From: Haplodiscus bocki
Lineage: Eukaryota
Direction of reading: 5' to 3'
Assembly: GCA_965655095.1 (NCBI GenBank)
Contig: OZ296649.1
Span: 36,518,001 to 36,582,000 of the forward strand
Length of the DNA stretch: 64,000 nucleotides
Both the position numbers and the translations under genes were made by a program. The notes under the pieces are model-generated. The model was not told the origin of the DNA. It ran no database searches and saw nothing but the letters and a program-made list of their open reading frames with translations. Below are positions 1-64,000 of this stretch, piece by piece (the first letter of the stretch is position 1; every line of letters starts with the position of its first letter).

Positions 1-12846: not shown

Positions 12847-13191
12847 ATGTCTACAGCTTCCCAAACACAGAAAAACAAGGACAACTTATTCCTCACCCTG
12901 TCCCCGAGTTTAACCATATCGGTATCAACAACCAACCCGCTCAATATCAAGAACGTCCCTTCAAACGTTACAATTGAACTCGTAAAAGAAGAATATAGAC
13001 AAGTTGGATTACATAAACTATTGCTAAAGGCAGTCATCCATTTATCTTATGCTGAATTCCTTCAGCTTAAGTCGAGTACTGATTCCATTCACTCTTTTCT
13101 GAATTTCATAGGAAATCGTGTCAAATGCCCGCGTGAAGCAGCTGATGATAGACAACAACATCAAGCCTCTGAAACTTCCACCAACCCCTAA
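12847..13191 (+). CDS. Hypothetical Polinton protein
   Basis: 114-aa ATG ORF in the gene cluster; no motif recognised. Confidence 0.35.
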   Translation: MSTASQTQKNKDNLFLTLSPSLTISVSTTNPLNIKNVPSNVTIELVKEEYRQVGLHKLLLKAVIHLSYAEFLQLKSSTDSIHSFLNFIGNRVKCPREAADDRQQHQASETSTNP

Positions 13192-13375
13192 ACCTACAAT
13201 TCTATCTGGTAAAGAGGATCCCCGGCTGCCCAAGCAACGTTTCAACGTGCTAAAAGACAGAGACCACATTGTCGAAATTGTCGCTTTCCCGTACACACCT
13301 AGAGACCGGAAAAAGCAATATAGAGTAACTCTGAAACAGTGCGATGATTTCAATATTTGTATCGTTTACGTATAA
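13145..13375 (+). CDS. Hypothetical Polinton protein
   Basis: ORF MIDNNIKPLKLPP...YRVTLKQCDDFNICIVYV overlapping the previous ORF. Confidence 0.3.
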   Translation: MIDNNIKPLKLPPTPKPTILSGKEDPRLPKQRFNVLKDRDHIVEIVAFPYTPRDRKKQYRVTLKQCDDFNICIVYV

Positions 13376-13425
13376 AATATGTACAACTCTCAAATAATTT
13401 TTTTCAACCCAAAACAAACCTAGAA

Positions 13426-13702
13426 GTGGAAGACCAAGCAGTCGACTCCCGACGATATCGGAGTTGCACAATTCGTCTACGATGAAATTAACAGCGAACG
13501 TTCCTCGTGGAAGTTTTGTAACTCAACAACGTTAGCAAGATCTGAGTTTGTCTTTTTTTTCCAACCTGCAATTCTTGTGATACTCATCATCAGTAGTCTA
13601 GCAAAACTACTTTTCTACGAAGTATCTTTTGAAGAAATGCCAGTATGGGTGTCTCTTTTGTCAGCTGCGGGTGGTTATATACTTCCTAGCCCACATCTAT
13701 GA
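13426..13702 (+). pseudogene. Small two-TM membrane protein conserved upstream of the ATPase in Polintons
   Basis: RSEFVFFFQPAILVILIISSL...VWVSLLSAAGGYILPSPHL*. Its stop overlaps the ATPase start (ATGA). The 5' end appears frameshifted. Confidence 0.6.
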
Positions 13703-14361
13703 ACAAAATTATCTTCACTAACGATAGACTATTTATGTCTCTCGTTGGTCCTGGGGGCTCAGGTTAGACACGACTTATTTGTGCAATGTTAGCATGACCT
13801 ACAACATTTTATCCCAAGCTTCCAAAAAGCTAATCCAAAGAATATCAGTCATTATTCAAAGAAATAGCTGAAAAAATGAACATAGAGTTCGCACCATGTC
13901 TCGATTTCAAAATGATTAATAAACTTGAAAACTGTTTACTGGTTTTTGATAACTTTTGTGAAGAATTCTACCAGGAAAAAGAATTTGTTAAGATCGCCGT
14001 TGCCGGAAGACATAAAAAGATTCATTGCGTTTTCGTCGAACATAATTTGTTTCATCAGAGCAAGTGGTCGCGTACTATTCACCTCAATGCAACACACGTT
14101 GTCCTATTTAAGTCTCCACGTGATGTTCAGCAAAGTGATCACTTCGGTAGACAATTAAACAAGTCGGAGTTCATTCGAGATTGCTATGAAAAAGCTACTT
14201 CGTCTTCATATGATCATTTTTTGATTGATTTCGATCCAAAGACAAGTGAATCGTTGCGGTTCTGTTCCATTATTTCCGGGCCAGGTGCTACAATTTTCTA
14301 TCTACCTTCTTCGCTTGCAAAAGAGACCGCTTTGACAAATGAAGGAGAAAAACGCACCTAA
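13699..14361 (+). pseudogene. A32/FtsK-like genome packaging ATPase
   Basis: Walker A LVGPGGSG*T (K changed to stop), Walker B LLVFDN, and AGRHKKIHCVFVEHNLF...LNATHVVLFKSPRD. Confidence 0.92.
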
Positions 14362-14389
14362 ACTGAAGCACTGGCAAAACAAAAAGAAA

Positions 14390-14643
14390 AAAGAATTTTC
14401 AAAAGAATTTTATGTAACTCTAGCGCAGATGAAGTGAAGTTTCTCTTTGAATGTACCCTGAATATAATTAACGGAAATATCCCATTTAATGTCGATCGCT
14501 TACTCACCTATGTAAAAGAGCTGAAAGTATTATGCAATGCTAAGACAGGTGACAAGAAAAGACGAGGAATTCTTACCTCCAGCAAAGTAATCAAATTGAT
14601 GCAGGAGAGCAGTTGTCCTGTCTACTCATATATAACACCATGA
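14390..14643 (+). CDS. Small conserved Polinton protein (ECxxNxxxGNxP motif)
   Basis: FLFECTLNIINGNIP...ELKVLC...KKRRGIL, in the usual position just after the ATPase; start uncertain. Confidence 0.55.
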
Positions 14644-15200
14644 GCTCAAAAGAATTTTTTCTAATTCCTAAAGAAAACTATGTTGAAGAGCAACTTAGAT
14701 CATCGGAGGTTTTGTTCAATCCAACAATCAGTGAGAAAGGCAAACAACTGACGTTGCTACAGAGACAACAACCAACGGTAGGAAAAGAACACAACTCAAC
14801 TCTATCCCAAGTCGCGGAAAATCAGTTAGATATTGTGGAGAAAAGGGTGTTAAAATCATTACCGATGTTGAAGCCCGGACAGCTTGAAAAAACAAAGCCA
14901 ATCTTGAAAAAAAATTTCGAAGCCTCATGTAGGAGTTAACGAAGACGGATTTCTCACAGTAGATGATAGCGCAACCACGATTGAGGCTACTAATTTCCTT
15001 TATAACTTACAGCAAACAAAGAAAGGATTACACGACCCTGACTACAAACGTGTTTTAGAGAAGATCGATATTTCCCCGAGCTTGGTTGCTAATTCCGACG
15101 CAAAGAAAATACTCCAACCTACGCGAAGCAAAACAACAGTAAGACCTGAAATCAAAACGCCAGGGAAAGCCTGAAAGAAACAACGACTGGATGACAAGCA
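14640..15200 (+). pseudogene. Hypothetical Polinton protein preceding the integrase, frameshifted
   Basis: MSSKEFFLIPKENY... continues in another frame after the A-run at about 14910 (VNEDGFLTVD...NFLYNLQ). Confidence 0.45.
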
Positions 15201-15249
15201 GGTTGCAGAAGAGTCTCAAGCAGAAGAGATCTCAACGCGAGACTCTGAG

Positions 15250-16139
15250 AACTTAAGACTCGAGAAATTATTAAGAAAGGACAGGCTGAGTATGGAAGCG
15301 TTTCAAATCTGAAAAAAGCAATTTCCCTGTTTCGGGTGAAAGTTGAAACTTTCTTACAGAGTGAAAACTCACATACGAAGTACATAAAATACAGAAGACG
15401 TTTTCCCCATTTGAAAGTTATTGCTTACGATATCAATGAGATCTGATCTATTGATTTGGCTTATGTACACAAACTAGCTAAATACAACAATGGTGTTGAA
15501 TACCTTCTTGTCGCTGTTTATGTACTGTCACGAAAACTCACAGCTCAACCAATGCGAACTAAGGGTGCAGAGGAAACTGCTAAAACGTTTGGTCGCATGG
15601 TCACCAAAACAACCATTGAAAGTATCGTCTGATAAAGGAACCGAGTTCAAAGGGGCTTTCAAAAAGTTCTGTGAAAGGAAAGGCATTGACACTTACACCA
15701 CAAACAGTGAAGCGAAGTCGGCATTTCCAGAGCGGAATATTCGATCTCTCAAAAACACCATCTACAAATATTTGGAAAACAAATGGTCTTATGGCTACAT
15801 AAACGAATTGCAGTGTTTCGTTAACACAATCAATTCTCGAATCAATCGCGTAACAGGATTGGCACCGAACAAGGTCTCGGCGAAGCATGTAACAAACCTG
15901 GTTTCACAGATAGTCGAGTAAACTGGTCAGAAAACCAAGCTTGAAGCCTGGAGACAAAGTTCGAGTTTCGAAAGAAGATATACCGTTCAAAAAAAGGTAC
16001 AAACAACGCTTCACTGGCGAAGTCTTCCAGATTACCAAAGTTGCAACATTCAACCTACCCACTTATTTCCTGGTTGACTCTGAAGGAGAAGACATTCGAG
16101 GAAAGTTTTGACGAGCCGGAGTTGACAAAAACTCGGTAA
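15250..16139 (+). pseudogene. Retroviral-like DDE integrase (Polinton INT)
   Basis: EI*SIDLAYV, YLLVAVYVLSR, SDKGTEF, ERNIRSLK, INSRINRVTGLAP, KPGDKVRVSK...FTGEVFQI. Contains stops and frameshifts. Confidence 0.93.
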
Positions 16140-16140
16140 A

Positions 16141-17000
16141 ATGCATGAGTTTGACATAAATTTAAATCAACCGGTTCAATGGAAACTTTTCAACAAAACA
16201 CAATGGCATGCTTCTGCAGCATGCTCGCAGAACCTTTACAACTAGAAGGAGATTAGAGAGTGGCTTTGGCAGAAATAATTTCCCCAACAGGTATCAAGAA
16301 TGTTAACACCAAAGAGTACTTCGTATACACACCGAAAACTCCATTCAATAGTTCACCATCAGCAGGCAAGACAAACTCAGGAGGCGTTATGGTGGAACTG
16401 GAAGATTGCTCAAACAATGCAACTTTTCCTGATGGTGAACACAAAACTGTCAAGGATGTTGTCACGCCTTTACCTGTCGCGGTTGCTGAAAGCACGAGGC
16501 TCATTGTTACTTCAAGCACTGAAGAAGACAGTGTAGAGTTCAATTTTGCAGATGGTTATGGAATAGGTCTTCATGACAGAAGTCTATTCGATTTATTAGG
16601 GTTCAAGGGAGTGCTGCATCTCAACCGAGGTGGGTATTTTATTGGTAACAATAACAAAGTGAAGACGCAAACACAACCAATCAAGGGGGATTATCCGGCA
16701 GATCTTACAGCAGGAACCAACATTTTCTTTATTAACTGAGATATCATTGAACACCAGCAAATAGCTGGAGTTAAAGCACCTTTTCTCTGTGTCATTGATA
16801 CAGAAAGACGCCTTACAAACGGTAACCTACAAATCACCTCTGCAACGAAACATAAATCGTTTCTGGAATTGCTGTTTAAAAAGCTAGTTTTGGATACAAT
16901 CCGGGAAATATTTTTTGAATTAGTTGCGGTATCTGAAGATTACGTCCCATTTGTTGGAACCGGTCGTGTTGCGATAACATTAAAGTTTCGCAAGTTCTAA
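16141..17000 (+). pseudogene. Minor capsid protein (penton-like)
   Basis: LAEPLQLEGD*RVALAEIISP, FFIN*DIIEHQQIAGVKAPFL and C-terminal VPFVGTGRVAITLKFRKF are Polinton penton signatures. Confidence 0.8.
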
Positions 17001-17002
17001 AA

Positions 17003-17356
17003 ATGCAGTCGTATTTTTCCCGGCAAGCTGTCATGCCTCACTTTTCGGGTCACACAAGAGAGAGGAAGCGGTTTAGGATCCTTAGCCGCTGGAGTTGGAC
17101 GGGCCGCGTTACTTTTCGCAAAAAAAGTACTTTTACCAGCTGTCAAATCGATGGGGAAGGAGTTTTTAGTTCAAAGCTTAACAGAATTGATGGATGTTGC
17201 CACGAAAAAAGTCTCCAAATCAGCTGTGAAAAGCACAGTGGTAAAAAACAAATTGGAGTAAGTGCATCAATCAAGCAGAGTAAAGCTGTGAAAAGAAGCA
17301 GTCGACGAAAAAAGAAGTTAGAGAAGTCGGTCAAGTTTCTTTTCACGAGTAAAAAA
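17003..17356 (+). pseudogene. Basic core/pX-like virion protein, frameshifted
   Basis: MQSYFSRQ...FSG...RGSGLGSLAAGVGR...LLPAVKSMGKE. Glycine-rich protease-site-like motif and basic tail, located between penton and MCP. Confidence 0.6.
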
Positions 17357-18663
17357 ATGATACCTAACGTATTACCTGTTGAAGCATCACAAAGTTCATT
17401 GGATATTTTCGAGCGTCCCCCTCTCTTGATTACTTTCGATACATCTTTAGAGCAGAAAATTGGTCCAGTATATGCTCCAAATGGACCCACACTGGAGTTT
17501 GAAGTAGTTGGAGATCGAACCATTTTCATCGATTTGCAAAACATCTATCTCGAAGTAAAATGTAGGATTCTCAGACCTAATGCTAACAAACTGGAATACG
17601 ATGCAGGTAATGCTGAGGCAACTGATGCACCATTCTTTGTTAATAAGACTCTACATTCTCTTTTCTCTGGGTGCAGTATTACTGCGAATGGCATCAAAGT
17701 TTCTTCTAATGGCAATTACGCTCAAAAAACTTTCATTGAAACAGAATTCTCACGCAACAAAGAAGCAAAAGATACTTGGTTGAAATGTCAGGGATGTTTA
17801 TTTTAACAGCAACCTGATGACTTTACCAAAACAGCTTTCACTACAAGGACAGCTTGTAAACTCGGGAGTCCGCAGAGATATCTTTCATTGGAAAAATTGC
17901 GTCGGACTTTTTCTCTTGTGATAAACACCTGATAGGTCGAGTTACACTGAGAATTTCGTTCCCCAGAAACCGACCTGAATATGCACATAATTTACGGTGA
18001 TGAAGAAGATTCTAAAATCGAGATTTTACAAGCCATTTTATACGTTCGAAAAATGACAGTAAGTTTTACTCGGCTATTGAGACTACATTAACCAAAGCCC
18101 CTGCTCTATACCGTTATACTGAGATCATACCCAAAACGTTTCTCCTTTCCACAGGGGTGCAGAGTTGGAGTCACGAAGATGTATTCACCAGGGAGCCCAT
18201 TCGAAGGTTTGCAATAGCTATGGCAACAAACGAGGCCTTTCTGGGAGCCAAGCGCGTAAATCCTTTCCTCGTCGAAAAATTCAATCTCAAAAGCGTTACA
18301 GTTTATCGTAACGGTTATCCTGTTGCCGAACTCCACTCCAAACAGAGAATGATAAAAAAACTCGACCTTAATTCGCTCGAAGCTCTAGTTTTCGGACAAC
18401 ATGGTTATGTAATTTCTTACAACGACTATGCTAGTCACTGTTTTAGTGTTCGACCTAACCAGCACACAACAAGCACCGCATGATTATCTGTACCCAGAGC
18501 TGACAAATGGATCCATTTCTATTAGCTTAAGGTTTTCAGCACAACTAACAAACAGTGTAGAAGTGTTTTTGCTAGGTGACGGTCTTCTACTATTTACATC
18601 GACTCCTCTCGGAAGGTTTCCAAGAATGTTTTCTTGAACAAAAAGCTGGAAACCAAGCGTTGA
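17357..18663 (+). pseudogene. Double jelly-roll major capsid protein (hexon-like)
   Basis: SSLDIFERPP...LEFEVVG...FIDLQNIYLEVKCRI...LHSLFS...NYAQKTFIET, then PIRRFAIAM...NPF...FNLKSV, FDLT, and GSISISLRFS. Frameshifted. Confidence 0.9.
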
Positions 18664-19085
18664 TGGATAGTACCGCACTTTTACTACAGACTACGAAGTG
18701 TAGGTACCTGAGACAGAGACTCGTGGGGGTATTCTCTGCAGATACATTTCCTATACCACTCAACGACAACACTTTCATTATTGTTAGCTCCGAAAGTTCT
18801 GATGAGTAAGGGAAGCATTGGCTCTTGATATGCAACAAAGGCGGAATCTACCTATTCGGTGACCCTTTAGGCTTAGGCCTGGATGCCTACAAGAATCTTA
18901 ATAAGCGCTTAGCCTATGCAGATTTCAGTTGTCAAGAACTAATTCAAAAACCACTTCAACCGCCTACATTGAACTTATATGGACGTTATTATATATAAAT
19001 TGCTCATTGTGTTTTCAGTGGTTACTACCCTGTAATAACGCTAATCGAGGATGAACACTTATTAGGAATTTTAAAACATTTATAG
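18663..19085 (+). pseudogene. Adenain-like (C5) cysteine maturation protease
   Basis: GVFSADT...GKHWLL...FGDPLG...LQP..LNLYG. His and Asp are retained; the catalytic Cys reads Tyr; internal stops. Confidence 0.85.
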
Positions 19086-19781
19086 AAATTATAATTATCT
19101 TCGCTCACGTTAAAGTTACCCAGTTTTCAATCTTTTTTTTAAGACAGGATGAATCAAAATGAAAAGCTAGAAACTCATTGTTTATAGTACCAAAGCCAAA
19201 AATAGAAATATCAACAATTCTATAAAATGAGGCTGCATGATGACCATCAAGTATCAGGTTTAGTCTACTGAGAAAAACTGGAGACAACTCGCTGGTTTGC
19301 GCTGGTTTTTCGTTTCTTTTTCTCACTACGGGGACTCGTTTACGTATTCGTTTCGTGTTTCTGAAGAATGGGCTCCTGTTGTCCGGATTCTTGTTATGAT
19401 ACAGCTCGATTAAATTTTTCAATTGTATCACCGTTCGATTTTAAATAACTAGTCATAGTGTATCTGGAACGAGAAAGTTGAATATAAACATGGCACAGCG
19501 TACCCTCTTCCCCGTATTTGAAATTTGGAGCTTGATTCCAGAAGATGATATTGTTCATGCTCAATGTCACACTATTCGCTTTCTTCAGAGTGCAAACCCA
19601 AAGCATAACAGATGTCGTTTTCGAAATCTTTCCCCACACGCGGTTCTTCCGAACAAATATGATTACGAAAGTTTTTCCGAAACTTCATGAAAAATTCAGC
19701 GTTTTTTCGTACATAGCCTCAACCAGTTTCGGAAACTGAAAAAAAAACTAATTCTCATTTGGTAGTATTCAGGGAACGGAC

Positions 19782-20219
19782 TTACGGTTTCAAAAAAATG
19801 ATCTTGGCATTGAAGAATGAATTGATGAAAGAAGTTAAATGTTCACAGGCAGAAACGTTTAAATGAAATATTATATTGAGTTTGCCAGAAGAACATAATC
19901 TGGGCATTTTAGAGAATTGTTTGTTAGATGGCTTCTCTCGCTTGATAGTTGGCCTTAGATCCTCCTCTTCGGCTCCTGGTTGCATTCCAGTATTCTCTTT
20001 ATTGTTAGTCAACTGATGAAACTCAGAAGCAGTGAGTGTAAGTTGTTGATCCACATAATGCTCATTATCAACTCTTTTGAAAAATTTGAGAAACAAGTAG
20101 GTCCCCGTGTTGGAATAAGTTTTCGTTGTATTTCGTATGAGACGCCTCTCTGTTCTCGAAATATCGACGTAGCTATCCCCGAAATCTTTATCAGTAGTGG
20201 CAGAGAATGGACGTTTCAT
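19782..20219 (-). CDS. Possible PC4-like ssDNA-binding protein
   Basis: VDISRTERRLIRNTTKTY..TYLFLKFFK...QQLTLTASEFHQL resembles the PC4 strand/helix pattern. Confidence 0.4.
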   Translation of the reverse strand: MKRPFSATTDKDFGDSYVDISRTERRLIRNTTKTYSNTGTYLFLKFFKRVDNEHYVDQQLTLTASEFHQLTNNKENTGMQPGAEEEDLRPTIKREKPSNKQFSKMPRLCSSGKLNIIFHLNVSACEHLTSFINSFFNAKIIFLKP

Positions 20220-20903
20220 TTTTTTGAGCAGTTGGGCAAATTGGAGCAGGAAACTGTTTTCCAGGGAACGTGAGAAGTTGAATGACACAAACTGTTAAGA
20301 TAAAACCAGACAGAGAATGGTTGATGAATAGGGCTTGAACTTTAATGTTAGAAAGGAACCGTTATTTTGTTTACAAGCAAAAATAATAACTGGCAAACAA
20401 AATTGAAAAAGATTAGGTCAAAATACTTTGAAAATAGGAACGTGCAGGGACTTGTTTTACTACTTGTAAACAAATTTCATCTTTCGCCTTCACAAAAACC
20501 TTGATTATGAATAAATGACTAGATCAGGACCATTAATCGTTTTACGACAGGTAAACAAATCTACAACCACTTAAACCTGGAAGTTCTGAACAATACATGT
20601 GAACAAAATGTCTAATGTCTAGACATTACATTTAAACAAAAAACCCATTTCATTTTGTCACCATTCTAATTTTCCTTTCTCGATAACTAGTTAAATTTCA
20701 ATAAATCGTCAAATTAACAACTGGGTGCCTCTATAATTTTTTTTTCTTCTTACAGTGACTTCACACTTTCGATATTCGAAATCTAACTTCAAATGTATAA
20801 GATTGTTTACAGTTATTATTCATAGAATGTAACTAGAGGTTCAAACCTTCAGTAGTTTTTTTGTTCCTATCCTTATACTTCTCACGAAACTTGGTTTAAT
20901 AAA

Positions 20904-21434
20904 TTGGTGGCCATTGTCAGAGAAGAGAAATCGGTTGACAAATGGAGCGGCAAAAACTCAATATCCGTACCTAAAGCCATATTTTATTTGTTGAAGAGCA
21001 AGAGCGTTCCACCAAACATTGTCAGCAGTTTGGGAAATGTGGGCCTTGCAGAGCAAGATTTTCATGTGCGTACAAATATTGACCGTTTCGAATTACCTGT
21101 TAGTGTTCGCGAAGTCCTATTCCGTTTCGATTGTGAAGACATACCCTTATCCGAGAACCAGTTGGGTTATATGTCCGACTTAGAAACGTTAGAATGGTAT
21201 TGGGAGACAGTTAGCAACCCGCAATCTTCACGTCTCAAAGAAGAATCTCCATTTTCAACACACCCATATCAAGATAGTAATGAGGACAGTACAGAATTCA
21301 GTCATCTTGAAACTCCTGTGAAATCAAGGCCTTGCTACTCTAGTGAATGTCCTCCAGGGCCAAAAAAGAAGAACTTAGAAAACCGTCCCACATTTTCACC
21401 AGAAGTAAAGACAGTATATCTTTCAGAACTCTGA
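20904..21434 (+). CDS. Hypothetical Polinton protein
   Basis: 176-aa open frame upstream of pPolB; start uncertain; no motif recognised. Confidence 0.4.
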   Translation: MVAIVREEKSVDKWSGKNSISVPKAIFYLLKSKSVPPNIVSSLGNVGLAEQDFHVRTNIDRFELPVSVREVLFRFDCEDIPLSENQLGYMSDLETLEWYWETVSNPQSSRLKEESPFSTHPYQDSNEDSTEFSHLETPVKSRPCYSSECPPGPKKKNLENRPTFSPEVKTVYLSEL

Positions 21435-21986
21435 ATTATTTTTTATTTGATAGAAACCTTCATGATTGTCTTTTACATTTTCCGATATTCAACAAGATAA
21501 TATTTTCTATACATTTTTTAAATTCGTCAGCTAGATTAAATTCCATTTTGGGGATTAATATTTGAGGATAATAAAAACAATTTGTCTCTCCTCCGCTAAA
21601 ACAAAAGAAAATGCAACTACTCATGCATAATTTACAGTAAGCGGATGGCAGTAAAATCAGAATAAACAAACTTCAAAGAAATCGCTCGTGTGAAACTAGT
21701 CATATATGAGATGCAGAGTAGTAAAAGTGGTGATAAGAGAACAAAAGCCATCAGCAAAAGTTTGTTTTTGAACAAACAAAAGAACGAGAAGTAATTTTTT
21801 CCAGATCAAGACGAAAGACATTGTCATAAACACTCAGAATTTCTTCGAAAGTCCCGCATTTGATGATTTGACCTACTTTCAGCCTGCAGCCTTAGTCAAC
21901 AAAACAGAGATCGTAAACAAAATGGGAGAACATTATTGCTTTCTCAAATTTTCAAATTCAGTTCATTAAACTCAGCAGCGGAAAAT

Positions 21987-24900
21987 ATGATAAACTGTGT
22001 TATTTGCAGCAAAACATTTGCGAACAAGCAGAACGTATATTGGCATCTTCGCAATATTCATAACATGGAAACGTCGATGTCAGAGCAGAGAAACTGCACG
22101 GAATGTCTTTTCAAAAGTTACTCTTTGGCAGTAATGAAAAAACAATTCAAAAAACGTGGTATAACAAAACAGAAGCTCTGCATTTACTGCAACAGTCTCT
22201 TCTTTGATACAAAAATTTTCAATAAAAACTTATATGAAGTTCATTCGTTGCCTCCAGTTACACAAACCCAAAATTCGGAACGCAAACCACCTAGAGCATC
22301 TGCTTTTGGTGGTACAGTGCAAACGTACTTGTTAGAAGCAAACGGTGATCATGATTTCCTACAGTTCATGGTAGACCGAACGCAAATTATTGATGAGATT
22401 ATGGAAGAAGCCGTTCAAGCCGAACCGAAAAAAGTGCAGCTGTCAGGAAGAGTAAACGTGGAAAAACCTGCCTTAGAAGATGAAGATGCTACTGATCTCA
22501 CGATTCACGTGAACTCCAAAATGGAAACAGTCTATCTCGGTGAGAGACTCACAGAGGACGCTTTTTTTCACGATTTTGGATCAAATGTTATCGAGTCTGT
22601 TCAGTTTTACTGCCCACGGAAGTGGGTGGATGCTGAAAGATATCAATGGTCTTTACGTTAAACTAGTTTCGTACGTCCCCATTCGAGGTTCATCCTACCT
22701 TGGATTGCCAACTGACCTTCAAAGTATGAATTGCCTGTTGAACATAAGGAATCGGGAGGATAACAACTGCTTCCTCTATTATTGCGTGCTCGCGTGGCAT
22801 TTTACGTATGGTCAGAGTCTGTATGAAAATGTTGGTTGGCGAATGAGAACGAACCCAGAAACATATAGTCCATCTAATCCAATGACACATCAATCAGTTG
22901 GCGATTTCGAAATGCCGATGGCTTTCAACCAAATTCTAAGGTTTGAAAACCTGAACAAAGTTCAAGTTAATGTACTCCGTTACCAAAGGAAAGATCTCAT
23001 TCCACTGCAAATATCAAAACGACAGGAATTGCCATTCATCTTAGACCTTCTTCTTCTTAGCGATGGTCAAGCTTACCATTATGTTTTGATCGAAGACTTG
23101 AAAATTTTGATCAGCAACTTGAAGCAACAAGTTCCACGATCCAGTTGCAAAATATGCCGTAACTGCGTTCGTGTTTGCTATACAGCTGAAATTTACGAAA
23201 GACATATTGAGAGTTGCATGCAAAACGAAGCAGCCCCTGTTTAACTACCAGATGAAACGAAAAACGACTTAGTTTCAAAATTACCAGTCCAGGTGGTTCG
23301 CACTTGATGTTATGTATTTTGACTTTGAGTGGCTCATCAGACCTCTAGCAACCTGTTCCAACACTTCTGGTAGAAGTTCAAGCGAGATTATAGAGACATG
23401 AGTCTTGTGGATTTTGTTGGGTTGTTATCGAGCACAACAACCCGGAACCTGTCTTTTACAAATTGGAAATATCGTCTAATTGTATGCAAAGGTTCGTCGT
23501 AAACTTACAAAAACTTGCAAAAGATATTTATGAATTGAAGCAGTTATATCGAGATTGCACAGGATCACCTCAGTTGCCTTCCGATCAATGTTGGATATGT
23601 GAAAGAGATTTAGCTGAAAGCGAAAGAGTTTTAGATCACTGTCATGCCAGCGGAAAGTTCTTGGGTTTCGCACACAGTGGATGCAACCTTAAACGACGCA
23701 CAGTAAACTACATTCCGATATTCGCTCATAATGTTTCGAATTATGATTTACATTTTATTTGCAAAAATCTAAAACCTTTTCCCAGAAGACAGTAAAATTC
23801 AAGTCATTCCTATAACCGATGAAAAATACATTTGCTTTCGCTTGGTATTAGAGTTGCGCCTTACACCGACCGTCGAGGAGTTGAAAAACATGTCTATGAT
23901 TATTTACGTTTCGTCGACTCCTTTATATTTATGGCCTCGTCTCTGGACAAACTTGTGAGTTACTTACCTGCAGAGAACTTCAGTTTTTTGGATAACCACT
24001 TTCCTCAACATTGTTGGGAAGAGTTGCAACTACTCCATCAAAAGGGATTTTACCCCTACTCTTATTTCGATTCACATGAGAAATTTCAGGAAAAATCCTT
24101 GCCCAGTATAGAAAAATGGACGAACTCTCTCCAAGGTCAGGTGTCAATTAGTTCAGAGAACTTTCAACATGCTGTAAAAGTTATCCAAAGGTTTTGGTGC
24201 GAAAACCTCGGTAGTAACCACGACCTTTACCTAACAACGGACACTTTGCTACTTGCATGTGTGGTCGACCAGTTTCGAAAAGTTACGTACTCTACTTACG
24301 GATTAGATAGTGCTAACTATTACACGTGTTCTCATCTTTCTGGCGATGTTTTCCTAAAAGTTAGTAAAGCAAGACTGGAATTGCTTACGGACCGTAGTCA
24401 TTTGGAGATGGCTGAAAATTTGATCAGATGGGGTGTCTCCTCAGTGTTTTCAAAGCGTTTGGCAACGATGAAAAACAAGTACCTGGAAGGATTTGACGAG
24501 GCAAAAGCAAGAACATATGGTTTCCTCGTGGATACAAACCATCTTTATGGTGGAATCGTGCAAAAATTTCCACTGCCTTTGAGCGAGTTTGAGATCGTGG
24601 ATGTTGAACTTAGCACAATTCTCAATACCGCAAACGACTCGGAACTTGGCTTCGTATTAGAAGTCGACTTGGACTATCCTGATGCCCTCCACAATATGCA
24701 CAAAGACTTTCCACCGGCTCCAACGAAAAAGAAAATTGATCGCAATATGTTGTCCGAGTATCAGATGGGTCTATTGAATCAAGCATGCAATAGACGTGTT
24801 ACCCCGCCAAAGCTCGTACAGACGTTATTCGCGAAGAAAAATTACACCGTTCATTGCATTACCCTAAAGCTCTACGTGGATCTCGGTCTCAAAGTTACTA

Positions 24901-26471
24901 AAATACATCGGGTCCTTCAGTTCAAACAAGAATAGTGGTTGGAGCCCTACATCAGCGTGAACACCAGAATGCGAACTCAGTCAAAGAATAAGTTCGAAGA
25001 GTCATTTCTTAAGCTGATGAACAATTCTTGTTACGGTAAATCTCCTGAAAGCAAACGAAACAGGGTAAACGTAAAATTAGTTAAGACAAGAGAAGCCGTC
25101 CGTGAAAACTCTGATAAAGGTTTGTTGAAATTAATCAACATCTTCGATGAAAATCTGGTGGCAATTACAAGTCGCCGAGCACAAATTTACTGGGATACGC
25201 CAACTCTCGTGGGCACTTGCATACTGGATCTTGCCAAGTTCCATATGTATGAATTCGATTACAAGGTAAGCATAAAACGTCAAAATCACTACTTTCACCC
25301 CCAAGACTAAAACAAAGGAGCCGGTGTATTTTCCACCGATATAGTTTGAATCGATACTCATCAGGTGTCCAAGCGAAATGGTTTAGATGCAACGATCAAA
25401 CGTTCGGAAGCCGACGCTAGGGTTTTTGAAAGTCTCAATCGATTAAAAATATGTTTACTGGTAATGACGAAGACATTCGACTGCTCACTATTGTATTCGG
25501 ACACTGACTCGCTATTTTACAAGATCAGATGACAGTATTTCTATGAAAAAATAGCAAACGACCCCTTGCTACGAAACCATTTCGACTTTTCTAACTATCC
25601 GAACGACAGTGCTCTTCATTGTGACACAAACAAGATGATCACACTCAACTTCAAAGATGAGATGGCAGGGAAAGTCATCCGAGAATTCGTTGGTCTGAAA
25701 CCCAAAATGTACTCAATAGTTTATGAGAACCAGCGAAAAATGTCAGCAAAAGGCGTATCTCGGTTCGCTCAAACTTCACTGAAACACGATGTCTACAAAC
25801 GTGTTCTACTAAGTGGTCACCACATGAGGTCAAACAACATAAGAATTGGCTCTTCCAAACATCTCCTCCGAAACATTCGAAACAACAAATAATCCTTGAG
25901 TGCTTTTGACAATTGTTTCATACAAAACGATGGCATACATTGTCTACCTTTTGGCGACTTCGGAATAAGAGACTGGCAATTGCATTGCGAAATCCTGGAA
26001 GACGATGACTGGGGAGATGGAGAGCGGGAGGAAGCCCCAGAAACTAGTCCAACTTGGTCTACTTTTATCTGGGACTTCACAGTTTCCCCTAGTAGCAATG
26101 TTCTGTCGCTTTCAAACTATGATGCTGACCGTGAACGGAGCAACCTTGAAGTTGAAACGCAAATTTCAGATGAGTTATTCATTCCTCCTGACCCTGGAGC
26201 GCATCAACGAGATTACTACGAAAGTGAACTGGAAGAAGTCACTGACTTCGATGAACAAACACCGGCATATTCAACTCCTAGACGAAGAAACCCTTTCATT
26301 GAGGACGAAGCTGAAGAAGATTCCTTTCGAGATTTCGATTCCGACTATGATGATGTGACAATCAACTTTAGTCCCTTAAATGACCTTTCGCCGCTGAGGT
26401 TTCCCTCACTTTTGGATGATTCCCGACCCAAGAGAAGAAGAGTTGTTATATTTTCAAGTGGTACTGAGTAA
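21987..26471 (+). pseudogene. polB: Protein-primed family B DNA polymerase with N-terminal C2H2 fingers and an endonuclease VII domain
   Basis: CxxC fingers, GSGW, GSSYLGLP, exo I YFDFE, CWIC..DHCH..G.F.G.AH..CNL, exo II HNxSNYD, KGFYPYSY, motif A DTNHLYG, motif B KLMNNSCYGK, motif C YSDTDSL, EFVGLKPKMYS. Several stops and frameshifts. Confidence 0.96.
25266..25460 (+). other. Spliceosomal intron in pPolB (acceptor reads CTG)
   Basis: AAG|GTAAGC donor. Removing 195 bp joins MYEFDYK to VMTKTFDCSLLYSDTDSL. The intervening sequence has an in-frame stop. Confidence 0.75.
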
Positions 26472-26609
26472 TATTTGATCGCACAAAAGGATTTGCGCCA
26501 AACATTATGCAAACCTATTTCATCAAACGATGAAAAAAAGTTTTGAAGTGTTTCTTTTCACGTAGATAACACTCAACCCTGGAAGTGAGCATTGAAAAAA
26601 GTCTGCGCA

Positions 26610-26960
26610 AGAGGGTAGCGAAAGAGCACTTGCGAAAGAGCGCATGCAAAACGCCCCTGCGAAAGAGCGCACAGAAAAAGGCCCTGCGAAAGAGTGCACG
26701 GAAAAAAAGCCCCCGCGAAAGAGCGCATGCAAAACGCCCCTGCGAAAGAGCGCATGCAAAACGCCCTGCGAAAGAGCGCACAGAAAAGGCCCCTGCGAAA
26801 GAGTGCACGGAAAAAAAAGCCCCCGCGAAAGAGCGCATGGAAAAGCCCCTGTGAAAGGGCCCATGGAAAAAGCCCCTGCGAAAGAGCGGACGGAAAAAGC
26901 CCCTGCGAAAGAGCGCACGGAAAAAGCCCCTGCGAAAGAGCGCACGGAAAAAGCCCCAGT
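26610..26960. repeat. 27-bp tandem repeat GGAAAAAGCCCCTGCGAAAGAGCGCAC
   Basis: About a dozen imperfect units; reads KAPAKERTE in one + frame. Confidence 0.92.
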
Positions 26961-27621
26961 GGAAGAGCTTACCGAAACGCCCTGCAACATAGTGTTGAAA
27001 AAAGATACCGCAAAGCAATACCGGAAAAATCGTGCGGAGAAGGCCTCAGTGGAATAGAGTGTGGAAAAAATGAAGTCAAAATAATTCCAGCCTTACACAA
27101 CACAGATCGAGTCAGAGCCGGTATAAGAGCACCGAGGATGACAATACTAGGTGTTGTGCGGTTCCGGAAACACCATGAAGGTGACCTTTCTGACAGTTAT
27201 CTGTCTTGTTTTCTGGTTTTAAAAATGATTATCTGAAACTAGCACAGATTACAGACGAATTTTAACAAAATTAATCGATGAAAAAAACAGAATTGACAAC
27301 CGTCCTGGAGCATTATAGATGGTTGGGTATGGCTTTATTATCCAAAAAAAATTACCGTCTACAGGATATCTTAACTCCTAATAATTTCAATTGAATAACT
27401 AATCAGGAAATAATTTATAGGACTTGATTCATTTCCGACGTTGTGGTAGGCAGGCAATGCAAATAGTCATCTGTAAAAGGACCATTCAAAATTGCCAAAA
27501 GACTCGATTTTTAAGTTGAAGGTTGCCAGGGGAGTTGTTGAAAAAAAATGATTAGGTGAACATATAAATAAATTGAGCTTGACACTTACAAAAGATGTAC
27601 AGATCCGAAGTATCCATTAAA

Positions 27622-28059
27622 TCAGTCCGTAAAATGAACGGCATCAAGTTTTTGAAGCACATAGCATATAGCACAAGCTAAGTTCAGGTGATATCTATTG
27701 AAATCTCCCTTGGTGCTTAAAACACAATCTTCGATTCCTGCCGATCGTAGAAGGTTTTTTGCAATTGGATGGCCTTCCATTCCTACTCCCTCCGGTGCAG
27801 GGTTGATAATGACCTTCACATGTTCACACTTTGCCGTTACCCTGAATGGGACTGTTCTCAAATTGCCGTAGACCCATCTTCCGCGTACCACTCTGAATTT
27901 TTTCACAAAAGCGGTGGTTGTTGCCCCACTTATTGCCAGGTCTTTAGTCTTCTTGGTTTTTTGACACTTCCCGAACCAGCCATCTTTGTCACTTATCGCC
28001 ACGACAGCTTTGTATCTGGTTCTTATAGTCCCGTCAGGTCGCATATTTTGTAAAGGCAT
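27622..28059 (-). CDS. Divergent ribosomal protein uS5 (RPS2)-like protein, copy 1, intact, inside the Polinton
   Basis: MPLQ..RTRYKAVVAISDKDGWFG..AISGA..VVRGRW..RTVPFRVTAKCEHVKVIINPAPEGVG..KNLLRSAGIEDC..KG aligns colinearly with eukaryotic RPS2 MPVQ..[67 protein letters not shown]..RG. Upstream in-frame YKEETIKT matches LKDEVLKI. Confidence 0.9.
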   Translation of the reverse strand: MPLQNMRPDGTIRTRYKAVVAISDKDGWFGKCQKTKKTKDLAISGATTTAFVKKFRVVRGRWVYGNLRTVPFRVTAKCEHVKVIINPAPEGVGMEGHPIAKNLLRSAGIEDCVLSTKGDFNRYHLNLACAICYVLQKLDAVHFTD

Positions 28060-28338
28060 CGTTTTAATCGTTTCCTCCTTATAACCTGAAACATAAGGCT
28101 TTCACTTAGATGGAATTATTTGAAAGATGGCAGTTCGAACCCTGTTTCATAGTTGCAATCAACTTTTCTCGCCTTGTAGTAGAAGTTTGTTTACCTTTTG
28201 GTTGATAATTTCAAAGTTTGCAGAAACTTTTCAAGTATTTATTCTCAAACCACGTACTTAGCATTTGAAGTTCATATTATCACCAATGAAGAAAAAGAAA
28301 AATCTTTGAATGTTGACTTACATGGCATCCCGATTTGG

Positions 28339-28533
28339 CTAGCTGTATTACTTTTGGGTAGCAGTATGACTTTCGTTAGCCGTATGACTTCCCGTAGCTG
28401 TATGGATTCCCGTAGCTGTTTGACTTTTGGGTAGCTGTATCACTTTTGTCTAGCTGTATAAATTTTGTGTAGCTGTATAACTTTTGGGTAGATGTCTGAC
28501 TCTTGTATAGCTACCTGTGTGACTATTGTGTAG
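28339..28533. repeat. 19-20-bp tandem repeat (TAGCTGTATGACTTTTGGG-like)
   Basis: About nine degenerate units upstream of the uS5-like gene. Confidence 0.85.
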
Positions 28534-28770
28534 GAAATGTTTTTAGGTCTGAAGAAAGCTGGCGGTTTTGAAAATCAGGTTATGTTAGGTTAAGAATGCT
28601 TGCATTGGTGTTTACATTATGGCTTCAAGGAAGAAGCACCGTCCAAAATTGAATAGAGTAAAGTTAGTAGATGCGCGGATGGACGCTTCTTCAGCTAGGT
28701 CGCTAAGTAAATAAACTTGAAATACCAGTAGTCTAGCCTAGGCTAGATGTCAATTTTGTTTACAAGCCAG

Positions 28771-28875
28771 GATTCACCCGCGAAATACCAGTTTTGGTCC
28801 AGGGATTCACCCGCGAAAAGATTGACATAATCTTGGGATTGGGGTGCGAAAAACCATGTGAATCCCTATACTACT
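28771..28875 (-). repeat. Right terminal inverted repeat, followed by TSD CACATC
   Basis: Reverse complement of the left end; GATTCACCCGCGAAA occurs twice, 33 bp apart. Confidence 0.93.
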
Positions 28876-29801
28876 CACATCGTTTCAAGTGTTCAGAAGT
28901 TTCCCGGTTTGAAGTCGCAGAGCATCTAAGCTCTGAATCGGAAATTATCCGCGATTTCCTGAGCTTCTTTAAAAAGTGCCGTTCCTATTTCGAGACAGAT
29001 TTGATTTTAAGGTGAAAAATTTTCTTCGAGGTTAAATAATTACTAACGTCACTTCGCGTTTTTTTTCTCTTTACTAAACTAACAAATATTGTGCTTGTAA
29101 AAATGGGTTGTGTCTTCTACCCAGATGTAGTAACTTACCCCTAAGTTTTAGGAATTTTTGGAAAATTATTTGGTGAATAGAACATTATTTAATTCTTTAG
29201 TGAATAAAGTGAACTACTTGTTTGTCATTTAAACGAAATTTTTGGGATCGTTTTATGATTTGATCATGTTCTGACTACATTGGTATACTCAAATAGTGTT
29301 GCATTAAATTTGAATTAAAAGTCAGCTTTGACAGGAAATAATTCGAAAACTATTTGCATTAGACGAAAGTCATCGAAACTAAAGATTCCTAAATTTTGCA
29401 AAAAACTGTTTTAGTTATAGTTTCAACTTTTGTTCTGAAGTCTATTAACTCTTCTAAAAAAAAACAGAAATTTTCTTTTTAAGTCGTTCTTTTGAGGTGC
29501 TTTTTTTGATGACAACCGACTGGATTAAATCCATCAGACGCGGACTCAAACTACTCGCTGCCTATAACTTCTGAAAAGGAGCCCAGATAATGTTTTTCAA
29601 CCTTAGTCGCGTATTATCTGAACCTGTGTCTCGAAAATATTGCAGCTTTTCCTGAACGTATTGTTCGTCGAATTTGTGTTTTTTCATGACTAATTTCGGA
29701 GTTTGTCAGATCATGGCCGATTCGCTTCATGTCTCGCTGGATGACTTCCGAAGTATCCGAAGCCTTCCGAAGTATCCGAAGCCTTCCGAAGTATCCGAAG
29801 C

Positions 29802-32650
29802 CTTCCGATCAATGCTGGATTTGTGAAAAAGATTTAGCTGAAAGCGAAAGAGTTTTAGATCACTGTCATGCCAGCGGAAAGTTCTTGGGTTTCGCACACA
29901 GTAAATGCAACCTTAAACGACGCACAGTAAACTACATTCCGATATTCGCTCATAATCTTTCGAATTATGATTTACATTTTATTTGCAAAAATCTAAAACC
30001 TTTTCCCAGAAGACAGTGAAATTCAAGTCATTCCTATAACCGATGAAAAATACATTTGCTTTCGATTGGTATTAGAGTTGCGCCTTACACCGACCGTCGA
30101 GGAGTTGAAAAACATGTCTATGATTATTTACGTTTCGTCGACTCCTTTATATTTATGGCCTCGTCTCTGGACAAACTTGTGAGTTACTTACCTGCAGAGA
30201 ACTTCAGTTTTTTGGATAACCACTTTCCGCAACATTGTTGGGAAGAGTTGCAACTACTCCATCAAAAGGGATTTTACCCCTACTCTTATTTCGATTCACA
30301 TGAGAAATTTCAGAAAAAATCCTTGCCCAGTATAGAGAAATGGACGAACTCTCTCCAAGGTCAGGTGTCAATTAGTCCAGAGAACTTTCAACATGCTGTA
30401 AAAGTTATCCAAAGGTTTTGGTGCGAAAACCTCGGTAGTAACCACGACCTTTACCTAACAACGGACACTTTGCTACTTGCATGTGTGGTCGACCAGTTTC
30501 GAAAAGTTACGTACTCTACTTACGGATTAGATAGTGCTAACTATTACACGTGTTCTCATCTTTCTGGCGATGATTTCCTAAAAGTTAGTAAAGCAAGACT
30601 GGAATTGCTTACGGACCGTAGTCATTTGGAGATGGCTGAAAATTTGATCAGATGGGGTGTCTCCTCAGTGTTTTCAAAGCGTTTGGCAACGATGAAAAAC
30701 AAGTACATGGAAGGATTTGACGAGGCAAAAGCAAGAACATATGGTTTCCTCGTGGATACAAACCATCTTTATGGTGGAATCGTGCAAAAATTTCCACTGC
30801 CTTTGAGCGAGTTTGAGATCGTGGATGTTGAACTTAGCACAATTCTCAATACCGCAAACGACTCGGAACTTGGCTTCGTATTAGAAGTCGACTTGGACTA
30901 TCCTGATGCCCTCCACAATATGCACAAAGACTTTCCACCGGCTCCAACGAAAAAGAAAATTGATCGCAATATGTTGTCCGAGTATCAGATGGGTCTATTG
31001 AATCAAGCATGCAATAGACGTGTTACCCCGCCAAAGCTCGTACAGACGTTATTCGCGAAGAAAAATTACACCGTTCATTGCATTACCCTAAAGCTCTACG
31101 TGGATCTCGGTCTCAAAGTTACTAAAATACATCGGGTCCTTCAGTTCAAACAAGAATAGTGGTTGGAGCCCTACATCAGCGTGAACACCAGAATGCGAAC
31201 TCAGTCAAAGAATAAGTTCGAAGAGTCATTTCTTAAGCTGATGAACAATTCTTGTTACGGTAAATCTCCTGAAAGCAAACGAAACAGGGTAAACGTAAAA
31301 TTAGTTAAGACAAGAGAAGCCGTCCGTGAAAACTCTGATAAAGGTTTGTTGAAATTAATCAACATCTTCGATGAAAATCTGGTGGCAATTACAAGTCGCC
31401 GAGCACAAATTTACTGGGATACGCCAACTCTCGTGGGCACTTGCATACTGGATCTTGCCAAGTTCCATATGTATGAATTCGATTACAAGGTAAGCATAAA
31501 ACGTCAAAATCACTACTTTCACCCCCAAGACTAAAACAAAGGAGCCGGTGTATTTTCCACCGATATAGTTTGAATCGATACTCATCAGGTGTCCAAGCGA
31601 AATGGTTTAGATGCAACGATCAAACGTTCGGAAGCCGACGCTAGGGTTTTTGAAAGTCTCAATCGATTAAAAATATGTTTACTGGTAATGACGAAGACAT
31701 TCGACTGCTCACTATTGTATTCGGACACTGACTCGCTATTTTACAAGATCAGATGACAGTATTTCTATGAAAAAATAGCAAACGACCCCTTGCTACGAAA
31801 CCATTTCGACTTTTCTAACTATCCGAACGACAGTGCTCTTCATTGTGACACAAACAAGATGATCACACTCAACTTCAAAGATGAGATGGCAGGGAAAGTC
31901 ATCCGAGAATTCGTTGGTCTGAAACCCAAAATGTACTCAATAGTTTATGAGAACCAGCGAAAAATGTCAGCAAAAGGCGTATCTCGGTTCGCTCAAACTT
32001 CACTGAAACACGATGTCTACAAACGTGTTCTACTAAGTGGTCACCACATGAGGTCAAACAACATAAGAATTGGCTCTTCCAAACATCTCCTCCGAAACAT
32101 TCGAAACAACAAATAATCGTTGAGTGCTTTTGACAAGCGTTTCATACAAAACGATGGCATACATTGTCTACCTTTTGGCGACTTCGGAATAAGAGACTGG
32201 CAATTGCATAGCGAAATCCTGGAAGACGATGACTGGGGAGATGGAGAGCGGGAGGAAGCCCCAGAAACTAGTCCAACTTGGTCTACTTTTATCCGGGACT
32301 TCACAGTTTCCCCTAGTAGCAATGTTCTGTCGCTTTCAAACTATGATGCTGACCGTGAACGGAGCAACCATGAAGTTGAAACGCAAATTTCAGATGAGTT
32401 ATTCATTCCTCCTGAACTTGGAGTGCATCAACGAGATTACTACGAAAGTGAACTGGAAGAAGTCACTGACTTCGATGAACAAACAGCGGCATATTCAACT
32501 CCTGGACGAAGAAACCCTTTCATTGAGGACGAAGCTGAAGAAGATTCCTTTCGAGATTTCGATTCCGACTATGATGATGTGACAATCAACTTTAGTCTCT
32601 TAAATGACCTTTCGCGGCTGAGGTCTCCCTCCCTTTTGGATGATTCCTGA
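29802..32650 (+). pseudogene. polB: 5'-truncated second copy of pPolB
   Basis: ORFs 30056-31159, 31163-31534 and 31790-32116 match copy 1 and share the same stops and intron (31490-31684). Confidence 0.93.
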
Positions 32651-32833
32651 CCCAAGAGAAGAAGAGTTGTTATAATTTCAAGTGGTACTGAGTAATATTT
32701 GATCGCACAATAGGATTTGCGCCAAACATTATGCAAACCTGTTTCATCAAACGATGAAAAAAAGTTTTGAAGTGTTTCTTTTCACGTAGATAACACTCAA
32801 CCCTGGAAGTGAGCATTGAAAAAAGTCTGCGCA

Positions 32834-33155
32834 AGAGGGTAGCGAAAGAGCACTTGCGAAAGAGCGCATGCAAAACGCCCCTGCGAAAGAGCGCACAGAA
32901 AAAGGCCCTGCGAAAGAGTGCACGGAAAAAAAGCCCCCGCGAAAGAGCGCATGGAAAAGCCCCTGTGAAAGAGCCCACGGAAAAATCCCCTGCGAAAGAG
33001 CGGACGGAAAAAGCCCCTGCGAAAGAGCGCACGGAAAAAGCCCCTGCGAAAGAGCGCACGGAAAAAGCCCCTTCGAAAGAGCGCACGGAAAAAGCCCCTG
33101 CGAAAGAGCGCACGGAAAAAGCCCCTGCGAAAGAGGGCACGGAAAAAGCCCCAGT
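32834..33155. repeat. 27-bp tandem repeat, second copy
   Basis: Same unit as 26610-26960 with a different unit arrangement. Confidence 0.9.
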
Positions 33156-33817
33156 GGAAGAGCTTACCGAAACGCCCTGCAACATAGTGTTGAAAAAAAG
33201 ATACCGCAAAGCAATACCGGAAAAATCGTGCGGAGAAGGCCTCAGTGGAATGGAGTGTGGAAAAAATGAAGTCAAAATAATTCCAGCCTTACACAACACA
33301 GATCGAGTCAGAGCCGGTATAAGAGCCCTGAGGATGACAACACTAGGTGTTGTGCGGTTCCGGAAACACCATGAAGGTGACCTTTGTGACAGTTATCTGT
33401 CTTGTTTTCTGGTTTTGAAATGATTATCTGAAACTAGCACAGATTACAGACGAATTTTAACAAAGTTAATCGATGAAAAAAAACAGAATTGAAAACCGTC
33501 CTGGAGCATTATAGATGGTTGGGTATGGCTTTATTATCGAAAAAAAATTACCGTCTACAGGATATCTTAACTCCTAATAATTTCAATTGAATAACTAATC
33601 AGGAAATAATTTATAGGACTTGATTCATTTCCGACGTTGTGGTAGGCAGGCAATGCAAATAGTCATCTGCAAAAGGACCATTCAAAACTGCCAAAAGACT
33701 CGATTTTTAAGTTGAAGGTTGCCAGGGGAGTTGTTGAAAAAAAATGATTAGGTGAACATGTAAATAAATTGAGCTTGACAATTACAAAAGATGTACAGAT
33801 CCGAAGTAGCCATTAAA

Positions 33818-34256
33818 TCAGTCCGTAAATTGAACGGCATCAAGTTTTTGAAGCACATAGCATATAGCGCAAGCTAAGTTCAGGTGATATCTATTGAAAT
33901 CTCCCTTGGTGCTTAAAACACAATCTTCGATTCCTGCCGATCGTGGAAGGTTTTTTGCAATTGGATGGCCTTCCATTCCTACTCCCTCCGGTGCAGGGTT
34001 GATAATGACCTTCACATGTTCACACTTTGCCGTTACCCTGAATGGGACTGTTCTCAAATTGCCGTACACCCAGCTTCCGCGTACCACTCTGAATTTTGTC
34101 ACAAAAGCGGTGGTTGTTGCCCCACTGATTGCCCGCTCTTTAGTCTTCTTGGTTTTTTTGACCCTTCCCGAACCAGCCATCTTTGTCACCTCTCGCCACG
34201 ACAGCTTTGTATCTAGTTCTTATAGTCCCGTCAGGTCGCATATTTTGTAAAGGCAT
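33818..34256 (-). pseudogene. uS5-like copy 2 (+1 frameshift in a homopolymer)
   Basis: 7-T run on the + strand versus 6 in intact copies. Confidence 0.8.
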
Positions 34257-36943
34257 CGTTTTAATCGTTTCCTCCTTATAACCTGAAACATAAGGCTTTC
34301 ACTTAGATGGAATTATTTGAAAGATGGCAGTTCGAACCCTGTTTCATAGTTGCAATCAACTTTTCTCGCCTTGTAGTAGAAGTTTGTTTACCTTTTGGTT
34401 GATAATTTCAAAGTTTGCAGAAACTTTTCAAGTATTTATTCTCAAACCACGTACTTAGCATTTGAACTTCATATTATCACCAATGAAGAAAAAGAAAAAT
34501 CTTTGAATGTTGACTTACATGGCATCCCGATTTGGCTAGCTGTATTACTTTTGGGTAGCAGTATGACTTTCGTTAGCCGTATAACTTCCCGTAGCTGTAT
34601 GGGTTCCCGTAGCTGTATGAAATTTGGGTAGCTGTATCCCTTTTGTCTAGCTGTATAAATTTTGTATAGCTGTATAACTTTTGGGTAGATGTCTGACTCT
34701 TGTATAGCTACTTGTGTAACTATTGTGTAGGTAATGTTTTTAGGGCTGAAGAAAGCTGGCGGTTTTGAAAATCAGGTTATGTTAGGTTAAGAATGCTTGC
34801 ATTGGTTACATTGGTTAGGTTACATATTGACTTTAAGGAAGAAGCACCGTCCAAAATTGAATAGAGTAAAGTTAGTAGATGCGCGGATGGACGCTTCTTC
34901 TTCAACTAGGTCGCTAAGTAAATAAACTTGAAATACCAGTAGTCTAGCCTAGGCTAGATGTCAATTTTGTTTACAAGCCGGGATTCACCCGCGAAATACC
35001 AGTTTTGGTCCAGGGATTCACCCGCGAAAAGATTGACATAATCTTAGGATTGGGGTGCGAAAAACCATGTGAATCCCTATACTACTCACATCGTTTCAAG
35101 TGTTCAGAAGTTTCCCGGTTTGAAGTCGCAGAGCATCTAAGCTCTGAATCGGAAATTATCCGCGATTTCCTGAGCTTCTGTAGAAAGTGCCGTTCCTATT
35201 TCGAGACAGATTTGATTTTCAGGTGAAAAATTTTCTTCGAGGTTAAATAATTACTAACGTCACTTCGCGTTTTTTTTCTCTTTACTAAACTAAGAAATAA
35301 TGTGCTTGTAAAAATGGGTTGTGTCTTCTACCCAGATGTAGTAACTTACTCCTAAGTTTTAGGAATTTTTGGAAAATTTTTTGGTGAATAGAACATTATT
35401 TAATTCTTTAGTGAATAAAGTGAACTACTTGTTTGTCATTTGAACGAAATTTTTGGGATCGTTTTATGATTTTTTCCTGTTCTGACTACATTGGTATACT
35501 CAAATAATGCTGCATTAAATTTGAATTAAAAGTCAGCTTTGACAAGAAATAATTCGAAAACTATTTGCATTAGACGAAAGTCATCGAAACTAAAGATTCC
35601 TAAATTTTGCAAACAACTGTTTTAGTTATAGTTTCAACTTTTGTTCTGAAGTCTATTAACTCTTCTAAAAAAACAGAAAAAAAATTTTCTATTTAAGTCG
35701 TTCTTTTGAGGTGCTTTTTTTGATGACAACCGACTGGATTAAATCCATCAGACGCGGACTCAAACTACTCGCTGCCTATAACTTCTGAAAAGGAGCCCAG
35801 ATAATGTTTTTCAACCTTAGTCGCGTATTATCTGAACCTGTGTCTCGAAAATATTGCAGCTTTTCCTGAACGTACTGTTCGTCGAATTTGTGTTTTTTCA
35901 TGACTAATTTCGGAGTTTGTCAGATCATGGCCGATTCGCTTTATGTCTCGCTGGATGACTTCCGAAGTATCCGAAACGGATTTTTTCAAACTTTCGACGA
36001 ATTTTTAGGTTTCAATTAATTTAGGTTTTTTGTCGGACTAGTCTGCAATGAGTCTTCATCGCATTCTGTCTGTTGTTTAATACACGAGCGAGAAAGTGGA
36101 GCGAAGTAGTTCACGGACGGCTTTCGTTTTTTCCCGTTGTGCGTCTCCACTTCGAATTTCTGTTAAATTCTTGGTCACACAGAATTTGCTAATGCGCTTT
36201 CTTTCTTAGAAATCATCCTTCAATCCGCTCCACGACCTGTCGTAAAGTTCTTCAACTGCACGTGGCCTAATAATCATCTTTTTTTGGTTCAAATAAACTA
36301 CAGTTCTTTTGAAATGGCTTTTGATTACCAAATTAGTAATCGGAGACGGATTTTTTTGGTCGTGTTTTGCCAAAGGTTGTTTACTTGAAAACTGATGAAG
36401 TCCAAATAATTCCAGCTTTACACAACACAGATCGAGTGAGAGCCGGTATAAGAGCCCCGAGGATGACAATACTAGGTGTTGTGCGGTTCCGGAAACACCA
36501 TGAAGGTGACCTTTGTGACAGTTATCTGTCTTGTTTTTTGGTTTTGAAATGATGATATGAAACTAGCACAGATTACAGACGAATATTAACAAGATTAATC
36601 GATGAAAAAACAGGAATGAAAACCGTCCTGGAGCGTTATAGATGGTTGGGTATGGCTTTATTATCCAAAAAAATTACCGTCTACAGGATATCTTAACTCC
36701 TAATAATTTCAATTGAATAACTAATCAGGAAATAATTTATAGGACTTGATTCATTTCCGACGTTGTGGTAGGCAGGCAATGCAATTAGTCATCTGTAAAA
36801 GGACCATTCAAAGTTGCCAAAAGACTCGATTTTTAAGTTGAAGGTTGCCAGGGGAGTTGTTGAAAAAAAATGATTAGGTGAACATATAAATAAATTGAGC
36901 TTGACACTTACAAAAGATGTACAGATCCGAAGTAGCCATTAAA

Positions 36944-37382
36944 TCAGTCCGTAAATTGAACGGCATCAAGTTTTTGAAGCACATAGCATATAGCGCAAGC
37001 TAAGTTCAGGTGATATCTATTGAAATCTCCCTTGGTGCTTAAAACACAATCTTCGATTCCTGCCGATCGTAGAAGGTTTTTTGCAATTGGATGGCCTTCC
37101 ATTCCTACTCCCTCCGGTGCAGGGTTGATAATGACCTTCACATGTTCACACTTTGCCGTTACCCTGAATGGGACTGTTCTCAAATTGCCGTACACCCAGC
37201 TTCCGCGTACCACTCTGAATTTTTTCACAAAAGCGGTGGTTGTTGCCCCACTGATTGCCAGCTCTTTAGTCTTCTTGGTTTTTTTGACCCTTCCCGAACC
37301 AGCCATCTTTGTCACCTCTCGCCACGACAGCTTTGTATCTGGTTCTTATAGTCCCGTCAGGTCGCATATTTTGTAAAGGCAT
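36944..37382 (-). pseudogene. uS5-like copy 3 (+1 frameshift)
   Basis: Same homopolymer frameshift. Confidence 0.8.
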
Positions 37383-40058
37383 CGTTTTAATAATTTCCTC
37401 CTTATAACCTGAAACATAAGGCTTTCACTCAGATGGAATTATTTGAAAGATGGCAGTTCGAACCCTGTTTCATAGTTGCAATCAACTTTTCTCGCCTTGT
37501 AGTAGAAGTTTGTTTACCTTTTGGTTGATAATTTCAAAGTTTGCAGAAACTTTTCAAGTATTTATTCTCAAACCACGTACTTAGCATTTGAACTTCATAT
37601 TATCACCAATGAAGAAAAAGAAAAATCTTTGAATGTTGACTTACATGGCATCCCGATTTGGCTAGCTGTATTACTTTTGGGTAGCAGTATGACTTTCGTT
37701 AGCCGTATGACTTCCCGTAGCTGTATGGGTTCCCGTAGCTGTATGACTTTTGGGTAGCTGTATCACTTTTGTCTAGCTGTATAAATTTTGTGTAGCTGTA
37801 TAACTTTTGGGAAGATGTCTGACTCTTGTATAGCTACCTGTGTAACTATTGTGTAGGTAATGTTTCTAGGGTTGAAGAAAGCTGGCGGTTTTGAAAATCA
37901 GGTTATTAGGTTAAGAATGCTTGCATTGGTGTTTACATATTGACTTTAAGGAAGAAGCACCGTCCAAAATTGAATAGAGTAAAGTTAGTAGATGCGCGGA
38001 TGGACGCTTCTTCTTCAACTAGGTCGCTAATTAAATAAACTCGAAATACCAGTAGTCTTGCCTAGGCTAGATGTCAATTTTGTTTACAAGCCAGGATTCA
38101 CCCGCGAAATACCAGTTTTGGTCCAGGGATTCACCCGCGAAAAGATTGACATTGACATAATCTTAGGATTGGGGTGCGAAAAACCATGTGAATCCCTATA
38201 CTACTCACATCGTTTCAAGTGTTCAGAAGTTTCCCGGTTTGAAGTCGCAGAGCATCTAAGCTCTGAATCGGAAATTATCCGCGATTTCCTGAGCTTCTAT
38301 AGAAAGTGCCGTTCCTATTTCCAAACAGATTTGATTTTCAGGTGAAAAATTTTCTTCGAGGTTAAATAATTACTAACGTCACTTCGCGTTTTTTTTCTCT
38401 TTACTAAACTAAGGAATAATGTGCTTGTAAAAATGGGTTGTGTCTTCTACCCAGATGTAGTAACTTACTCCTAAGTTTTAGGAATTTTTGGAAAATTATT
38501 TGGTGAATAGAACATTATTTAATTCTTTAGTGAATAAAGTGAACTACTTGTTTGTCATTTAAACGAAATTTTTGGGATCGTTTTATGATTTTATCATGTT
38601 CTGACTACATTGGTATACTCAAATAGTGCTGCATTAAATTTGAATTAAAAGTCAGCTTTGACAAGAAATAATTCGAAAACTATTTGCATTAGACGAAAGT
38701 CATCGAAACTAAAGATTCCTAAATTTTGCAAACAACTGTTTTAGTTATAGTTTCAACTTTTGTTCTGAAGTCTATTAACTCTTCTAAAAAAAAACAGAAA
38801 AAATTTTCTATTTAAGTCGTTCTTTTGAGGTGCTTTCTTTGATGACAACCGACTGGATTAAATCCATCAGACGCGGACTCAAACTACTCGCTGCCTATAA
38901 CTTCTGAAAAGGAGCCCAGATAATGTTTTTCAACCTTAGTCGCGTATTATCTGAACCTGTGTCTCGAAAATATTGCAGCTTTTCCTGAACGTATTGTTCG
39001 TCGAATTTGTGTTTTTTCATGACTAATTTCGGAGTTTGTCAGATCATGGCCGATTCGCTTTATGTCTCGCTGGATGACTTCCGAAGTATCCGAAACGGAT
39101 TTTTTCAAACTTTCGACGAATTTGTAGGTTTCAATTAATTTAGGTTTTTTGTCGGACGAGTCTGCAATGAGTCTTCATCGCATTCTGTCTGTTGTTTAAT
39201 ACACGAGCGAGAAAGTGGAGCGAAGTAGTTCATGGACGGCTTTCGTTTTTTCCCGTTGTGCGTCTCCACTTTGAATTTCTGTTAAATTCTTGGTCACACA
39301 GAATTTGCTAATGCGCTTTCTTTCTTAGAAATCATCCTTCAATCCGCTCCACGACCTGTCGTAAAGTTCTTCAACTGCACGTGGCCTAATAATCATCTTT
39401 TTTTGGTTCAAATAAACTACAGTTCTTTTGAAATGGCTTTTGATTACCAAATTAGTAATCGGAGACGGATTTTTTTGGTCGTGTTTTGCCAAAGGTTGTT
39501 TACTTGAAAACTGATGAAGTCCAAATAATTCCAGCTTTACACAACACAGATCGAGTGAGAGCCGGTATAAGAGCCCCGAGGATGACAATACTAGGTGTTG
39601 TGCGGTTCCGGAAACACCATGAAGGTGACCTTTGTGACAGTTATCTGTCTTGTTTTTTGGTTTTGAAATGATGATCTGAAACTAGCACAGATTACAGACG
39701 AATATTAACAAGATTAATCGATGAAAAAACAGGAATGAAAACCGTCCTGGAGCGTTATAGATGGTTGGGTATGGCTTTATTATCCAAAAAAATTACCGTC
39801 TACAGGATATCTTAACTCCTAATAATTTCAATTGAATAACTAATCCGGAAATAATTTATAGGACTTGATTGATTTCTGACCTTGTGGTAGGCAGGCAATG
39901 CAAATAGTCATCTACAAAAAGGCCATTCAAAACTTCCAAAAACTCGATTTTTAAGTTGGTTGCTAGGGGAGTTGTTGAAAAAAAATGATTAGGTGAACAT
40001 ATAAATAAATTGAGCTTGACACTTACAAAAGATGTACAGATCCGAAGTATCCATTAAA

Positions 40059-40497
40059 TCAGTCCGTAAATTGAACGGCATCAAGTTTTTGAAGCACATA
40101 GCATATAGCGCAAGCTAAGTTCAGGTGATATCTATTGAAATCTCCCTTGGTGCTTAAAACACAATCTTCGATTCCTGCCGATCGTAGAAGGTTTTTTGCA
40201 ATTGGATGGCCTTCCATTCCTACTCCCTCCGGTGCAGGGTTGATAATGACCTTCACATGTTCACACTTTGCCGTTACCCTGAATGGGACTGTTCTCAAAT
40301 TGCCGTACACCCAGCTTCCGCGTACCACTCTGAATTTTTTCACAAAAGCGGTGGTTGTTGCCCCACTGATTGCCAGCTCTTTAGTCTTCTTGGTTTTTTT
40401 GACCGTTCCCGAACCAGCCATCTTTGTCACCTCACGCCACGACAGCTTTCTATCTGGTTCTTATAGTCCCGTCAGGTCGCATATTTTGTAAAGGCAT
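40059..40497 (-). pseudogene. uS5-like copy 4 (frameshift and TAG)
   Basis: RTRY codon TAC changed to TAG, plus the homopolymer frameshift. Confidence 0.8.
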
Positions 40498-42824
40498 CGT
40501 TTTAATCAATTCCTCCTTATAACCTGAAACATAAGGCTTTCACTCAGATGGAATTATTTGAAAGATGGCAGTTCGAACCCTGTTTCATAGTTGCAATCAA
40601 CTTTTCTCGCCTTGTAGTAGAAGTTTGTTTACCTTTTGCTTGATAATTTCAAAGTTTGCAGAAACTGTGTGACTATTGTGTTGGTAATATGTTTTTAGGG
40701 CTGAAGAAAGCTGGCGGTTTTGAAAATCAGGTTAGGTTAGGTTAAGAATCCTTGCATTGGTGTTTACATAATGACTTTAAAGAAGAAGCACCGTCCAAAT
40801 TTGAATGGAGTAAAGTTAGTAGATGCGCGGATGGATGCTTCTTCTTCAACTAGGTCGCTAAGTAAATAAACTTGAAATACCAGTAGTCTAGCCTAGGCTA
40901 GATGTCAATTTTGTTTACAAGCCGGGATTCACCCGCGAAATACCAGTTTTGGTCCAGGGATTCACCCGCGAAAAGGTTGACATAATCTTAGGATTGGGGT
41001 GCGAAAAACCATGTGAATCCCTATACTACTCACATCGTTTCAAGTGTTCAGAAGTTTCCCGGTTTGAAGTCGCAGAGCATCTAAGCTCTGAATCGGAAAT
41101 TATCCGCGATTTCCTGAGCTTCTTTAGAAAGTGCCGTTCCTATTTCGAGACAGATTTGATTTTCAGGTGAAAAATTTTCTTCGAGGTTAAATAATTACTA
41201 ACGTCACTTCGCGTTTTTTACTAAACGTCACTCTTTACTAAACTAACAAATAATGTGCTTGTAAAAACGGGTTGTGTCTTCCGCCCAGATGTGGTAACTT
41301 ACTCCTAAGTTATAGGAGTTTTCGGAAAATTATTTGGTGAATAGAACTTTATTTAATTCTCTAGTGAATAAAGTGAACTACTTGTTTGTCATTTAAACGA
41401 AATTTTTGGGATCGTTTTATGATTTTATCATGTTCTGACTACATTGGTATACTCAAATAGTGCTGCATAATATTTGAAATAAAAGTCAGCTTTGACAAGA
41501 AAAAATTCGAAAACTATTTGCATTAGACGAAAGTCATCGAAACTAAAGATTCCTAAACTTTGCAAACAATTGATTTAGTTATAGTTTCAACTTTTGTTCC
41601 GAAGTCTATTAACTCTTTTAAAAAAACAGAAAAAAAGTTCCTATTTAAGTCGTTCTTTTGAGGTGCTTTTCTTGATGACAACCGACTGGATTACAACCTT
41701 AGTCGCGTATTATCTGAACCTGTGTCTCGAAAATATTGCAGCTTTTCCTGAACGTATTGTTCGTCGAAGTTGTGTTTTTTCATGACTAATTTCGGAGTTT
41801 GTCAGATCATGGCCGATTCGCTTTATGTCTCGCTGGATGACTTCCGAAGTATCCGAAACGGATTTTTTCAAACTTTCTCTCGACGAATTTCTAGGTTTCA
41901 ATTAATTTAGGTTTTTTGTCGGACGAGTTTGCAATGAGTCTTCATCGCATTCTGTCTCTGTTGTTTAATACACGAGCGAGAAAGTGAAGCGAAGTGTTTC
42001 ACGGACGGCTTTCGTTTTTTCCCGTTGTGCGTCTCCATTTTGAATTTCTGTTAAATTCTTGGTCACACAGAAGTTGCTAATGCGCTTTCTTTCTTAGAAA
42101 TCATCCTTCAATCCGCTCCACGACCTGTCGTAAAGTTCTTCAACTGCACGTGGCCTAATAATCATCTTTTTTTGGTTCAAATAAACTACAGTTCTTTTGA
42201 AATGGCTTTTGATTACCAAATTAGTAATCGGAGACGGATTTTTTTGGTCGTGTTTTGCCAAAGGTTGTTTACTTGAAAACTGATGAAGTCCAAATAATTC
42301 CAGCTTTACACAACACAGATCGAGTGAGAGCCGGTATGAGCCCCGAGGATGACAATACTAGGTGTTGTGCGGTTCCGGAAACACCATGAAGGTGACCTTT
42401 GTGACAGTTATCTGTCTTGTTTTTTGGTTTTGAAATGATGATCTGAAACTAGCACAGATTACAGACGAATATTAACAAGATTAATCGATAAAAAAACAGG
42501 ATTGAAAACCGTCCTGGAGCGTTATAGATGGTTGGGTATGGCTTTATTATCCAAAAAAATTACCGTCTACAGGATATCTTAACTCCTAATAATTTCAATT
42601 GAATAACTAATCAGGAAATAATTTATAGGACTTGATTGATTCTGACCTTGTGGTAGGCAGGCAATGCAAATAGTCATCTACAAAAAGGCCATTCAAAAGT
42701 TCCAAAAACTCGATTTTTAAGTTGGTTGCTAGGGGAGTTGTTGAAAAAAAATGATTAGGTGAACATATAAATAAATTGAGCTTGACACTTACAAAAGATG
42801 TACAGATCCGAAGTATCCATTAAA

Positions 42825-43263
42825 TCAGTCCGTAAATTGAACGGCATCAAGTTTTTGAAGCACATAGCATATAGCGCAAGCTAAGTTCAGGTGATATCTA
42901 TTGAAATCTCCCTTGGTGCTTAAAACACAATCTTCGATTCCTGCCGATCGTAGAAGGTTTTTTGCAATTGGATGGCCTTCCATTCCTACTCCCTCCGGTG
43001 CAGGGTTGATAATGACCTTCACATCTTCACACTTTGCCGTTACCCTGAATGGGACTGTTCTCAAATTGCCCTACACCCAGCTTCCGCGTACCACTCTGAA
43101 TTTTTTCACAAAAGCGGTGGTTGTTGCCCCACTGATTGCCAGCTCTTTAGTCTTCTTGGTTTTTTTGACCGTTCCCGAACCAGCCATCTTTGTCACCTCA
43201 CGCCACGACAGCTTTCTATCTGGTTCTTATAGTCCCGTCAGGTCGCATATTTTGTAAAGGCAT
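42825..43263 (-). pseudogene. uS5-like copy 5 (frameshift and two stops)
   Basis: As copy 4, plus TAG at WVY. Confidence 0.8.
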
Positions 43264-45599
43264 CGTTTTAATCAATTCCTCCTTATAACCTGAAACATAA
43301 GGCTTTCACTCAGATGGAATTATTTGAAAGATGGCAGTTCGAACCCTGTTTCATAGTTGCAATCAACTTTTCTCGCCTTTTAGTAGAAGTTTGTTTACCT
43401 TTTGGTTGATAATTGCAAAGTTTGCAGAAACTGTGTGACTATTGTGTAGGTAATATGTTTTTAGGGCTGAAAAAAGCTGGCGGTTTTGAAAATCAGGTTA
43501 GGTTAGGTTAGGTTAAGAATGCTTGCATTGGTGTTTACATAATGACTTTAAAGAAGAAGCACCGTCCAAATTTGAATAGAGTAAAGTTAGTAGATGCGCG
43601 GATGGACGCTTCTTCTTCAACTAGGTCGCTAAGTAAATAAACTTGAAATACCAGTAGTCTAGCCTAGGCTAGATGTCAATTTTGTTTACAAACCGGGATT
43701 CACCCGCGAAATACCAGTTTTGGTCCAGGGATTCACCCGCGAAAAGATTGACATAATCTTAGGATTGGGGTGCGAAAAACCATGTGAATCCCTATACTAC
43801 TCACATCGTTTCAAGTGTTCAGAAGTTTCCCGGTTTGAAGTCGCAGAGCATCTAAGCTCTGAATCGGAAATTATCCGCGATTTCCTGAGCTTCTTTAGAA
43901 AGTGCCGTTCCTATTTCGAGACAGATTTGATTTTCAGGTGAAAAATTTTCTTCGAGGTTAAATAATTACTAACGTCACTTCGCGTTTTTTACTAAACGTC
44001 ACTCTTTACTAAACTAACAAATAATGTGCTTGTAAAAACGGGTTGTGTCTTCCGCCCAGATGTGGTAACTTACTCCTAAGTTATAGGAGTTTTCGGAAAA
44101 TTATTTGGTGAATAGAACTTTATTTAATTCTCTAGTGAATAAAGTGAACTACTTGTTTGTCATTTAAACGAAATTTTTGGGATCGTTTTATGATTTTATC
44201 ATGTTCTGACTACATTGGTATACTCAAATAGTGCTGCATAATATTTGAAATAAAAGTCAGCTTTGACAAGAAAAAATTCGAAAACTATTTGCATTAGACG
44301 AAAGTCATCGAAACTAAAGATTCCTAAACTTTGCAAACAATTGATTTAGTTATAGTTTCAACTTTTGTTCCGAAGTCTATTAACTCTTGTAAAAAAACAG
44401 AAAAAAAGTTCCTATTTAAGTCGTTCTTTTGAGGTGCTTTTCTTGATGACAACCGACTGGATTACAACCTTAGTCGCGTATTATCTGAACCTGTGTCTCG
44501 AAAATATTGCAGCTTTTCCTGAACGTATTGTTCGTCGAAGTTGTGTTTTTTCATGACTAATTTCGGAGTTTGTCAGATCATGGCCGATTCGCTTTATGTC
44601 TCGCTGGATGACTTCCGAAGTATCCGAAACGGATTTTTTCAAACTTTCTCTCGACGAATTTCTAGGTTTCAATTAATTTAGGTTTTTTGTCGGACGAGTT
44701 TGCAATGAGTCTTCATCGCATTCTGTCTCTGTTGTTTAATACACGAGCGAGAGAGTGAAGCGAAGTGTTTCACGGACGGCTTTCGTTTTTTCCCGTTGTG
44801 CGTCTCCATTTTGAGTTTCTGTTAAATTCTTGGTCACACAGTTGCTAATGCGCTTTCTTTCTTAGAAATCATCCTTCAATCCGCTCCACGACCTGTCGTA
44901 AAGTTCTTCAGGTGCACGTGGCCTAATAATCATCTTTTTTTGGTTCAAATAAACTACAGTTCTTTTGAAATGGCTTTTGATTAGCAAATTAGTAATCGGA
45001 GACGGATTTTTTTGGTCGTGTTTTGCCAAAGGTTGTTTACTTGAAAACTGATGAAGTCCAAATAATTCCAGCTTTACACAACACAGATCGAGTGAGAGCC
45101 GGTATAAGAGCCCCGAGGATGACAATACTAGGTGTTGTGCGGTTCCGGAAACACCATGAAGGTGACCTTTGTGACAGTTATCTGTCTTGTTTTTTGGTTT
45201 TGAAATGATGATCTGAAACTAGCACAGATTACAGACGAATATTAACAAGATTAATCGATGAAAAAACAGGAATGAAAACCGTCCTGGAGCGTTATAGATG
45301 GTTGGGTATGGCTTTATTATCCAAAAAAATTACCGTCTACAGGATATCTTAACTCCTAATAATTTCAATTGAATAACTAATCAGGAAATAATTTATAGGA
45401 CTTGATTGATTTCTGACCTTGTGGTAGGCAGGCAATGCAAATAGTCATCTACAAAAAGGCCATTCAAAACTTCCAAAAACTCGATTTTTAAGTTGATGGT
45501 TGCTAGGGGAGTTGTTGAAAAAAAAATGATTAGGTGAACATATAAATAAATTGAGCTTGACACTTACAAAAGATGTACAGATCCGAAGTATCCATTAAA

Positions 45600-46037
45600 T
45601 CAGTCCGTAAATTGAACGGCATCAAGTTTTTGAAGCACATAGCATATAGCGCAAGCTAAGTTCAGGTGATATCTATTGAAATCTCCCTTGGTGCTTAAAA
45701 CACAATCTTCGATTCCTGCCGATCGTAGAAGGTTTTTTGCAATTGGATGGCCTTCCATTCCTACTCCCTCCGGTGCAGGGTTGATAATGACCTTCACATG
45801 TTCACACTTTGCCGTTACCCTGAATGGGACTGTTCTCAAATTGCCGTACACCCAGCTTCCGCGTACCACTCTGAATTTTTTCACAAAAGCGGTGGTTGTT
45901 GCCCCACTTATTGCCAGCTCTTTAGTCTTCTTGGTTTTTTGACCCTTCCCGAACCAGCCATCTTTGTCACCTATCGCCACGACAGCTTTGTGTCTGGTTC
46001 TTATAGTCCCGTCAGGTCGCATATTTTGTAAAGGCAT
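45600..46037 (-). CDS. uS5-like copy 6, intact ORF
   Basis: 145 codons from MPLQ. It reads VAIGDKDG, closer to RPS2 AIGD than copy 1. Confidence 0.85.
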   Translation of the reverse strand: MPLQNMRPDGTIRTRHKAVVAIGDKDGWFGKGQKTKKTKELAISGATTTAFVKKFRVVRGSWVYGNLRTVPFRVTAKCEHVKVIINPAPEGVGMEGHPIAKNLLRSAGIEDCVLSTKGDFNRYHLNLACAICYVLQKLDAVQFTD

Positions 46038-48360
46038 CGTTTTAATCAATTCCTCCTTATAACCTGAAACATAAGGCTTTCACTCAGATGGAATTATTTG
46101 AAAGATGGCAGTTCGAACCCTGTTTCATAGTTGCAATCAACTTTTCTCGCCTTTTAGTAGAAGTTTGTTTACCTTTTGGTTGATAATTTCAAAGTTTGCA
46201 GAAACTGTGTGACTATTGTGTAGGTAATATGTTTTTAGGGCTGAAAAAAGCTGGCGGTTTTGAAAATCAGGTTAGGTTAGGTTAAGAATGCTTGCATTGG
46301 TGTTTACATAATGACTTTAAAGAAGAAGCACCGTCCAAATTTGAATAGAGTAAAGTTAGTAGATGCGCGGATGGACGCTTCTTCTTCAACTAGGTCGCTA
46401 AGTAAATAAACTTGAAATACCAGTAGTCTAGCCTAGGCTAGATGTCATTTTTGTTTACAAGCCAGGATTCACCCGCGAAATACCAGTTTTGGTCCAGGGA
46501 TTCACCCGCGAAAAGATTGACATAATCTTAGGATTGGGGTGCGAATGACCATGTGAATCCCTATACTACTCACATCGTTTCAAGTGTTCAGAAGTTTCCC
46601 GGTTTGAAGTCGCAGAGCATGTAAGCTCTGAATCGGAAATTATCCGCGATTTCCTGAGCTTCTTTAGAAAGTGCCGTTCCTATTTCGAGACAGATTTGAT
46701 TTTCAGGTGAAAAATTTTCTTCGAGGTTAAATAATTACTAACATCACTTCGCGTTTTTTTCTCTTTACTACAGTAACAAATAATGTGCTTGTAAAAACGG
46801 GTTGTGTCTTCTGCCCAAATGTAGTAACTTACTCCTAAGTTATAGGAATTTTCGGAAAATTATTTGGTGAATAGAACATTATTTAATTCTCTAGTGAATA
46901 AAGTGAACTACTTGTTTGTCATTTAAACGAAATTTTTGGGATCGTTTTATGATTTTATCATGTTCTGACTACATTGGTATACTCAAATAGTGCTGCATAA
47001 TTTTTGAAATAAAAGTCAGCTTTGACAAGAAATAATTCGAAAACTAATTGCATTAGACGAAAGTCATCGAAACTAAAGATTCCTAAACTTTGCGAACAAT
47101 TGATTTAGTTATAGTTTCAACTTTTGTTCCGAAGTCTATTAACTCTTCTAAAAAAAACAGAAAAAAACTTCCTATTTAAGTCGATCTTTTGAGGTTTTTT
47201 TCTTGATGACAACCGACTGGATTACAACCTTAGTCGCGTATCATCTGAACCTGTGTCTCGAAAATATTGCAGCTTTTCCTCAACGTATTGTTCGTCGAAG
47301 TTGTGTTTTTTCATGACTAATTTCGGAGTTTGTCAGATCATGGCCGATTCGCTTTATGTCTCGCTGGATGACTTCCGAAGTATCCGAAACGGATTTTTTC
47401 AAACTTTCTTCCGACGAATTTCTAGGTTTCAATTAATCTAGGTTTTTTGTCGGACGAGTTTGCAATGAGTCTTCATCGCTTTCTGTCTCTGTTGTTTAAT
47501 ACACGAGCGAGAAAGTGAAGCGAAGTGTTTCACGGACGGCTTTCGTTTTTCCCGTTGTGCGTCTCCATTTTGAATTTCTGTTAAAGTCTTGGTCACACAG
47601 AAGTTGCTAATGCGCTTTCTTTCTTAGAAATCATCCTTCAATCCGCTCCACGAGCTGTCGTAAAGTTCTTCAAGTGCACGTGGCCTAATAATCATCTTTT
47701 TTTTTGGTTCAAATAAACTACAGTTCTTTTGAAAAGGCTTGTGATTACCAAATTACTAATCGGAGACGGATTTTTTTGGTCGTGTTTTGCCAAAGGTTGT
47801 TTACTTGAAAACTGATGAAGTCCAAATAAATCCAGCTTTACACAACACAGATCGAGTGAGAGCCGGTATAAGAGCCCCGAGGATGACAATACTAGGTGTT
47901 GTGCGGTTCCGGAATCACCATGAAAGTGACCTTTGTGACAGTTATGTCTAGTTTTTTGGTTTTGAAATGATGATCTGAAACTAGCACAGATTACAGATGA
48001 TCAATAACAAGATTAATCGATAAAAAAGAGGATTGAAAACCGTCCTGGAGCGTTATAGATAGTTGGGTATGGCTTTATTATCCAAAAAAATTACCGTCTA
48101 CAGGATATCTTAACTCCTAATAATTTCAATTGAATAACTAATCAGGAAATAATTTATAGGACTTGATTGATTTCCGACGTTGTGGTAGGCAGGCAATGCA
48201 AATAGTCATCTACAAAAGGACCATTCAAAACTGCCAAAAGACTCGATTTTTAAGTTGAAGGTTGCTAGGGGAGTTGTTGAAAAAAAATGATTAGGTGAAC
48301 ATATAAATAAATTGAGCTTGACACTTACAAAAGATGTACAGATCCGAAGTATCCATTAAA

Positions 48361-48800
48361 TCAGTCCGTAAAATGAACGGCATCAAGTTTTTGAAGCACA
48401 TAGCATATAGCACAAGCTAAGTTCAAGTGATATCTATTGAAATCTCACTTGGTGCTTAAAACACAATCTTCGATTCCTGCCGATCGTAGAAGGTTTTTTG
48501 CAATGGGATGGCCTTCCATTCCTACTCCCTCCGGTGCAGGGTTGATAATGACCTTCACATGTTCACGCTTTGCCGTTACCCTGAATGGGACTGTTCTCAA
48601 ATTGCCGTAGACCCATCTTCCGCGTACCACTCTGAATTTTTTCACAAAAGCGGTGGTTGTTGCCCCACTGATTGCCCGCTCTTTAGTCTTCTTGGTTTTT
48701 TTTGACCCTTCCCGAACCAGCCATCTTTGTCACCTCACGCCACGACAGCTTTCTATCTGGTTCTTATAGTCCCGTCAGGTCGCATATTTTGTAAAGGCAT
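48361..48800 (-). pseudogene. uS5-like copy 7
   Basis: 8-T run, TAG at RTRY, and GGA changed to TGA after STK. Confidence 0.8.
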
Positions 48801-51800
48801 CGTTTTAATAGTTTCCTCCTTATAACCGGAAACATAAGGCTTTCACTCAGATTGAATTATTTGAAAGATGGCAGTTCGAACCCTGTTTCATAGTTGCAAT
48901 CAACTTTTCTCGCCTTGTAGTAGAAGTTTGTTTACCTTTTGGTTGAGAATTTCAAAGTTTACAGAAACTTTTCAAGTAATTATTCTCAAACCACGTACTT
49001 AACATTTGAACTTCATATTATCACCAATGAAGAAAAATAAAAATCTTTGAATGTTGACTCACATGGCATTCCGATTTGGCTAGCTGTATTACTTTTGGGT
49101 AGCAGTATGACTTTCGTTAGCCGTATGACTTCCCGTAGCTGTATGGGTTCCCGTAGCTGTATGACTTTTGGGTAGCTGTATCACTTTTGTCTAGCTGTAT
49201 AAATTCTGTGTAGCTGTATAACTTTTGGGTAGATGTTTGACTCTTGTAGAGCTACCTGTGTGACTATTGTATAGGTGATATGTTTTTAGGGCTGAAGAAA
49301 GCTTTGAGTGATTTATTCTCAAACCACGTACTTGACATTTGAACTTCATATTATCACCAATGAAGAAAAAGAAAAATCTTTGAATGTTGACTCACATGGC
49401 ATCCCGATTTGGCTAGCTGTATTACGTTTGGGTAGCAGTATGACTTTCGTTAGCCGTATGACTTCCCGTAGCTGTATGGGTTCCCGTAGCTGTATGACTT
49501 TTGGGTAGCTGTATCACTTTTGTCTAGCTGTATAAATTCTGTGTAGCTGTATAACTTTTGGGTAGATTTTTGACTCTTGTAGAGCTACCTGTGTGACTAT
49601 TGTATAGGTAATATGTTTTTAGGGCTGAAGAAAGCTTTGAGTGGTTTATTCTCAAACCACGTACTTGACATTTGAACTTCATATTATCACCAATGAAGGA
49701 AAATAAAAATCTTTGAATGTTGACTCACATGGCATCCCGATTTGGCTAGCTGTATTACTTTTGGGTAGCAGTACGACTTTCGTTAGCCGTATGACTTCCC
49801 GTAGCTGTATGGGTTCCCGTAGCTGTATGACTTTTGTGTAGCTGTATCACTTTTGCCTATCTGTATAAATTTTGTGTAGCTGTATAACTTTTCGGTAGAT
49901 GTTTGACTCTTGTATAGCTACCTGTGTGACTATTGTGTAGGTAATTTGTTTTTAGGGCTGAAGAAAGCTGGCGGTTTTGAAAATCAGGTTAGGTTAGGTT
50001 AAGAATGCTTGCATTGGTGTTTACATAATGACTTTAAAGAAGAAGCACCGTCCAAATTTGTATAGAGTAAAGTTAGTAGATGCGCGGATGGACGCTTCTT
50101 ATTCAAATAGGTAGCTAAGTAAATAAACTTGAAATACCAGTAGTCTAGCCTAGGCTAGATGTCAATTTTGTCTACAAGCCAGGATTCACCCGCGAAATAC
50201 CAGTTTTGGTCCAGGGATTCACCCGCGAAAAGATTGACATTGACATAATCTTAGGATTGGGGTGCGAAAAACCATGTGAATCCCTATACTACTCACATCG
50301 TTTCAAGTGTTCAGAAGTTTCCCGGTTTGAAGTCGCAGAGCATCTAAGCTCTGAATCGGAAATTATCCGCGATTTCCTGAGCTTCTTTAGAAAGTGCCGT
50401 TCCTATTTCGAGACAGATTTGATTTTCAGGTGAAAAATTTTCTTCGAGGTTAAATAATTACTAACATCACTTCGCGTTTTTTTCTCTTTACTACAGTAAC
50501 AAATAATGTGCTTGTAAAAACGGGTTGTGTCTTCTGCCCAAATGTAGTAACTTACTCCTAAGTTATAGGAATTTTCGGAAAATTATTTGGTGAATAGAAC
50601 ATTATTTAATTCTCTAGTGAATAAAGTGAACTACTTGTTTGTCATTTAAACGAAATTTTTGGGATCGTTTTATGATTTTATCATGTTCTGACTACATTGG
50701 TATACTCAAATAGTGCTGCATAATTTTTGAAATAAAAGTCAGCTTTGACAAGAAATAATTCGAAAACTAATTGCATTAGACGAAAGTCATCGAAACTAAA
50801 GATTCCTAAACTTTGCGAACAATTGATTTAGTTATAGTTTCAACTTTTGTTCCGAAGTCTATTAACTCTTCTAAAAAAAACAGAAAAAAACTTCCTATTT
50901 AAGTCGATCTTTTGAGGTTTTTTTCTTGATGACAACCGACTGGATTACAACCTTAGTCGCGTATCATCTGAACCTGTGTCTCGAAAATATTGCAGCTTTT
51001 CCTCAACGTATTGTTCGTCGAAGTTGTGTTTTTTCATGACTAATTTCGGAGTTTGTCAGATCATGGCCGATTCGCTTTATGTCTCGCTGGATGACTTCCG
51101 AAGTATCCGAAACGGATTTTTTCAAACTTTCTTCCGACGAATTTCTAGGTTTCAATTAATCTAGGTTTTTTGTCGGACGAGTTTGCAATGAGTCTTCATC
51201 GCTTTCTGTCTCTGTTGTTTAATACACGAGCGAGAAAGTGAAGCGAAGTGTTTCACGGACGGCTTTCGTTTTTCCCGTTGTGCGTCTCCATTTTGAATTT
51301 CTGTTAAAGTCTTGGTCACACAGAAGTTGCTAATGCGCTTTCTTTCTTAGAAATCATCCTTCAATCCGCTCCACGAGCTGTCGTAAAGTTCTTCAAGTGC
51401 ACGTGGCCTAATAATCATCTTTTTTTTTGGTTCAAATAAACTACAGTTCTTTTGAAAAGGCTTGTGATTACCAAATTACTAATCGGAGACGGATTTTTTT
51501 GGTCGTGTTTTGCCAAAGGTTGTTTACTTGAAAACTGATGAAGTCCAAATAAATCCAGCATTACACAACACAGATCGAGTGAGAGCCGGTATAAGAGCCC
51601 CGAGGATGACAATACTAGGTGTTGTGCGGTTCCGGAATCACCATGAAAGTGACCTTTGTGACAGTTATGTCTAGTTTTTTGGTTTTGAAATGATGATCTG
51701 AAACTAGCACAGATTACAGATGATCAATAACAAGATTAATCGATAAAAAAGAGGATTGAAAACCGTCCTGGAGCGTTATAGATAGTTGGGTATGGCTTTA

Positions 51801-52083
51801 TTATCCAAAAAAATTACCGTCTACAGGATATCTTAACTCCTAATAATTTCAATTGAATAACTAATCAGGAAATAATTTATAGGACTTGATTGATTTCCGA
51901 CGTTGTGGTAGGCAGGCAATGCAAATAGTCATCTACAAAAGGACCATTCAAAACTGCCAAAAGACTCGATTTTTAAGTTGAAGGTTGCTAGGGGAGTTGT
52001 TGAAAAAAAATGATTAGGTGAACATATAAATAAATTGAGCTTGACACTTACAAAAGATGTACAGATCCGAAGTATCCATTAAA

Positions 52084-52523
52084 TCAGTCCGTAAAATGAA
52101 CGGCATCAAGTTTTTGAAGCACATAGCATATAGCACAAGCTAAGTTCAAGTGATATCTATTGAAATCTCACTTGGTGCTTAAAACACAATCTTCGATTCC
52201 TGCCGATCGTAGAAGGTTTTTTGCAATGGGATGGCCTTCCATTCCTACTCCCTCCGGTGCAGGGTTGATAATGACCTTCACATGTTCACGCTTTGCCGTT
52301 ACCCTGAATGGGACTGTTCTCAAATTGCCGTAGACCCATCTTCCGCGTACCACTCTGAATTTTTTCACAAAAGCGGTGGTTGTTGCCCCACTGATTGCCC
52401 GCTCTTTAGTCTTCTTGGTTTTTTTTGACCCTTCCCGAACCAGCCATCTTTGTCACCTCACGCCACGACAGCTTTCTATCTGGTTCTTATAGTCCCGTCA
52501 GGTCGCATATTTTGTAAAGGCAT
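52084..52523 (-). pseudogene. uS5-like copy 8
   Basis: Same lesions as copy 7. Confidence 0.8.
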
Positions 52524-55500
52524 CGTTTTAATAGTTTCCTCCTTATAACCGGAAACATAAGGCTTTCACTCAGATTGAATTATTTGAAAGATGGCAGTTC
52601 GAACCCTGTTTCATAGTTGCAATCAACTTTTCTCGCCTTGTAGTAGAAGTTTGTTTACCTTTTGGTTGAGAATTTCAAAGTTTACAGAAACTTTTCAAGT
52701 AATTATTCTCAAACCACGTACTTAACATTTGAACTTCATATTATCACCAATGAAGAAAAATAAAAATCTTTGAATGTTGACTCACATGGCATTCCGATTT
52801 GGCTAGCTGTATTACTTTTGGGTAGCAGTATGACTTTCGTTAGCCGTATGACTTCCCGTAGCTGTATGGGTTCCCGTAGCTGTATGACTTTTGGGTAGCT
52901 GTATCACTTTTGTCTAGCTGTATAAATTCTGTGTAGCTGTATAACTTTTGGGTAGATGTTTGACTCTTGTAGAGCTACCTGTGTGACTATTGTATAGGTG
53001 ATATGTTTTTAGGGCTGAAGAAAGCTTTGAGTGATTTATTCTCAAACCACGTACTTGACATTTGAACTTCATATTATCACCAATGAAGAAAAAGAAAAAT
53101 CTTTGAATGTTGACTCACATGGCATCCCGATTTGGCTAGCTGTATTACGTTTGGGTAGCAGTATGACTTTCGTTAGCCGTATGACTTCCCGTAGCTGTAT
53201 GGGTTCCCGTAGCTGTATGACTTTTGGGTAGCTGTATCACTTTTGTCTAGCTGTATAAATTCTGTGTAGCTGTATAACTTTTGGGTAGATTTTTGACTCT
53301 TGTAGAGCTACCTGTGTGACTATTGTATAGGTAATATGTTTTTAGGGCTGAAGAAAGCTTTGAGTGGTTTATTCTCAAACCACGTACTTGACATTTGAAC
53401 TTCATATTATCACCAATGAAGGAAAATAAAAATCTTTGAATGTTGACTCACATGGCATCCCGATTTGGCTAGCTGTATTACTTTTGGGTAGCAGTACGAC
53501 TTTCGTTAGCCGTATGACTTCCCGTAGCTGTATGGGTTCCCGTAGCTGTATGACTTTTGTGTAGCTGTATCACTTTTGCCTATCTGTATAAATTTTGTGT
53601 AGCTGTATAACTTTTCGGTAGATGTTTGACTCTTGTATAGCTACCTGTGTGACTATTGTGTAGGTAATTTGTTTTTAGGGCTGAAGAAAGCTGGCGGTTT
53701 TGAAAATCAGGTTAGGTTAGGTTAAGAATGCTTGCATTGGTGTTTACATAATGACTTTAAAGAAGAAGCACCGTCCAAATTTGTATAGAGTAAAGTTAGT
53801 AGATGCGCGGATGGACGCTTCTTATTCAAATAGGTAGCTAAGTAAATAAACTTGAAATACCAGTAGTCTAGCCTAGGCTAGATGTCAATTTTGTCTACAA
53901 GCCAGGATTCACCCGCGAAATACCAGTTTTGGTCCAGGGATTCACCCGCGAAAAGATTGACATAATCTTAGGATTGGGGTGCGAATGACCATGTGAATCC
54001 CTATACTACTCACATCGTTTCAAGTGTTCAGAAGTTTCCCGGTTTGAAGTCGCAGAGCATCTAAGCTCTGAATCGGAAATTATCCGCGATTTCCTGAGCT
54101 TCTTTAGAAAGTGCCGTTCCTATTTCGAGACAGATTTGATTTTCAGGTGAAAAATTTTCTTCGAGGTTAAATAATTACTAACATCACTTCGCGTTTTTTT
54201 TCTCTTTACTAAACTAACAAATATTGTGCTTGTAAAAATGGGTTGTGTCTTCTACCCAGATGTAGTAACTTACCCCTAAGTTTTAGGAATTTTTGGAAAA
54301 TTATTTGGTGAATAGAACATTATTTAATTCTTTAGTGAATAAAGTGAACTACTTGTTTGTCATTTAAACGAAATTTTTGGGATCGTTTTATGATTTGATC
54401 ATGTTCTGACTACATTGGTATACTCAAATAGTGCTGCATAATATTTGAAATAAAAGTCAGCTTTGACAAGAAATAATTCGAAAACTATTTGCATTAGACG
54501 AAAGTCATCGAAACTAAAGATTCCTAAACTTTGCAAACAATTGTTTTAGTTGTAGTTTCAACTTTTGTTCTGAAGTCTATTAACTCTTCTCTAAAAAACA
54601 GAAAAAAAGTTCCCATTTATGTCGTTCTTTCGAGGTGCTTTTCTTGATGATAACCGACTGGATTACAACCTTAGTCGCGTATTATCTGAACCTGTGTCTC
54701 GAAAATATTGCAGCTTTTCCTGAACGTATTGTTCGTCGAAGTTGTGTTTTTTCATGACTAATTTCGGAGTTTGTCAGATCATGGCCGATTCGCTTTATGT
54801 CTCGCTGGATGACTCCCGAAGTATCCGAAACGGATTTTTTCAAACTTTCTTACGACGAATTTCTAGGTTTCAATTTAGGTTTTTTGTCGGACGAGTTTGG
54901 AATGAGTCTTCATCGCATTCTGTCTCTGTTGTTTAATACACGAGCGAGAAAGTGAAGCGAAGTGTTTCACGGACGGCTTTCGTTTTTTCCCGTTGTGCGT
55001 CTCCACTTTGAATTTCTGTTAAATTCTTGGTCACACAGAATTTGCTAATGCGCTTTCTTTCTTAGAAATCATCCTTCAATCCGCTCCACGACCTGTCGTA
55101 AAGTTCTTCAACTGCACGTGGCCTAATAATCATCTTTTTTTGGTTCAAATAAACTACAGTTCTTTTGAAATGGCTTTTGATTACCAAATTAGTAATCGGA
55201 GACGGATTTTTTTGGTCGTGTTTTGCCAAAGGTTGTTTACTTGAAAACTGATGAAGTCCAAATAATTCCAGCTTTACACAACACAGATCGAGTGAGAGCC
55301 GGTATAAGAGCCCCGAGGATGACAATACTAGGTGTTGTGCGGTTCCGGAAACACCATGAAGGTGACCTTTGTGACAGTTATCTGTCTAGTTTTTTGGTTT
55401 TGAAATGATGATCTGAAACTAGCACAGGTTACAGATGAATAATAAGATTAATCGATAAAAAAACAGGATTGAAAACCGTCCTGGAGCGTTATAGATTGTT

Positions 55501-55797
55501 GGGTATGACTTTAGTATCCAAAAAAAATTACCGTCTACAGGATATCTTAACTCCTAATAATTTCAATTGAATAACTAATCAGGAAATAATTTATAGGACT
55601 TGATTGATTTCCGACGTTGTGGTAGGCAGGCAATGCAAATAGTCATCTACAAAAGGACCATTCAAAACTGCCAAAAGACTCGATTTTTAAGTTGAAGGTT
55701 GCTGGGGGAGTTGTTGAAAAAAAATGATTAGGTGAACATATAAATAAATTGAGCTTGACACTTACAAAAGATGTACAGATCCGAAGTATCCATTAAA

Positions 55798-56236
55798 TCA
55801 GTCCGTAAAATGAACGGCATCAAGTTTTTGAAGCACATAGCATATAGCACAAGCTAAGTTCAAGTGATATCTATTGAAATCTCACTTGGTGCTTAAAACA
55901 CAATCTTCGATTCCTGCCGATCGTAGAAGGTTTTTTGCAATGGGATGGCCTTCCATTCCTACTCCCTCCGCTGCAGGGTTGATAATGACCTTCAGATGTT
56001 CACACTTTGCCGTTACCCTGAATGGGACTGTTCTCAAATTGCCGTAGACCCAGCTTCCGCGTACCACTCTGAATTTTTTCACAAAAGCGGTGGTTGTTGC
56101 CCCACTGATTGCCAGCTCTTTAGTCCTCTTGGTTTTTTTGACCCTTCCCGAACCAGCCATCTTTGTCACCTCTCGCCACGACAGCTTTGTATCTAGTTCT
56201 TATAGTCCCGTCAGGTCGCATATTTTGTAAAGGCAT
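55798..56236 (-). pseudogene. uS5-like copy 9
   Basis: Homopolymer frameshift and TGA after STK. Confidence 0.8.
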
Positions 56237-59200
56237 CGTTTTAATAGTTTCCTCCTTATAACCGGAAACATAAGGCTTTCACCCAGATTGAATTATTTGA
56301 AAGATGGCAGTTCGAACCCTGTTTCATAGTTGCAATCAACTTTTCTCGCCTTGTAGTAGAAGTTTGTTTACCTTTTGGTTGAGAATTTCAAAGTTTACAG
56401 AAACTTTTCAAGTAATTATTCTCAAACCACGTACTTAACATTTGAACATCATATTATCACCAATTAAGAAAAAGAAAAATCTTTGAATGTTGACTCACAT
56501 GGCATCCCGATTTGGCTGGCTGTATTACTTTTGGGTAGCAGTATGACTTTCGTTAGCCGTATGACTTTCAGTAGCTGTATGGGTTCCCGTAGCTGTATGA
56601 CTTTTGGGTAGCTGTATCACTTTTGTCTAGCTGTATAAATTCTGTGTAGCGGTATAAATTTTGGGTAGATGTTTGACTCTTGTAGAGCTACCTGTGTGAC
56701 TATTGTATAGGTAATATGTTTTTAGGGCTGAAGAAAGCTTTGAGTGATTTATTCTCAAACCACGTACTTGATATTTGAACTTCATATTATCACCAATGAA
56801 GAAAAAGAAAAATCTTTGAATGTTGACTCACATGGCATCCCGATTTGGCTAGCTGTATTACTTTTGGGTAGCAGTATGACTTTCGTTAGCCGTATGACTT
56901 CCCGTAGCTGTATGGGTTCCCGTAGCTGTATGACTTTTGTGTAGCTGTATCACTTTTGTCTAGCGGTATAAATTTTGTGTAGCTGTATAACTTTTGGGTA
57001 GATGTTTGACTCTTGTATAGCTACCTGTGTGACTATTGTGTAGGTAATATGTTTTTAGGGCTGAAGAAAGCTGGCGGTTTTGAAAATCAGGTTAGGTCGG
57101 GTTAAAAATGCTTGCATTGGTGTTTACATAATGACTAAAGAAGAAGCACCATCCAAATTTGAATAGAGTGAAGTTAGTAGATGCGCGGATGGACGCTTCT
57201 TCTTCAACTAGGTCGCTAAGTAAATAAACTTGAAATACCAGTAGTCTAGCCTAGGCTAGACGTCAATTTTGTTTACAAGCCAGGATTCACCCGCGAAATA
57301 CCAGTTTTGGTCCAGGGATTCACCCGCGAAAAGATTGACATAATCTTAGCATTGGGGTGCGAAAAACCATGTGAATCCATATACTACTCACATCGTTTCA
57401 AGTGTTCAGAAGTTTCCCGGTTTGAAGTCGCAGAGCATCTAAGCTCTGAATCGGAATTTATCCGCGATTTCCTGAGCTTCTATAGAAAGTGCCGTTCCTA
57501 TTTCGAGACAGATTTGATTTTCAGGTGAAAAATTTTCTTCGAGGTTAAATAATTACTAACGTCACTTCGCGTTTTTTTCTCTTTACTAAACTAACAAATA
57601 ATGTGCTTGTAAAAACGGGTTGTGTCTTCCGCCCAGATGTGGTAACTTACTCCTAAGTTATAGGAGTTTTTGGAAAATTATTTGGTGAATAGAACATTAT
57701 TCAATTCTTTAGTGAATGAAATGAACTACTTGTTTGTCATTTAAACGAAATTTTTGGGATCGTTTTATGATTTTATCAAATTCTGACTACATTGGTATAC
57801 TCAAATAGTGCTGCATCAAATTTGAAATAAAAGTCAGCTATCAAGAAATAATTCGAAAACTATTTGCATTAGACGAAAGTCATCGAAACCAAAGATTCCT
57901 GAATTTTGCAAACAACTGTTTTTGTTATAGTTTCAACTTTTGTTCTGAAGTCTATTAACTCTTCTAAAAAAAACAGAAAAAAAGTTCCTATTTAAGTGGT
58001 TCTTTTGAGGTGCTTTTCTTGATGACAACCGACTGGATTAAATCCATCAGACGCGGACTCAAACTACTCGCTGCCTGTAACTTCTGAAAAGGAGCCCAGA
58101 TAATGTTTTTCAACCTTAGTCGCGTATTATCTGAACCTGTGTCTCGAAAATATTGCAGCTTTTCCTGAACGTATTGTTCGTCGAAGTTGTGTTTTTTCAT
58201 GACTAATTTCGGAGTTTGTCAGATCATGGCCGATTCGCTTTATGTCTCGCTGGATGACTTCCGAAGTATCCGAAACGGATTTTTTCAAACTTTCTTTCGA
58301 CGTATTTCTAGGTTTCAATTAATTTAGGTTTTTTGTCGGACGAGTTTGCAATGAGTCTTCATCGCATTCTGTCTCTGTTTTTTAATACACGAGCGAGAAA
58401 GTGAAGCGAAGTGTTTCACGGACGGCTTTCGTTTTTTCCCTTTGTGCGTCTCCACTTTGAATTTCTGTTAAATTCTTGGTCACACAGAAGTTGCTAATGC
58501 GCTTTCTTTCTTAAAAATCATCCTTCAATCCGCTCCACGACCTGTCGTAAAGTTCTTCAAGTGCCATGGCCTAATAATCATCTTTTTTTTGGTTCAAATA
58601 AACTACAGTTCTTTTGAAAAGGCTTGTGATTACCAAATTAGTAATCGGAGACGGATTTTTTTGGTCGTGTTTTGCCAAAGGTTGTTTACTTGAAAACTGA
58701 TGAAGTCAAAATAATTCCAGCCTTACGCAACACAGATCGAGTGAGAGCCGGTATAAGAGCCCCGAGGATGACAATACTAGGTGTTGTGCGGTTCCGGAAT
58801 CACCATGAAAGTGACCTTTGTGACAGTTATGTCTAGTTTTTTGGTTTTGAAATGATGATCTGAAACTAGCACAGGTTACAGATGAATAATAACAAGATTA
58901 ATCGATAAAAAAACAGGATTGAAAACCGTCCTGGAGCGTTATAGATGGTTGGGTATGGCTTTATTATCCAAAAAAATTACCGTCTACAGGATATCTTAAC
59001 TCCTAATAATTTCAATTGAATAACTAATCAGGAAATAATTTATAGGACTTGATTGATTTCCGACGTTGTGGTAGGCAGGCAATGCAAATAGTCATCTACA
59101 AAAGGACCATTCAAAACTGCCAAAAGACTCGATTTTTAAGTTGAAGGTTGCTGGGGGAGTTGTTGGAAAAAAATGATTAGGTGAACATATAAATAAATTG

Positions 59201-59246
59201 AGCTTGACACTTACAAAAGATGTACAGATCCGAAGTATCCATTAAA

Positions 59247-59685
59247 TCAGTCCGTAAAATGAACGGCATCAAGTTTTTGAAGCACATAGCATATAGCACA
59301 AGCTAAGTTCAAGTGATATCTATTGAAATCTCACTTGGTGCTTAAAACACAATCTTCGATTCCTGCCGATCGTAGAAGGTTTTTTGCAATGGGATGGCCT
59401 TCCATTCCTACTCCCTCCGCTGCAGGGTTGATAATGACCTTCAGATGTTCACACTTTGCCGTTACCCTGAATGGGACTGTTCTCAAATTGCCGTAGACCC
59501 AGCTTCCGCGTACCACTCTGAATTTTTTCACAAAAGCGGTGGTTGTTGCCCCACTGATTGCCAGCTCTTTAGTCCTCTTGGTTTTTTTGACCCTTCCCGA
59601 ACCAGCCATCTTTGTCACCTCTCGCCACGACAGCTTTGTATCTAGTTCTTATAGTCCCGTCAGGTCGCATATTTTGTAAAGGCAT
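59247..59685 (-). pseudogene. uS5-like copy 10
   Basis: Same lesions as copy 9. Confidence 0.8.
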
Positions 59686-62600
59686 CGTTTTAATAATTTC
59701 CTCCTTATAACCGGAAACAAGGCTTTCACTCAGATGGAATTATTTGAAAGATGGCAGTTCGAACCCTGTTTCATAGTTGCAATCAACTTTTCTCGCCTTG
59801 TAGTAGAAGTTTGTTTACCTTTTGGTTGAGATTTTCAAAGTTTTCAGAAACTTTTCAAGTATTTATTCTCAAACCACGTACTTAACATTTGAACTTCATA
59901 TTATCACCAATGAAGAAAAAGAAAAATCTTTGAATGTTGACTTAATGGCATCCCGATTTGGCTACCTGTATTACTTTTGGGTAGCAGTATGACTTTCGTT
60001 AGCTGTATGACTTCCCGTAGCTGTATGACTTTTGGGTAGCTGTATCACTTTTGTCTATCTGTATAAATTTTGTGTAGCTGTATAACTTTTCGGTAGATGT
60101 TTGACTCTTGTATAGCTACCTGTGTGACTATTGTGTAGGTAATTTGTTTTTAGGGCTGAAGAAAGCTGGCGGTTTTTAAAATCAGGTTGGGTTAGCTTAA
60201 GAATGCTTGCATTGGTGTTGACATAATGACTTTGAAGAAGAAGCACCGTCCAAATTTGAATAGAGTAAAGTTAGTAGATGCGCGGATGGACGCTTCTTCT
60301 TCAACTAGGTAGCTAAGTAAATAAACTTGAAATACCAGTAGTCTAGCCTAGGCTAGATGTCAATTTTGTTTACAAGCCAGGATTCAACCGCGAAATACCA
60401 GTTTTGGTCCAGGGATTCACCCGCGAAAAGATTGATATAATCTTAGGATTGGGGTGCGAAAAACCATGTGAATCCCTATACTACTCACATCGTTTCAAGT
60501 GTTCAGAAGTTTCACGGTTTGAAGTCGCAGAGCATCTAAGCTCTGAATCGGAAATTATCCGCGATTTCCTGAGCTTCTTTAGAAAGTGCCGTTCCTATTT
60601 CGAGACAGATTTGATTTTAAGGTGAAAAATTTTCTTCGAGGTTAAATAATTACTAACGTCACTTCGCGTTTTTTTTCTCTTTACTAAACTAACAAATATT
60701 GTGCTTGTAAAAATGGGTTGTGTCTTCTACCCAGATGTAGTAACTTAGCCCTAAGTTTTAGGAATTTTTGGAAAATTATTTGGTGAATAGAACATTATTT
60801 AATTCTTTAGTGAATAAAGTGAACTACTTGTTTGTCATTTAAACGAAATTTTTGGGATCGTTTTATGATTTGATCATGTTCTGCCTACATTGGTATACTC
60901 AAATAGTGCTGCATCAAAACTGACTTAAAAGTCAGCTTTGACAAGAAATAATTCGAAAACTATTTGCATTAGACGAAAGTCATCGAAATTAAAGATTCCT
61001 AAATTTTGCAAACAACTGTTTTAGTTATAGTTTCAACTTTTGTTCTTAAGTCTATTAACTGTTCTAAAACACAGGAAAAAAGTTCCTATTTAAGTCGTCT
61101 TTTGAGGTGTTTATCTTGATGACAACCGACTGGATTAAATCCATCAGACGCGGACTCAAACTACGCGCTGCCTATAACTTCTGAAAAGGAGCCCAGATAA
61201 TGTTTTTCAACCTTAGTCGCGTATTATCTGAACCTGTGTCTCGAAAATATTGCAGCTTTTCCTGAACGTATTGTTCGTCGAAGTTGTGTTTTTTCATGAC
61301 TAATTTCGGAGTTTGTCAGATCATGGCCGATTCGCTTTATGTCTCGCTGGATGACTTCCGAAGTATCCGAAACGGATTTTTTCAAACTTTCTTTCGACGA
61401 ATTTCTAGGTTTCAATTAATTTAGGTTTTTTGTCGGACGAGTTTGCAATGACTCTTCATCGCATTCGGTCTCTGTTGTTTAATACACGAGCGAGAAAGTG
61501 ACGCGAAGTGTTTCACGGACGGCTTTCGTTTTTTCCCGTTGTGCGTCTCCACTTTGAATTTCTGTTAAGTTCTTGGTCACACAGTTGCTAATGCGCTTTC
61601 TTTCTTAGAAATCATCCTTCAATCCGCTCCACGACCTGTCGTAAAGTTCTTCAGGTGCACGTGGCCTAATAATCATCTTTTTTTGGTTCAAATAAACTAC
61701 AGTTCTTTTGAAATGGCTTGTGATTACCAAATTAGTAATCGGAGACGGATTTTTTTTGGTCGTGTTTTGCCAAAGGTTGTTTACTTGAAAACTGGTGTTC
61801 CTATTGATTCCATCCGGTGTTGACAATTGCAAGTTTCGAGTGGCTTCTGACATGAAACGTTGGTTTTGTATCTTGAACTTTTAGAGCGAAATAATGTAAC
61901 TTGTGTTTGAAAATTTTTGTTTTGCTGGTGTGTTTCGCCAATTGCAGTTGTTGACGCCACTGGCAAAACTATTAGAAGAACCATACCTAAATAATGACAC
62001 TCGAACAAACGTGTAGCTTTCATTGTCGTGATTCGGTAAAATCAACGCGACAACGATTAAGTCTTGGTTGCGTTTTCATAGGTGGCACATTATATGCAAG
62101 CCCCTCCCTGCTTGTATGTAGTAGACCGATTTATACGGTACTTGGCATGCATGCTGGAGCACGTGTGATTTTATGTGAGCGAACTCAGAAACCACGACCC
62201 TCTCAGTCCTCTGAATTTTTGGCACCTAAACTCACCCACGTGCATATTTGGCAATTAGTTATCGATGTTATTCAGGCAGTTATCTAAATATAATACTTCG
62301 CATTGCTTGTACCATTTTCACTAGAGCTAATTCCTATGCTCGATATACTTCTCCATTAACCAGAGCGATGCTACATGTACCACACGATCCCTTAACTTAC
62401 CTCTTGCTTGAGTGATAACGACTATTCGGAAATTATAGTGCTTGTAAATATTATTGATTAATTTACTTACTTTGATGTGTCCTTGAATGCTTACTCACAT
62501 GCGCCACGTGTTTATGCTACACACGCATGCAGTTCAAGGTCATTCGATCGATTCTTTAATGTTCCTCTCGATTGATCTGAAGTTATTTTGTCTCAGTTAG

Positions 62601-64000
62601 TTCATGCAACATGATATTTGCCGCGCGTAGACATTGTGCTCATTGCTATCAGTTCAAGTTAGTTGATTTAATTAACTTGGCATTTGCCGATTGTAATCTT
62701 TGCATTTGTTACTGAATTTCTAATACATTAACAACAGTTTATATTATGTGCTATCACCCATTCTTCGAGTGCTATTTGACGCTCTAACTCACGCGACATC
62801 TGACTTAAGTCACTTCTTACTTCCTCATAGTTTATTAAGCTTATGTATCTAATTATTCTACATATACCGATTGGACCATAAACACTGTACAGATGAGTTG
62901 AGTCTCCGGATTGAACAGACACGGATCTACGGCCAAGTTGTATCTGAATTTGATCATAAATTCACTTGTAGCTTCTTTGGAACTCTGCATCAAAGTTGCA
63001 GCTCTCAACAGTGGAGAGGATAGCGCGTTAAGAATTTCGTGAAAAGTACCTACATTACAGCTCTTTACACTCTTAAAAACTAAGCCTTTTTTAGCAAAGG
63101 GTCCAAAATGTTCTGAGCGGGAATAAGGAACGGCGTAAAGTCTGATTTCACCTAAGACAGAGTCGAGTCAAGCAGCCGTAACAACGGTTTTCTGGAGACT
63201 ATTGTTTGGGTGTTGTCACTTCACAGCTGACTGGACTAAGTGCTGTCCGGAGAATCCATAGAGGTGTTGGGATGGTCTGGCCCATATTTTTCTGGCAGTA
63301 TATTTTAGCTGAGAATAGGCACATCACAGGAATTCCTAGTTGGGTCTTTTGTCAAATGTCGTTGTATTTGAAGCTGGAGTTCTGATTGCAGCTATCCTGT
63401 AGTATGTCGATTTTTAGCTTCCTGAATGTCCTGTGGAGTGGCCGGAAGTAACTTCATTCTTTCGGTGATGTTTTTGGACTTAAAATTGAAAATTAAACGT
63501 TTTTGCTTTGGTTGATAATCAAATCTTTCTATATTTTTAGTGTCTGTTTTGGGCAACCCGGTGTTGTTTCAATTACTTGCGGACTACTCTTGTGGAAACA
63601 CACGCTGTAACTGTTTCATGTTTTCGGTTTGCAGAATTGAAACTTATAAGTAAAGAATCTGTGATGTTTTTAGTTGTCTCGTTCGTTGAAATGGTTTCTC
63701 CTGAAGACCAGCGCTCCGATTGAAAACCTGTGCTGATTCGATTTTTCGTTATCCAGTAGTCCTCCAGAGTGGAAGGCTTTGATTGTTAATTTTCAACTGA
63801 GTCGCAAAATTTTGTTGTGTATTTGGAAAAGTAACGTTTTCAATTGCGTCTTCCGTTGGAAGTGTTTTCTCAGTGACTACTGGTCCAGTTTTCATTTCAT
63901 CCAGCACTGATTCAACAACTTGTTTCTGGGAATCTAGGACAAGCTGCCCGGACGGCAATCTACCATCTTTATTGCCGAATATCCCAATCCGTGTTCTAAA

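Follow-up and report, generated by a model that had tools for sequence, protein, structure and literature searches.

A truncated, long-selected uS5 derivative in at least eleven alleles beside the right terminal inverted repeat of a Haplodiscus bocki Polinton family: a possible shape mimic

Introduction

Animal adintoviruses and Polintons are recognised by terminal inverted repeats (TIRs), a 6-bp target-site duplication (TSD), a protein-primed DNA polymerase (pPolB), an integrase and an ATPase (PMC8502044). The element described here resembles them in all of these features, whereas the accessory genes reported there encode venom-like membrane proteins and the one found here encodes a relative of ribosomal protein uS5. 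Nematode Mavericks are known to carry WASP proteases and KRMA kinases as cargo (bioRxiv 10.1101/2022.07.12.499685). They share with our element a poorly conserved region on the TIR side and intron-bearing genes of host origin, and inter-element recombination was inferred for them (bioRxiv 10.1101/2022.07.12.499685). Their slot, as described there, lies at the left end, spans 2-5 kb and holds proteases or kinases, while that of the H. bocki Polinton lies at the right end and spans about 1.4 kb. Unlike the nematode cargo, all filled slots in H. bocki are occupied by alleles of a single gene derived from a ribosomal protein.

Virus-encoded ribosomal proteins have been described for phages and a few giant viruses. 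Phages encode bS21, bL12, bL9 and HPF (PMC6375957), giant viruses eL40 and S27a (PMC11499249, PMC13595923), and FBR-MuSV carries S30. In eukaryotic viruses such genes are reported to be rare, and the examples found are small peripheral proteins in giant viruses. What these systems have in common with ours is that a virus carries a gene for a ribosomal protein and that purifying selection acts on it. However, the known viral ribosomal proteins are described as mostly small, late-binding or exchangeable, while Polinton uS5 derives from a two-domain core protein of the 40S subunit. The eL40 of FloV-SA2 is 84.6% identical to that of its host (PMC11499249, PMC13595923), compared with 25-45% for Polinton uS5, which moreover is carried by an integrating animal element of 18 kb and occurs in many alleles. 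The term uS5 does not occur in the accessible text of PMC6375957 and PMC11499249, nor does the string "ribosom" in the main text of PMC8502044, in the accessible text of the other Polinton papers that were term-searched, or in that of bioRxiv 10.1101/2022.07.12.499685. Our literature searches returned no Polinton with a ribosomal protein; supplements and a 2024 polinton review lay beyond their scope and may bear on novelty.

Poxvirus K3 is a truncated copy of eIF2-alpha. As a viral version of a component of the host's translation machinery that has diverged and acts as a pseudosubstrate mimic, it provides a model for a decoy. For K3 the target, PKR, is known, whereas Polinton uS5 is a candidate decoy, and no positive selection was seen in it.

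The Polinton and its tandem array

The window, i.e., the whole stretch of 64,000 nucleotides of the H. bocki genome analysed here, contains a full-length Polinton at 11062-28875. Its TIRs begin with AGT, it is flanked by a 6-bp TSD (11056-11061, repeated at 28876-28881), and it carries genes for a protein-primed polB and a retroviral-type integrase, both broken in this copy; these are among the features that define a Polinton/Maverick. TSDs were likewise present in five out of five sister copies checked and in a short derivative described below. From left to right, the forward strand holds the left TIR (11062-11133, starting AGTAGT), a packaging ATPase gene broken by four stops (13699-14406), the integrase gene (15191-16129), a broken gene for a putative major capsid protein (17357-18660) and the polB gene (21987-26468). 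The latter likely consists of two exons separated by a short GT-AG intron near 25415-25463; in sister copies it appears as two long ORFs with an acceptor-like site. Sister copies match DNA_pol_B_2 (E = 3e-15) and rve (E = 3e-9), and their ATPase matches Pox_A32 weakly, with an E-value of 2.7e-4 that falls short of the cut-off. The ORFs that we label as putative capsid and protease genes from their position have no Pfam match. The core of the window element has an identity of about 92% to the sisters that have decayed least. This copy is dead, since polB, capsid, integrase and ATPase are all interrupted by frameshifts or stops.

The region to the right of polB has a modular layout. A minisatellite of variable length (26520-27060), typical of the family, is followed by a conserved left arm (27065-27212), to which 11 out of 13 loci with other alleles can be aligned. 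Next come the variable cassette (27213-28579, allele A, about 1.4 kb), which blastn cannot align to alleles B, C, D, H, I and J, and a conserved right arm (28580-28875) that includes the right TIR (28804-28875). The uS5 gene lies between the polB stop (26468) and this TIR, on the strand opposite to polB. Across the window copy and loci L162, L163, L047 and L069, the length of the minisatellite varies between roughly 0.2 kb and over 8 kb, and its frames yield long spurious ORFs.

After insertion, the right part of the element gave rise to a tandem array (29800-61812) of nine further right ends, each made of a uS5 cassette, a TIR and host flank. The TIRs end at 35086, 38205, 41030, 43801, 46570, 50293, 54010, 57388 and 60485. 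The window thus has 10 TIR ends and 10 uS5 copies, two of them open across all 145 codons and eight broken. Including this one, four separate arrays of the uS5-bearing right part were observed, the others being located at G000:C7:38.83-38.90 Mb, C6:2.24-2.31 Mb and C1:78.23-78.30 Mb. The uS5-bearing end seems prone to satellite-like amplification.

Several further observations concern the family as a whole. A derivative of 2.4 kb at L053:6719-9123 still has a TIR at either end and is flanked by a 6-bp TSD; it consists of the left 656 nt and an allele C cassette and is 99.7% identical to full copies. Additional family-conserved ORFs of 203-224 aa, all without Pfam match, occur at L050:1943-2551, L050:8769-9440 and L049:518-1132. 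A poxvirus-type wiring of gene expression was considered and rejected: no TAAATG is found among the 18 ORF starts listed for L043, L044, L049 and L050, and introns are predicted.

Homology, gene structure and fold

The 145-aa ORF at 27622-28059 on the reverse strand is a homologue of uS5/RPS2, 38% identical to the host RPS2 over 146 columns. In a Pfam profile search it matches Ribosomal_S5_C with E = 1.6e-10 and Ribosomal_S5 with E = 0.0022; the second value misses the cut-off in the window ORF and passes it in the array copy at 45600, so that both domains are found in addition to the uS5 fold. The best 60 of its 92 matches in the PDB are all cytosolic uS5 (top E = 1.6e-19). With the eukaryotic/archaeal uS5 profile it reaches 89.6 bits, compared with 26.8 for the bacterial one; neither score passes the cut-off. 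These matches and scores rule out a mitochondrial or bacterial origin. The equivalog cut-off of TIGR01020 (181.65 bits) is not reached by alleles A (89.6), B (67.3) and C (70.5), compared with 265.9 bits for the host RPS2, a protein of 258 aa encoded elsewhere in the genome (locus L031). Among the relatives of this host protein is a cluster at 90% identity to which a Convolutriloba macropyga sequence belongs, which makes an acoel host likely.

A structure model built from a 94-row alignment that includes cellular uS5 reaches a pLDDT of 95 and superposes on residues 102-253 of human uS5 with a Z-score of 20.8 and an rmsd of 2.3 A over 150 residues; the model obtained from 10 Polinton rows alone is poor (pLDDT 57). 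Polinton uS5 thus resembles eukaryotic uS5/RPS2 in both globular domains, in fold and in its Gly/Pro skeleton. In contrast to the latter, it lacks both terminal extensions and the PDCD2 motif, and most of the universal polar residues are changed. The earlier note, made from the letters of the sequence, had described the ORF as colinear with both uS5 domains and placed it between pPolB and the right TIR, and Pfam, PDB matches, superposition and the mapped element ends agree with it on both counts. It had also reported the RG-rich N-terminal tail and the C-terminal tail as missing, which holds, but the loss goes further and takes in the N-terminal segment before the S5 domain (host residues 1-76).

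The extent given there for the gene, 27622 to 28059, is sound for the ORF and too short for the gene. Homology reaches back beyond the ATG by 26 nt, as far as a splice acceptor. A first exon of ATG plus 4 nt is predicted at 28328-28322 (reverse strand), with a GTAAGT donor, 236 nt upstream of that acceptor. The 145-aa ORF would accordingly sit in exon 2 (27622-28085), behind a predicted phase-1 GT-AG intron (28086-28321), and the spliced product is likely to be 156 aa long. Alleles A, D and E have this phase-1 intron at a common position and phase. In alleles F and G the ATG and donor are present and the acceptors have decayed, and alleles B, C, H and I begin directly with ATG. Compared with the host RPS2, the host coding intron is absent and the Polinton gene has a predicted intron of its own after the ATG.

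Distribution among the Polintons of the genome

A protein search of the genome with the uS5-like query gave 268 candidates, 150 of which were scored; all of the latter have E <= 0.001, and many lie in arrays. We fetched 10 kb around 80 matches from this and one further search, as a rule a single match for each locus and one or two for each array. Genes for polB and/or capsid lie beside 63 of the 80 loci, and polB, where present, is convergent with uS5 as in the window, bar a few rearranged copies. The remaining 17 comprise three loci with the family TIR, one with a TIR-like end, three array members, one host paralogue and nine unplaced loci.

The reverse test started from 40 of 150 polB matches, which were picked as missed by the uS5 search and are therefore biased toward absence of the gene. 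Of them, 24 belong to the uS5-bearing family. The right arm falls within the stretch in 15 of these, 14 of which carry uS5; the other nine stretches end early or run into the minisatellite and are uninformative in this respect. The fifteenth copy (L181) was the sole candidate for other cargo in the slot and turned out to be an A-like cassette with the gene deleted. From these counts, the uS5-like gene is a fixed part of this Polinton family. In a sister family, represented by 14 stretches, 11 of them with a right TIR, there is no uS5 at that slot, and two distant polB stretches likewise lack it; the gene is therefore not essential to Polintons. In still more distant elements, whose polB is 26-50% identical, uS5 is again found at this position, and some of these genes have retained the complete N-terminal segment.

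The allelic cassette

In the least-decayed copies of alleles A, B and C, the backbone of about 16 kb is 93-97% identical and the terminal arm 87-91%, and the slot itself cannot be aligned. The slot corresponds to the cargo site of Mavericks, a region of low conservation by a TIR that holds a host-derived gene with an intron predicted from sequence. Clustering of 58 loci (57 plus the window) at the DNA level gave 11 multi-member clusters and four singletons, two of which resemble fragments of known alleles. At least 11 alleles of the uS5-like gene thus occupy the slot of about 1.4 kb. This apparently exchangeable set of alleles is the main feature of the family and lay outside what the earlier note could see.

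Alleles A, B, C and J are each found on backbones from about 80% to 94-100% identity, and so have coexisted over the whole age range of the family. In a polB tree (FastTree, five short rows omitted), 56 copies with nine allele labels form one poorly resolved clade with a support of 100. The simplest reading is block exchange of cassettes, presumably by recombination in the conserved arms; it would involve whole cassettes because the alleles are too diverged to recombine inside.

Selection

We took 40 natural segments with a single frame and summed branch lengths for the three codon positions separately. For positions 1, 2 and 3 the sums are 3.69, 2.65 and 10.29 over the internal branches, and 0.94, 0.81 and 1.07 over the terminal branches within alleles A, B, C and H. 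Among 12 allele representatives omega (dN/dS) is approximately 0.12, an imprecise value since synonymous sites are saturated (pS 0.60-0.84 and pN 0.29-0.45 in 12 between-allele pairs). Within alleles it amounts to 0.43 (A), 0.82 (B), 0.70 (C) and 0.91 (H). Low omega between alleles and high omega within them indicate an old divergence of the alleles, with purifying selection acting, and a decay of copies once they are inserted. No positive selection was seen among the alleles, where saturation would mask such a signal.

A captured and repurposed gene, as opposed to a pseudogene, had been proposed in the earlier note, together with three findings that would count against it: sister copies without the gene, near identity to the host RPS2, and a dN/dS of about 1. 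On each point the data went the other way, as sister copies carry the gene, identity to the host RPS2 is 38% and omega is about 0.12; divergence, between-allele omega and the fixed slot together rule out a processed pseudogene of the host RPS2. One argument of the note has to be given up. The open frame of the window copy is weak evidence because this copy decays neutrally and eight of the ten copies in the window are broken, and in such a degenerate element we reject it as a sign of function. Polinton uS5 is real, ancient, selected and multi-allelic, and we hold its anatomy and the selection on it to be very probable.

Proposed function

uS5 contacts uS2, uS3, uS4, uS8, eS21 and 18S rRNA and orients the mRNA (PMC10216425). 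Off the ribosome its partners include PRMT3, PDCD2, PDCD2L and ZNF277; an N-terminal motif binds the chaperone PDCD2, and the RG tail is methylated by PRMT3 (PMC10216425). PDCD2/Zfrp8 in turn affects transposon RNAs in flies (PMC4726551). The absence of the PDCD2-binding motif and of the RG tail from Polinton uS5 removes two known decoy targets. A complex prediction for allele A and two segments of the host's ZNF277, both encoded by exons, scored 0.00 and is uninformative either way.

At 16 polar positions universal in eukaryotes and archaea, the alleles, in a tally that includes decayed copies, keep 42%, and six fast-evolving eukaryotic uS5 proteins, assumed to be ribosomal, keep 70%; at 16 universal Gly/Pro positions the values are 78% and 89%. 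The alleles have for the most part lost Q88, E121, K134, H153, S165, T205 and T207, which the fast cellular proteins mostly keep. The tip of the hairpin (host residues 87-95) is near-invariant in the eukaryote sample and freely variable across alleles. R96 is retained in 77% of the alleles and R98 in 93%; by structural superposition these two arginines are the counterparts of R95 and R97 of yeast uS5, which are needed for importin binding (PMC10377357). The net charge of the alleles ranges from +4 to +18.

Many universal polar residues are lost while the fold is kept, and a decoy or mimic is therefore likelier than a working part of the ribosome. The earlier note had suggested altered host ribosomes, a decoy for uS5 partners or dsRNA binding; the residue losses speak against ordinary incorporation into ribosomes. 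The retained two-domain shape with a rewritten, allele-variable surface seems to fit a decoy best, a tentative judgement that we hold with slightly less than half of our confidence. The gene would be transcribed by Pol II and spliced in the nucleus, and its product may re-enter the nucleus by way of the arginine pair R96/R98. The protein might compete with host uS5, either for the partners of the latter or for the place that it takes in immature small subunits. Such a protein would have a role in conflict with the host, and a turnover of host targets or rivalry among the elements may maintain the diversity of alleles; alternatively, old alleles could have been collected from extinct lineages without selection for diversity. 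The decoy mechanism as such we regard as plausible but just short of evenly balanced, and we see about an even chance that the composite picture, a truncated, long-selected uS5 derivative in at least 11 alleles beside the right TIR that acts as a shape mimic, is right.

The same residues bear on ribosome remodelling, in which the Polinton protein would replace host uS5 in the 40S subunit and alter mRNA entry or decoding to the benefit of the element. Both domains and their packing are kept in the structure model, and the net charge is positive. The short form corresponds to the universal core, bacterial S5 being devoid of both extensions (PMC10216425), and longer forms in distant Polintons retain the N-terminal segment. 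Phage bS21 and bL12 are, moreover, reported to enter ribosomes. However, the seven polar residues named above are mostly lost, the hairpin tip differs among alleles, viral ribosomal proteins are described as enriched for loosely bound, exchangeable ones, and uS5 is a stable component of the ribosome (PMC10216425). We consider remodelling unlikely. The wider proposition that a Polinton lineage reprograms host ribosomes, by way of exchangeable uS5 variants that are incorporated into the 40S subunit or obstruct it at the mRNA channel and that conflict with the host or between elements keeps in balance, appears doubtful as well.

Loss of ribosome-specific polar residues, together with a basic surface and conserved arginines, would also suit a stand-alone nucleic-acid binder. 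uS5 has a dsRBD-like domain (PMC10216425), which might shield element RNA from silencing, or the basic protein might pack particle DNA. But this leaves unexplained both the equal conservation of the C-terminal domain and the persistence of many alleles on one backbone, and we judge it rather improbable.

The multi-allelic slot itself raises the question of a selfish or exclusion cargo, with alleles as allele-specific poisons, antidotes or superinfection-exclusion types. One of the variable, intron-bearing cargo genes beside nematode Maverick TIRs is described as having become a toxin (bioRxiv 10.1101/2022.07.12.499685), and the 2.4-kb derivative bounded by TIRs keeps mainly the uS5 cassette. 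No second gene was noticed in the slot, on inspection short of a systematic search, and this explanation is very unlikely in our view. A functionless host RPS2 retrocopy that hitch-hikes with the element would agree with the many broken genomic copies and the nearly neutral old copies of single alleles (omega 0.70-0.91 in B, C and H), but is largely refuted and extremely improbable given the between-allele omega with its saturated synonymous sites, the kept frame and fold, the conserved intron position and the fixed slot.

Whatever its target, the gene for a core 40S protein has persisted in an integrating, virus-like element of 18 kb for so long that its synonymous sites are saturated, and it has given rise there to an apparently swappable series of alleles. 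This suggests that in animal germ lines a conflict that has escaped notice is played out over uS5, the assembly of ribosomes or the surveillance of RNA. The finding is also relevant to the question of whether Polintons of animals go through an active phase in which they manipulate the host, and the allele series offers a natural set of uS5-fold variants for target finding.

Origin and relatives

In a 36-row tree, 11 Polinton rows and eight ENA proteins fall on one side of a branch with a support of 99/95. Three of these ENA proteins have no match above 46% in the H. bocki genome and several are multi-copy on long contigs; they are thus likely to represent related genes in other species. A union of the Polinton clade with acoel RPS2 is rejected (AU p = 0.0026), a rejection that long branches could cause, and a union with a diverged host paralogue is compatible with the data (p = 0.29) in a test that long branches affect as well. 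Residues shared with this paralogue are no more numerous than in controls (5.0 versus 5.5, 4.9 and 3.7). We infer a single ancient capture of uS5. Searches returned no relatives with DNA context in IMG/VR for the capsid or uS5 protein, in JGI metagenomes for polB, or among GenBank phages, and BFVD gave no match at E <= 0.001.

Three uS5 relatives came to our attention in passing. A second, diverged host uS5 gene, apparently open and with at least four exons, is located at L127:1000-2600 (G000:C2 near 105.178 Mb). The stretch has no Polinton genes within it, and since the gene is 45-72% identical by exon to JGI proteins P0063, P0081 and P0304, it is likely a conserved lineage-specific paralogue. 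P0052 and P0082, with records in JGI, Logan and merc, represent a further family of diverged uS5 paralogues, marked by a long acidic tail. Finally, the 219-aa ENA protein P0119, in which part of the S5 N-domain is duplicated, is related to the long Polinton forms.
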